Source of the DNA: Ginglymostoma cirratum
Taxonomy: Eukaryota
Direction of reading: 5' to 3'
Length of the DNA stretch: 64,000 nucleotides
NCBI GenBank assembly: GCA_024137785.1
Contig: JAHRHZ010000144.1
Span: 51,482,801-51,546,800, forward strand
Position numbers and translations under genes: made by a program. The notes beneath the pieces were generated by a model that was given only the letters and a program-made list of their open reading frames with translations, searched no databases and was not told the origin of the DNA. Position 1 is the first letter of the stretch. Each line of letters begins with the position of its first letter. Below are positions 1 to 64,000 of this stretch, piece by piece.

Positions 1-224
1 CCCAGCTATAGGCACTCAAGCTCAGAGACAAGGCAATGGGGTGCAGGTCAGAACTCATACCAAGTATCCCTTCAGTGAGCTGCTGTGTTTAGCTGTTCAG
101 TCTGTCAATGGAGGAAGTCATTGTTATGGTTGTGTGTTTGCTCAATACAAAGCTATCAATCTCATACCAGGACTGGTAAAATATAATTTGTGGTTATTCA
201 AAGATATATTCCAAAATTGCTAAG

Positions 225-559
225 TAGATAGATTCACTCTAACTTTTCAGCAACCATTAGTACAGAGTAGCTGCAATTACCTCACACTACATGTTACAAA
301 CCAGACTGAAATGACTATTGGTCACATGTTCTGCATCCTTGCTACTTGCTCAGTAGCATTCTCTGTCTTAATGAAATATTATAAAACCATGTGTTCTGAA
401 GGAGATGTCATCACAGTCCTCCAGGCCTGGAGGGTCTACTCCAATGTCCATTCCAGCGCATGCTTATTAGATAAATTCACTCTAAAGTTTAAGCAACCAG
501 TATTACAGAATAGCTGCAATTATCTCACACTACATGCTACAAGTCAGACTGAAATGACT
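225..559. repeat. Imperfect direct repeat, ~92-bp core at 243-bp spacing
   Basis: 225-316 tagatagattcactct...ccagactgaaatgact closely matches 468-559 tagataaattcactct...tcagactgaaatgact. Confidence 0.85.
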
Positions 560-562
560 CGC

Positions 563-880
563 GTGGCATGGTGGCTTAGTGGTTAGCACTGCTACCTCAC
601 AGTACCAGGGACCTGGGCTCAACTCCACCCTTGGGTGACTGTCTGTGTGGAATTTGCACGTTCTCCCCATGTCTGTATGGGTTTCCTCTCCATGCTCCAG
701 TTTCCTCCCACAGTCCAAAGATGTGTAGGCAAGGGGGATTGGCTGTGCTAAATTGCCCATAGTGTTCAGGGATGTGTAGGTTAGGTGGATTATAGGTGAT
801 GGGTCTGGGAGGGATGCTTTGAGGGTTGGTGTGGACTTGTTGGGCTGAAGGGCCTGTTTCCACACTGTAGGGATTCTATA
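563..880 (+). mobile_element. HE1-like tRNA-derived V-SINE
   Basis: A-box TGGCTTAGTGG (572), B-box-like GGGCTCAACTCC (615), V-domain tgtgtggaatttgcacgttctcccc...tttcctcccacagtccaaagatg, CR1-type tail gggcctgtttccacactgtagggattcta. Four more copies in the window. Confidence 0.9.
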
Positions 881-1821
881 ATTATGCAACTCCTTTGGTG
901 TCTCTGCTGCATTGCCTTGTTCTAAATGCCCAGCATCTGCTGCTGACTCACACATACCCATTGAGGTCCAAATATCTTTGTTGGTGCTGGGTGTGGTGCA
1001 AGGATGTGACATTGTACTCTCTGAGGCTCCTGTCTCCTCCTAAATGTTTGATTGACCTCAGGACTGTTGGTGGAAACTGCCAATATTTGATCCATGGGGG
1101 AGAAAAACAAGGAGAATAATTTGAGGTGAGTTCAGAGAGACATGCTCGCCGAAATTACTTGCTGCCACCATTGGGAGACAATCTTAGTGTTTGAACATCC
1201 AGCCTTTCATCATTGAGATTCATCTTCCTCCCTAAATTTGTAAGCCTTTAAAGTCAATAACCAGCAATGCTATGTACTCACCAGCTTCCCCAGTTTCTAA
1301 CACACTCCCAAAACAACTCCACTCCTTACAGCATTATTTACAGGAGACACATATGTGCCCTTGGAATCTGGTCACTCCAGGTCTTTGACCAACTTTGTCT
1401 CACCCAGTGCTTTGATTAAAGTGATTGGCTCAGAGATTCAGTGCCTCCTTCTCCTCCATCTTGCTGAAAATGGCCTTGTTGAAATGGCTATTGGTCCAGA
1501 ACATCTCTTAAGTATAATGTGTTCTCTAGTCCTGCAAATCAAAAAGAGACATTGTCATAAATGTGTTGTGCTGTAATCATGCTTTCAAATATGTGGCCAA
1601 CATAGCCTTTATCAATGTTCAACATTTATCACAGCTCCTTGGCAATTAGCAAGCATTGTTGACCTGAAGCCCCAACTCCCCAAAATCCTGCTTTGAAATG
1701 CAGAGTGGCATGTCTGCTTCATACCACTTTCTACATTTGAGCTAGACACTACAAGGTAACATTTAACCCACATCACACCTTCACATCCTTCAATTTAGGT
1801 CCATCTCCATAATGGTTACAC

Positions 1822-2563
1822 ACTCACCCTGGCAGATTTCAAGAGGTCATTGAGCTTTTGACAGCACTGACCCAAGTTCTCTGGATGACCCATATCTGCT
1901 AACTCCCTCTCCGAACTCCTTCCAGATTGCTCTGGTCTGCATAGGAAGCCTTATGATCCTCTCTGCAGGCATGAGGATGCCCTACCATTGATATATAGCC
2001 CAGAGGAAGTCTTGTGGAGAGTCATCACCAAATTGTGGTGCTGTCTTTGTTCAGGGCCAATCAGTAGCTGCTCCATTTTCTCCTCAACCTATGGAGAGAC
2101 AAGGAGAATAAAAGGTTCTATTTTGCATCTTTTCCTACACACCGGTTATTCATAAGAGGTACAGGTCAGGTGTATTAAAATGTTCTTTCCTCTCTGGAAA
2201 GGATCCTGAATAATTCACGACTAGCACAATAGTCATCAATGTTTAATAACAATCTCTTACCTGCTGCTGCTACTGCTCCTATAAGTCAAGGGAATTTGAA
2301 TTTAAGTTATCTATCTGTATCTTCAGCTTTCCAAGAGTCAACTGTTCTGCAGTTGTCTTATTCCTGCAACAGGGTGCTATTGAATGGGTAATGTTAACTC
2401 CCTCGGTAGATGATGAATACTGCGTGATGCCCACTATTGCTAGCTAATGTTAGCTGGTTTCCCACTGGGGAGTTGTCAACAAAACGCTTCATCTAGTGTT
2501 TTTAAAAGGAGTTGACCTCCAGGTTGGAACCCTGCCCACTGCCAAAATGCATAAAATTAACCC
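1822..2563 (-). mobile_element. Decayed Harbinger/PIF-type DNA transposon, Myb/SANT accessory-gene exon
   Basis: With two frameshifts, the minus strand at ~1950-1828 reads QTRAIWKEFGEGVSRYG/IQRTWV/QCCQKLNDLLKSAR, followed by a GTGAGT donor. This is a Myb/SANT-like W...RTWxQCxxKxNDL pattern. Element extent is uncertain. Confidence 0.55.
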
Positions 2564-4424
2564 TTTTATTTGGAACTGACATTTTGCATGAGATGCAAAA
2601 TGATATCACCTCCTGATATCCTATCATTTCCCTGTAATTTTATTACAACTTCACAATCTAACTTGTCTCAGTGTTTTAACCTGTGGTAGTGTTTGATTTA
2701 AACTATGTTATTGATGATTGATGCTGTATTAATTGATGTCAAAATTTGTTTGAGAATCAATGTTCTATGAAGAGAGCAACTGGCGTATTATGTGCATTAA
2801 TCCGCATTGATACTACATTGCCATCGTAACCTCCATCATGTACTGTGTGCAGAATATTTGTATCCCTTATAATGCTGACCATGGCGTATCTGCAGAATAT
2901 GGTACACGTCATAAGTTATACACTGTTATCCAACCCTTGAAGACCTTATGCTTTCCAAACTATTTTTGCAAAAAAAAATTGATGATAAAAACCTTAAGGG
3001 TTGTTATAATTTTCTGTGTGGGTTTTCGCCATCTGTTGTAATTCTCACTTTCAGGTTATAAGACAGTTTTTCCTTTAAACAGAATGAGGATATAGATATA
3101 GAAAACATTATTTAACTTAGGCAAGATTATTCCTGAAGTATATTCTCTGTCCCACCCATGTATGTGTCATGCTGATTTCAATACAATTATTTTAATTTAC
3201 AGTACATTTCATTAATATTTATTTGTAAATAGCTTTCTTTTAAACACAATTCTTATACAAATGCATTGATCACAATCATAGCCAATGAAGTCCATTTATT
3301 ATTCATACTGTACTTTCATGCTCTTTAATTAATCCATTTTTATTCTAACTTCCACAAAGTATTTTTTATTGTTACAGTAGCATTCACCATTCTCACAATC
3401 AGGCTTCATTGCTTGCCTCCTTTCCATTGCACTGTGCATTGTGTCATCTTTGCATTTTATACTGATTTGTTGTTTTCCAGTAACTCATCTACAAATTTTT
3501 CTTCATAATGTTGCTATTTTGCAATTGTTTATGGCTGCATCAATTACATGTTTGCTATTATACCAGTTACATTACCTGTTAACTACTTGAGAAGTGTTAA
3601 GTGTTTATGAATCTTTTCTTGTCGGACTCAATTGCTACAAACTATGAATCCCAATGCTTTTGTCAGTGGTTCGGATATGCTTTAAAAATGTAGACTTCTC
3701 TGTTGTATCATTTTTGAAGAAAGAAGAAAGAAGGAAGAAAAATCTCATTGTTCAAATGTTGTATGAGAAGTTGTTATGGCAACACTACTCTATGTTATTG
3801 TTTGCTTTCGTGTTTTCTAAAATATGCCTCTTAAGACAGCACTTGAATCTGACCAAGGTTTACTTTTGTATAGTTTCATAATAGTACACTGACCTGAAGT
3901 CTTTAGGAATTTATCTCGCATTTCCTGTGATTTCTGCTGGTATGTATAATGATGTTTTCTGCATTGAATTTATTTGCTGGTTTTGATTGTATGATGGGAT
4001 TTATTCTTCTTTTACAGTTGTATCCAATTAATGTTTGGAGTTCAGTATTGCCACTTTCGAGGTTGTAAATTTCCTATGTTTCCCGTGTGACTATAATATT
4101 TGCTTTGATTGATTTAGAAATGTTTTGGCTGAAAAATTGTCAAATTAGATATTAAGGACTTAATTAATATCAATTACCTGAACTGTTTTTCTGTTGTTTT
4201 GCACATTATTGTAAGTTGCACTAAATATCAGTGTAATCAAACTAGCAGATAGCTCTCCCAAATTCTATCTCACTCTCAAATGTTTGTTGAACACTTTTTC
4301 AGAACGAAATCTTCATCTATAGTTTTGATAGATCGCTGATAGATGTTATTATATGCTGGGATTGGAAATTTTTAGCAGTGAAACATACATGAGTGAGTTT
4401 GGTGGAGAGGGGCCAATACAGAAT

Positions 4425-5085
4425 TAGGAATACAATACATGGAAACAGGGATTGGGTCATTCAATGGTAGTGGCTATTTTGTCATTCAATGAGATACTGG
4501 CTGATCTGTGGCTCAACTCCATCAACCCAACTTGGCCTCATATCCCTTAACAACTTTGATTGGTAAAACATTATCAATCTTTAAGTTTAAAATAATTAAT
4601 GCAAGAGACATTAATTCCTTTCTTTTTAGATGAGAATATTGCACTTCTACCACACTTTGCATGAACAGTTTCCCTGTTTCTCTCCTTAATCATTTGGCTC
4701 TGATTTTAAGATAAAGTCTCCTTGCCCCCAACATCAACATTTTTTATGAGCATGAAAATGTCTCCCTGTACCTGTCCTATCAATTCCATACAAAATGATT
4801 TAAAAAATCAATAAAATAACTCATTTATCTCTTATATTCCAAGGGATACAAATCTAGGTTATGTAATCCTTCCTCATAATCTAACCCACACAGCCCTGAC
4901 CAATTCTAGTAAATCTGCACCATGTTCCTTCCAAGGCCAAACTGCATGTTCTAAGATGTGGCACACAGTACTGCACACAATATTCCACTTGTGCTCATTC
5001 GAGGGCATTGTATGGCTGCAGATAAACTTTTTGTCCTTTATATTTTAGTCCTAGTCCTCTAGTTTCAAAGGTTATCGACCTTGTA
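4425..5085 (-). mobile_element. Old CR1-group LINE 3' fragment (appears to continue at ~7270-7600)
   Basis: Degenerate reverse-strand CR1 3' end and RT C-terminus; ccttatcaaatgccttctgg (DFQKAFDK motif on the minus strand) at ~7403. Confidence 0.6.
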
Positions 5086-7180
5086 GTGTTTGATTGTACT
5101 TGTTGCATCGTCTATTTGTATGCATGGATTTGCAATTTCTTTGGACCTCCACTGCTCCTAGCTATTCAACATTTGAAAAATATGCTTCACCTGATGGTCC
5201 CTCTAGAGACCACAGTCCTTCACTTTGCAAATATGTATGCTCTTCTGATCAGAGCAAGGCAAATGCACTTCTTTGAAGAAATGTCATGCCTCCTTTGATG
5301 AAGTCCATGTGTTATCCTTAAGGGAGGGTTTGGATTTTAGCTGCACTCTCGAGGAGTGGCATCGTGGCAGTGCCCAGGCCGGTCTAGCCTCGAAGAGGAG
5401 GTTGATGGACTTGGTCAAGTCCTTTGACCTGGCAGCCGTTTGGTGAAATCTCCACACTGGCTCCACTTTTGTGATACCTGGGATTGCAGCATCGAGGATT
5501 AACTGACTGTGCATTTCACGGGTGTAGATTCCCTGCATTCTGGCAGCTTCCATGTAGCAGGTGTCATGCACAGATCACCATGTGGTGCAGGCAAGTCTCA
5601 CTCAGTTCTGTGCCCAGCTAGGATCCGTATACTGGCACTTTAACAATCTGCTGCTGGAGCACAAGTAGTTCCGGGACTTGTTCCACTGGTTCTGGGCTGG
5701 CTGGAGAAGGAAGCAGGGGTCTTCTCCTCCTTGATGAGGTGGCAGGAGATGGGCAAGTCTCATGTCCTTGCCTTTTGTCAGGGGTATATGAAGGAGCGTC
5801 AACAAAGAGGTGGAAATTGAGGATCAAGGAGCTGGAGAAGAGGGCTCTGGACCTGGAGACACAACTCAGTCATATTGACATGGACCCAGCCTGTGGGGAG
5901 ACTATGAAGGAAGATGGGAAGGGGATGCTGAGGGACCCGATCAATGTCTGGAGTAGAGTTGACTTGCACTGGGTCATCCTACCGTCAGTAGTAGCGGCTA
6001 TCATCAGAGATCTCCTGCTCAGGAACCCACACCTCCACCATTGCAGGTTTGAATGGCAGACAGAGGGGAGGGTCTTGGCCATGGGAGTGACCAGAATCGG
6101 GCATGTGCTGGATGGTATAGGCCTGTGCTGGATGTTGGTGCAGCAATTGGGAAATAAGGCAGCAGTGGACATCCAGCCGGCAGCCAATTCCATCCATTGC
6201 CTGAAAATGGCAATGCTCAGACCCGACTTTGTACATCATTTGAAGGATGCTCAGGAGCGTCATGGAATCCCATATGCATGCACCCCTGTTTGGACTGAAT
6301 TTCACTTTGATCCCAGGTTCCTGAACCTCCCTCAGGAGCCTAGGCCCCACAGCCTGACCTGCCTCATAGGAAAGTCCTATGAGTCTTTCTGCCTGGTGTG
6401 GAAATGCTTTTTGTATGGCCTGCTACTGCACACCATTCATTTCGACTCCTTTGTCCACCATCCCTTAGCATATTTATTTACCGCCAGGCAGTGGGATCCC
6501 AAGTGGAGGGCCCTTCCTTTTTCTATCAGGTCCATGAATTAGATGGTGTTGCATGTAACAGTCCCATGTGACCACACATTGCAGCGGTTCCCGGACTCCC
6601 AGCCAAGTGTTTATTTTGCAGCGCTGTGGAGTCCATGTTTGTTGCGGGCAATTGTACCCCCTTTTTAGTCACTTGAAGAATCTTTTGTTATGCTTTTGGT
6701 TGCATTTCAGTCCCACACATTCCTGATCTTTGGGCATCTGGGTTGTGGTCAAGTCAGAGGACCTCTTTGTTTGTCTGCTCCTGCGCCTGGCCAAGGTTTG
6801 GCTTTGAACAGGTGCATGCAGCAGGCTATGGAGGGGGTCATTTCTGCTGACTGTCTGACCGTCTTCCACAGCCAAGTTCGTGCCTGGATTTACTTGGCCA
6901 GAAAGCACACAGTGTCCACCAAAACTTTCAATGCCTTTAAAGAGAAATGTATACTGCAGGGGGTAGAGTGCTTCATCTCCCCTTCCAACTCCATTTTGAT
7001 TTAGCCCTTTCCTACTGTCCCTACCATTTCCTCAGCTTTGATGATTTGCATTGCCCTTAATGGGTTTCAAATGGTGATTCACTGGTAGTTAACGGAGGAA
7101 GGAAAAACATGTGTCATTTGGTGATGAGAGAAAAAGCATTCAGTTGCGTGTAAGAGCACTTCTAGATATAAAATAATAAG
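5086..7180 (+). mobile_element. Tx1/L1-clade LINE remnant: AP-endonuclease fused to the C-terminal domain, RT missing
   Basis: EN motifs LHFANMYA, DFSCTL (GDFN), SRIN (SRID), DHH, YWHFNNLLLE; then ELEKRALDLE directly followed by post-RT IRDLLLRNPHL; Tx1-type C-terminus LIFGH...FISPSNSILI*. Confidence 0.75.
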
Positions 7181-7984
7181 GTACATCTGGGGTATGGGTC
7201 TGCAGAACTGTCTGTCCTGAGCTGGGACTAGTCCATGTATGCCACAAGTAGTGGCTCTTTTGGGTTCAACAATAGATGTTGTTCCTTTCCAATTGGGCTT
7301 CCTGAGTTATTACAACTACCTAATCAATCTCCTAACCAGACCAATAATGTGCGTCCACTTCTGTGAATTTTACTTTAGCTGATTTTAATCTCTTAAATGG
7401 AACCTTATCAAATGCCTTCTGGAATTCCATATGATAACAGACCTATAGAAATCCCCTAACTATTTCTTTAGATTTCTTTAGTTACTTCCTCAAATAATTT
7501 GACTTTGTTTTTAGATCTGATCTGCTCTTTACAAATTAATGTGTGCTCTCCCTAATCAGTTCACATTTCCGTAAGTGGTGTTCCCCTGCCTTTAATGATA
7601 GATTTCAATAATTGATAGGTCCGTGATTTCACAACTTCTCTCATTTTCCTTAAGAGGAAATAAAAGCCTAAGTGGATTCATATTCACAATCAACTGAAGA
7701 TGGAAGTCAGTGAGTCAGAATATTTTAAATGTGGCATCTAAGTTTTTTTTTAATCAGAAACTTCTTATTATGACTATTCATTAATGTGACTTCAAAAAGG
7801 TTTATTACAAAACAAAATGTGCTTTATTTATCTATGAATGAAATATAATCATCGTCTTCTTTATGGCCATGAATACTATTGTAACTACAGCAATGGAAAT
7901 AGTGATGCAAACAGTATCATGATATCATGAAACTTCACGCGATATATCTGTCAGCAGAGTGAGCATAAATACTTCACATACAAC

Positions 7985-8225
7985 AGAAACCGAAAAAACT
8001 GGATGCTGTAAATCAGGAACAAAAACAGAAGTTGCTGGAAAAGCTCAGCAGCTCTGGCTGCATCTATGAAGAGAAATCAGAGTTAACATTTTGAGTCCAG
8101 TGACCCTTTCTCAGTTCTGAATAGAAGTTCTGAGGAAAAGTCACTGGACCCGAAATGTTAACTCTGATTTCTCTTCACACATGTTGCCAGATCTGCTGAA
8201 CTTTTCCAGCAACTTCTGTTCATAT
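7985..8225. mobile_element. Penelope-like terminal repeat (family C), inverted pair
   Basis: acagaagttgctggaaaagctcagcag...gagttaacattttgagtccagtgaccc is mirrored by gtcactggacccgaaatgttaactc...cttttccagcaacttctgtt. Confidence 0.8.
8126..8164 (+). ncRNA. Degenerate minimal hammerhead ribozyme motif (family C)
   Basis: AGUU-CUGAGGA-A-AAGUC-ACUG-GACCC-GAAAU-GUU-AACU. Helix I AGUU/AACU is intact; helix II is damaged relative to GGGUC/GACCC in sister copies. Confidence 0.55.
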
Positions 8226-8289
8226 AAAATAGATTTGATTTTAAGCTTTTTAATTTACAGTTCATAAATCTCATCAACAGGTTCAGCCA

Positions 8290-9022
8290 ACTATTATTTG
8301 TTGTCACGTATTGAGATACAGTGAAAAGTATTTTTTTGCATGCTAAAAAGGCAGATTGAACCATACGAAGTGTATCAGGTAGTGAGAACGAAGTGGAGAA
8401 TACAGCCACACAGAAGGTGTAGACAGAGAGATCAACATTGATATTAGAGAGGTCTGTTCAAAATTCTGATAATGGCGGGAAAGAAGCTGTCCTTGAATCT
8501 GCTTGTATGTGTATTCAAATGTTTATATCTTCTGCATGACAGAAGAGTGTGGAAGAGAGTAAAACTGGGGTGGGAGATGTCTTTGATTATGTTGGTTGCT
8601 TCCCTAAGGCAGCAAGAAGTATCAATGGAGTCAATGAATGGAAGGCTGGTTTGAGTGATGTACAGGACTGTGTTCACAACTCTGTAGTTTTTTTGTAGTC
8701 TTAGGAAGAGCAGGCACCACACCATGCTATGATGCATACAGATAGGATGTTTTCTATAGTGCATCTATAAGAAACTGGGAAGGGTCCTTGTGGACTTGCT
8801 GAATTTCCTTATCTTCATGAGAAAGTAAAGACATTGTGCTTTCTTGACTGTCGTGGAACAGGACAGATTTTTGGTGATTATCACTCCTATGAACTTGACG
8901 CTATCAACCATCTTCACCTCAGCACCACTGATGCAGACAAAGGTGTGTCCTCCATTCTGCTTCCTGAAGTCAACGATCAGCTCCTTTGTTTTGCTGACAT
9001 TGATGGAGAGATAGTTGTCTTT
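8290..9022 (-). mobile_element. Rex1/Babar LINE 3' fragment
   Basis: ATNIIKDISHPSFTLFHTLLSCRRYK...RFKDSFFPAIIRILN; near-mirror of the 3' end of the copy at 29572-31151. Confidence 0.85.
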
Positions 9023-11057
9023 AACCTCTGGTTAGTAAGGTAAAAGCGTCATTGTGCATGTGTTTCAAAATATTTGACATAGGAATATCTAGAATTATAG
9101 AACAGCACAATAGAGAAGGAGGTCTTTTGCCCATGAATACTACACAGGCTTTCTCAGAGAGTAATTCCTTCTCTTTTTGCTTTTCCCTGGATTTTTTTGT
9201 TCATTTAGTATTTATGCAATTCGCTTGTGAAGACTACTATCGAATCTGTTTCCATCACCTCATCAGGATGTATTTCCCAAATCATAACCACTGGTTGCAT
9301 GAAATCGTTTTCCCTCTGTAACTTCAGGTTGATTTGTAAGTCAGGTTGAATCTTGACCATTCAGCCACTGGAAACATTTTCTCCTTATTTACTTTTCCAA
9401 AATTTTCATGATTTTAAGCAGTTTGATTTAGATGTTTTTTCAGCCTTCGACATCAGCCATGGCTCAATGGATAGCATTGGTGTGGAAGGTGCTTTATACA
9501 TGTAAACCTTTCTTCATTCTTTGTCCCTTCCCATTTCCTCCCACCCCCTTCTTCTCCTTCCCTTCCTTCATCTCCGCCAACATTCTGGCTACTCATTCCC
9601 TCTTGCAGTTCCCATCACTTTAGTTCTCATTCATTCCCATGCAGGAATGGTTTCCAGTTACCATCATTATGTGATATTTGTTCAAAAGTAGATAGGGGCA
9701 TTTAGTTTAATCTCTGAAGGCCTCAAAGTGTCACCATCACCCTCCACAAAACTTAAACAGAATATTCAGCATAGAGACAGGTTCCTTCTGCTCTTCACAA
9801 GCTTCCCCCTGTTCCTTCTTATCTCATCTTATCAACACACCTTATAGTCCTTTCTTTCTCATGTGTTTATCTAGTTTTCCGTGGAATATATCCATCATAT
9901 TCATTTCAACAACTCCTTGCATTAGTGTCATTTCCTCACAACTCCCTAGGTAAAGGTATTCCTGAAATTCTTATTGTATTTGTTAGTGACAATGAGATTT
10001 TTATGATTCCCAGTTCTGAGCACTCCCCTGCAATTAAAAACATTTTCTCTATCAAAACTGCTCACTGTTGACAGACCACTGACTTGAAATGTTAGCTCTA
10101 TTTCTCTCTTCATGAATGCATGCAAACTTGTTTAGAATTTTCATAATTTTCTATTATTGTTCCAGATTTCCAGAATCTACTGTATTTCCCTTTTGTATGT
10201 ACTTATAACCTTAGTAACCGAAGTCGATAAAACGAGAAGTTCATCCCACTTCTTTTGGAATCTTGAATTTGTGATCGAGATTTTGATCTGCAGATGCCAA
10301 CAAATGGGAAGCATTCTAATTTTTACAGGAAGTGCCCTAGGTTGTTTGGAATACTCTACATTTTAGTATTAGAATCTTTACAGCTATAGCCGTGTAATAT
10401 GCAAGTTTGTCATTCTTCTGGATTTCTTTCTGACCTACATTTTCAAGCCAGAGTTATGCAGAAACACTTAAAACAACAGTAGTGGATAAGAAAAGAATTC
10501 ACATTCTGATCTTGGAAAGTATAGTAATCTTCAGTAATATGTATAAGTTTGCAACCATACTAAGGCATTTTAAATGTGCAACTGCTAATTTTGTAATAAA
10601 AATGTACAACTACTGGGCAGTATGTAAACCAAACAGTAGTGATTGTAATCAGGTGGATCTCATAGGATATGAGTTCCCTGATTGTGTCTGTTAAAATGGT
10701 CCAATCGGAGCCTTGGTTGACACATATAAACAGGAGTGACAGAGGTTCTGTTCACTCTGAGAATTGGCTGTCAGGGAGCTGATCAGTGTCAAGGGCTCCC
10801 CACAATAAATAAAGGGTGACTCAGTGACAGGATACTGGTCTCTGTGGAGTTTTCTCAGTGGCAATGAGAGAAAGGCACACTCTAAAACAATTCACTTGCA
10901 ACGGTCAAGTTGAGGTAAGCATTTCTGGTATCATCAGTCATTTGGGAAGCTTAACTCCTTCAGTCCTGCTGTCAAAGACTGGGCAAATTCTGTGGAAAGT
11001 CTGTGATTTTTTTTTTCTGGGCAAATGACATGGGGCAGATGAAAAGCAACGAAGAAC

Positions 11058-11176
11058 GGTCCCAACCTGAAATGTCAGCTTTCCTGCTCCTCTGGTGCTG
11101 CCTGGCCTGCTGTGTTCCTCCAGCTCCACACTGTGTTATCTCTGACTCTAGCATCTGCAGTTCTTACTATCTCTGA
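11058..11176 (+). mobile_element. Penelope-like terminal fragment (family A) inserted in Gypsy gag
   Basis: gaaatgtcagctttcctgctcctctggtgctgcctggcctgctgtgttcctccagctccacac matches copies at 16885, 28623, 29400, 37471 and 60390. Confidence 0.8.
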
Positions 11177-11884
11177 GTAGCTCTCCTGACAGCTTGTGAA
11201 GTCCGATGAGTCAGTTTGCTTTTGTGAAGATTTTAAACAAAGCTTTCTGCAGCTGGATAAATACACAATCCCTTGCATACAGGATTTAGACGCAAAGCAG
11301 GTGGGGGAGCTGTCCTTCATAAAGCTGGACATGAGGCATGTGTACTTGCAATTGCATTTAGATGAGTATTCCCAGAATTATGCTACAATTATTGTGCATA
11401 AAGGCTTGTACCAAAATACGAGACTCCACTTGGGGCATCGTCAGCCTGTGCAATTTTTCAGCACGCAATGGAAAACATTTTACAAGATCTATCCCAAGTC
11501 GCCATTTATCTAGATGACATGCTAATAACAGGGAAGACCAATAAAGAGCACTTAGAGAACTTAGACATAGTCCTTAGATATTTGTCCCAGGCAGGCGTAC
11601 ATCTTAGAAAGGAAACAATTGTGTTCCTGGAACCCACGTGACCCAGCTGGACTACAGAGTTGACAAGACTGGGTTACAGCTATTGGAAGATAAAGTGAGG
11701 GTGATCAAAGGTGTCCCAGCTCCCACATCTGTATCAGAGGTTACGACTTTCCTTGGGCTGGTGAATTATAATGAAAAGTTCACACATCACCTGGCCTCCA
11801 TCCTGGCACCTTTGCATCAACTCTTAAAAAAGCGGCAGCCTTGGAAATGGTCGCATTTGGGCTCTCCTTAACTCTTCTTAAAAT

Positions 11885-12258
11885 CGGTACATTTAGACAA
11901 TGAAAGCCATCAGTTTAACTGGGACAAGGTAACCATCGTAGCCCACGCCAAACATAGACACGCGCAGGAATTCCTAGAGGCATGGTTCTCCATCCGTAGT
12001 GCAATCAACAAACACCTAGAATTGGACCCCATGTACAGATTGATATGGATCAAAACCAGAAATGTCAGTACTCACCATAACAGACCAGACAGTATAAATT
12101 CCAAGCAGAGTAGAATAACATCGTTTCATTGGAGGCTCCACTGATGATGTCACATAGCATGGTGACAAAATGTCTGAATGAGAACAAGTCAGCTCAGTGA
12201 GCAAGTGAACAATCTCACCTACAACCCGAGGTACAGATTTTTGCCAAGACTTTAGAAT
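11885..12258 (+). mobile_element. Penelope (GIY-YIG) 3' fragment, family B, inserted in Gypsy pol
   Basis: HLDNESHQFNWDKVTIVAHAKHRHAQEFLEAWFS..AINKHLELDPMY, then a decayed hammerhead cactgatgatgtcacatagcatggtgacaaaatgtctg at ~12139. Confidence 0.85.
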
Positions 12259-14709
12259 TAAAACCTTTTGGGACTCAGAGAGACTGGATCACAATAGAGG
12301 ACGGCATATTATTATGGAAAGCAAGTGTGATTGTCCCAAGCAAAGATTGCCACCAGATATTGACTGAACTCCACCAGGGTCATGCAGGGGTTTCCAAAAT
12401 GACAAACTTGGTGAAAAGTTATGCCTGGCGGCCATGATTGGATGCCAACATAACCCCATTGGTGGGGCAGTGCCCAGGGTGCCAACAAGGATAAAAAGTA
12501 CAACCAGCAGCTCACCCACATTTGTGGGTATGGCCAGGTAAACCCTGGACTCGGTTACACATTGACTATGCAGGTCCTTTCATGGGCTGAATGTTCTTAA
12601 TCATTGTTGACGCTTGCTCAAAGAGGTCAGACATACAGAGAGATCATTTGTCATACACAGGGATGACAATAGAAAAACTGCATGCATCTTTTGCAATACA
12701 CAGACTCAGGAAGCATTGGTCACAGATAGCAAGCCATTGTTTACCAGCAGGGAACTTGAGAATTTCCAAAAGTTGAATAGTATTTATCATATTAGGACAG
12801 CTCCTTACCATCCATCATCGAATGGCCTGGCAGAAAGAGCAGTTCAAACTTTGAAGGCAAGCTTTTTCTTTAAGCCTACAGTTTCACGAGATAACAAACT
12901 GTCCTGGTTCCTATTTGATTATAGGACTGCTCCTCATGCAACTACAGGGATAGCTGCAACATAGTCGCTAATGGGGAGAAGACTCTGCACCAGGTTAAAT
13001 CTGATCTTCCTGGACCAAAGGGGAGGGTGAAATAGCATCAAGAATGTCAATGCTGGGCAAAAGACTCCATAAAGTGAGAGAGACAGTGTACTTCAGGGGA
13101 AGAGATTTGGTGTAGGAACCATGAGAATGGCCCTGCATAGCTAAGGGGCATGGTCGACATGAAGTCAGGTCCAGTGATTTATGAAATTTGGGTTGCTGAG
13201 CTGGTCCTGAACAAGCATGTGGACCACATGAAAGCTGCAAACTTGCAAACGGTGTGGAAGCAAAATGTGCCCGGCTCCTTGACTGCCTTTCCGACTGTTC
13301 TGGAACTCATGGATTCTCCCTCTCTGTCAAACATTGAAGATACCTTGAAATCTGCGGTGGACACAGCAAGTGTCGCCACCTCGCTGCCTTTGCCACCTAA
13401 AGAGAGAAATGAATTTCTTTTGAGATGCAAGAGGCGAGCTACTGTGCATTACATGCTGCCTGTATCAGAGGCAGAGTTGGAGGAATCTAACCCAGTGCTA
13501 AACTGCCCCAGGAGAAGCTACTAAATAAAAGAACTGGCCTATCTCCCTGGGCTCAGAGGGGGATTGATGTAGTGATTGTAACAAGGTTAGAGAGGTGGAC
13601 TTCATAGAATATGAGTTCCCTGATTGGACTGTTAAATCGGGCCAATCAGGGAGCCTTGGCTGATGTAACTCCAAAATACCACCAATCTGGTTAGATAAGT
13701 ACTGTTTGTTAGAATAAGATTATCTATTGATACAAAACAGCTCATATTTTCTATTGTCATTCTTAGGATTAAAGGCATTAAATGTAAGCTGTTGGATACC
13801 AATACGGAAAAAAAAATCAGTGTTTAATTTAAAGTTTCTCCCTCTATCAATACATTCAAATCTCAATGTAATTTCAAGCGAACTGATCCTTACTTGAGGT
13901 GTGAGAGCAGAAATGTAAAGCAGCAAGTGGCTAGCTAGCATGGTAATCCTACATTTTGACTTCCAGGCTAGATTTCTCTCTCATACCTACCTCCTGCAGC
14001 AACAACTTACTGAACAATAGACCAGCATGAGACTTTAGATTGCAGAAGACATTAAGGCAAATAGAGTTATAGAGTCATACAGCAGGGTAGCATGATAATT
14101 GCTGAACTCCTGGATATCCAAATTTCACACAATTTAGCACAAAATCACAGAATTCAAATCTTTAAAGATTCTGAGTGTTCCCATATTGTCAATAAAGGAA
14201 ATAGAAATTGAAAATCAAGCTTCGTCAGTCAGTGGCCCAGGTACTATGTTCAACTTTACATGACATATTATTATTCTGTAGTTCTCACAAACAGTGACCT
14301 GGATTTCTACCAGAATAGAACAATACCAAGATTAAACCCAAACCAATATTAAGTAGTTTTATTTATTTAAAAATTCAAGACCAATGTAATCTTCTAAACA
14401 AAATTCTAAATTAAGCGCAGTTGGACTTGGTGCATGAGACCACAACTTTGACAACAGAATGTTCAAAAAATGTGAATAATAACTTCTAATATAAAACGGA
14501 TTTGAGATTATCTTCTTAAAGATTATAATTTTTATTAAGTAACTGTATTGACTCCTTTATGTAATTAATTTGTAAAACTACTCAGAATACATTTCCTTTA
14601 CAGGATTAAATCTAGCTTGCATTTCATGCTGGAGGCAGGTGAACAATGGCAGTGACTCCTTGTCTTTATTTTTGTTCACGTCAGTCATGGGCATCACTGG
14701 CTGGTCAAT

Positions 14710-16620
14710 TCAGTTTGGATTCATTAAATCTTGGCTCCGACTGTGGGAGCATAGAGTCATAGTTAGTTTCTGGATGAGTTCCTTCTTCCAGTGGATGGAT
14801 TTACCCATGAGGACAGTGAAGTAGATCAAAGTAAACAGGATGACTAACATAGTCAGGTGCGATTGGAGATGTACGCATGGTTGTATCTGCATGTTTGAGC
14901 CCGAGTCTCAGAAGCCATCCCATCAATTAAACACTTTGATTTCCCTAATACCCTTTTGAACTTGCTCTGTCTGCTGAATAAAGGTAGTAAGAACTTTGTG
15001 TGCATTTGTCAATCGTGTTTGGACCTGCTGTGATTTTTCGGGTAGGAATTAAATATCGATATCTTACTTCTCCCAAGAATCCTTTAAAATTTGTTTGAGT
15101 TCGTCATTGACATTGACAAAGATCTCATTTCTCCTGTGGACATCTGTGAGTTTAATTTAGCCTACCCTGGCCAATATGTGCGGCCTAATACAAAACGTGG
15201 TGCTTTTGATGTTGCATGTGAAGGCCCCAAAGGAGCACGCAATGACTTCTTTTGTCGGCTGGCATTTTTCCAGAGTGCTACCCACAAGGCTATTCTTTTT
15301 CTCAACAGCGTACAGAGAATGCTGTCATATTCTAACAATACTCCCTCTCAGATAATGCTGACATTTTTCACCTCAAAGACATGTAATCCATTTTGATTTG
15401 GTGTTAATTGGGATCTTCAGTAGCATCCCCATGGCCTTTCCTGACTGAGTAGATTGGGATTATATTCATTGGAATTCAGAAGATTGAGGAGGGATCTTAT
15501 AGAAACATACAAAATTATGAAGGGAATAGACAAGTTAGGAGTAGAGAGAATGTTCCCACTGGCAGGTGAAGCTAGGACAAGAGGGCATAGCCTCAAGATT
15601 AGAGGGAGCAGATTTAGGACTCAATTGAGAAGGAAGTTCTTCACCCAGAGGGTTGTTAATCGATGGAATTCCTTGGCCAGTGAAGTAGTTGACGCTACTT
15701 CAGTAAACGATTTTAAAGCTAAGGTAGATTTTTTTTGAACAATAAAGGAATTAAGGGATACGGTGAGAGCGCGGGTAAGTGGATCTGAGTCCACAAAAAG
15801 ATCAGCCATGATCTTATTGAATGGTGGAGCAGGCTCGAAGGGCCGGATGGCCTATTCCTGCTCCTAGTTCTTATGTTCATATGTTCTATGGCCCCATTAC
15901 AAACTTCATTGGACCAGACTTTGGTCAGCTGCCTTAATTGACAATTTGAAATATTGGGAAGTCTCTTCCAGGGGAACACTTGCTCTATCTGCTTGATACT
16001 GATCCAAGATAGGACCTCTCCTTCCCTCGCCTACTTGAGATTCTCCTTCAACTGCTTGGTGAACCACTAGCCATAGATGATGCGCAGGGTTTAATTCTGC
16101 TGCCGTTTTTTACCATCTGTGTTTCCCTGGATTTTGTTTATAGTCCTGGGGTGCCTTTCTAGCAATGTTGTCAAGTGCTTTTCTCCCTGATTTTCTTTGA
16201 TCCCCACCCTCAGCATCTTGTTGACTGCCCAGATTAATTTTATACAAGACCTACATAATTTGTTGTGTTAACAATCTGAGTTTATTATCCAAATTAGCCA
16301 AATTGAGGGTATTGACTGTGAACACTCTGCTACGTAAGCTGTTGCCAAATACTTTGACATGTCTCTTTCACTATGCCCCGCTGGCCTGGGTCTGGCCTCT
16401 CCCGTGTCAATCCCTGTTTTCTGTCCTAATAGCTGATGAGTCAAATACAAACATAATTTCTGAAGTTGGATAGGGCACACCTTTGCTGTTGTCATCCTGG
16501 AGACCTGGTCAAGGTTGTGTTTGTTATTAACCTTGCATAATATCTGATCAAGTTTAGATACCACCTCACCCCTCTCCACCTGTGAGGACATTTTCTAACT
16601 CTGTCTGATCTTGGCCTGTG
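14710..16620 (-). pseudogene. env-like class I fusion protein remnant
   Basis: GHSERDMSKYLATAYVA (decayed cleavage site and fusion peptide), heptad TVNTLNLANLDNKLRLLTQQI, IYG*WFTKQLKENLK*AREGEVLSWIS, GMLLKIPI, VFEVKNVSII, LVGSTLEKCQPTKEVIACSFGAF, TM SHLTMLVILFTLIYFTVLM. Split by a CR1 insertion. Confidence 0.65.
15445..15890 (+). mobile_element. Young CR1-group LINE 3' end inserted in env
   Basis: GLYSLEFRRLRRDLIETYKIMKG...TRGHSLKI...FFTQRVVNRWNSL; tail ttcttatgttcatatgttctatg. Confidence 0.92.
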
Positions 16621-16884
16621 CTAGTTCGAACTGCTCTAAAAATTTTAATTTATCAAATTCTCCCAATTCCCCATTGGTCAATCAAAATGGAGGGATTGGA
16701 AGCGTGTTTGTGTGTTGGCATTATCAGAAATCCAGATAATTAAAATTTAGATGACGAGATGAAAAATGGCCAAATGTCAAAAATGATGATGGTGGCTACC
16801 TATAACACTCTATGGCGCTGCAGCCCTGTATGACCAGGATGGGTTGGCAGGTTCGGTCGACAGTGGTAGCAGAGGTTTATGACA

Positions 16885-17013
16885 GAGATAAAAGGTACTG
16901 CAGATGCTGAGAATCCGAGATAACAAGGCATGGGGCTGGATGAACACAGCAGGCCAAGCAGCATCATAGGAGCAGGAAAACTTGACGTTTCGGGCCTAGA
17001 CCCTTCATCAGAA
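16885..17013 (-). mobile_element. Penelope-like terminal fragment (family A) with 12-bp TSD
   Basis: TSD aggtttatgaca at 16873-16884 and 17014-17025. Confidence 0.9.
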
Positions 17014-17014
17014 A
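16981..17014 (-). ncRNA. Minimal type I hammerhead ribozyme motif with intact core (family A)
   Basis: Reverse complement reads UUU-CUGAUGA-A-GGGU-CUAG-GCCC-GAAAC-GUC-AAG: both conserved boxes, a 4-bp helix II and a GUC triplet. Confidence 0.72.
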
Positions 17015-17519
17015 GGTTTATGACATTGTCTTTAAAATGACCAGGATGGATTAGTGGAGCATCAGGGTTGGGGTGTAATGCTGGGGACTTGCTCCTCCAA
17101 CACATCATGGTGAGATTGTTAGAATGACTGTCTTTTTCAAGGGGTTGTCTCCATCTCTGGGTTAGAGTGCCACAAAGGATGCTTTCTTGAGTGGGCTGTC
17201 TCTAACCATTCTTTTAGCATCCAGGCAGCTGTGCCTTGATGCCTGCTTCTTCTGGCCACAATTGGTGGGACCAGCTATGGTTCAGTTCCAGAGGCTAAGC
17301 CTTAGGAGGGACAGTGTCCATGGCTGGTCCAGAATCTTGGCATGGATCAGTAACTGGGGCTGGTCCTGGATTGGGATTGGGATCAGGGATTTTGTTGGGG
17401 CTCAATCAATAACTGTTCTGGGGTCTGCTTCAGGACTTGGGTTTGGGTACACTTTCCCCAGTTCACCTAGAACAACATGAAGTTGGTGGCTGTTGCTTTG
17501 GGCTCTGTAGGCCTTTAAC

Positions 17520-20370
17520 TAATTAATATGGTTCCACCCAGTTTTTCCTGTATCTTGCAAAATTCTGTGCACGGAAGGGTTGGCCTTGTATGACCTCATA
17601 TTCTACAAGGTTCACCTTCCCATCAAGGTATGCCCTGCTCCGCTTTTTCCTTTCTGTCATTCTGAAGGCTGTTGCTGTGTGTACAGCCTGGACTTTCTCG
17701 CATAGAATTTTCACACTTTTCTTATGGCAGAGGTCTTCAACCTCAGGCTCTCCCAAATCCAGTCCTATTAAGAGTTCATTACCTATAATGGGGTGTTCTA
17801 TTATTTGTATGTGGGGTCGAATCCAGTTGAACAGGAAGATGAGTTCCTTATCAGCACGAAGACAAAGGGTAAAACTAGGTCACAGGTTGAGCTGTTTTAT
17901 TGGACAACTTTTCACAGTACCCCTTTGAGGATGCAATTCATCCTGTCTACAATCCTACTGGATTGAGGATGGTGGGTGATGTGGAATTTAGGCTGACACC
18001 AAATATATTCATCACTATACTACAGGGAAGACACCACTTGGGAACATGCTGAATTAAGATGACTGCTGCAGCTTTCGGGGTGTTTATTTGAGTGTGGAAT
18101 GCCTCCATCCATTTGCTAACAATATCCAATGATCAGAATATACTTTTATTCTCCTTTACAGAGTGGTAGGGGGCTGTCATAGTCTATTTGAAGGACAGCC
18201 CACAGTCGTGCTACCAACCTAATATACCTTAACTGTCCTTTATTGGAAAACTTGACTGGATTATTCTGGGCACAGATGAAACAATTCTTGACATAATGTT
18301 TTGTGTCTTTTCCCATTCCTGGCCACCAACACAATCCCTTAACTCTGTCAATCATGGTTTCTGTTTCTTGATGATCCTGGACATCATGGCTTTGAGAAAT
18401 CATTTGATTTTGTTTGTCGACTGGTAACACATACTGTCCATTATTAAGAACACAACTGTCCTTAGTACTTAACTTGTCCTCCCATTTGCTGTATGATGTG
18501 GGGATTGTTCCTTCCTGTATTTACCTTAACTCAGCATTGCTGGTCTGAGCCTGTACCAGGACTTTGATCTATGTTTGGCTCACAGCAACGGTGTCTATTT
18601 ATTCAGGAATGGGGTCTCCTTTGTAGTCAACTTGCTTGGCCAATTCATCTGCTGTTTTGTTCCCAGCTAGGGAAGTTCACTGGTGGGCTTTCACCTTAAT
18701 GATGCTGTATTTGTGGTCTTGAGCAGTTTGGACAATAAATTTGAGCAGTGGTGCAGATGGTAATGGTTTCCTGCCTGCCAAGATGAATCCCCTAGCTTCC
18801 CACAGTGGCAGGAAGTCAGTTAAACTGTTGCGGATATACACATTCTCCGAGTATTTGTTGGCTGGGGATGGGGAGGGATTTTTTTTTCTGACAATGTCGG
18901 CTCCAGCTGCTAGCTTGGCAGCCTGAGTGCTCACTTTGTTGGGGGGCTTCAGTGATAATTCTGTTCAGTGTCTGCCTCCGTGGTTCTATATATATACATA
19001 CCCTGCCTTTCAGTGTCCATCATTCACTGTAGGGGATGATTTATGAATATTCTTGTGGGGGGTGTCTCTCTTCTGCTCCCCAGGCCAGCTTGAGTCTTCC
19101 ACTGTTTGTTTTGGCACAAATGATACCTTCGGGACATTTGTTGCTGATACCTGACACTCATAGGGTTCTCTTCCATGACTTAAAGTATCGTCAAGGGAGC
19201 TGGGTGCTTTGGTTTGCTGGAACATAATGTTGTGAAGCTGTGAATGCAGACTCCAGTGCACTGTGTGGTTTTGGCTGACCGTACCATCTTTAACACTGCC
19301 ATCCAGTCAAAGTTGAATGGGGCTGTGCTCCATCAGAATGGATAGAGGGTTCAGGCCAATAACGTAGGCAAAATGTTGTAGTGCTGTGAATGTGGCTAGC
19401 AAGAGCTTCTAACACGTAAAGAAGTCCTGCTTTACTGTTGAAAGAATTCGGGAGACAAAGACAAATGGTCAGAGTTTATTGCATCATTCTTGGACAAATA
19501 CAGCTGCCAGTATGGATCCGTGGCTTCATGTTGCAAGGCAAAGGGAGGTTTTGGGTTGGGTACCTGCAATGTGAGGGCCTATATTAGGCCTGTTTAAATT
19601 CAACAACAGCATCTGTGTTCTGTTCAGTACATTCCCGAGAGGTAGACCTTTTAAAGAAATCGGAGAATGGGGTGACTTCATTGGTGAAACGAACAATGTG
19701 GTACCACTAAGTTCAGAAAAAAAGGCAACAGGCTCATGTCTCTTAGAAGGAGCAAACAGGTGATGGCCTTGATGCACTTCCCCTGTATTTCACATTTTCC
19801 CTGAGCTATCACAGACCTCAAGTATGAAATCTGGGACCTCATTATTTGTGTCTTCTTGGGGTTAACTTTTAGTTCTAGGATAGTGAGGAGGGCTACCAGT
19901 TCCTTTAAGAGTATTAAATGTCCAACCCTTGTCTCCTGTGCAGAAGGAGATTATCCACATAATATTAGCAAGCAATCTGGTTGTTAAAAACCTCTCACTG
20001 GACTGTGATGAAATGTTGACAAAAAATTATGAAACCCTGGGGAAAACAGGGTTTTCTGGCCCTGAACTCACAAGGTGATTTTATATTGGCAGTGTCAGCG
20101 AAGGAGCATGGACCAAAATCCATTACTAAAATCCACTAAATTGAAATATTTTGCCTGCAGGGCCCATCTAATCACAGTAGCCTGCCCGCTACTGTGTGCA
20201 TTGAGATTGGGGTGGTCTTATTTAGTTCTCTATAATCAATATTGAACCACCAAGAGCCATACAGTTTCTTAACCAGCCATATCTGCGCGTTATCAGTAGA
20301 TGCTACAGGAGCATAGAACACCTTGCTTTACCGAGCCACTAATGACCTTGACCACCTCCTCCTCTGCTTG
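17520..20370 (-). pseudogene. pol remnant: RT - tether RNase H - RNase H - integrase
   Basis: RT KQGVL..NAQIWLVKK..IDYRELNK and YVDNLL. Tether PFVFVSRIL..LLATFTALQHFAY. RNase H STQAAKLAA..NSLTDFLPLWEARGF..KVKAHQ..GNKTADELAK. IN SHD..H..WWPGMGKD..CFIC, LQIDY, DIVSKWMEAF, HHPQSS. Confidence 0.85.
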
Positions 20371-20540
20371 ATAAAAACCGAAAGAACTGCGGATGCTGTA
20401 AATCAGGAACAAAAACAGAAGTTGCTGGAAAAGCTCAGCAGGTCTGGCAGCATCTGTGAAGAAAAATTCAGAGTTAACGTTTTGGGTCCAGTGAACTTTC
20501 TCATGAGGAAGGGTCACTGGACCCGAAACGGTAACTCTGC
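20371..20540. mobile_element. Penelope-like terminal repeat (family C), inverted pair, in pol
   Basis: cagagttaacgttttgggtccagtgaac / ggtcactggacccgaaacggtaactctg mirror each other; flanks ctctgc(t/a)tg. Confidence 0.8.
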
Positions 20541-20564
20541 ATGTCAGCAAAGTCCAATATACGT

Positions 20565-21191
20565 CATTATGGACTAGACCAAAGCCCCACAAAATTGTAT
20601 CGAGGAGGAAGCATAGGACCATAATTTTTTTATTTCTTTAAAGGTGCTGTGTTCTAGATTTGTTTCACATTTTATTTTCACAACACAGTTAAAATACAAA
20701 CAGAAAAGAGGAATTGGTGTAACTTTAACTCTGTTGAAATACTTAATAAAATAATATTTCTTTTTAACTGCTAATCATCAACTGTTCCAATATAGCAGCA
20801 TTCCAGAAACACACCCTTGGCAAAGGCAAATTCAGCAATATAGATTTCCCACACATGCTATCTCCTCACCAGTCCAGGAGACAGGAACAGCAAAAGAAAC
20901 AATCTAGCAGCAGAGAGAGAATCAAGCATTTTGCCGCAGCAGAGAGAGCTGTATCTGTCAGCTTCAACAGCTTTAACAACCAACTCCAAATCCCAACTGA
21001 AAGCAAGAAAGTATAAACCTGACTCCACCCACTCAGCCTTCTTTTGTCTAATTTAATAAAAGAAAACAATCTGGGATATCAAAGCTGTTTATCCACTGTT
21101 TCTGAAGCAGACATGTTGGTACCATGGTGCCAACACCCCTCTTCAAGAGAAACGGGACAGCACATCTCTTAAAAGGCACAGTATCATCACA
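20565..21191 (-). mobile_element. Probable solo LTR of an unrelated element
   Basis: Minus strand starts TGTGATGATAC and ends ...ggtctagtccataa with AATAAA near the end; it interrupts the retroelement's coding frame. Confidence 0.55.
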
Positions 21192-21254
21192 AAGTCACCA
21201 ACAACTCCTATGAACACAAGCACCTGGAAAATGTAGTTGGGTGTTCTCCCTTAC

Positions 21255-24200
21255 ATAGAACACAGAAGATAGAACATAGAGCATAGAGCATAGAACATAG
21301 AACTCTACAGCACAGTACAGGCCCTACGTCCCACGATGTTGTGCCGACCTCTTATCCTACTAAGATTAATCTACCCTGCATACCCTACATTTTACTGTCC
21401 TCCATGTGCCTATCTAAGAACCGCTTAAAATTCTCTAAAGTATCTGACTCCACTACCACTGCCGGCAGTGCATTCCACATGCCCACCACTCTGTGTGTGA
21501 AGAATCTACCTCTGACATCTCCCCTATACCTTCCTCCAATCACTTTAAAATTATGCCCCCTCGTAATACTCATTTCCACCCTGGGAAAAAGTCTCTGACT
21601 ATCCGCTCTATCCATGCCTCTCATCATCTTGTAAATCTCTATCAAGTCACCTCTCATCCTTCTTCGCTCCAATGAAAAAAGCCCCAGCTCCCTCAACCTT
21701 TCCTCATAAGATCTGCCCTCTAGTCCAGGCAGCATCCTGGTAAATCTCCTTTGTACCATCTCTAAAGCTTCCACATCTTTCCTGTAATGAGGTGACCAGA
21801 ACTGAACACAATATTCCAAGTGTGGTCTAACCAGAGTTTTATAGAGCTGCAGCATAATCTCACAGCTTTTAAACTCAATTCCCCTCCCGATGAAAGCCAA
21901 CACACCATACGCCTTCTTTACAACCCTATCAACTTGGGTCGCAACTTTAAGTGATCTATGGACATGGACCCCAAGATCCCTCTGTTCCTCCACACTGCCG
22001 AGAATCCTGCCATTAACCCTATATTCTCCATTCAAATTCGACCTTCCAAAATGAATCACTTCACATTTGTCTGGGTTGAATTCCATCTGCCACTTCTTTG
22101 CCCAGCTCTGCATCCTGTCAATGTCCTGTTGTAACCTACGACAGCTCTCCATGCTGTCCATAACTCCACCAACCTTTGTGTCATTACTAACCCACACTTC
22201 CACTTCTTCATCCAAGTCATTTATAAAGATCACAAAGAGCAGAGGTCCCAGAACAGATCCCTGCGGCACACCACTGGTCACTGAGCTCCAGGCTTCCATC
22301 TACTGCCACTCTCTGTCTTCTATTGGACAGCGAGTTTTGTATCCAGACAGCCAAATTTCCCTGAATCCCATGCCTCCTTACTTTCTGAATGAGCCTACCA
22401 TGTGGAACCTTATTGAATGCCTTGCTAAAATCCATATACTCCACATCCACTGCTTTGCCTTCATCGATGTGTTTTGTCACATCCCCAAAGAATTCAGCAA
22501 GACTTGTGAGGCATTACCTGCTCCTCACAAAGCCATGCTGATTATTTTTAATCAAACTGCGCTTTTCTAAATAATCATAAATACTGTCTCTCAGAATCCT
22601 CTCCAATAATTTTCCCACCACAGAAGTAAGACTGACTGGTCTGTAATTTCCAGGATTATCCCTTTTCCCTTTCTTGAACAAGGGAATGACATTTGCCACA
22701 CTCCAATCTTCTGGCACTACTCCAGTGGACAGTGAGGATGCAAAGATCAATGCCAAAGGGGCAGCAATCTCTTCCTTTGCTTCCCGTAGTAACCTTGGTT
22801 ATATCCTGTCTGGCCCAGGGGACTTATCTATCCCTCATGTTTTTCAAGATTTCTAGCACATCCTCCTTCCTAACAACAACCTGTTCGAGCATATCTGCCT
22901 GTTTCATACTGTTCTCACAAACAACAAGGTCCCTCTCACTGGTGAATACTGAAGCAAAGTTTTCATTAAGGACCTCCCCTACCTCCTCCTGTTCCATGCA
23001 CAAGTTCCCTCCACTATCCCTGATTGGGCCTACCCTCACTCTGGCCATCCTCTTGTTCCTCACATAAGTATAGAAAGCCTTGGGGTTTTCCTTGATCCTA
23101 CCTGCCAAGGCTTTCTCATACCCCTTTCTAGCTCTCCTAAGTCCATTCTTCAGTTCCTTCCTGGCTACCTTGTAGACCTCTAGAGGCCTGTCCAGTCCTT
23201 GCTTCCTCAACCTTAAGTAAGCTTCATTCTTCCTCTTGACTAGATGTTCAACATATCTTGTCATCCAAGGTTCCTTCACCTTACTATCCTTTTGTTGCCT
23301 CAGTGGGACAAATATATCCAGTACTTGTAGCAACTGCTCCCTAAACAGCCTCTACAATTCTATCATGCATTTCCCTGAGAACATTTGATCCCAATTGGTG
23401 CTTCGTAGTTCTTGCCTAATAGCATTGTAATTCCCCCTTCCCCAATTAAATACTTTCCCATACCGTCCGCTCCTATCCCTCTCCATGACTATGGTAAAAG
23501 TCAGGGAGTTGTGATCACTATCACCGAAATGCTCTCCCACCGAGAGTTCTGACACCTGACCTGGTTCATTGCCAAGCACCAAATCCAATATGGCCTCCCC
23601 TCTAGTCGGCCTATCTACATATTGAGTCAGAAATCCTTCCTGGACACATCTGACAAAATCTGCTCCATCCAAACTATTTGCACTTAGGAGGTTCCAGTCT
23701 GTATTAGGGAAGTTGAAGTCACCCATGACGACAACCCTATTACTTTTGCACCTCTCCCAATCTGTTCCTCAGCATCTCTGTTACTACTGGGGGGTCTATA
23801 GAAAACTCCCAATAAAGTGACTGCTCCTTTCCTGTTTCTGACTTCCACCCATACTGACTCAATGGAGAAACCCTCCTCAGCAACCTCCCCTTCTGCAGCT
23901 GTGATACCATTCCTGATTAGGAATGCCACTCCCCCAACTCTTTTACCTCCCTCCTATTTCTTTTGAAACATCTATACCCTGGAACATCCAGCAACCATTC
24001 CTGCCCCTGTTATCCAAGTCTCTGTAATGGCCACAACATTGTAGTTCTAAATACTGATCCATGATCTAAGTTTGCCACCCTTACTCCTGACACTTCTTGA
24101 ATTGAAGCAGACACACCTCAACCCATCGCACTGACTGCCACTCTGCCCGATCAACTGCTTATCCTTCCTCACAGACTCTCTGCTTGCTCTATCTGTCTAT

Positions 24201-25345
24201 ATACTGGCTACCCCATCCTCTGATCTGTGGCTCCTGTTCCCATCCCCCTCCTGAAGTTTAAACCCTCCAGAAGAGCTCTAGCAAGCCTCCCACCCAGGAT
24301 ATTGTTGCCCCTCCAGTTCAGGTGCAATCCATCCTTCCTGTACAGATCCCACCTTCCCCAGAAGGTATCCCAATGATTCACAAACCTGAAGCCCTCCGTC
24401 CGACACTAGCTCTGTAGCCACGTGTTCAGCTGCGCTCTCTCTCTGTTTCTCGCCTCGCTAGTCCATGGCACTGGTAGTAATCCTGAGATTACTACTCTAC
24501 TCGTCCTAGCTTTCAGCTTCCATCCTAACTCCCTATAATCACTTTTCAGGTCCTCATCCTTTTTCCTAGTTATGTGATTGGTATCGATGTGTACCACGAC
24601 TTCCGACTGCTTTCCCTCCCCCTTAAGAATCCTGTAGACTCAATCTGAGACATCCCTGACCCTGGCACCCAGGAGGCAACATACCATCCGGGAGTCTCGC
24701 TCAGTACCACAGAATCTCCTGTCTGCTCCCCTAATCAGTGAATCTCCTATCACTATCGGTCTCCTATTCTTCCCCCTTGTCTTCTGAACCACAGAGCCAG
24801 GCTTAGTGCCAGAGACCTGGCCGCCATGGCTTTCCCCTGCTAGGTTGTCCCCCACAACAGTATCCAAAGCGATATACTTATTATTGAGGGGAACGGCTAC
24901 AGGTGATCCCTGCACTGTCTGCCTATTCTCTTTCCCCGTCCTGACAGTCACCCAGCTACCTTTGTTCTATACCTTGGGTGTGACCACCTCCCTGTAAATC
25001 CTCTCTATCACCCCCTCAGCCTCCCAAATGATCTGGAGTTCATCCAGCTCCAGCTCCAGTTCCCTAACACTGTCTGTGAGGAGCTGGAGTTGGGTGCACT
25101 TCTCGCAGGTGAAGTCATCCCACATTCTACAAGAGGAGCATGCAACTGCTCCTAGCTTCCATTACCTCTACTCTAGATTTCCAGAAGAATAAAGAAAAAT
25201 AAACCTTACCTTACCAACCCTTTTTTTTGGTTAGAGGAGGAGGATGGGTGGGAGACACTACATGTGTAGTGTTTCGGGTTTAGCCAATGCCCGAATATAT
25301 TAGTTCACTTCCCTGCTCGTGCTCTCAGCACTCCCAACGCTGAAC
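21255..25345 (-). mobile_element. Near full-length CR1 LINE (ORF1 zinc finger + SGNH esterase; ORF2 EN + RT)
   Basis: ORF1 CSSC..CEKC, IVIGDSLIRG, VVISGLLPVP. EN GVFYRPP, MGDFNFP, SDHN. RT GNYRPVSLTS, DFSKAF, GVPQGSVLGPLLF. (ttctatg)n tail; 4-nt TSD ttac. Several frameshifts. Confidence 0.96.
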
Positions 25346-26420
25346 ACAAATTACCCTACCTACATTTATTTAATGCCTCCATGGGGTCTCTCCTATTGTA
25401 TCTTATAGCAGCGAGGATTAACTTTTTCGTGTCCTGCCGCTCCGTTATCCCACATTCTGAGGATTGGGTAAGGCAGAATGAATCACGGGGCTCAGGTACA
25501 TGAACATTAATTTTACCTCCTTGACAGTGTCGAGTGTGCGGAGAACCCTTGATGGGTGAGTGCTTTCAAAAACCATTCAGGGTCAGCTGTGGGCTCAAAT
25601 ATGGAGATCATTTTTGCTATCCCCACCAATTACACCATTGTAAATGGACTTGTATAAGTAATTGGATTATTGTTCTGGCTGTCCTGATTGGTTGTGATCA
25701 ATGGATTTGTTGGGACGTTAGATGCCAGAAGGATGTATTCCCATCGGAAAGGGAGGTAGTGATCCCCATTCTTTGCTACTCTTGGCATATCTGCAGGCTT
25801 GTTTTTCCATTTCCTCCCAGTCTATCCCACAATCGCTGTCACCATCTGAATCTAATGTCCCAAATGAGCGTGGGAATTTAGGACTTCAATTTTTTAATCT
25901 TGCACTGGCATTTCAAATGGCTCACAGAACAAGGTCTGTTTTCTTTGCCTGCCTGGTGCATGACTCTGAATGTAACCTGTAGGTTTTTGCATTTCTCAGT
26001 CAGCTCATCCTCAGCTGTTTGAGCTGTGTACTGATCACTGACAGCGTGCTATGCCTCTGGCTCATTCCAGTGCACTGGTTCTGAAACTATCCCATGTGTT
26101 CCACTTTCACCTGCTTCTTCTGCTCCTGCTCTACTGTTTTGATGCTTACTTTTTCCAGTTCCTGCTTCACTTCCACCAACTCCTTATTTAGCCTCACATC
26201 CTCCCATTTTCTACTACTCAGCTGCTCACTGCAACTGGCTATTGCAATTATCCTGCTAAATTTTAAAACGTATTTTCCCTCAGTTTCCATATCACCTCCC
26301 CTAGCATTTCTGTCCTGTGGGTCCCAGTCCCAATATCTGCTCAATGTAATGGTTAACCTACCTGGGCCACTTCTTATTTAAGTACTTCCTTAGTACCTCT
26401 TCCAACTCTGAGCTCTGTGC
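25346..26420 (-). pseudogene. gag remnant of the env-bearing element (coiled coil + capsid-like)
   Basis: Coiled coil RLNKELVEVKQELEKVSIKTVEQEQKKQ, SHLKCQCKIKKLKS. KKLILAAIRYNRRDPMEALNKCR*G rejoins KGEHPTTF (21250) across the CR1 insertion. Confidence 0.6.
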
Positions 26421-28622
26421 TATTTTGTCAATTGTTTTCTTCTAATTTACTACTCTCTCTCTCTCTGTGTCCCATGGATCCCTGGCACTATATTGATCCT
26501 CAACTCTTTTCACTATCTCTTACCTCATAGGTCCCTGGCCCTGCTCTAGCTTCTCTGTATTCTCATGGGTCCTGTGTTTGGCTTCCTTGTCTTTGTTTCC
26601 TCTGGGGTCCCAACCTGGTACTAGCATATGCTTGATTTCCTTTTCCATGGGATCCCAACCCTGTACTAACACTGCTCTCTCAATCTCTCACCAGGGTTCA
26701 TTCAGGGCACAGGAGTTAAATGGAGACAAGGTCTGGCTCTTGCTAAATTTCCACCTCGTTGCACACTGCACTATGCTAGCTCTGAGCTCTGTCTTCCACA
26801 CATTACAAACACTTGGTTATGGCACAAACTGATCGTAAACCTTCACCCCCTTTCACCCACTTGAATCATGACCAGCATGTTGGGCAGCTGACCTCTTACA
26901 CTCAGGCTCATGCTGGGTGTCAGGCACAAGAAAGACACCATGCAGAAGTAAGGCAAAACATATAAGGAAATGCCTTAGGTTTCCAAAATAAATCGTTTAG
27001 GTGCTCATTTTGTTGTTTGTGTTATCGTGATGTTCTGTATACATTAAAAGTGAGTTATGGTGTCTACTTTGTTCCATTTACTCTGATTATTTAAAAGCTG
27101 GTGAATGGCATGAGTTCCATTGAGCAGGATCAAGTTGTGAAATTGATGGGTGGGTGCATGTCTGCAGGTATGAGATTTATTGTTAATGGGATTTGGGAGT
27201 TGTTTGTACAGGAATTGTGAGGAGAAGATTTTAATGCTACAAATATATTCACCAAGGGAGCCATACTTGGATGATGGTGTTGCTCAGTTCTCAGGCAGGC
27301 AGGTTTGTGGCTGTAGGCACCGAGCAGACCGTGAAAAGCTCTATCATCCACCAATTTCTACCATTGTTTGACACTCACTCTAATCCTCTCTATAGTGTCA
27401 TCTTTTACAGCTGTATCACACCACTGCTATCAAGGGCATGTTCGCTGAGATGTACTGAAGGGCATCTCCAGATCAGTCCAGGTAGTGGAACATCATTTTG
27501 AGAAAACCAATGCCTTGTTCTTTTGTTGACCTAGCAATAAATTGGCTCTGACTGGATTGTTCCTATGCCTCTGTAATAGTGTTTCTCCCTGACAATGTGA
27601 ACTGGATTGTGAAAGTATTCCTTCCAAACTAGATGCAAATTCAATCATTTTGTTGTGGCTGTTACCTAAGACTGCTTTATCTCTGAGGTCACTAATTAAT
27701 CCTTTCACAGTATAAATGTCAAGTTTAATATATCTTGCTCTCTGTTCAATTCCAAAACATGGTGACGTAAGAAAGCATGTCAAAAGCACTCAAGTCCTCA
27801 CCCAGGCTATTATTGTCAATCTGATTTTTCCAGTTTATATGTGAATTAAAGACATACATGATGATTGCTATCCCATCCTTTTATCACAACAACTCAATAT
27901 TTCTTCTCATATACTTTGTCTCACATTGTGATTATTATTAAGACCTGTAGACCATTGCTACTAGTGACCTCTTTCCCAGAATATTTGTCATCTCCATTCA
28001 AAGTGGTTCTACATTCTGATCTCCTAAACCAAGGTCATCATTGCCCAAATTCCATCCTTTACCAACTTTATATTTTAGTTCAGTGCCAAATACTCCTCAA
28101 TATTCACTTAGTGAACTTACAAATATGGGGGAAGTCATACTAAGCAAACAGATGCATTGGAGGCTGACAAATGTCCAGGTCTAGATGGGATGTCATCCTA
28201 AGGTCTTTGAAGAGATGAGCCAGTAGATGAATTGGTATTACTTTTCCAAAATTTCCTCAATTCAGGAAATATTCCATCTTACTGGAAAGCAGCAAATATC
28301 ACCCCTCTATTCAAGAAAGGAGGGAGCCAGAAAACAAGAAATTATAGGCCAGTTGGCTTGATGTCTGTTATGGGGAAGTAATTGAAATTGATCATTAAAG
28401 AGATGATAGCTTAGGAAAATTCAAGATAATCAGGAAGAGTCAGTGTGGTTTACTGAAAGGGAAATCATATTGAACGAACTCATTAGAGACCTTCGGAGGA
28501 ATATCATGAGCTGTGGATAAAAGGAGCCTGTAGGTGTACTGTACTTAGATTTCCAGGAGGCATTTGATAAGGTGCCACAGCAAAGTTATTGTGGAAAATA
28601 ACAGCTCAGGGTATTGAGGTAA

Positions 28623-28717
28623 CAGGGTGTAGAGCTGGATGAACACAGCAGGCCAAGCAGCACCAGAGGAGCAGGAAAGCTGATGTTTCGGGTCTGGACC
28701 CTTCTTCAGAAAAATTG
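28623..28717 (-). mobile_element. Penelope-like fragment (family A), 15-bp TSD
   Basis: TSD agggtattgaggtaa at 28608 and 28718; core CUGAAGA-A-GGGUCCAGACCC-GAAAC-AUC. Confidence 0.85.
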
Positions 28718-29367
28718 AGGGTATTGAGGTAATGTATTAGCATAGATAGAAGTTTGGCTGGCTGGCAGAAACCGGAGATTATACACAAGACGGTCTTTGT
28801 CTAATTGGCAGGATGTGATAAGTAGAGTTCTGCAGGGATTTGTGCTGGTCCCTCAACAATTTACAGTCTACATCAGTGACTTTAATGAGGAGAAGGAATA
28901 TACGGAAGCTGAATTTGCAGATAACACTCAGGTAAGTAATTGTGTTGTGAAGAAGTCGCAAGGAGATTGTAGATGAAGGTAGATAGGTTGTGTGCAAAAT
29001 ATCTGGCAGATAAAATATCAAGTTGCTCACATTGACATGAAGGATGAAAAAGCACAGTATAACATAAATTGAGAAGAAAAACTGTGGAATTCTGAGGTGC
29101 CGAGGATTTAGGTGCTCTCTTGAATGAGTAACAAAGCTTTAGCATATAGATGCAGCATATACTCAAGAAGTTTAATGGGATGCTAATCATTATTACAAGA
29201 GAAGTTGAACATAAAGGTAACAATGCTCTGCCTCAGTTATGCAGGGCATTGGTGAGACCACATCTTGAATATTGTTTGCAGTTATGGTCTCCGTCTTTAA
29301 GGAAAGATATAAATGCAATGGAGATAGTTCGGAGGAGGTTCACTATATCAATACCAGGAATCAGTGC

Positions 29368-29492
29368 TAGAGATAATAGGTACTGCATATGCTGAAGGGT
29401 CTGATGAAGGGTCTAGGCCCAAAACGTCAAGCTTTCCTGCTCCTATGATGCTGCTTGGCCTGCTGTGTTCATCCAGCTCCACACCTTGTTAT
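29368..29492 (+). mobile_element. Penelope-like fragment (family A) with short inverted 5' piece, 14-bp TSD
   Basis: TSD ccaggaatcagtgc at 29354 and 29493; ctgatgaagggtctaggcccaaaacgtc (GAAA changed to AAAA). Confidence 0.85.
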
Positions 29493-29571
29493 CCAGGAAT
29501 CAGTGCATTGTCATATTAGGATGGGTTGGACAGTGTAAGTTTACATCACTGGAGTTTAGAAGAGTTTAGAA

Positions 29572-31151
29572 GAATGCTCAATGCATTCTATGCTCATTTC
29601 GAACAGAAAGTCAGTGAAACAACATCACCTATCCCAACAGTCTTGGGTGCACCTCTACTCATAGTCACCCCCGGAGAAGTCAGATCAGCCTTCTTGAGAG
29701 TGAACCCACAGAAAGTAACTGGCCCAGATAGAGTCACCAATTGTGCACTCAGACACTGTCTGCTGGAGGGAGTATTCACAGACATCTTTAACCTCTCCTT
29801 ACTATGACCTGAAATCCCCACTTGCTTCAAGAAGACCACCATCATCACAGTGCCAAAGAAAAACCAGGCAGCGTGCCTCAATGACTACTGCACAGTGGCT
29901 CTGACTTCATATTTATGAAGCACTTTGAGAGGTTAGTCATGGATCACATCAACTCCAACCTCCTAGACTGCCTTAATCCCTTGCAATTTGCCTAGTGGTG
30001 CAACAGGTCCATGCAGACACCATCTCCCTGGCCCTATACATATCCCTAGAACATCTGGATAACAAGGATACCTACATCAGGCTCCTGCTTATGGACTACA
30101 GTTCCGCCATAATTCCAAACAAACTCATCTCTAAATTCCTAGATCTTGGCTCCCCCTGCTATAACTGGATCCTTGACATTCTAACCCGTGGAGCACAATC
30201 AATAAGGATAGGCGACAACACCTCTTCTTCCATAATCCTCAATGCCAGTGCCCCACAACACTGTTATATTCCTTGTACACTCACAACTGCATGGCCAAAT
30301 TCCACCCTAACTCCATTTACAAGTTTGCTGATGACACCATGATTGTAGGACAGATCTCAAACAACAGAGTACAGCAAAGAGATTGAGTGCTTAGCAGCAC
30401 GGTGTAAAGACAATAACTTCTCTGTGAATGTCAGCAAAACAAAGGCGCTGGTCATTGACTTCAGGAATCAGAGTAGAGGGCACACTCCTGCCTGTATCAA
30501 TGGTGCTGAGGTGGAGATGGTTGAGAGCATCAAGTTCCTGGGAGTGATGATCACCAACAATCTGTCCTGGTCCACCCATATTGAAGCAATGGTCAAGAAA
30601 GCACACTAAAGTCATTACTTCCTCGGGAGGCTAAGGAAATTCAGCATGTCCACAAGGACTCTTACTAATTGTTATAGATGCACCAGAGAAAGCATCCTAT
30701 CTGAATGCATCACAGTGTGGTATGGCAACTGCTTTTCCCAAGACCACAAGAAACTACAGAGAGTCCTGAACACAGCCCAGTCCATCATGCAAACCAGCTT
30801 TCTATCCATTGACTCCATCTATACTTCCCATTGCCTTGGGAAAGCAATGAACATAATCAAAGACCCCTCCCACCCTCTTCCATTGGGCAGAAGATATAAA
30901 AGTTTGAATACATGTATGAACAGATCCAAGAACAGCTTCTTTCCCACTGCTATCAGACTTTTAAATAGACCTCTCAAATGTTAATTCTGATCTGTCTCTT
31001 TGCACGTTCTGCGCAGCTGTGAAACTTTTGGCACTGTTCTGTTATCCTGATGCACTTTGTGTGGTACGATCTGCCTGTATAGCATGCACAACAATACTTT
31101 TCACTCTGTTCCTGTACATGCAACAACAATCAATCAGTCAATCAATCAATC
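29572..31151 (+). mobile_element. Rex1/Babar LINE, 5'-truncated, RT domain
   Basis: LNAFYAHFE, VFTDIFNLSL, FKKTTIITVPKK, LNDY, KFADDT, KTKALVIDFR, NSFFPTAIRLLN; (caat)n tail. Confidence 0.92.
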
Positions 31152-32384
31152 GAGTGAGGGCTCTTGACATGGTAGATATCAAAAGGATGTTTCCTTATGT
31201 GCGCAAGTACATAACTTAGAGACACTGTTTTAAAATTTGGGGTCACCTATTTAGAACAGAGAGGAGGAGAGTTTTTTTTTCTCTGAGGGTTGTGTGACTT
31301 CAGAATTCTCTGAGTCAGAATGCAGTGCAGGCAGGGTCATTAAATATTTTTAAGGTGGAGATAGATTTTTGTGAGGCAATGGAATCAAAGGTTATTGGGA
31401 GTAGATGCAAATATGAAATTCAAATCACGAACAGACCAACCATGATCCAATTAAATGACAGAGAAGGCCTGAGGTCTCAAATAACCTGCTTTTTGACTGA
31501 TACCAGAATCTTTGCCAATCAATTTAATCCAATCTATATGGAGATTAAAATAACCTACAGTATGGCAGTGTTAGTATTTTCTTTTTAACAAGCCCACCAG
31601 TATTTCTTTCCATATACACTGTCCCAAAGTATTGTTGCTATTAGGGGATCTATTAACCACTTCCTTAATGCCATCTTACATTTGCTACTTCTTATATCTA
31701 TCCAAACTAATTTTACAATTAGATCTTCTGAACTAAGTTAATTTTTCATGACTGTACTACATCATCCTAAATTAACTCACATTCCCCACCAGATTAGTTT
31801 CTGCTCTTTTGAAGCATCAAGTCCCCTTGAAAGTTTAGGCCCAGCCTTGGTCACCTTTCAAGACATCTCTGAAAGGGCTATCAGGTCATACATATTTATT
31901 TTTGTTTATGTTATGAATTCATGCATTTTATTCTCTTTTTACAATCCTTGGGTACATTCAGATATCTTAATTGTGTCTTCTTGCCATTCTAACAACTTCA
32001 GGCCTTATCAATTTGCAAGTTGTTTATATGCTGTGTCCTTTCCAAAATTCAGACGGCAACTTCAACGCTCTATTGCCTTGAACTTATTCTTCATTTTATC
32101 CCATCCCTCACTCTTTAGTTTAAGGCCATTTCTACCACTCTTGTTACTTAACTTTTGAGCATGCTTGTCCCAACTGAAGACCAAAGATAATGTTTTCAGA
32201 ATTAGAACTTATTTCTCCCACATCTACCTTTCAGCCATACATTTAACTCTCTCCTCTTATTTACTCTGTTGTAATTTGCCTGCCACAGAGCCTATTAAGT
32301 AATAATCCAAAGGTTATTGTATTTGTGATTGCACTTTTAATTTTCAACTGGTCATTATCCCTAAGCAGAATCTCTTTTCAAAAG

Positions 32385-32818
32385 CAATAATATTGTCCTT
32401 AGAGAATCTCGAAGTGCTCTAGTCAATGGAGTGCTTATTTTCATACGTAGTTACTACTGTAGCATAGGAAACAATGTGCAGACAATGTAGCAACTACCAG
32501 ACGATGTCCACTTTTGTGATGTTGGAGGAGGGGTACAGACTAACTACGTCAGGGAGAGCTCCCATGCCTTTATCCGAAGTAGCACCTTGTGATCTTTTAC
32601 GTTCTCTTGTGTTGACAGTCGGATCTTCGGTATATGTCTCATCGGAAGGAATTTCAGCTTCAGATAAAGACAGCAATCCCTCAGTGACACACATACGAGT
32701 ATGACTTTTGTGACTTAAACCTCTCCATTCCTGGAACTTGAGGTTTCCACCTGATTTCTTCAATCCGAAAACCACAACCTCGGAGACAGAAATGAGTGCG
32801 CTGCCAACCGAGCCGTGA
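32385..32818 (-). mobile_element. Ancient DeuSINE (SacSINE1/AmnSINE-like)
   Basis: tRNA-like head ggctcggttggcagcgcac; Deu-domain-like ctgagggattgctg..ccgatgagacatataccgaag..cgtaaaagatcacaaggtgctacttcg..caacatcacaaaa; tail gtttcctatgctacagtagtaactac. Confidence 0.65.
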
Positions 32819-34137
32819 ATTGTAGTATGTGGGGTTCAATACTCAAACAGCGATAAAGATGGTTAGCGTTTAAGGGTACATTAACGCGCGTCTTCACAGT
32901 GACACCAAATTTCCTCGATCTTTAACAGCGGAATTTGGCTGTAGATCATACAACGTGTTTTAAGGGAGGGGCAAATTGGCAGGATATTGGCAGCGCAAGT
33001 AATTCAAAGCTACAGTTTTACCTTGTAGCTAAACTGATAATGTAATGTGCGAGTTTTTTCTCGGTCCTCAGGGTAGGCACTACTGCGTTCAACCCTTTCA
33101 GTGACTGGATGCTCTAGGTTGCCTGTTCTTCATATCTCAAGGCAAACAAGCTGTTTTATTTCCCCATATCAATTTATCCGTGCGTCATAAACTCTGTAGT
33201 AAACGTAGTTTGAGCATCCAATGGAGCTTGACGAAAGATGTAGATGTCAAATCACCAAGCCGCATTTCAGCTGAGTGATAAGGGCAAATTATATTTCTAA
33301 CCAAATGAGCGTCTGTAAGGATTTTATCGCAGCGGTTATTACGTATTAATATAGCGCTGAAGATGACCACGATATCAAAAACCGTTACAATGCAGCACAG
33401 TAATGGATTGCCATACAATTTACGGGGAGCATTCCTTGTTTCTTCCCGTTATTCGGTGTAAAACAGAAATATTTTGGATGTTTTGTTTTAGTTGTAGGCC
33501 TCTGCAATGAATACATCAACGGAATATTCATGGATATCAAACGAACTGCAGGATTCATGGGCACTTCCAGAAACGTTTCTGTCGACTTAATCAGCTAATG
33601 CATCAAATAGGTTCAAAATCAAACCATTTCGGTCATAATGTTTATTATTCCCGAGAAAATGATGTGCACTGCATTTGATATAAGGTGAAATTGCACAGCA
33701 GTCATCATCATTTTCAAATATATATAGAAATAAGTGGGAGAGTATTTTACCATTCATTAAACTGAACAGGATTTAATCCAATCCCAGCACATAATAAATG
33801 GGGACGCAGTTAATGTTCATAAAAAGCCGTCTCCTGGTGAGGGCTGTGTTGAGCCGCCGTCTCCCCAGCAATTCTCTGGGCAAATCGAGATTCACTTTCG
33901 GATTATCCGTGGTCCCTTTGATGATCTATAATTAGCCACGGTAGGAGATTGTCTACGTGCAACCAGAGCTTTTTCACGCCGTTATGCACAATCTGTGCGA
34001 AATGCGGCAGCCACACTAAAGTACCGTCACCGAAAATGCAGACCCGATTAAAAATCCGAATAGAACAGGAACGGTAACGCAATATACGAGGACAATTACT
34101 TTAGCAGCCGCGGGGCGCGCGGATCAACAGAATGGGC

Positions 34138-34320
34138 CAACAAAAACAGAAATTGCTGGAAAATCTTAGCAACTCGGGAGAGAGAAATCAGAAGTGTCAC
34201 TGGACCCGAGACGTTAACTCTGATTTCTTTCCACAGATGCCGCCAGAACGGCTGAGATTTTGCAGCAATTTCTGTTTTTGTTTCTGATTTTCCAGCATCC
34301 GCAGCTCGTTCGGTTTTCTA
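34138..34320 (+). mobile_element. Penelope-like terminal repeat (family C) with short inverted arm, in the proximal promoter
   Basis: caaaaacagaaattgctggaaaatct mirrors agattttgcagcaatttctgtttttg; contains gtcactggacccgagacgttaactctg. Confidence 0.8.
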
Positions 34321-34323
34321 CCC

Positions 34324-34438
34324 GAACTACAAATCCCATAATGCCCGGTCGCGGCAACGTGATTGGTGGTAATACCAGCTCCGCACTTGCTATTGGCTGG
34401 GGTGATAGATCACGTGCCAGGAGCCGCCGAGCGATTGG
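34324..34438 (+). promoter_or_regulatory. Proximal promoter: ZNF143/SBS motif, three reverse CCAAT boxes, E-box
   Basis: GAACTACAAATCCCATAATGC at 34324-34344; ATTGG at 34362, 34392, 34434; ATCACGTG at 34409-34416; all 90-200 bp upstream of the ATG. Confidence 0.8.
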
Positions 34439-34526
34439 TCGCCCAGGCCGGTGTTACCTGATACGAATATCAAGCAGCGAGCCAGAGCAGCGGGGCTCGC
34501 GGCACAGGTACCAGCGGAGAGGAGAC

Positions 34527-34574
34527 ATGGACAGCAAGGAGCAAGGAGCCCAAATGGAGCCATTGTTACCCACG
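34527..34574 (+). CDS. slc4a10: Sodium-driven chloride/bicarbonate exchanger (NCBE/NBCn2), coding exon 1
   Basis: GACATGG start; MDSKEQGAQMEPLLPT versus recalled human SLC4A10 MEIKDQGAQMEPLLPT; phase-0 donor ACG|GTAATG. Confidence 0.92.
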
Positions 34575-35999
34575 GTAATGCCTCATCTCTCGTCCACGTA
34601 GGAAAAGCAAATTATACATTCATTCCATTCAGAAATAGAACCCTTCCTCCCCCATCCCTCTCCGTAAACACTTGCCAGGTGACTTTTAGCGTTGGTTAAA
34701 TGAACGGTAACAGATGGCAATACTGTTAATTGTGCGTTTTTATCTATTTCTAAACAATACTGTGTTTTATGGTAACAAAGCCAATGGATTTAAAATTATT
34801 CCACCTGAACTGGCAGAATCCATTGACGGCACGAGAGAAAATACAGTAGGGTGATGCTTAGAAACATCTTTAGGAAGCTACCCGAGTACCAAATATTCGT
34901 CAGTGAGATTAGTAACATAGTAACACGGATGTAGAAAATTCCCTGCTGAATTGTGACGGGCACTCGCCTTTTTCCATCAAAAGATGTTGGAAAATCCACG
35001 AGTGAGGGACTGGTAATGAACTGACGTGCTCTGTATTGTCAGTGCGCAAAGTCATGGTAACACTGGGAAAGCTAAGAAATTGACTCGACGCAGTTACAGT
35101 CCGTGGGAATCAGTTGTTAGCACGTTGACATTAAAAGAACCCTGCTGAATTCCTGTTAGCTGTTCGCAATCAGATCGAAATATTCTTGAGTACAAAGGCA
35201 AGTGAAAATTGAATGTGGAAGACGATTGGTTAATATACATGTATCTTACGAAGGATTCATAGTTTGCCATTTCCAAAGGTTTCTTTTTTAAACTGAAAAA
35301 CAAATCCTTAGTAATTTATGACCCCCCTCCCGTCTCCTGCAAGGAGCGTTTATTTATTCCTATTTATCATCTTAAGCCTAAGCAAAATTACGTTTTAGAT
35401 GTCCAGCCGAATCAATTGATATTGTAGTTTTGACATCAGATTTCCTACTATGATGAACATTTCTGAAAAAACTCCTTTGTCAGATCATGACTAATGTAAA
35501 GTTACCATCATGACAGTTTGTAATAAATATTTGATTTTAGCATTTATGTATATTTTAATCAAAATGTGTTTTAACTTTTTTGGAATTTTCTTGACCTCAC
35601 TTGAATATTGTTAAATAAATGTATAGTACATTTGCAAGAGTAGATGGCATTTAAAATCATCTTAACATATAGGTAAGTTTGGAACACTAGTCAACATAGA
35701 TTTGTGAATGGCAAAGTGATATGGCAGCTACTTCAATTATTGACTTCTCAAAACCGTATTTTTTTAAGAGAAATTAAAGGGTTTTTGTTATCATGACATT
35801 ACTGCACCCATACTGTCCTTTCCCAGTAGTCTTAAAGGTGTTTTGGATTTTCTACATTGTTTATGAGGCATGATTCAGTTTTAGCGGTTATTACTGGAGA
35901 ATGACAGGCTTTAATGACCTTGAAAAATGGTGATTAATAATTTTAAATAACACACTTCACTGCAGTTTAGCTGTGGGAGAATAACTTGTAAATGGCATA

Positions 36000-36325
36000 G
36001 ACATAGAACCATCAAATCTCTACAGTACAGATAGAGGCCATTCAGCCCATCAAGTAGCACTGACCCTCTGAAAGGCATCCCAAACAATTCTCACAACCCC
36101 ATATTTATCGTGGCCAATCCATGTACCCTGCACAGCCTCGGACACTATGGGGCAATTTAGCATGGCCAATCCACCTAACTTGCGCATCTTTGGACTGTGG
36201 GAGGAAACTGGAGCAAAACAGACACGAGGAGAATGTGCAAAGTCCACACAGACTGTCACCCAAGGCTGGAATTGAATCTGGATGTCTGGCGCTATGAGGC
36301 AGCAGTGCTAACCACCAAGCCACCA
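36000..36325 (-). mobile_element. HE1-like V-SINE
   Basis: Reverse complement of head tggcttggtggttagcactgctgcctcatagcgccag, V-domain and CR1 tail. Confidence 0.9.
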
Positions 36326-36357
36326 AGTTGTCCATTATAGGCACGTTGGAGGAAGGA

Positions 36358-36560
36358 CATAGAAACAGGAGGAGATAATTCAGCCTCTCAGACTTTTACA
36401 CAGGAACAGGAGGTGAATCAACCCCTTCTTGAGCCTGTTAGGCAAGAACAGGTGGAGGGCATTCAGCACTTTCTAGGTCTGCAACACTGGAACAAGAGGA
36501 GACCATCCAGCCGTTCAGTCTGTCACATAGGAACAGGAAGAAGCCATTCAGCCCTTCTCT
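36358..36560. repeat. Degenerate minisatellite, 5 x ~42 bp, derived from a LINE 3' terminus
   Basis: aaca(g/a)g anchors at 36364, 36405, 36447, 36491, 36532; consensus ~ggaacaggaggagnccattcagcccct. Confidence 0.75.
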
Positions 36561-36659
36561 ATCCATATTTTTTGGCTCCTAACCCCTTGCACAATAAGAA
36601 TCTATCAGTCTCAGTTTTGAGTCTTTAAATAGGTTTCCTGCTTCAATCGCTTTTAGGCA

Positions 36660-36930
36660 GAGAGCTTAAGGTGAGAGGGGTAAAGTTTAAAGGACATGTG
36701 TGAGGCAAGTTTTTTTTACACAGTGGGTGGTGGATGCTTGGAACACGGTTCCAGGGGAAGTGGTGAAGCAGATACGATAGCCATGTCAAAGAGGCATTTG
36801 GACAGACATGTGAACAGGCAGGAAGTAGAAGGATACAGACCATGTGCAGGCAGATAGAAAGGTATCATGGTTGGCACAGACATGGTGGGTCAAAAGGCCT
36901 GCCCTGTGCTGTACTCTTCTATGTTCTATA
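36660..36930 (+). mobile_element. CR1 3' end
   Basis: tttttttacacagtgggtggtggatgcttggaac...ctgtgctgtactcttctatgttctat. Confidence 0.85.
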
Positions 36931-37430
36931 ATGTGTATGGAACAGGGCAATTTTGCCTGACATACCCGTGCCTTGTCGATTGGTGCTCAGTTTCCTACTG
37001 TAGTTAAATAATACTAAATATGATGCAATAAAATTATTGGATGTTACAACACATAAAGATCTGTTTCAATTGTGCCCATTCTCTGAACAGTTACTTATTT
37101 AATTCCATTCCCCTGCTTTTTGTGCATTTCTTTTGCATTTTACTTGACAAATCAATCAAAATTGTGAAAAATCATTTTTTAAATTAGTCTCGGCTTTCTT
37201 TGTACCAATGATTAAAAAGCCTCTTGTCCCTGATACCATCTCTTTTGTATCCTCTCCATGCCCTTGACATCCTTCTCAGAGCAGGACACCTAAAACTGGA
37301 CACCATATTCTAATTGCATGGCTGAATACTCAAGTTCATTTGCTTTTGCATGTAGCACTTGCTTGTTTGCTAAGACTTCAATGCTTTTTTTTTTGTAGCT
37401 TCATGAATTTCTCCACCACCTTTTAAAAAC

Positions 37431-38050
37431 GAGGCTGTTGATTTGCTCGCCAAGCTGGCTTGTTCTTGTTCAGAGATAAAAGGTACTGCAGATGCTGGAG
37501 AATCCGAGATAACAAGCTGTGGGGCTAGATGAACACAGCAGGCTAAGCAGCATCATAGGAGCAGGAAAGCTTGACGTTTTGGGCCTAGACCCTTCATCAG
37601 AAATGGGGGAGGGGAAGAGGGTTCTGAAATAAATAGGGAGAGGGGGGAAGGTGGATAGAAGATGAATAGAGGAGAGGATAGGTGGAGATGAGGCAGACAA
37701 GTCAAAGAGGTGGGGATGGAGCCAGTAAAGGTGAGTGTAGGTGGGGTGTAGGGAGGAGATAAGTCAGTCCAGGGAGGACGGACAGAAATTTCATCACCAT
37801 GCTAGGTGACATATTCCGGTCCATATATAAACCCATACAGATCAAAATGGGAAATTACACTACTCACCATAATGGACCAAACAGTATAAATTCCAAGCAG
37901 AGTAGAATAACACCGCTTCATCGGAGGTTCCACTAATGATGTCTTCTCGCATGGTGACCAAATGTCTGAATGAAAACAAGCCAGCTCGGTGAGCAAGTCA
38001 ACAACTTCACTCACAGCCCGAGCCATAAATCTTTGCCAAAATTTTGAACA
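37431..38050 (+). mobile_element. Penelope family B terminal repeat with inverted partial copy, 10-bp TSD
   Basis: TSD ttttaaaaac at 37421 and 38051; body matches 12030-12258. Confidence 0.85.
37471..37785 (-). mobile_element. Penelope family A 3' segment nested in family B
   Basis: Same terminus as 16885, extended by a purine-rich body ggggagggga...ggaggacggacag. Confidence 0.85.
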
Positions 38051-38349
38051 TTTTAAAAACTTTTTGCATTTAAATACCAAATTCTGTGTGCTGGTTCTAT
38101 TCCAGTTGAATTATTTACTTTGTGATCCCTGAGGATTACCTGTAATGGCATTAATTTTTTTTTAATTGATCCTATTTCCAGCAAAAAGCTTAACATCCCC
38201 TTTGGCCCCTGTGTTAGTAAATATTGTAAACCATTCCTTTAAATATTGGCCTACTCTCTCTCAAATGTATCATCATCACTTCATTCCTCAAAAAATCCTT
38301 GAATTCCCACTCCTCATTCCCCTTGCAAACTTTTCTTTAATTTCCAATC

Positions 38350-39985
38350 TTCCTTTCTATGGGGAAATTTGAGGTGAGGCCCGTATTTGCTGGAGATAAG
38401 AAAAGTGATCTTAATTCCGTCATCCTCGCAAACAACCAATCCATTCCTATCTCCTTTTCAACTCCAAAGTTCTTGAATGCGTTGCCAGTTTCAAAATTTG
38501 ATCTCATTCCAGAACTCTATGATTGAAACCCTTTCATTCCTCTAGTAAGATTTGCACCTCTGTCACATTCCTGAAACAAATCATATCAGTGTCACAAATG
38601 AGGGCCTATTGACTGTGAAAAGCATAAATCTTTACACCTCACTCCCTTCAAATTGTCTGCACATTTTTATCAATTGGCCATCCTTTCCAGCACCTGTCCA
38701 TTGTCATTCATTTGGCTGAAACTGCTCTCATATGATTCAGTTTTTATCTGTATGATTTGAGTGGTAACCTGACTCTTCCACAACCCCCTCCCACCCCCCA
38801 AACTTTGGGAGTTGTGGGGAAGTATTGTAAAGATTGACAGACTGGTTTTCAATCTGTTGAACTGTGTCATGCTATGGTTAGCTTGTTTCTGGAATGAGAT
38901 GTTAAATTGGAGCTTTTGGCTCTGAAGCAAAGTGCTACCTACTGAGTCATAAAACTTCAGTGGGTGAGTTTCTGATCTCTTATTTATGCCAACACTTTAG
39001 ACTATTCTTCCACTTCCAATGACTTATTTCCACCTTTGTATCAGTACCTGACTTCACCCTATTTAAGCTCAGCTGCAGCTGAAACCCTTATTTCTACAGT
39101 TTCTTGCGTATGTCTAGACTGGGCCATTCTAATATGTCCCTAGCTGATCTACGTTCTCCCTTGAGGGCACCCAAAATTCTGCTATACATAAATTAACTCT
39201 CAAATTTATTTACTCATTCATGGGATGAAGGTGTCACTGGATGGACCAGAATTGATTGTCCATTCCTAATTGCCCAAAGGCCAGTTAAGAGTCAACCACT
39301 TTGCTGTGGGTCTGGAGTCACACGTAGGCCAGACCAGGTAAGGATGGCAATTTCCTTCCCTAAAGGATATTAGTGAACCAAAAATGTTTTTCCTGTCAAT
39401 CGACAATGGTTTCATAGTTATCTTTAGACTCTTAATTCCAGATTTTTTGTTGAATTCAAATTCCACCATCTGCCACGGGAAGATTTGAACTCAGGTCCCC
39501 AGAACATTACCTTGGTCTCTGGGTTAACAGTCCAGTGATATTACCGTTAGCCCATCACCATCCCGTTTGCCTATCACCTGCTGATCTTAAGATTAAAATT
39601 CCTTATTTACAAACGCCTCCATGTCCTGACCTTTCCTTAATCTCTATCATCTTCTTCATTACCTCAGCTCCTCAAGATGTTTGCACACACCTCGAATTCC
39701 AAACCTTTGTACATACTCAGTTCTAAATTGCACAGCTATTGGGAGCTGTCCCTCCGGTTGTGGAAACCCCCCCCATATACCTCTCCAAACTTTAACACAC
39801 GTTCATCCTTCAGGACTCTCCTTAAAACCTGTCTCTTCGACCAAGTTTTTGATCATCTGTCTAATATATCCATACATGGCTTAGTGTCACACATCTTATT
39901 AATATAATATTAATTATAATCTTATATATATGAAGCATCTTATGGTATAGAATTATGTTGAAGGCACTTTATAAACCTAAATAGT
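38350..39985 (+). mobile_element. Old L2-like LINE fragments
   Basis: ctccaaagttcttgaatgcgttgcc, gctgaaacccttat..tctagact, L2-like 3' end ccttaaaacctgtctcttcgacc..aaggcactttataaa. Confidence 0.55.
39205..39560 (-). mobile_element. tRNA-derived shark SINE sharing both ends with a LINE family
   Basis: Head ggtaaatatcactggactg..gacctgagttcaaatc; middle matches 52082-52170; tail matches 47250-47322. Confidence 0.85.
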
Positions 39986-41257
39986 TGTTCTTCATGTATT
40001 ATCATCTAAGGGACAAGCGACAGCAATCAGTAATTACAGAGATTAATAAAGACATAGACGGAGAAGTACAGTTTGCATAGGCATTTGAAGCTGAGTATAG
40101 ATAAAAACATTTGACAGGTTTTATCAACAGAATTCAAGCATTAAGCTGAAATTTACCTTTCTATTTGAAGTATCATTTGCCTGTTAATTCATGTTATTTG
40201 TATTGGTTCTGTTTCTTGTTAAAGCGAAGGCTACAAAAAGTGTAATTTCAGTGGTGATTTCTTCATTTGGCTGTTGTTTAGTAAATTTTGTTACTTTGAT
40301 TTATAATTTCCCGAGAAGGGTTGTAACTGCATGCTGTGTAAAGCACAAAGTTGTCTAATATGTGCTTCAACATTTTGATTGTCTGAATGGAACTGTTCTT
40401 GGCACACTGAAAACAGTGTGAGCGGATCTGCTCTGGATATTTTTAATATGATTCCGCAGCATTCCAAGCTAGTTGAGACTCCTAATCAAAATGCAAAGGC
40501 ATGGACTGGCTCTTGACATCCAAAGATAAAATAATGATATTGACAGTCTGTCTTTTCTCCTGTCGTCATTTCGAAGGGTTGGGTCATGGCCTTCCATTGA
40601 ATTGGTCTACCCCAACAAACAAATTACTGTTGCAGTTTGCCATTGTTTTCTACAGGATTGCTGACCAAGGATCTCTCCTGCTCTTAGTGCTTGTCATTAA
40701 GTGTTGTTGGAAGGATTTACAGGCTGACAGGCAATCTGCTTGATTATGTTATAATTGCACGTTCCATGGCCACAATTCCTGACGTGGACGTGAGCCCAGA
40801 ATGTCTGGCCTGTAAGTTGGGATATTACCATTGTGCCACAAGACCTCCTACAGTCTAGGCAGTATAATACCAACAATATTGTTATTATTCACACTTCAGG
40901 TACAGAGGAAATGGGTTAACAAATTTCATTTTGTTACATGACTGTATGCTGTTTGATGATATGTGAAATCCTGGTACATTATTATCAGATGTGAGAGGAG
41001 AAAATATTAGTTCTGGTCAGAATTTAAAGTTTTGTCACAAGTTTTTGAAGAACCTTGATATATTAGTGCATACGTTACATGGTGTTGTACTGAGCTGTGC
41101 AGTTCAAAGGGATTTTAGGTTAGATTATCAAACTGTAATGTGATATTGAATTTTAACCAGGACAGCTGTTGTGGTACTATTGTTAGACATCCCAAACACA
41201 GGGAGGTAATGGGGTTTAAACCAGTAATGTTTTCTGCCTGTTATCATTATCCGTTGA

Positions 41258-41965
41258 TAGAGTTATGCAGCATGGAAACAGCCCCTTCTGTCTAATCAGT
41301 CCACACCAACTTTGTTCCCAGGTTAAACTGGTCCCAGCTGCCTGTGCTTGACCCATATCCCTCCAACTTATCCTATTCATGAACTTCTCCAAATGTCCTT
41401 TAAACTTTATAACTAAACCTGCATCCATCACTTTCTCTGGCAGTTCATTCCACACATGAACCACTCTTTGTGTAAAAAAAAGTTGCCCCTCAGATTCTTT
41501 TTTTTAGTCTTTCTCCTGTCACCTTAAAAATATGCCCCTTGGTTTTGAACTCCCCTGCCCAAGGGAAAAAAACCCTTGTCATTTACCTTAACTATGCCCC
41601 TCATGATTTAATAAACCTCAATAAGGGCACCACTCAACCTCCTACACTCCAGTGAAAAGGTCCCAGTCTTTCCATTCTATTTTTATATTTCAAACCCTCC
41701 ATTCCTTGCATCCTGGTAATTTTTTTTCTGAATCCTCTCCTGTTTAATAATGCCCTTCCTATAACTGTACTCAGTACTCCAGAAGAGGCCTCACCAACAT
41801 CCTGTACAACCTCAACATGTCATCCCAACTCCTCTGCTCAAAGGTCTGAACAATAAGTGTAAGCATGCTAAACACCTTCTTAATCACCTTGTCTAACTGT
41901 GATTCAAATTTCATAGCATTATGTACATGCACCCCTAGGTCTCTCTTTTCTACAACACTACCCAG
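41258..41965 (-). mobile_element. CR1 3' fragment
   Basis: RDLGVHVH..LYRMLVRPLLEY; VHVWNELPEKV. Confidence 0.9.
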
Positions 41966-43346
41966 TGATGTTTGCTGTGATGACAAGAATGGGCTTGCCT
42001 CTGATCCCTTGAGCAGCACATAGCCTGCGCATACTGAATGAATTGGTATATGCCAAAAATAACTACTTGGTAATGGAAGATTACTGTGCTGTTAGGACAA
42101 AGTGTCTTTCAGATGTGATGGGAAATTGGGTGAAGGGTTGGAAAGACTATTTCTTGTTGAAAAAAGAATACATACAAACCCTATAATTGCACGAGCAATC
42201 ACAAAATAAATATTTTAAAGTGAAAAGCAGTTATGAACTTTTAAGAGCCTTTTAAATACTTGAAAATCGTAAGTTCTTTAAGGCTTCTAGCCTGCTGTAT
42301 TATAATACCTTTTTGTTTTATTTGCTTTCGATTGCTGTATTTCTGGTGAAATAATTTAATCTAAATTTTAGTTTGAATTGTAAAGGTTTGGAACCCTGCA
42401 GAACCACTGCTTCTGCAGTAATTTAACTAGCATAATGAAATCTCCATTTAATTTATCAATGTCACAACTTAAACAGTCATAATGATCGAACCTTCTAGGT
42501 TTATAAAATATGTACATTAATTTATTCTGTGACTTAATTTTTTTTCATAATCCATTAATAGCTGTGGATGATTTTACTAATCAAATAAATTCAGATTTTC
42601 CATTTTGTACTATTAGTGACATCTAAACAAGCATGTTAAACCAACAGGAATACCTATTTCAATAACAAGCCCTTGCACTTTTCCATGTGGCCAATTTCAT
42701 GTCTATTTCTCGTCTTTCTATCTAGAATAAATTAGTGTTCAGTTAAACTTTCTTAATTTCCTAATATTCTATTTGCAAATATTTTGTAGTGTTTTAAGCT
42801 CCTTTTCTGACTTAGTACGTGTTTGAAAGTGTCTACTATATATACCCCTTTAAGAGTAAAAAGGGGGAAAAATTGCACATATTCATTTCTTTTAATTCAG
42901 TAAAAGGGGTCCTTTATGAGCTCAAAGATATACTGATAAGTCTAAGATATTGGTACTTTTGGCAGTGCACAAGCTAAGTCATTAGATCTCAAGACTGGTA
43001 GATTTGTATTAAATGTTCTTTTTGGCTCATTAGAAATGAAATAACAACCTTAAGTTTGAAGGAAAGATCATTAAGATTAAATGGAATTCTAAGTGTTTCC
43101 ATGTATTTATTACATGGTAACTGAGATAATATTTCATAGATTTCAACATTTTATAATTGAGTATATAAATGGATCCAAGCCATGTGTAGCAAGTATTATG
43201 TTTACAGTCAATCATTTGGACTTGCTTAAGTAAAAAAATTCAAAGTAGTTAGCTCCTGACAAAAAAAACTTAATGTGTATTTATATTAATTTTTTTCAGA
43301 AACTTTCAATTGCATTTATCACAATATTGATGTTTTGAATATGATC

Positions 43347-43622
43347 CTAGAATCCCTATAGTGTGGAAACAGGCCGTTTGGCCCAACAAGTCCACACCAA
43401 ACCTTGGATCAGCCCACCCCGACCCACCCCCCTGGACACTATGGGCAATTTAGCACAGCCAATCCACCTAACCTGCACATCTTTGGACTGTGGGAAGAAA
43501 CCCACACAGACACAGGGAGAATATGTAAACTCTACACAGACAGTTGCCTGAGGCTGGAATTGAACCCAGGTCCCTTGCGCTGTAAGGCAGCAGTGCTAAC
43601 CACTGAGCCACCATGCTGCCCA
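43347..43622 (-). mobile_element. HE1-like V-SINE
   Basis: Reverse complement gggcagcatggtggctcagtggttagcactgc..gggttcaattcc, V-domain and tail. Confidence 0.9.
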
Positions 43623-44149
43623 TATGGCCAGAGCTTTCCTTATGGAAAGAAGGCCGTTTAAAGGTATATATTCCCATTTCCTACTTAAGGCCTGACCAGG
43701 ATGACCCAGTGGTCATTTAGCCCTAGTTCCTGAACTCTTCTCCTAAGTCTCTAAATTGAGGCCCTGTGGAAAGTGATCCATAAATGACCTGTAATTGATC
43801 ATTCTGGTTGTTGTATTTTCTGGGGCTTTTCCTGCTGATGCTGCTTGTCAGCTTAGACTTCTACCAAAGAATCAGATTTTATAATGAGTGAATAGGCCAA
43901 ATGCCATGTTTTCTAATAAAGTCAAGAAATGTAGGCAAGGAGTTGCACCACTGGTGAGAAGTGGACACCAGACATCATTGTAGCACAAACTGGCCTGCTT
44001 TCCGATCGCATATAGATGAGAGACAGTGTTGAGCGGAGAAAACATGCAGATCAACTCTTGGCAGCCAGAATGAATGTACCAAGGCCAATATTAATTGAAG
44101 ATCCACAGATAACTGTGCCAGTTAAAAGATCTGGATATATCTGGGGACA

Positions 44150-44550
44150 GAACAGTAACTGCAGCATCTGAGGGAGATAGTACCCCAACCTGCACCAGCA
44201 TAGTAGCAGCAGTGTGTACATTTACAAAATAGACTGCAGAAATTTGCCAAAGCTCCTAATACAGCACCTTCCAAACTCCCAGTCACTGCTATTACCAAAG
44301 ACAAGGCCAGCAGATACACGGGAGTGCTTGCAAGTTCCCCTCAAGCCATTCAGCATTCTCTCAGAATTATGTAAAAGCTCCTTCAGTGTTGCTGGGTCAA
44401 AATCCTGTAAATCCCTCCCAAATTGCATTGTGTTTCTACTTACACCAAACAATCTGCAATAGTTCAAGAGGCAGGTCAAGGGAAACTAGGAATGGGCAAG
44501 AAATGCTGCCCAGCAGCGATGCCCATATGCATAAATGAATATTTTTAAAA
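44150..44550 (+). mobile_element. LINE 3' end (same family as 46390 and 52060)
   Basis: cagcaccttccaaac..aagggaaactaggaatgggcaagaaatgctg..A tail. Confidence 0.75.
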
Positions 44551-44699
44551 AAATCTTCCTGACGTAAAACTAAAATCAATAAACTTGAATGCTAATTGTT
44601 CCCAGAAATGTTTTCATAAATGTACAATTTTTGATGCTTTTCTGGGAAATAACAAACAAATTAAGAGAAATAAATCATTGGTAAGAACATTCTGAGGTG

Positions 44700-45070
44700 T
44701 GGGGATGGGGCAAAGATGAGCTGCCAGAGGTTGTTGTTGAAATCTGTACCAATTATGCAATTAGAAAGAGCTGAGGTCCTGCAGGCAGATTTCATAGACC
44801 TAGGAACGAAATTGAAATCCAGGATATTAAAGGCAATAATCTTCAGATTACTTTTGGTGTCATGGGCTAGTGAATACAGCAATAGGAAAACAGTGCAGAT
44901 GAATGTGTGCTTGGAGGAATGGTGCAGGAGAGAAGGCTTTAGACTCCTGTGTCATGAGGACTTGGTTCTTAGGGAGTCAGGACTGGTATGATCCAGGCAT
45001 GTTGTACTTCAACAGGTTATGAGCAATATCATCATGAAGAGGGTTGCCAGACCTGTCATCAAGGTTTTAC
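44700..45070 (+). mobile_element. CR1 ORF1 esterase fragment
   Basis: LGTKLKSRILKAIIFRLLLV..MNVCLEEWCRREGFRLL, homologous to 24406-24597. Confidence 0.75.
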
Positions 45071-46389
45071 ACTATCATCAATGAAAGCAAAATATTATAT
45101 ATGCTGGAAATTTGAAATGAGAGCACAAAATGGTTGGAATACTCAGGTCAGACAGCATCTGTGGAGAGAGAAGCAGTTATAATTTCAGATTATCTTTCAT
45201 CAGAACTGCAATACATTGCAGAAACATATTAATGAACTACTCAGGAGGTTAGAAAAGTGGCAAATATTTTTCCAGAGAAGTGGTGCTGTAATGCATTTAG
45301 GGAGCTAAGCCAGGCAAGGCAATATATTCAAAATAATGAGGGATGGTGTTCATTTCCACAAATGCTGGAAGTAGCAGAACAAATATATATGGAGGTTAGT
45401 GGACCTGAAGGCTTGGGTTCAAGTCCCACCTGCTTCAGAGATGTATATAATGTGTCCGAACAGCCTGTTTGAAAATATCTACAAAGATATTAAGAAGGCA
45501 TTAAAAAGACTTTATTAGTCAAGCCTTGCAAAATAAGAACAGGGCCCCTAGTAATCATTGTTTGCCCAGATACATGCTGCCAGTTAAATCTGGAAGCACT
45601 TTACAGGAGGTTGGGCATACTACTCATACAGATGTTCAAATTTGGAGGCTCTCATTCTCTGTATAATTTTAGAGGCTGCTTTAAAATATAATTTTTCAGC
45701 CTGAAGCCCTTCAATGATCCACAAAGATCAGATTTGTTCCTTTCTGTCGTTGGTTTGAAGAAGTCACTTTACTCTGGGATGCTCTTGCCTTATATAAGAG
45801 GATAAGTATCTTGTAGTTTGGCCTTGAAATTCCCAGTCCAACTCATCTGGTTTGTCAAAGGGACCAAATGGTTCAAGTCTGAATGCTAATGGGGGGATGG
45901 ACTGCCTATTTCAGGACACCCTCTCCTTCCAAAAGAGACAACACCAAAGTTTCAAGTTGTTACTGTCTCACCTTTGTTGATACTATCTATTGGAAGTTAA
46001 AGAATGCTTGGAGTCATCCTAGGATTGACGAGGAACAGAAAACTAAGATGAGGGGATGGTGGAGAAGCTGGTAGGAAGCTGGCAGCTTCATTTCCCCGTC
46101 AGTTTTACCACCATCCCACTTGAATTGTCAAGCAATAGCAGAGGAAAATTTAGGACGTAGTATCAGTTGCATAAGTGAGGGTCCATTGTTACTCCAGTAC
46201 TTGTTATATGTGAATTTAAAATGCCCTTAAACTTAAAATGTCCAAGGGTAGGGCTAATGCAGTTGGGGAGATGTACAGACATCATTTGGGTCTGGGCACC
46301 TCAATTGTGGCTATTTAGTTAGTTGTCTCAAGGCTGTGGTCAATCTGTTATGTCCATCTGCAGAAACTGGTGGTAAGGGCTGATGGGGA

Positions 46390-47322
46390 TGGACAAGTTG
46401 CCACAGTTCTTTGGGGTAGTATTCTACACCCAACTATCTTTAGCTGCTTCATCAATGACCTTTTCTCCAGCATAAGTACAGAAGTGGATATGTTCAGCAC
46501 CATTTACAACTCCTCATACTAAAGCAGCTCATATCAAAACGCAGCAAGACTTGGACAATATCCAAGCTTGAGCTGATGAGTGGCAGTGGCATTCGTGCCA
46601 GGCAATGACCATCTCCAATAGGAGACAATTTAATCACTACCCCATGATATTTATTAGTGTTACCATCTCTGAATCCCTCACCACTAACATCCTTGGACTT
46701 ACCATTGACCAGAAACTCACTGGACTTGTCACATTAACACGATGGCTACAAGAATGGGTCAGAGGCTAGGAATACTGTGACGAGTGACTCATCTCCTGAC
46801 TCCCCAAAACCTCTCCACCATCTACAGGGTACAAGTATTGTCGAATACTCCCCACTTGCCTGGATGAATGCAGCTCCAACCACACTCAAGAAACTTTACA
46901 CCATCCAGTACAAAGGAGCCCGCTTGATTGGCAGTATATCCACAGGCATCTACTTTCTCCACCACTGACATTCTGTAGCAGAATCACCATTCTGTAATGA
47001 TCCTTAGACAGCTCCTTGCAAACCCACAATCACTTCCATCTAGAAGGACAAGGACACCAGATATATGGGAACACCACTAGCTGTAAGTTTCTCTCCTAGC
47101 TGCTCACCATCCTGACTTGGAAATATATCACCATTCCTTCACCGGCGCTGGGTAAAAATCCTGGAATTCCCTCCCTAAAGGCATTGTGAGTGAACCTACA
47201 GCATGTGGACTTCAGCAGTTTAAGAAGGCAGCTCACCAATACCTTCTCAAGGGCAACTAGGGATGGGCAATAAATGCTAGGGAGCCAGTCATGGCCACAT
47301 CCCACAAGTGCATATTAAAAAA
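46390..47322 (+). mobile_element. CR1/L2-group LINE RT and 3' end
   Basis: FSCFINDL, QQDLDNIQA*ADEW, EYSPLAWMNAAPTTLKKL; tail gggcaactagggatgggcaataaatgc. Confidence 0.85.
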
Positions 47323-50300
47323 ATGGAGGGGAGTCGGGAACCTAATCTTCGGGTTTGGGGGCTGCAGGCTTGGGGAAAGGGGATGATGATAATTGTGAAG
47401 GGAAATTGCAGTATTGTCAAGGGGGATATGGTAAAGTGTGGATGGAATTGAGTTTATGTGAGAACATGTTTGTCTACAGTCAGGAATACTCTGGCTTAAG
47501 GTGAGCTCAATGCAGGATTACACCTGGCAAGGTCACCTCATATGCCAAAGGCTGGAGGGGAAAGGTGGGCAGGTGCAGGCATATATAAAGTGGTTTGTTG
47601 GAGTCTTGGAGAGGTGTGAAGCCTATGGAAATTATGGGTAGGATTACCAGAAGGGGGATCTGAATGTTCAGGGCCTTGATGTCACCTAGAGGCAGAGACT
47701 GGATTCCACTGGCCAAAGACTGCTCACAGTCACTTTCCATCGTGCTGGAAATTGAAAGTATGCAATGGGAAGAAAATGGCTGCAACCACATTTGGAATTG
47801 GTGAGGTAAGTATCTTGACCTAGGAGGGAGAGGGATGGAGACCCTACCAATGTGAGTCCCTTTAAAGGGAAGCAACATTACACACAGACCCATGCACTAT
47901 ACGGGACGCAGACCCACAGGGTCCCTAATCATGGGCGATCCAAATGCATTGATTCCCTGTTTGCTGTGTACACCCCTGCCCCAGATATCTGTGACCACTT
48001 CATTCATGCCAACATTTTTGGACACATAAACCAGGGAAAGAATAAAGATATTATAGGATGAGGCAGGTATTGGAAGGGCCCATAGCACTCTCCATACCTT
48101 GTTCATCTTGTTCAGAAATGGTGTAGCAGGTTCTCAACACAGACATGATCCATGGTCCATCAAGTGTGGACATCAAGTTGGATATCATGCTGACATGGTT
48201 ACAGTCGTGCAATTGTGAGAATTTATTTAGTGTGCAATGTCACCTGTGCCACCGAAGTGCCCTCAATAGGCTCTCTTCTTCCTTTCTCTCCCACAACATT
48301 GTAATGTAGTCTGTAGTTCTGTAATGTGGAGGACCTGTTCAGCAGTGGAGTCTGTTGGCCCTGGAGGTTTGGTTGGGTGACCCTGGTGGTATTTGTGTCT
48401 GGATGGCCCAGACATGCTAAGGGGTGAAATTCCCTTGGCTGGAACTTCTAAAGGTCAGAAGGGGAGGAAGGGTGAGGAATCGGGGTAGAGGCCCAGCCAC
48501 CTCTGGAGTCTCCTGAGAAGAGACATCTGAGGGGCTGTGAGTAGTTTCACCTTCAGTTGGGTGCCTCCATATCTGTGGAAGTCAGAATTTTCTGAGGATG
48601 TAGGTGCAAGCATACAACTGCACTCTCCTCCAGCTCAGGTTTTCAATCTTTCTAGATTACACTCAGAAGCACAATCTGGTGAGCAAGTCACTGATAAAGA
48701 GTCACCGGACTTAAAATGTTAACTCAGCTTTCTTCCCACAGACCTGCTGAGTTTCTCCAGCAATTTCTGTTCTTGTTTGTGAGTATGGCATTGACATGTC
48801 TTTGCAGCAAGTTGAGGAAGAAGGCCTGGCACTCTGAGGACTGCCAGAAAGAAGCTACCTGCTCACCCAAACACAAAGGACGTGTGGTCACCCTACCGAG
48901 ACAGGCACAGGAAAATCAGGAAACTTTGCCAGAAGCATTTGGTAAGCTGGAACGCAGGAGTGAGGAGTCAACCAACATTATCATTATTTCCCTGCACTGA
49001 CTACACAGCATTTACTGGAGAGTCTAACTTCTGATGGCAATTACTCGGCAGCTGGGATCCTTGGGAGAAGTTTCGAGTTCTGAATTCGAGTGGGAGACTT
49101 CAGAGGTTTCCAATTTATTAAATCGTTGGCTAGTAAAACTTGGAAGATTAAGTGCCTAATTCCTGGCTAACTATAAAACGGACTCCCCGTTCATTAATGC
49201 TAACAACCCCTCTGCCATCTGACAGACACCTGACATCCACCTTCTAGAGAACTGATACCCTTCACCCTTACTCTCACACAACCACCATAGTGATTAAACA
49301 CATTGCATCCACAGTTGGGAATTCTGCTCAAGACCTAACCACACTTGTCAGCTCTGTGTAGCTTATTGTGCTCGAAGTGACTTCTCCAATTTTTACTGGT
49401 TCACAAGCAGTGCTGTAAAGACACTTAATTTGGGTTCAGGCCTTTTAGTTTTCATTCGCCTACCAGATTTCCTGATCCCAGGAATTGAAGATAAGATGGC
49501 TATTAAAGCTGAGGCATTTCATTTGAATTGCATCTTAGATTTCCAGAGCTTTCTAATATGTTTAAAAAGGATTCCAGACAAAGAGATACTGCCAGCTGTC
49601 CTTCGGCTTGGTAACTTAAGTCCCAGTTACCCAGGCTCATTAGTGGAGGTTGGGAGGGAAAGCATCACAGATGCATCTCACTACTGTTGGAAATATTCTC
49701 ATGGAGATCTCTCCTTTTTGATTCTGTGTAATTCAGTGGGAAAGATCAAAGGCGTAATGCTTTTTTGATTGCAGACCTGCCATATCTCCTAGGGTTTGTG
49801 AAGTCAGTATATCTAATTGCAGTTGTAAATGTCAGCATCTTATCAAATGCTATCACTATAGAAAATCTAAATTTTAAGGAAAGGAATTGAAATGCATCGC
49901 ATCTGGACTGCGTAAAGTTAAATTACAGTTGAATTATTGTGACCAGATTGAAATGTTTTCTATGAATGGATTTCTTTTTGTGTTTATTTAAGTTCAGGCA
50001 GGGGATGTTTTCTGATAGAACAGATCCTGCTGTTACAACATATAAAGCATGATTTGCAGCAGATGCACTTGCAGCAACCATTCCAGACTAGCACTGTAAG
50101 ATCATTGGCTGATAAAGACTGCAGATTATATGAAATTAATCTATTTGATGGACGTTTCAGATGAGGATGATCAAAATAAAATTAGAATTTTCGCTGTTGA
50201 CCTCTATAATGACTGTTTCAGCCAAACTAGCTCGATATACTGCTTCATTCAGTGAAGAGATTATTTATCCTGAATTCAGCAGGGAATGCAAGAGTGCTAA

Positions 50301-52059
50301 TGAGTTTGATTTCAGTATTGTTTTCAGTTTTATAAATATGACAGAATATTATTTGGAAAATATTATGCAGTGTATGCAAGACCTTGTTCAGTCTTAAGTG
50401 TTGCAATTTTCTTTAAAATGCAGTATTAAAGGTCACTTTGTGCCTAATACTCACCCCAAAATTGCTGTACCAGCGAAGTTGATCCCTAAATTCAGTAGTT
50501 ACCCTGGATCCTGGCCTTAAATCAGAATTTCCTGGTGCCCTGAGGGAAGGACTCCATCAGCCTCTGCCAGTTTCTTGACTTGAGACAGCAGAGAGTAGAG
50601 CTAATGTCAATTGCTGTCAACATGATCAATGCTGGTGATTACTAGATTAGGAGCTTCTTGTATCTCAATTTTCAGTTGAGACCCAGCATAATATCAGTGT
50701 AAGTGGAACTGGTTGAAAGTAGTGGGAGCAGGGCTGACCTCTGGTATTCTAGTCCGAAACTGGGGCTCAGAGCCTTTAAGGTTATGGGGAAGCTGGAGCT
50801 TGAAAAACCTTTTAAAACTTTAATCTTTAAGAGAGTCACGAGAAAAAAATAACAGATTTTTTTTTGTCTGAGGGGAGGAAGAACTTGGAAGTACGTAGTC
50901 TCATCAGCTTCTGTTTTCCATGCTCTTGGCCTTAGGAGACTGCCATCCAAATAGCTTCAAGTTCTGGACGCCACTTCACCAACCCGATGTTCTTTGCTTA
51001 TGTCACCAATAGAGCTCTACTGGTGGGAATAATGTAGAACACTGCACCAATGAGGAGATCTATGCATCTTCAGTTCTTAACTCCCAGAATTCTGCTACAC
51101 AGATTTTCTAGATTATTATCTAGATTATTTGATATTAACTAATATCAAACTAAATTTATATTAATTATAAGTAAGAATTGAAGAATGCAGCTTTACTATT
51201 CAGCATTTAACTTTTGAAGGTATTGTCTAGTTAAAGAAATTACTATGAAATAATTTGTCATCTTTTTCCTTTTGTGCATTTGATTGTCGTCATATGAATT
51301 ATCTCACATCTCTTAATTGAAGATGAATATGTTGAATAACACTACGAATAAGCAGGTAGTGAGTGATCATTCCAGGATCCTGCAATATTACTTTCTACAG
51401 AAGGCTTGTCCATTGTCTTATTGCAGATCAGCCTCTTGATGATGGTTTGTAAGCTGGTCTTTCACTTCTGCTTGAATATTCACTTTTCACTTCCGTCATC
51501 TCATTAATACTTAATACTGCTGACATCTGTAGCTTTGCCCTATCAATGTTTTATATGTTTCATTTGAATCAATTATAGCCTGTTTGTTTATTTTGTTGCA
51601 TGTGTCACATGTTGGTATGTGAATGAAAGACAAACATATCCAGCATTTATTGCTGTCTGATGTTTGATTGTAAGAATGATAATTCGGATTTCGCAGGAGT
51701 TAAAACTGCAGAGTGGTCAGTGTCTGCTGCAATTACGCATCTGAAATTGGAAGACTTTCTGTAGCCTAAACAAAACCAGATAAGTGCAGACATTTAAAAT
51801 GCTAGTAGTGATTTTAGGCTGGTACTGTTAAAATCCCTGCAGTCTTTAATTAATAATAAATTGAACATAGCTTAAAAAAAAGACACATCTTATTGCACTC
51901 ATTGAGAAAATTCACAACACAACAATACCAATTTAAGGAAAAACCAAAATTTACTCTGATGCAGAAGAGAGTGCTGATTTGGCTTTGCACTGGGAACTGG
52001 TGAATGTGAGAGTTTTTTGTTTTCTAAACAAAGTCTACTTTTTGCTTTAATTTAGCAAT

Positions 52060-55030
52060 TAACTATAAATTACTATTATTGTTTAGGGAAGAGAAGCTGC
52101 AGTCCTTACCTGATCTAGCCTTTGTGTGACTCCAGCCCCACAACAACAGAATTGACTCTTAACTGCTCTCTGAAATGGCCCACTCAGGTGCATCAAACTG
52201 ATAAAAGCCCAAAACAGGAATGAAACCATTCAGACCACCTATCATTGACCTAGGTATAGAAACAGCAGCAGCAGCAGCAGTCCTGTTGACCCTGCAAAGT
52301 CCAACTCACCAACATCTGAGGACGACTGCCAAAATAGTAGAGCTATCTCTCGGACTAGTCAAGCAACAGCTTGATACAGTCAAACTCATAACTTGTGAAC
52401 AATGTCTCAGACGCCACTATCTCATTACCATGATATGTCCTATCCCACTAGCAGTTCAAACCCAACTGAGGTAGTGACACAGTGGTTAAGGGAGGCGTGA
52501 AGTTTCGTGGCATCAGGTCAAACATGGACAAGAAAATCTCTTCATTACAATGTATGCCCACCTCCCAGATGATGAATCAGTCCTTTTTCATGTTGAACAG
52601 CACTTGTAAGAATCCCTGAGCATTGCAAGGGTGTGGAATATACTCTAGTGGGGGACTTCAGTGTTCATCACCAAGAATGCCTTGGTGGCGCCATGACTAA
52701 CTTGGCTGGTCAAGTCCTGACAGACATAGCTGCTAGACTGGGTCTGCGGCAGGTAATAAAGGAACCAATAACAGGAAGTACATATTTGACCTATACTCAC
52801 AGTTCTGCCTCTGCCAATGTGTCTGTCCATGTCAGTATTGGTAGGAATGACCATCTCTCTGCCCTTATGGAGATGATGTCCCATCTTAAAATTGAGGATA
52901 TCCTCCTCTGTGTTGTGTGGCACTGTCACTGTGTGAATTGAATAGATTTTGAATGTATCAAGCAGCTCAAGATTGGGCATTTGAGGCACTGTAGGCTATC
53001 ATCAGCAACAGATGTTTACTCAAACACAATTTACAATCTCATAGTTTGGCATAACCCCCGCTCTACCATTACCATCTCAAGCCAGGATTTCGCCCTGGAG
53101 GGCATGCAACAAGCAGCACCATGTGTACCTAAAAATGAGATCTCAACCTGGTGAAGCTACATGCATGCCAGGTTGCAAAAGCACCAATTGATGGACAGGA
53201 CTAGCTGATGGATTAAATCCAAGTTCTGCAGTCCTATCAGATCAAGTTGTGAATGGTGTAGACAATTAAACAGCTCTCTGAAGGAGGAGGCTGTACAAAT
53301 ATGCCCAACCATTCCTCAGTACATCAGTGCAAAAGGTAAGGCTGAAGCATTTGGAACAGTTTTCAGCCAGAAGTGCAGAGTGGATGATAAATTTTGGCCT
53401 CCTTGAGAAGTCCTTAGCATCACAAATGCCAGTCTTCAGCCAATTTTATTCAGTCCATTTGATATGAAGAAACAGCAGGAAGACAGGAAGATGTAGCAAA
53501 GGCTATGATCCCTGACAATATTCTGCCAATAGTACTGAAAACACATGCTCCAAAACCTGCCTCTTCACAAAGTCAAACTGTTCCAGTATCCAGCTATGTC
53601 CTGTACACACAAAGCAGGAAAAATCCAACCCAGCCAACTGTTACTCCATGAGTAGTCTCTGAATCATCAACAAAGTGATGAAAGGGTTCATCACTGCACT
53701 ATCAAACAAAATTTGCTTAGCAACAAGCTGCTCATTGATGATCAGTTTGGGTTCTGCCTGGGCCACTCAGCTCCAGATCTCATTGCAGCCTTGATTCAAA
53801 CATGGAAAAAAGTGAGAAGTTCCAGAGTTAAGATGAGAATCCCTGCCTTTGACATGAAAATTAGATTTGACACTGTAAGGCATCAACGAGGCCTTGTAAA
53901 ACAAGAGTCAATGGGAATTGGCAGAAAACTCTCCGCTTTTTGGAGTCATAACTGACAGGAAGGAAGATGGTTGCAGTTTTGGGATGTTGGTTATCTTAGC
54001 TCCAGGACATCTCTGCAGGTGTTCCTCAGGGTAGTGACCTTAGCCCATCTGTCTTCAGATTCTTCATCAATGACCTCCCCTCCATTATAAGGTCAGAGGT
54101 GGGGTGTTTTCTGATGATTGCACAATGTTCACTAGTCACAAATCCTCAGATAAGGAAGCAGTCCATGTTCAAATGCAGCAAAATTTAGACAATATCCAGA
54201 TTTGGGCTGACACGTGACAAATTTTGGAACTTCCAACCCAAGAACATGGTGGGTTTACCTACACCAAATGGACTGCAGTGGTTTAAGAAAGCAATTTGCC
54301 CACCACCTTTTCAAGGGCAATGAGGGATATGCAATAAATGCTGGCTCAGCCACTTATATCCACATTCTAAAGTAACATTCAAACCATAAATACCAGGGAA
54401 TGACTATCTCTTGTTAAGGTTCAATGGCATTATCATCTCTAAATCCCCAACTATCAACATCCATTTACTAGAAACTGAACTGGACTCACCACAGAAATAC
54501 TGTTGCCACAAGTGTAGGTCAGAGGCTAATAATCCTACAGTGATCCTCACCACCTGACACCACAAAGCCCATCTACCATTTACAAGACAAAAGTCAGGAA
54601 TATGATTAAATACTCTCCACTTATCTGAATGGATGCAACTTCAGTAACAGTCAAGAGGCTTGAGTGTGGGCAGTATGATGGCTCAGTGGTTAGCACTGCT
54701 GCCTCATAGCGCCGGGGACCCAGGTTCGATTCTATCTGCAGGCAATTGTCTGTGTGGAGTTTGCACATTCTCCCTCTGTCTGTGTGGGTTTCCTCGGTTT
54801 CCAGAGATGCATACATTAGGTGGAAGAGCCATGGGAAATGTGGGGTTACAGGGATAGGATAGGATAGGATATAATGGTGGGATGCTCTTTGGAGGATCAG
54901 TATTGGCTCAATGGTCTGCTTCCACACTGTGGAAGTTCATAAAGGCACTACATCAGCTCCTTCTGAAGGGCACTTCTGGATGAGTGGTAAATTCTGTCCT
55001 TGCAGCAATGCTTAGATGCCATTAATTTAA
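52060..55030 (+). mobile_element. Long degenerate CR1/L2-group LINE including 5' UTR, EN and RT
   Basis: LVGDFSVHH, IGRNDH, DDQFGF..HSAPDLI, GVPQGS, FINDL; nested LINE tail (~54225-54365) and HE1 SINE. Confidence 0.8.
54668..54940 (+). mobile_element. HE1-like V-SINE (internally deleted)
   Basis: tggctcagtggttagcactgctgcctcatagcgccggggacccaggttcgattc, partial V-domain. Confidence 0.88.
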
Positions 55031-55319
55031 AAATTGTGGTAGCCGATGTTCAGCTTGCCAGTTCTTCAGATTTCAAAATGTTGCTAATAACTATGGCTGA
55101 AGCCTGAAAGGAATGGGATGTATTAATGTTCTCCATCACAATCACCATCAAGGTATATGCCAATGTGGACCTGCTTGGCTCTAACCCTTGCCAGATTTTA
55201 GTGAGGAAATTCTTATTGACGAGCAGATGCTGGGGAAATTTTATGGAGTTAGGAGTATTGTACAAGCAATCCATTGCCACTGATAATCATGTATGATCTG
55301 TAATTGCCCATAATAGGGT

Positions 55320-56130
55320 TAATTAATCCTGATAAATGTGACATGATGCACTTTGAAAGAAGTAACAAGTTATAGGAGTATTCAGTGAATGGCAGGACAT
55401 GAGGAAGATTGGAGGAACAGTGGGATCTTGAGGTGCTTGTCCACAGATCAGTGAAGGTGGCAGTAGATTATTAGGGTAGTTAAGAAGACATATGGGACAC
55501 TTGCTTTTATCAGCCATGGCACATTTTATAAGAACAGGGTGGTTATATTGGATATGTACAACATTTTGCTTAGGCCACAGCTGGAGTACTCTGTGCAATT
55601 CTGTCCACTACACTATAGGAAGGATGCAATTATATTGGAGAGGATGTAGAGGTGATTTACCAAGATGTTGCCTGGGATGGAACATATTAGCGATGAAGGG
55701 TGGATAAGCTCGGGTTGCTTTTATTACAGCAGAGAAAGTTGAGAGGGGTCCTGACTGAATTGTGTAAGAATGAGGAACGCGGATAGGGTGGATAGGAAGC
55801 AGCTGCTCCCTCTAGTTGAAGGGTTATCAACTAGGGACATAATTTTAAGGTGACGTGCAGGATGTTCAGAGGGGTTTTGAGGAAAATCTCTTTCACCCAG
55901 ATGGTGAGGGGAATCTGTAATGCTCCATCTGGGAGGGTAGTAGAGGTGATCCTCCCGTGCATCTACTCATAACCTTTAGAAAGTACTTGGCTGAGCACTT
56001 AAAATGTCATAATATTCAAGGTTATGCAGCAAGCGCTGGAAAATGAGAGCTGTGCACATTTAGAAAGGATTTGTGTTAGCGCTGACCTGATGGGCCAAAG
56101 GGCCTCTTCTGTTCTGTATGATTCTATAAT
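55320..56130 (+). mobile_element. CR1 3' fragment
   Basis: aatcctgataaatgtg..ccacagctggagtactctgtgc..tctttcacccag..gggcctcttctgttctgtatgattctat. Confidence 0.85.
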
Positions 56131-57034
56131 TTGCTGCCTCCATTGTCTTTCAGGGTAAGGATCTATGGGGCCTACTTGCCTAATGCCATTAAGGAAAACT
56201 ACTTGGTAGTCCAATGAGAAGTTGCACTTGTCTCAAACAAGATGGAGGTTATTGCATGTTTGCAACTAAGTACAAATTACATGGGTGTGATGGATGCTGT
56301 TACAGAAAATATGAGGAAGACCAAAATAGTAAATCTTACTCCTTCAAGATCCTAAGTCTGATCTCCCACCAGGCCCAGATGATATTATCATAAAATGTGG
56401 TGCTTAAGGTACTGCTCAGCATTCATGACCTTTTCGGATCTTAAACCCTGAGATAACTTCACCCCCAGCTTTTTTCCATTATTAATATTAATGCACGTGT
56501 GTCCATTATTTTTATCACTTTCCAACTCTCCCCAAATCTCTGACTTCTCAAATTCAGACACTTCAGGGTTTTCATTATTTTCCAACATGTTCTCTTCAGA
56601 CTTGGAAGACTGGTCGGTTTATGAATTAAAGAATGATGGGTTTGATTCTGTTCATGGCAGGCTAAGGTTCAAAAAGCTCTTTAAGTTGGATTTGGTGCTG
56701 GTAAAACCAATGCTAATACAACTCTCAAGTTGTCAAAGGCATTCTGACGTTTTGACAACTCTTGAGTTTTGAAAATAATGTCAGAAAATGTCAATGTCAT
56801 CTCTCTTTTTTGTAGACTCTTTTTCTTCCTGTTTAATTCAATAGGCCTGAGATCTAGTTATAACAGTTAGGAAACAACTCAGGATGCAGCTCCTGTAGCA
56901 TCTCAGTTTCTTTTACTTTCACGGATTGCTATACAACTCTTGGTGAAGCTAATATTTTGAAGCAGCAAGTCATTTTGCAATTTAAAAAAATCATTTTTAT
57001 TTTGGAGTTGTTGTTTCCATTTAGTAAGCTTTTT

Positions 57035-57790
57035 TTAAAAAGTCATTTGTGGGATGTGGGCATCCCTGGCTGGACTAGCGTTTATTTTCTGTCCTTAGTT
57101 GCCCTTGAGAATGATATGAGCTGCCTCCTTGAAACACCTTCTGAGTCCATGTGCTTTAGGTAGACCCACAATGCTGTTAGGGAGGGAGTGCCAGGATTTT
57201 GACCCATGGGCACTAAAGGAATAGTAATATATTTTCAGGTCAGGATGGTGAATGGCTTGGAGGGGAACTTGCAGGTGGTGATCTTCCCATGCATCTGCTG
57301 TCCATCCCAATGGAAGTGGACATTAGTTTGGAAGGTACTGTCTAAGGTTCTTTGATGAACTTCAGCAGTGCATCTTAGAGATAGTGCACATAGCATCAGT
57401 GGTGGAGAGTGAGGATATTTGTGGATGTGATGTCCATCAAATGGGCTGCATGGTTATGGATGGTATCAAGCTTCTTGAGTATTGTTGGAGCTGCAATCAT
57501 CCAGGCAAGTGGGGAGTATTCTATTGCACTCCTGACTTATGCCTTCAGATAGTGGACAGGTTCCGAGGAGTCAGGTGATGAGTTGGTCACTGCTGTATTT
57601 CTAGCCACTGATCTGCTCTTGTAGCCACTGTTTTTATATGTTTAGTCCAGTAGTTTGTAGTAAATGTTAATCCCCAGGATATTGATAATGGGGAATTCAG
57701 TGATGGTAATGCCATTAAATGTCATGGTGCAGTGGTTAAATTGTCCCTTAGTAGAAATGGTCCTTGCCTGGCATTTTGTTTTGCAAGAAT
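57035..57790 (-). mobile_element. LINE 3' part (46390 family)
   Basis: Reverse complement of 46600-47320 (gtgggatgtgggcatccctggc..ttagttgcccttgaga). Confidence 0.85.
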
Positions 57791-58872
57791 GTTAAAATCA
57801 CTGTTAATTCCAAAACTGCTAATGGGACAGGTTAAATAACCTCCAAGTACACCTCCAAATAATATATTTTCTTACAATTTATCTTCCAAACGAGTTAATG
57901 AATCATCTGGCGGTATCAATGACTGACCTGCTCCAGTGTCCCTTGCTATCTTTTCTATCTCCTTGAGTAGAAGAATCCTCTCCCTCTGAAATGAAAGATT
58001 CACGTTTTCCAGTGGTTTGGTTCCCTTTATGAATAATTGAGGAAGAATTGTCTTAACTGACCCGAGCCATTTGCCTTCTCTCTCCCCATGGAGGTTCTGA
58101 AGGAACACACTCCATCAGTATCACTGCTACAGTTTTAATATCCAATTTCTTTCCAGAAGCACTTTTATTGAGGATGCAATTGGTCCCCCATTTAACTCAC
58201 AGCAATTAGCTTTTGCATGTCCAGTCTTATTACAATGGAAGCATATTATTTTCTTTATATGACTTCAGATTCTTGCCTTTTTCCTTTTTATTATTTTAGT
58301 GAGCCTTTTGTAGGTGGATAAAGTAGACCAAAGCCATATGGGATACTTCTAATAGTTGAGTACTGAAGATTAAGTGCAGGGAGATGTGCTGAAACTGTGT
58401 AAAATATTGGCTAGGCCATAGCTAGAGTGTTGTGTGCATTCTAGGGTCCACATTATGTAAGAGGGATATGATTTTACTGGGTGCAGAGGAGATTTACCAG
58501 GATGGTGCCTAGACTGGAGGGTTTTAGTTATGAAGGAAGATTGGATACACTGGGTTGTTTTGCATGGAGCAGAGGAGATTGAAGGGAGGACATGATTGTG
58601 ATGTATACAAGTGAGGGGGATAGACAGGGTAGACAGGAGAAACCTTTCCTGTTGGTGGAGGGATCAGTGACCTGAGGGCAGAGATTTAAGCTAAAGGAAG
58701 GGAGGTTTAGAAAGAAACTGAGGAAATCTTCTTTCACCCTGAGGGTAGTGGAAATCTGGAACTTGTTACATGAAAGGGTGTTAGAGGCAGAAACATTTAG
58801 ATGTACACTTACAATGCTATTCAAGGCAATAGTCCAAGGGCTGGAAAATGGGATTAGAATCGTTAGGTAGTT

Positions 58873-59920
58873 TCTAAAGTTTTAGAGTAGATTTGTAGCT
58901 CGGGTTGTGGATGTTGTGGTTGGTTGGCTCGCCGAGCTGGTTCGTTGTTTTTCCGCAGACGTTTCATTACCCTGCTGGGTTTCATTACCCTGCTAGTACC
59001 AGGCTTCTAGGAATTCACGTGCTTGTCTCTGCTTTGCTTGTCCCAGGATTTTAGTGTTGTCCCTGTCGAATTCGTGGTTCTCTTTATCCATGTGGTTAGA
59101 GATGAGTAAGTATTGGTCGTGTCTTTTTGTAGCCAAGTGATGTTTCTGTACCTTTGTTGTTAATTTCCTTCCTTTTTGTCTGATGTAGTGTTTTTCACAG
59201 TCTCTGCAGGGAATCTTGTATATGACATTGGCCCTGTCCATAGTGGGTAGTGGGTCTTTGGTTCGGGTGAGCAGTTGGCGTAGGGTTGATGTGTGTTTGT
59301 GTGTGACTCTGATGCCCAGTGGTCATAGGAGTCTTGTGGTCACTTCAGATATGTTCCTGGTGTAAGGTTGTGTGATGAGTGTGTCGGGGCGTGTAGTATC
59401 TTCCTTGTGTTGTTTGTGTGATAAGCATCTTCTGACCCAGTTTTTCAGGTATCCATTGTCTTTGAATACCTGGAAGAGGTAAGATTCCCTGCAGAGACTG
59501 TGACAAACTCTAAATCAGACAAACAGGGTGGAAATTAACAACAACTGTACAACAATATCAATGGCTACAAAATTACATGACCAATGCTGACTCATTTCTA
59601 TTCATATGGATAAGGAGAACCACCAATTCGACTGGGACAACACCAAGATGCAGAGACAAGCACGGGAATTCCTAGAAGCCTGGTATTCAATGAAGAAAGC
59701 CATCAACAAACACATAGAGCTTGACCCCATATACACTCCACTGCAAAGGAAAACCGGAAGTGAGGTAATCCAGCTCAGTGGACTCCAGAGTTTAAATAAA
59801 AGGCAGGAAAATACAACGGCGCTTCGTCGGAGGCTGCACTGATGATGTTACTCAGCAGAGTAATGAAATGTCTGCGGAAAAACAATGAACCAGCTCAGCG
59901 AGCCAACCAACCACAACATA
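58873..59920 (-). mobile_element. Penelope element with GIY-YIG endonuclease, two inverted halves, 11-bp TSD
   Basis: NVIYKIPCRDCEKHYIRQKGRKL..H..REFLEAW (58993-59241); opposite-strand copy 59482-59920; TSD gttaggtagtt at 58862 and 59921. Confidence 0.92.
59836..59875 (+). ncRNA. Minimal hammerhead ribozyme motif (family B type)
   Basis: GCA-CUGAUGA-U-GUUACUC-AGCA-GAGUAAU-GAAAU-GUC-UGC: 7-bp helix II, helix I GCA/UGC, directly 3' of the GIY-YIG ORF. Confidence 0.75.
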
Positions 59921-60389
59921 GTTAGGTAGTTGTTGTTGACTGGCACAGACTCGATGGGCTGAAGTTGACTTCCATGCCTCTTTGCTCCCTAAAAGTAAAA
60001 TGTTTTCCATCCCAAATATTTCTATTATTCAACTTCTTTGTTGATTCCCATATGACCATTTCCTTACATATGACAGTCTGTGTGAGATATTACAGGTATC
60101 TGCCAATAGTGTCGCTTACGGAGTTTTGATATTGATGCTCATCTAAATAGATCTTTACGGTTATCAGAGTACTATTTTGGAATTGTTGCATCATCATGAT
60201 TTCCAACATGTTTTTAAAATTTCTCTTAATTTCAGTGATGGAAACCACTGATTCCACAGAATTTATTTTTTCTTGCAAGTTCACAAGTGTCTGATTAGGT
60301 TTCTTTCTGATAGTCCTAACTAAAATTGGTAAGCTTCAGAGACAAGCCCATAAACTTTGAGTGTTATTGCGTTAACAGCTTCATAATCA

Positions 60390-60598
60390 ACAGAGATAGT
60401 AGGAACTGCCGATGCTGGAGAGTCTGAGATAACAAGCTGTAGAGCTGGATGAACACAGCAGGCCAGGCAGCATCAGAGGAGCAGGAAAGCTGACATTTCA
60501 GGACTGGACCCTTCTTCAGAAAATAGTGCTATATTTTCTGAAGAAGGGTCCAGACTTGAAACGTCAGCTCTCCTGCTCCTCTGATTCTGCCTGGCCAC
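60390..60598. mobile_element. Penelope-like family A inverted pair, 10-bp TSD
   Basis: TSD cttcataatc at 60379 and 60599; + arm core CUGAAGA-A-GGGUCCAGACUU-GAAAC-GUC (60538-60565). Confidence 0.88.
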
Positions 60599-61337
60599 CT
60601 TCATAATCGGCAGATTGTTATTTTGACGACATGATGTACACGTCCATAGTTGTACCTATCAGGACACTTTATAACATTGAAGTCCAAACATCCTTTGGCC
60701 AGTTCATCCTCACATCTATCGTTTCAAATGAGAGGGAATATCTTTCAACTCCATCTTCTGTAAATTTAGGAACTAAATGCAGATTTGTAGTTAAATCAAA
60801 CCACTCACTGAAATCACAGTCATCTCTGAGCCATTATCTTTTCCCTGTTTCTTATTTCTTTAAGTTTTTCTCTAGCAGAATCATGTTGTGAGTTCTGTCT
60901 GTTTGAAGGTCAAGCTTTTTAAGATCTGATTTCCCATTCCATTATTGTTTTTCTTTCTCTTCTCATTCCATTTTCTTTGTTTTTCTTTCTATTCACTAAT
61001 TGAGACTTCTTTATTTTTAGTTTATTTTTTTCCTTTGTTTCTTTTAGCTCTCTACCCATTCCATTTCCTTTGTTTTATTTCTCTTCTCCTCTATTCTGTT
61101 GCCTTTTTCTTTTAATTTAGTTTTATTTCCTCTTTCTTTTCTCACTAATTCAAGTTTTGCTTTTCCTACTTAATTGCTAATTCTAGCAGTGACATATCAA
61201 TGTCAGGTTTTCTTCATTTTAATTCTAAATGTTGTATGATCACTTTAAGCATCTCATCTTTATGAAATCCTTCTTTTAATTGTCCCTTCAATTTATCTAC
61301 TAACTCTGAGCATGGCCTTATCTAAAGATTTCAAATC

Positions 61338-61570
61338 ATGTCTGTGCGGAGTTTACACATTCTCCCCGTGTCTGTGTGGGTTTCCTCCGGGTGCTCCAGT
61401 TTCCTCCCACAGTCCAAAGATGTGCAGGCTAGGTGGATTGGCCATGCTAAATTGCCCATAGTGTTCAGGGGTGTGTGGGTTATAGGGGGATGGGTCTGGG
61501 TGGGATGCTGCAAGGGTCGGTGTGGACTTGTTGGGCCGAAGGGCCTGTTTCCACACTGTAGGGATTCTAA
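61338..61570 (+). mobile_element. 5'-truncated HE1-like V-SINE
   Basis: V-domain and tail nearly identical to 640-880. Confidence 0.9.
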
Positions 61571-63495
61571 TTTAAAAGAAATTTAAATTTAAATTTAAAA
61601 TCCAGTGCTGTATTTTCTATTCTCTGCAAGGCCTTAACAGCCAAAAGATTTGAAATTCCAATCTGCGTAATGTTTCAGAAAAACTCTCCAGTTATATGTT
61701 CAGCATCTTCACATGTGCATTTCTTTAAAGATCACATATCCATCTGAAATTCAACATTTTTCAAATAGAAAAACAAAAACAGTGCTATATTTATGAGACA
61801 ATTTGGAAAGATCTAATCACAAACAGTAAAAAGAAAGATATAACCATTTACGCAACGGTATCCTTTACAGACTCTCATCCTCAGTGCTGCTTTCAATTTC
61901 TGTATTCACCAGCGTGATTCTCTCCATTATAGTCTCTTCCTGAGACTCAGAGACAAGCTAACTAATTTACTTTTCTCACAGAGCTTTAGGCTGTGCAATA
62001 TCTTTTGGTATGGATCTTTTCTCTCTGAATTGGACCTGCTTATGTCCCCTCTCCAGCTTCCTCACTCTGGATCTTAAAGCTCAACTTAATAAACACTTCA
62101 ACAACTATATCACCAGGTAGCTTCTTTAGTCATTTTGCTGAAGTCACATAATTTCTTGGGTATGCTGTCTTTGCCCTCTGATAATAAAATGAGTTTTGGA
62201 TGCTTAAATAAAAAAAATTGCCTTCAGAGAATTGAAAATCAAAAACCTGTTTACCTCTACTTTCAAGCTCTAGTTTTTAAATGATAGTGGTATATCATAA
62301 ACCTTCACAGGGTTAGGCAGGTTGTGTGCTCTTCTGCTTACTTTAAGGTAAAGAATTAACCAAAATGAATGAATGACAAAGGCACAATTCAAGTATTTGT
62401 GAACAGTAATAGTGTGTGACATGTTGTGAATTACTTCAACATGGAAGAAAAACTGACAACAGTGAGCTACCCTTGCTTCCATTTCTCATTTTCTGCTTAT
62501 GTAGAATTGGCTGTCTGTTCATGAACCACATCTAATTTTGCTTTTTTATTCATCCCATCCAATGCACAATCCCCAGTGGTAAGGTGAAAATGACCGCCGC
62601 TAAAGTATATATTGGGATGTGAATCCTTGGCTTTGGCCAAAATGAATGCAAACATTAACAGTTGTTTTACCTAACTGTGAAAATAATCTTTCACTTGGAA
62701 GGCGTACGTTAACAAGGGAGGGCTAGAAATGATAAGTTAAAGACAAATCCATGTCATTAATTTGATTAAATTCTTCGAGAAGGAAACAGAAGCTTAATTG
62801 AGATGGTACTGTAGATGTTGGATATATGTTCTTTCTAGAGTTGTTTGACAAAGTATACACAGGAGTTTTATTGAAAAAAAAACTGGAAGTTCATTGAATT
62901 AAGGGGTAAGTGTTGATTTGATATGGAAAAGATTCAGTGACATAAGCTGAAAAGTGCTGGCTGTAGTGGGTAGCTGAGTAAAGTTTGGGTGAAATGGATG
63001 AAATTTGTGTTTTTAGGGAGATTACAAAATTGTAATGGGAAGTTGGATCATTTGGTGGAATTATAGTAAGGAGGAAAGTTTCACTATTGAAAGAGTGATT
63101 ACAGGTTGGAGGGAAGTTGGGCTATTGGATGGGGTTACTGTTTGAAGGGAAGTTGGGCTACGAGGGTGATTAGGTAGCAGAATGAGAGGCTTACTGATTT
63201 GGAGAATTTGGGAAATCTACTGGAAATTTATGATTCTGACAGAATTGTTTAGCAATAATGGAAAGTCTGCCAGTTGGAAAGATTGTTGTGGGAATCTCTT
63301 CCTTGGTTCATGTGAGCATACTTGTCATTTTAGTATGATCATATGAAGATCTATTAACATTCTTTAAGCCTTCTGATAGTAGCTATAATTGTGAAATGCC
63401 TAACCTTTGTAATAGTATGTTTTAAAGAAGCTCTAAATGAGGTTAGTTATAATTGTTTCCAAACCTTGAATTAAGGAATAGATTTTTTTTTACAG

Positions 63496-63577
63496 AGAAA
63501 TGATGAAGAAGCTGTGGTAGACAGAGGGGGAACATGCACAATTCAGAAATCACATTTTGAAAAAGAAGACTTGGAAG
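63496..63577 (+). CDS. slc4a10: SLC4A10 coding exon 2 (82 nt)
   Basis: Acceptor tttttttttacAG; RNDEEAVVDRGGTCTIQKSHFEKEDLE(G) versus recalled human RNDEEAVVDRGGTRSILKTHFEKEDLEG; donor AAG|GTAAAA; in frame with exon 1. Confidence 0.95.
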
Positions 63578-64000
63578 GTAAAAAAAAAAATTATCTTTTA
63601 AATGTCAGATGAGGATTTAAATTTTCCCGCCTGGTGTGTAATTTTCCTGTGGTATCTCAAATATGACCTTATGCTTTATCAGCCACTCATGCACTATGTG
63701 GTCATTCCAAAGAGCTATCCCACTATGATTAACGAACTTTTGAAGAAGTGCTTCACTTAAATTCATTATCTATTCAAAGTTACAAAATTATGACTTATTT
63801 CATTGCTTCTAGCGAATTGTTGAGTATCTAATTATTTGTAAATGTATGTAAAATGTAAATTTTCCTCTTTCTTCATAGAACAACTCAGTTATCAAAATTA
63901 AATACCGAACAGTTTGCCTATTGATTTTAGACAGACATTATAACCTATGCAACTTCTGAAACTTTCAGAAAGGATACTGAAGTACCCTTGTACAAAGATA

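Follow-up and report, generated by a model that had tools for sequence, protein, structure and literature searches.

A decayed shark endogenous retrovirus with a canonical-type reverse transcriptase and a probable F-type envelope related to that of lokiretroviruses

The window analysed here, a stretch of 64,000 nucleotides from Ginglymostoma cirratum (contig JAHRHZ010000144.1), carries on its minus strand, from 26921 to 14712, a long-dead, truncated and heavily interrupted provirus of a multi-copy family. Its remains comprise gag, a broken reverse transcriptase (RT), the tether, a second RNase H, integrase and env, interrupted by five insertions; protease and both long terminal repeats (LTRs) are absent (Table 1). 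Judged from its sequence, the element is not a lokiretrovirus (Loki), its RT falling inside the canonical Retroviridae. As the best explanation we consider it probable that the family combines a canonical RT near that of SnRV, likely of clade Huo (class III), with an env that is likely of F-type (class Ib) and a homologue of Loki Env.

Sibling copies are colinear with the element across the insertions, and their alignments end at 14712 and 26921; the limits of 14700 and 26920 given in a preliminary description of this DNA are therefore correct, and the motifs it quoted all lie on the minus strand where it had placed them. A single frame (19528-18032), translated with its 14 stops as X, carries the tether, the RNase H and the H2C2 part of the integrase. 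The RT piece still matches Pfam RVT_1 (E 9e-4), and the second RNase H has as its top PDB match the foamy-virus-type RNase H 2lsn (E 1.6e-5). A tblastn search with the intact relative P0008 matched the window from the tether through the integrase (E 2e-52). The window gag likewise matched gag pieces of other copies by tblastn (E 7e-9), and these pieces gave no significant match to SnRV gag or Loki gag. Protease was not found in the window copy; together with the 3' end of gag it is gone at the site of the nested insertions, where siblings retain 0.8-1.6 kb. Neither an LTR nor a target-site duplication was found for the window copy, which now makes nothing and gives no sign of a host function.

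Table 1. Features of the endogenous retrovirus and of its insertions in the window
Feature	Position	Strand	Remarks
5' leader and gag remnant	25356..26921	-	colinear with L021, L025, L031, L034 (66-81% nt)
gag N-terminal coiled coil	near 26085-26290	-	
gag capsid-like part	25359-25720	-	gag 3' end lost
CR1-type LINE (endonuclease and RT), foreign to the ERV	21256..25340	-	5' limit approximate
Solo-LTR-like repeat of another family	20598..21255	-	TG start, AATAAA, CA end
Short high-copy repeat, putative Penelope-like end piece	20373..20540	.	repeat families D4, D13, D14; skipped by siblings
RT, N-terminally truncated	19530..20372	-	stops and frameshifts
RT motifs	PQGF near 20042; YVDN near 19961	-	
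Tether (degenerate Ty3-type RNase H)	19250..19513	-	Pfam RT_RNaseH E 1.7e-5; RT_RNaseH_2 E 4.6e-5
Second RNase H	18632..19027	-	Pfam RNase_H E 2.8e-9
Integrase	17500..18470	-	HHCC, broken catalytic core, C-terminal domain; Integrase_H2C2 E 3.1e-14
Short high-copy repeat, putative Penelope-like end piece	16885..17014	.	repeat family D1; skipped by siblings
env N-terminal part	15913..16830	-	family env profile iE 4.9e-37; colinear with siblings
env signal-like stretch	near 16800		
env region of the cleavage site and fusion peptide	near 16400-16340		heptad region follows
CR1 3' fragment splitting env	15443..15913	.	from translation; skipped by siblings
env C-terminal part	14712..15443	-	cysteine-rich domain, second heptad; family env profile iE 6e-19
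env transmembrane helix	near 14860-14810	-	element cut off at 14712

The largest insertion, the CR1-type LINE, matches Exo_endo_phos_2 (E 2e-9) and RVT_1 (E 2.5e-10), with a K2P distance of 0.115 to another copy. The adjoining solo-LTR-like repeat has 2935 candidate copies, and all 40 of those scored match it; as a candidate LTR of the ERV family it was rejected, being absent from 20 flanks of 10 family copies. The two short inserts are plausibly Penelope pieces.

The window copy is one of many decayed copies, with relatives in Heterodontus francisci and Mustelus asterias that are ~70% identical. The family shows directly the order of its genes, the two RNase H domains, its decay and copy number, and the adjacency of env to pol. 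The arrangement LTR-gag-pro-pol-env-LTR with a primer site and a polypurine tract is seen in other copies, and the paired LTRs that the preliminary description had suggested looking for occur in 4 of the 10 copies measured (K2P 0.09-0.26). A primer site that we take to be of His type, a type seen in a sister subfamily, was present in 3 of the 61 stretches searched but is absent from the window. The site of the elephant shark element CmiERV-I differs in being presumably Ser-like, a type that was found neither in the window nor in 40 loci.

Phylogenetic analysis of RT (mixture model, 25 rows) placed Gypsy first, then Loki, then the canonical retroviruses including the shark family (98/97). An AU test on RT rejected the grouping of the family with Loki (p=0.033), and a quick RT tree of 58 rows also put the family among canonical retroviruses; the trees hold two Loki rows only, both metagenome contigs, and no ERV-L, CmiERV, Odin or fish foamy-like ERV rows. 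The family RT lies outside Ty3/Gypsy, epsilon (clade Mu) and foamy (clade Tu; a separate clade, 100/100), in line with the preliminary description. The RT of P0008 scored 204 bits against SnRV, the best named match, compared to 152-157 against Loki and 65-128 against Gypsy. Moreover, family copies read PQGF(H/R)NSP, QYVDD and KVNPKK like the SnRV row, unlike the Loki RT rows shown, which read (C/L/M/T)PFG, and the family RNase H ends in KVKAH as in SnRV and Xen-1, compared to (Y/F)(W/C)(K/R)KV(K/P)GH in the Loki rows shown.

Lokiretroviruses are recognized by an RT in the Loki clade, sister to canonical retroviruses, a dual RNase H, a group I RNase H (Loki and foamy), an Env homologous to the F protein of Mononegavirales (PF00523) and an integrase related to CGIN1. 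They resemble the shark family in having gag, pol and env with LTRs, a dual RNase H and a probably homologous Env, and the tether, integrase and Env of the family are nearest Loki among the named references; P0008 scored 67-70 bits against Loki and 28 against SnRV for the tether, and 213-218 and 123 bits, respectively, for the integrase. On RT and tether combined, a grouping with Loki was not rejected either (p 0.15). That the element is a true lokiretrovirus, which would be the first from a chondrichthyan, is nevertheless very unlikely, for RT, the defining marker, rejects it, the RT and RNase H motifs are unlike those of the Loki rows read, and the RNase H tree sets the shark family in its own clade (100/99) outside Loki and foamy (95/95, with a long-branch warning). 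The tether and second RNase H taken as a Loki hallmark in the preliminary description are indeed present, but a dual RNase H is common to all retroviruses (and Odin) and therefore cannot point to Loki. Of its alternatives, a Loki-like or a new envelope-bearing lineage, the former falls, and the latter holds in the form of an enveloped lineage distinct from Loki, probably an SnRV-related (clade Huo, class III) variant.

How close the kinship with SnRV is depends on the domain. SnRV shares with the family the KVKAH-type RNase H and a coiled-coil gag, yet its tether and integrase are far apart from those of the family, and the RT tree leaves a basal polytomy within the canonical retroviruses with no supported clade of the two. 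The integrase tree groups the shark family with Loki and Gypsy (88/96), and the tree of RT and tether, made under a simpler model, puts it outside SnRV and L062. These results could mean that the family, P0008, P0005, a Xenopus element and probably CmiERV-I form a lineage of their own that branched before all other canonical retroviruses and kept tether, integrase and Env in an ancestral, Loki-like state, so that "SnRV-related" would be a loose label only. The RT and tether tree gives such a clade (96/94) and unites all other canonical retroviruses (82/81), the tether and integrase scores agree, and the family Env is nearer to Loki Env than to SnRV Env. We regard this early branching as possible but not favoured: its moderate support stems from the simpler model, RT by itself neither settles the branching nor keeps P0005 and the Xenopus row together with the family, a grouping with SnRV is not rejected (p 0.12 for RT and tether, 0.13 for integrase), slow or ancestral domains in common raise similarity without kinship, and sampling is sparse.

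Among known elements, SnRV- and ERV-L-related viruses make up clade Huo, or class III (Xu 2018, PMC6001957). Lineage I of CmiERV from the elephant shark was published as an SnRV-related chondrichthyan ERV (Han 2015, PMC4422223). By-eye translation showed that CmiERV-I resembles the shark family in the RT motifs TPACAPVV (as in P0005, P0007 and P0008), LDISNGFW and PQGFHNSP, in a similar tether and in the gag motif DW-x6-A-x2-Y, but its env is, also by eye, gamma-type (LQNRMALD, CX6CC). As to the suggestion that a chondrichthyan family could be new, 0 of 6 chondrichthyan genomes were positive for Loki (Wang and Han 2021, PMC7947760), but SnRV-related ERVs are already known from this group through CmiERV-I.

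The env of the window copy ends in a hydrophobic helix as first described, but its pieces lie in three frames and form no open reading frame; its N-terminal extension is partial, ~545 nt of sibling sequence being missing near 16480. In other copies env co-occurs with pol in 27 of the 40 loci examined, as the preliminary description had anticipated, unlike in Odin retrotransposons of sea anemones, which have a dual RNase H without env (PMC9040795). Single broken env copies had no match in Pfam, PDB or Atlas, and no family env piece matched Pfam Fusion_gly (PF00523); a reduced-mode Fusion_gly search of the genome, in which no positive control responded, gave no match either and carries no weight. 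For lack of such direct matches one might take the region for unrelated sequence or chance rather than a fusion gene of the element. This is most improbable, since the region is colinear with pol between integrase and the 3' LTR and has a basic site, a fusion-peptide-like stretch and a membrane helix. TLV_coat matched none of 30 env pieces, the LQNRxxLD immunosuppressive motif was absent from all 18 loci scanned, and the scattered CX6CC matches from six-frame scans had no diagnostic value.

Profile comparison pointed to a more specific affinity. Profile A2, built from 30 Env pieces (28 from the sister subfamily), matched the two Loki Envs with HH probabilities of 90.7 and 95.7%, and SnRV Env, in its C-terminal half, with 65%. 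All controls stayed at or below 3%, comprising four gamma, four delta, four foamy (at most 0.5%) and eight paramyxovirus F proteins, one other env, two reversed and 20 shuffled sequences; a paramyxovirus F alignment gave 1.9%. Compared directly, Loki Env and SnRV Env gave 0.2%, which rose to 90.5% after the shark profile was merged in. Both Loki Envs match PF00523 (E 1.2e-5 and 2.2e-3). Window-type env pieces matched the sister profile (67% for a piece outside A2), but by themselves they reached 5% or less against Loki Env. The F-type call for the window copy, likely in our judgement, is accordingly two steps removed, through the sister subfamily and then Loki Env; by this route the profiles bear out the Loki/F-like kind of env first suggested. 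An iterated automatic profile that included out-of-frame text gave a Loki signal of only 2%, and 4 of 10 foamy rows in the automatic profile (407-464 aa) are probably not Env. AlphaFold models of a broken env from the sister subfamily (pLDDT 49.6) and of SnRV Env by itself (pLDDT 40) were too poor, and fold searches with them yielded nothing beyond noise and generic bundles of helices.

The shark Env has an N-terminal extension ahead of the part in common with Loki Env. In SnRV Env, whose C-terminal half is homologous with the cleavage site aligned, ~620 residues precede the last basic site, compared to ~350 in the window's subfamily. An SnRV-related retrovirus might instead have acquired a Loki env by recombination, which would make the F-type env uninformative on ancestry. 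Env swaps are reported to be frequent in anamniote ERVs, and the same pol group carries the gamma-type env of CmiERV-I. We consider such an acquisition rather unlikely, as the similarity of shark and Loki env is remote and SnRV Env, too, gives a match of 243-270 columns to the shark profile, so that this env type is not confined to the shark family. Foamy virus proteins are the top PDB hits of the family's RT, RNase H and integrase (the PDB results contained no SnRV or Loki rows), and foamy Env is F-like (Fernandez 2024, PMC11468914); a class Ib Env in the shark family would be a further likeness, despite the low foamy score against A2.

Returning to the SnRV-related reading, we propose that an enveloped retrovirus, tRNA-primed (the putative His-like site of the sister subfamily) and with a polypurine tract, entered the germ line. 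Cutting of its Env at the basic site would free the fusion peptide, behind which come a long heptad, the cysteine-rich domain, a second heptad and the membrane anchor, an order like that of Loki Env and paramyxovirus F. That most copies keep env makes it likely that reinfection had at least some part in the spread of the family. The window copy would subsequently have lost both LTRs and protease and acquired the five insertions.

Loki Env was reported to have no overall similarity to retroviral Env, and four scenarios for its origin were left open (Wang and Han 2021, PMC7947760). Here, the Env of a shark ERV with a canonical RT matches Loki Env as well as SnRV Env, although these two show no match to one another. 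Together with the F-like structure of foamy Env, this favours placing an F-type Env at the base of the retroviruses, a question that becomes testable with sequence alone. More tentatively, the family may be the earliest canonical-retrovirus branch, with ancestral tether, integrase and F-type Env, and its Env may bridge the sequences of Loki Env and SnRV Env; the ancestor common to Loki and canonical retroviruses would then already have carried an F-type envelope, and gamma-type envelopes such as that of CmiERV-I would be later replacements. Env screens that use gamma- or beta-type baits would overlook such elements, and if the Loki-type envelope call is true, the envelope histories of Loki and canonical retroviruses would be linked.

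Six-frame translation of the window revealed that all the motifs quoted in the preliminary description are present on the minus strand. One frame, interrupted by 14 stops (translated as X), holds the tether, the second RNase H and the integrase zinc finger; together with an RT piece, these matches are far beyond chance (Table). Homology to other copies stops at 14712 and 26921, past which siblings run into a long terminal repeat (LTR) of ~0.8 kb. The window copy has neither this LTR nor a protease or gag end, and is inert. The fetched copies are colinear with the window across its insertions, skipping the CR1 and the solo-LTR-like repeat in addition to two short repeats and a CR1 fragment.

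Table. Features of the window copy and its neighbouring sequence
Feature	Position in window	Strand	Evidence
RT piece	upstream of frame 19528-18032	-	E 9e-4
Tether	frame 19528-18032	-	Pfam RT_RNaseH, E 1.7e-5
Second RNase H	frame 19528-18032, after tether	-	Pfam, E 2.8e-9
Integrase zinc finger	frame 19528-18032, after second RNase H	-	Pfam, E 3.1e-14
Solo-LTR-like repeat	20598-21255	-	~2900 candidate genome places, 72-78% identity
CR1	21256-about 25340		skipped by colinear copies
Integrase gene remnant, probably a separate Gypsy-type element adjoining the endogenous retrovirus (ERV)	12611-13524	+	Pfam rve_3, E 7e-5

The integrase piece yielded 974 candidates across the 4.36-Gb genome; 150/150 scored places matched, and nearly all of these contain stops. 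An RNase H relative likewise matched 150/150 scored places, among 571 candidates. Forty ten-kilobase loci were taken, comprising the best 20 non-window integrase matches and 20 strong matches to the RNase H relative, and an env profile matched 27 of them, bearing out the co-occurrence of env with pol. Between the window pol and four siblings, K2P is 0.32-0.34. Among ten copies with flanks, LTR pairs were measured in four, with divergences of 0.09, 0.11, 0.16 and 0.26. One copy has a 4-base target duplication and a second has none; two have a polypurine tract 5' of the 3' LTR. Three stretches of a sister subfamily carry, after the 5' LTR, a primer site that we take to be tRNA-His. One fetched locus has a short inversion within its RNase H (L038:4150-4317). 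Relatives, which make a shark the likely host, are also annotated in Heterodontus francisci (horn shark), where P0003 is a 207-residue open RNase H of the family annotated as a gene, and in Mustelus asterias, where the gene model P0009, probably a chimaera, fuses RT pieces of the family to a lipid-symporter-like protein.

References were gathered by pattern scans. L061 was taken as snakehead retrovirus (SnRV) on the strength of its RT, which agrees with the published row, and two lokiretroviruses (Loki), L063 and L076, were also included. The remaining references are presumably foamy, gamma, delta and epsilon viruses, their labels resting on published rows or genome length. L063, L076 and L078 are lokiretrovirus-like elements within metagenome contigs, the first two each with an in-frame stop between ORFs. 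Homolog search further retrieved the intact pol relatives P0005, P0008 and Xenopus P0006/P0007, at 45-46%; P0007 (Xenopus tropicalis), of the same group, bears the UniRef label 'Gypsy retrotransposon integrase-like protein 1'.

The careful RT tree (25 rows, five family copies, mixture model) branches in the order Gypsy, Loki and canonical retroviruses, with the family inside the last (98/97), and family plus Loki is rejected (AU p 0.033). A quick tree of 58 rows gives the same picture; its 20 family copies are the window plus the 19 loci in which 200 or more RT positions could be read. ERV-L, CmiERV (elephant shark ERVs), Odin (PMC9040795) and further Loki rows were left out of the trees. The family RT motifs PQGF(H/R)NSP, QYVDD and KVNPKK recur as features of the published SnRV row, whereas (C/L/M/T)PFG is what the displayed Loki rows read. 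Similarly, the RNase H of SnRV and Xen-1 ends in KVKAH as in the family, unlike the (Y/F)(W/C)(K/R)KV(K/P)GH of the Loki rows shown. Lokiretrovirus membership, one of the readings first proposed, is thus not supported; the accessible text of Wang and Han 2021 (PMC7947760) reports Loki in 0/6 chondrichthyan genomes.

Several observations also speak against a simple SnRV label. The RT tree has a basal polytomy. In the RT+tether tree (LG+G4), the family forms a clade (96/94) that falls outside all other canonical retroviruses (82/81). Moreover, both the tether and the integrase of P0008 are scored far better by Loki than by SnRV, the family groups with Loki and Gypsy in the integrase tree (88/96), and the family RNase H forms its own clade. 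On RT+tether, neither family plus Loki (p 0.15) nor family plus SnRV (p 0.12) is rejected. The metagenome contigs L062 and L072 carry gamma-type env (TLV_coat E 1e-20), and their RT, of the LPQGY type, falls with SnRV in the RT+tether tree (93/94).

The env of the sister subfamily is better preserved than that of the window. It comprises, in order, an N-terminal extension, a short strand-rich part, a basic site and a glycine-rich hydrophobic peptide, followed by a long heptad region, a cysteine-rich domain, a second helix and a membrane anchor. The profile A2, built mostly from this subfamily, gives HH probabilities of 90.7 and 95.7% against Loki Env and of 65% against the C-terminal half of SnRV Env, where the cleavage sites also align, compared to ≤3% for the controls (four gamma, four delta, four foamy, eight paramyxovirus F, L062 env, two reversed and 20 shuffled). 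On its own, Loki Env shows no match to SnRV Env (0.2%), but a profile merging shark and Loki env reaches 90.5% against it over 270 columns (10 shuffles ≤1.2%). Loki Env itself matches PF00523 and, at 44-47% probability, the paramyxovirus alignment. Window env matches sister-subfamily env (tblastn E 4e-6 and 2e-8), and a window-type env piece absent from A2 matches A2 at 67%. Against an F-type assignment, direct comparison of A2 to paramyxovirus F yields no match (1.9%; merged profile 13%), window-type pieces by themselves score ≤5% against Loki and ≤7% against F, and a noisier env profile loses the Loki signal. The family Env is thus likely F-type, in line with the preliminary description, through a chain of matches from window to sister subfamily to Loki Env to F. 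Fold prediction of sister-subfamily env and SnRV Env gave no usable fold for either. An N-terminal region of ~800 bases is common to the window's subfamily and six siblings, with no match in 7/7 sister-subfamily loci tested.

Clade Huo is defined as SnRV- and ERV-L-related in the available parts of Xu 2018 (PMC6001957) and a review (PMC8922424). Elephant shark CmiERV lineage I is SnRV-related (Han 2015, PMC4422223); read by eye, its pol is of the same group as the family, but its env has gamma-type motifs. CmiERV scaffold 2 of the supplement, likewise read by eye, pairs a pol of this group with a gamma-type env, which points to envelope exchange within the group. In the portions available, anamniotes are described to have class III SnRV-related pol alongside a gamma-type env (bioRxiv 2021.11.23.469661), canonical retroviruses generally have retroviral class I Env, with a vertebrate analysis announced separately (preprint 2023.10.26.564294), foamy Env is F-like (PMC11468914), and Loki Env is reported to have no overall similarity to retroviral Env (PMC7947760). 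The accessible text of PMC11089739, PMC10435555, PMC12583693, PMC13709493, PMC12287698 and PMC9447858 holds nothing further on this Env question. We found no publication on a Loki- or F-like Env in SnRV-related or shark ERVs in a search that excluded subscription journals, preprint supplements (including the Viro3D protein list) and the SnRV genome paper, where it may be in print.

In the retrovirus cycle, a tRNA primes reverse transcription, RNase H removes the RNA, and integration follows. Gene order, domains, decay, copies and, in relatives, LTRs are directly visible in the family; its Env would be cleaved and undergo class Ib refolding, and the family probably spread partly by reinfection, since env is retained in most copies. 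Altogether, this ERV family is likely a new variant of SnRV-related ERVs, the Env of which likely bridges Loki and canonical retroviruses.

Follow-up and report, generated by a model that had tools for sequence, protein, structure and literature searches.

A Minimal Hammerhead in the Terminal Repeat of a Neptune-Type Penelope-Like Element in Ginglymostoma cirratum, and Short Copies as Its Likely Run-Off Products

Metazoan Penelope-like elements (PLEs) carry minimal hammerhead ribozymes in their terminal repeats (pLTRs), which are inactive as monomers and show low activity as dimers (PMC4209133; here and below, statements on published systems refer to the accessible portions of the cited sources). 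In vitro, the Anolis element uses uncut RNA as the template, its reverse transcriptase (RT) starts internally, both target strands are primed, and cleavage by its motif needs the assistance of protein (PMC11167929). Penelope itself carries an internal promoter (PMC2377424), and both the formation of partial tandems and the role of the hammerhead are stated as open questions (PMC2377424, PMC8557442). A further class, the non-LTR retrozymes, has been found in the one chondrichthyan sampled (PMC7229834; bioRxiv 10.64898/2026.07.22.740005). We analyzed a 64,000-nucleotide stretch of Ginglymostoma cirratum contig JAHRHZ010000144.1, referred to here as the window, in which a sequence-only reading had noticed a hammerhead core among short, dispersed repeats. 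We assign a probability of about 0.7 to the reading that this is a genuine minimal hammerhead at the front of a Neptune-type mRNA, that the copy shown and most other short copies are run-off by-products, and that the cut lies off the integration path.

The motif, its families, and its parent element

The 132-bp copy at 16883–17014 (minus strand) is read as the pLTR of a Neptune-type PLE. It is enclosed by a 12-bp target-site duplication (plus strand, left copy 16873–16884 and right copy 17014–17025), starts 3 nt 5′ of the hammerhead core, and ends at the distal RT start site. Its segment at 16883–16917 (minus strand) is the optional ∼34-nt tail, as described in PMC11167929, lying between the two 3′-end clusters of the family. 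The minimal core reported at 16981–17014 is confirmed, and its strand is minus. With the C3 of the core numbered 0, the predicted cut falls between +27 and +28. On that strand, the UUU of helix I (17012–17014) forms 3 bp with 16983–16981, a further pair present in full copies being lost; C3–A9 (CUGAUGA) occupies 17005–17011; an extra A at 17004 precedes G10.1; helix II (16992–17003) consists of three G-C pairs and one U·G pair, 4 bp in all, with a 4-nt loop; and the GAA of G12–A14 lies at 16989–16991. The palindrome ACGU (A15.1–U16.1, 16985–16988), which can form helix III only with a second copy, and C17 (16984) follow, the predicted cut, by the definition in PMC4209133, separating 16984 from 16983. 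Every position that defines the minimal type I hammerhead (C3–A9, G12–A14, A15.1, U16.1, and H17) is thus intact, and helix II shows both G10.1–C11.1 and the extra nucleotide after A9. The claim that helix III has shrunk to the self-complementary ACGU holds for families A, B, and C; in family D the sequence is AGCU.

The bare boxes alone exceed chance weakly in the window, with 18 matches vs 8.8 expected and 3 of 100 shuffles reaching 18. The motif scan proposed as a check succeeded when the descriptor also required helix II (5 window matches vs a mean of 0.02 over 50 shuffles), and failed with the Rfam models, which gave 10 matches, none of them a ribozyme, and no hammerhead at E ≤ 5. The same descriptor found 32 matches vs 0–1 in 10 shuffles in a genome sample of 357,209 unmasked bases taken as 60 evenly spaced stretches.

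All five of the variants named alongside this copy (28682, 29400, 37573, and the two arms of 60390–60598) are present, yet only the copy at 16981, one of six, has core, palindrome, and helix II all intact. The older-subfamily copy at 28616–28712 (minus strand) starts at −3, has no tail, carries G16.2>A, and is flanked by a 13-bp duplication. At 29369–29501 (plus strand), an inverted tail (29369–29395) stands in front of a copy (29400–29501) that starts at −1 and carries G12>A, within a target duplication of at least 10 bp. The longer copy at 37471–37785 (minus strand), which reaches 186 nt into the 3′ untranslated region, also has G12>A. The head-to-head pair at 60391–60596 (60391–60522 minus, 60535–60596 plus) is surrounded as a whole by a 10-bp duplication, and both arms start at −3 and have decayed; the motif at 60496 has three changes, that at 60538 keeps its boxes with two wobbles at the base of helix II, and helix II is damaged in both. 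A seventh family A copy (11066–11175, plus strand) starts at +17 and lacks the 5′ half of the core. CpG decay is indeed the main damage, as had been noticed, with six of the eight changes in the named copies falling in the two CpGs. N7 is U or A, as stated (21 and 17 of 38 family A copies, respectively). The difference in helix II between subfamilies is real (U·G vs U-A, plus a loop change) but one-sided, and is not covariation.

We aligned 12 real copies from families A, B, and C, which represent three independent lineages; family D was omitted from the pair count because it aligned out of register. Across these families, 93.8% of the cells are paired, seven of the eight pairs, in helices I and II, change on both sides, and the catalytic core positions are invariant; the score is reached by none of 500 shuffles, and pairing in slid controls is ≤50%. 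Family D, by reading, shows AGCU where the other families show ACGU, and its helices I and II are built from different pairs. The covariation offered as a check is therefore found between families, whereas changes within family A are one-sided only. The two-sided changes indicate a fold under selection in the source elements, with support that rests on few independent families.

That these motifs are PLE termini is borne out by longer copies, which join them to an ORF for RT and GIY-YIG; the motif lies ∼260 nt past the stop of this ORF, in which GIY-YIG is C-terminal. One copy retains a 1049-aa open frame with PF00078 and PF01541 above cutoff, DKG and CCHH motifs read by eye against PMC8557442, and an RT–endonuclease linker, C-X4-C-X2-C, that matches the CX2-5CxxC of the Neptune clade, a linker common to Neptune and Nematis (PMC8557442). 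By these sequence marks, rather than by an RT tree, we take the parent to be a Neptune-type EN+ PLE. The termini likewise show what is expected of such elements: a pLTR with a hammerhead, an optional 30–40-bp tail, inverted 5′ copies, and target duplications. The ORF begins directly after the tail of the upstream repeat. In the ORF of locus L113, residues ∼200–295 form an N-terminal low-complexity Ala/Thr/Asp/Pro repeat of variable length. Frames of 2,000–3,800 aa were artifacts of masked runs and not real ORFs. Elsewhere in the window (21385–23768, minus strand) are broken pieces of a LINE ORF2 with endonuclease and RT-like translation, which we take by resemblance to be CR1-like.

The 4.36 Gb genome holds 74,561 intact family A cores and 54,204 exact matches to a 38-mer of the youngest subfamily, and 11 of the 38 family A copies in unbiased sequence are intact. 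Three more motif families (B, C, and D) were seen. Family B copies lie at 8001–8220 and 20391–20542 (both head-to-head pairs), 34192–34300, and 48691–48777; they have N7 = G, a 5-bp helix II, and the cut triplet GUU, every window copy is decayed, and their fold-backs are the source of weak miRNA-hairpin matches in Rfam. Family C occurs at 58911–59919 (an inverted pair, motif at 59839 on the plus strand), 11953–12253, and 37821–38045. Its helices differ from those of family A by compensatory changes, and in the window its motif sits after a GIY-YIG C-terminus, which by reading of the motif suggests a PLE link. Family D was read at L200:2297–2345 and ∼20 other loci, and many of its copies, with AGCU in place of ACGU, start ∼5 nt ahead of the core.

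Where copies begin and end, and how some are joined

From 113 young copies, we left out 21 that abut masked bases and placed the 5′ ends of the remaining 92 by gapped alignment. On the upstream side, 35 begin beyond −60, 3 in −60 to −7, and 25 in −6 to −1; on the downstream side, 16 begin in 0 to +7, 5 in +8 to +20, 1 in +27 to +30, and 7 in +31 to +46. A single cluster at −6 to +7 thus holds 41 of 92. An apparent second cluster at −69 was a reference indel that disappeared with gapped alignment. Among 30 elements that retain the ORF start, 11 begin at −5 to −2 and 2 at +26/+28. Genome-wide, starts exactly at the predicted cut are not enriched (328 vs 274 at the control position +44). The 3′ ends form two clusters, at +87 to +96 and +124 to +134, the pattern left when RT initiates internally and yields an optional tail (PMC11167929); in the cut region, +20 to +35, there are none among 18 unbiased copies and none among 167 placed copies anchored upstream.

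The base in front of these starts is informative. Of 1,777 genome-wide starts at −4, 910 are preceded by G and 867 by A or T, a G share of 0.51 vs 0.26 expected, while among the first 100 cut-site starts listed, 22 are preceded by G. The sequence at −4 fits the initiator consensus. In LINE-1, copying of the cap is marked by an additional G (PMC11702581). Because copies begin just before the motif, many of them with an added G, their likely template was a capped, uncut mRNA front. Transcription would then start at about −5/−4, which would make the hammerhead the first structure of the mRNA. For the copy at 16883–17014, RT likely initiated within the tail, close to the front of the element's mRNA, and ran off a likely capped 5′ end, in an RNA whose predicted ribozyme would still have been uncut. 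Head-to-head pairs may derive from priming on both target strands.

At young-family starts the T run at −3 to −1 is often longer by one T, suggesting slippage at the RNA front, and the young family has a second start cluster at +5. Near −26 (L113:7860–7875 and equivalents) is a splice-acceptor-like pyrimidine tract ending in AG, which the joint of L268 adjoins; helix I is where an intron terminates in Drosophila virilis (PMC4209133). Two raw-read RNA runs, compared with the repeat–ORF junction and the window locus, gave reads from other family copies only. These poly(A), unstranded runs are dominated by host transcripts: 82% and 98% of the reads continue into unlike sequence, strands are balanced, and no pile-up of molecule ends was seen in them. 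Depth is zero in the unique flanks of the 16981 locus, with 13 and 3 reads in the second run. None of the indexed records that contain family sequence is labeled as RNA.

The pile-up at −4 could instead mark a stop, with RT stalling at a C-rich tract, the endonuclease cutting cDNA at ATT, or T-rich microhomology guiding the joining. A related endonuclease prefers ATT (PMC11167929), and the sequence at −4 is ATT; many inverted joints form short A/T palindromes, and starts are scattered over −6 to +7 rather than fixed. Against a stop speaks the untemplated G excess, which is present at −4 and absent at the cut site. So do the more AT-rich tract near −35, where few ends fall (3 of 92 in −60 to −7), and families B and D, which have other upstream sequence and, by eye, also mostly start just before the core. 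We consider a stop improbable.

Equally improbable, in our estimate, is that the short 97–132-bp copies are nonautonomous units, SINE- or retrozyme-like, transcribed from an internal promoter and recopied in trans. They do retain the motif together with the deduced start site and at least one of the two RT start sites; roughly half of the young copies belong to this size class, and very many exist. Against this, a stretch downstream of the tail on which the anole element depends (PMC11167929) is missing from them, they carry the same variants as the ORF-bearing subfamilies, and no more than 11 of 38 copies in unbiased sequence are intact, with decay concentrated at CpG. Their arrangement also speaks against it. 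Family A copies in the window are solitary or head-to-head, so that the tandem of two or more complete units that marks a non-LTR retrozyme is absent; close pairs among the first 100 genome matches listed, counted by eye, are 13 head-to-head and 4 direct, and the loci read contained dispersed or head-to-head copies with no array of units. The proposal that the short dispersed repeats are mobile units was accordingly not upheld: their ends mark a capped RNA start and two RT start sites rather than a cut, and we do not regard them as independently mobile because they lack the ORF-start sequence, belong to the subfamilies of the autonomous element, and end as run-off products do. As run-off by-products, they would probably be dead on arrival.

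A second kind of copy bears on what RT does after reaching the cap. From 1,895 candidates for elements that contain the ORF start, we took the 40 with the best scores, of which 39 were fetched, 38 parsed, and 33 had a downstream repeat. In 16 of these 33, a proportion that is not a genome frequency because only the best-scoring candidates were sampled, an ORF fragment of 270–2,010 nt is fused directly to a second repeat starting at −6 to +2. The others comprise 10 internal deletions that keep 3′ untranslated sequence, 4 near full-length elements, 2 with other joints, and 1 masked. An untemplated G stands at the internal joint in 10 of the 16 units (p = 4e-4), an 11–16-bp duplication encloses the whole unit in 10 of 16, and the upstream repeat stops at −5 to −2. 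The 16 joints are all different, though break points recur. The same rare variants occur in the two repeats of 4 of 14 comparable jump units, and two further units of other types also show this; the repeats are discordant in L251, L257, and L259, at non-CpG or subfamily sites and in one case across subfamilies. An origin by later insertion of a short copy within an ORF was ruled out, since the ORF resumes after the second repeat in none of the 16. The joints point to template jumping.

Break points that recur in independent insertions (L240–L278) lie at ∼229, 270, 330, 365, 492, 644, and 1344 of the ORF and mostly end in A or C. At one joint, a six-A tract precedes the G, as if an early polyadenylated end had been the acceptor.

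In terms of the run-off reading, some cDNAs would have followed RT from the cap to an interior position, in that RNA or in a different one, and the acceptor RNA was then copied to its cap again, and such jumps would build units of terminal repeat, ORF fragment, and terminal repeat. The 20,458 long young copies genome-wide carry no G scar: of 153 with a changed base at −5, 9 have G among the first 100 listed, and of 155 at the control position −7, 15 have G among those listed. We therefore rejected obligate homologous strand transfer with a cap scar, and jumping is not established as a route to full-length copies, which may arise from a read-through RNA by initiation in its downstream repeat. 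In retroviruses, minus strong-stop DNA is a short initial cDNA that is synthesized close to the front of the RNA before its transfer. A broader proposal, which we offer tentatively and with the odds against it, is that PLEs follow a strong-stop-like route, in which RT primes on the target, starts in the tail, copies the uncut hammerhead to the cap, and jumps to a downstream part of the RNA. Such a route would build the pseudo-LTR tandems and leave tens of thousands of 100–130-bp failures, and ACGU pairing between the two hammerheads would keep the RNA ends together or decap the RNA rather than make the template.

The predicted fold and the proposed place of the cut

Energy models disfavor the active form. 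In the predicted monomer, the core pairs with the cut site at −9.3 kcal/mol vs −3.5 for the active helices; in the predicted dimer, the active form reaches −5.3 vs −28.8 for an alternative duplex; and helix II is absent from the prediction for the whole leader. The solitary 16981 copy, which has no partner in cis, is predicted to fold inactively. Dimer cleavage is reportedly the subject of a paper by Lunse, Weinberg, and Breaker. These predictions fit the absent monomer and low dimer activity described for such motifs (PMC4209133) and the protein-assisted cleavage in the anole (PMC11167929). We note that at 16883–17014 and in the L151 leader, the end of the tail is predicted to form a 10-bp pairing with the core. 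This pairing, which lies at the distal RT start site, would sequester the ribozyme; by eye, it was not seen in family B.

One could take the energies to mean that the motif no longer cuts and is kept as a structural, dimerization, or promoter element at the RNA front. Besides the predicted folds, this would agree with the lack of any genomic trace of cutting. It sits poorly with catalytic positions that are fixed across families while the helices covary, and with the anole motif, which cuts with added protein and shows C3/G8 rescue (PMC11167929); we rate it slightly below the two alternatives above. Least probable by some distance is the proposal of PMC4209133 that hammerheads cut a precursor to unit length and that the cut, possibly circularized, RNA is the template. 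In its favor, all four families retain the motif, the start lies at +26/+28 in 2 of 30 elements with the ORF start, and one internal joint (L262) lies at about +27, but cut-site starts are no commoner than the control, no 3′ ends fall there, and the upstream repeat of jump units halts at −5 to −2 instead of running round a circle, so that a cut or circular template as the main route for family A is already largely refuted.

Under the preferred reading, in which uncut RNA is copied, cleavage would most likely occur only if two copies on one RNA pair via ACGU, if an element protein refolds the motif, or both. The cut would remove a capped leader of 31–32 nt or trim read-through RNA, and its role would most likely be that of a decapping brake or a trimming or processing step, off the integration path.

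Comparison with known systems

The kind of ribozyme is already known (PMC4209133), and the motif alone is ordinary. It shares with the metazoan pLTR hammerheads of that work the core boxes, the extra nucleotide between A9 and G10.1, G10.1–C11.1, the palindromic 15.2–16.2, a short helix I, a predominance of solitary copies derived from truncated elements, and several families per genome. It differs in helix II, 4–5 bp here vs 7–8 in Schistosoma, and in number, with 74,561 intact family A cores vs ∼4,000–9,000 in coelacanth and Xenopus. The accessible portion of PMC4209133 mentions no shark, and the cut-and-circle model proposed in that work is not borne out by the copy ends here. Poseidon PAc of Anolis carolinensis (PMC11167929) is alike in its two internal RT start sites, which yield an optional tail, its uncut RNA template, its priming of both target strands, and the absence of RNA ends at the cut. 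The ORF starts after the tail in this Neptune-type element, whereas it starts inside helix II in PAc, and the accessible text of PMC11167929 contains no mapped transcription start, cap copying, or template jump.

EN+ PLEs of the Neptune/Nematis type, which have partial tandems and inverted pLTRs (PMC8557442, PMC3846280), share the C-terminal GIY-YIG with CCHH, the CX4CxxC linker, and DKG, as well as inverted 5′ copies, the tail, and variable duplications. In PMC3846280, as far as its accessible portion goes, inverted joints are explained by self-priming on antisense RNA, and template jumps are invoked for captured inserts only. Non-LTR retrozymes (PMC7229834; bioRxiv 10.64898/2026.07.22.740005) also have a type I hammerhead in small noncoding units related to pLTRs. 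They form tandem arrays, typically have canonical motifs, and give circular RNA, whereas family A copies are solitary or head-to-head with a minimal motif. A literature search in openly accessible article text found no published report of cap-marked starts or jumps in PLEs. Full-length LINE-1 insertions (PMC11702581) resemble the copies described here in the extra G at the run-off 5′ end. Unlike LINE-1 and retroviral strong-stop synthesis, taken together, the present case combines priming on target DNA with an acceptor that is internal to the ORF and nonhomologous, and no homologous transfer to a 3′ repeat is shown.

Set against these systems, a very young and very large family preserves, base by base, traces of a transposition cycle that the literature still calls unclear. 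These traces point to the RNA start, to an uncut hammerhead in the templates, and to an RT able to leave the cap and restart elsewhere. The jump joints supply precise predictions for the in vitro system already in use and make the mechanistic question directly testable.
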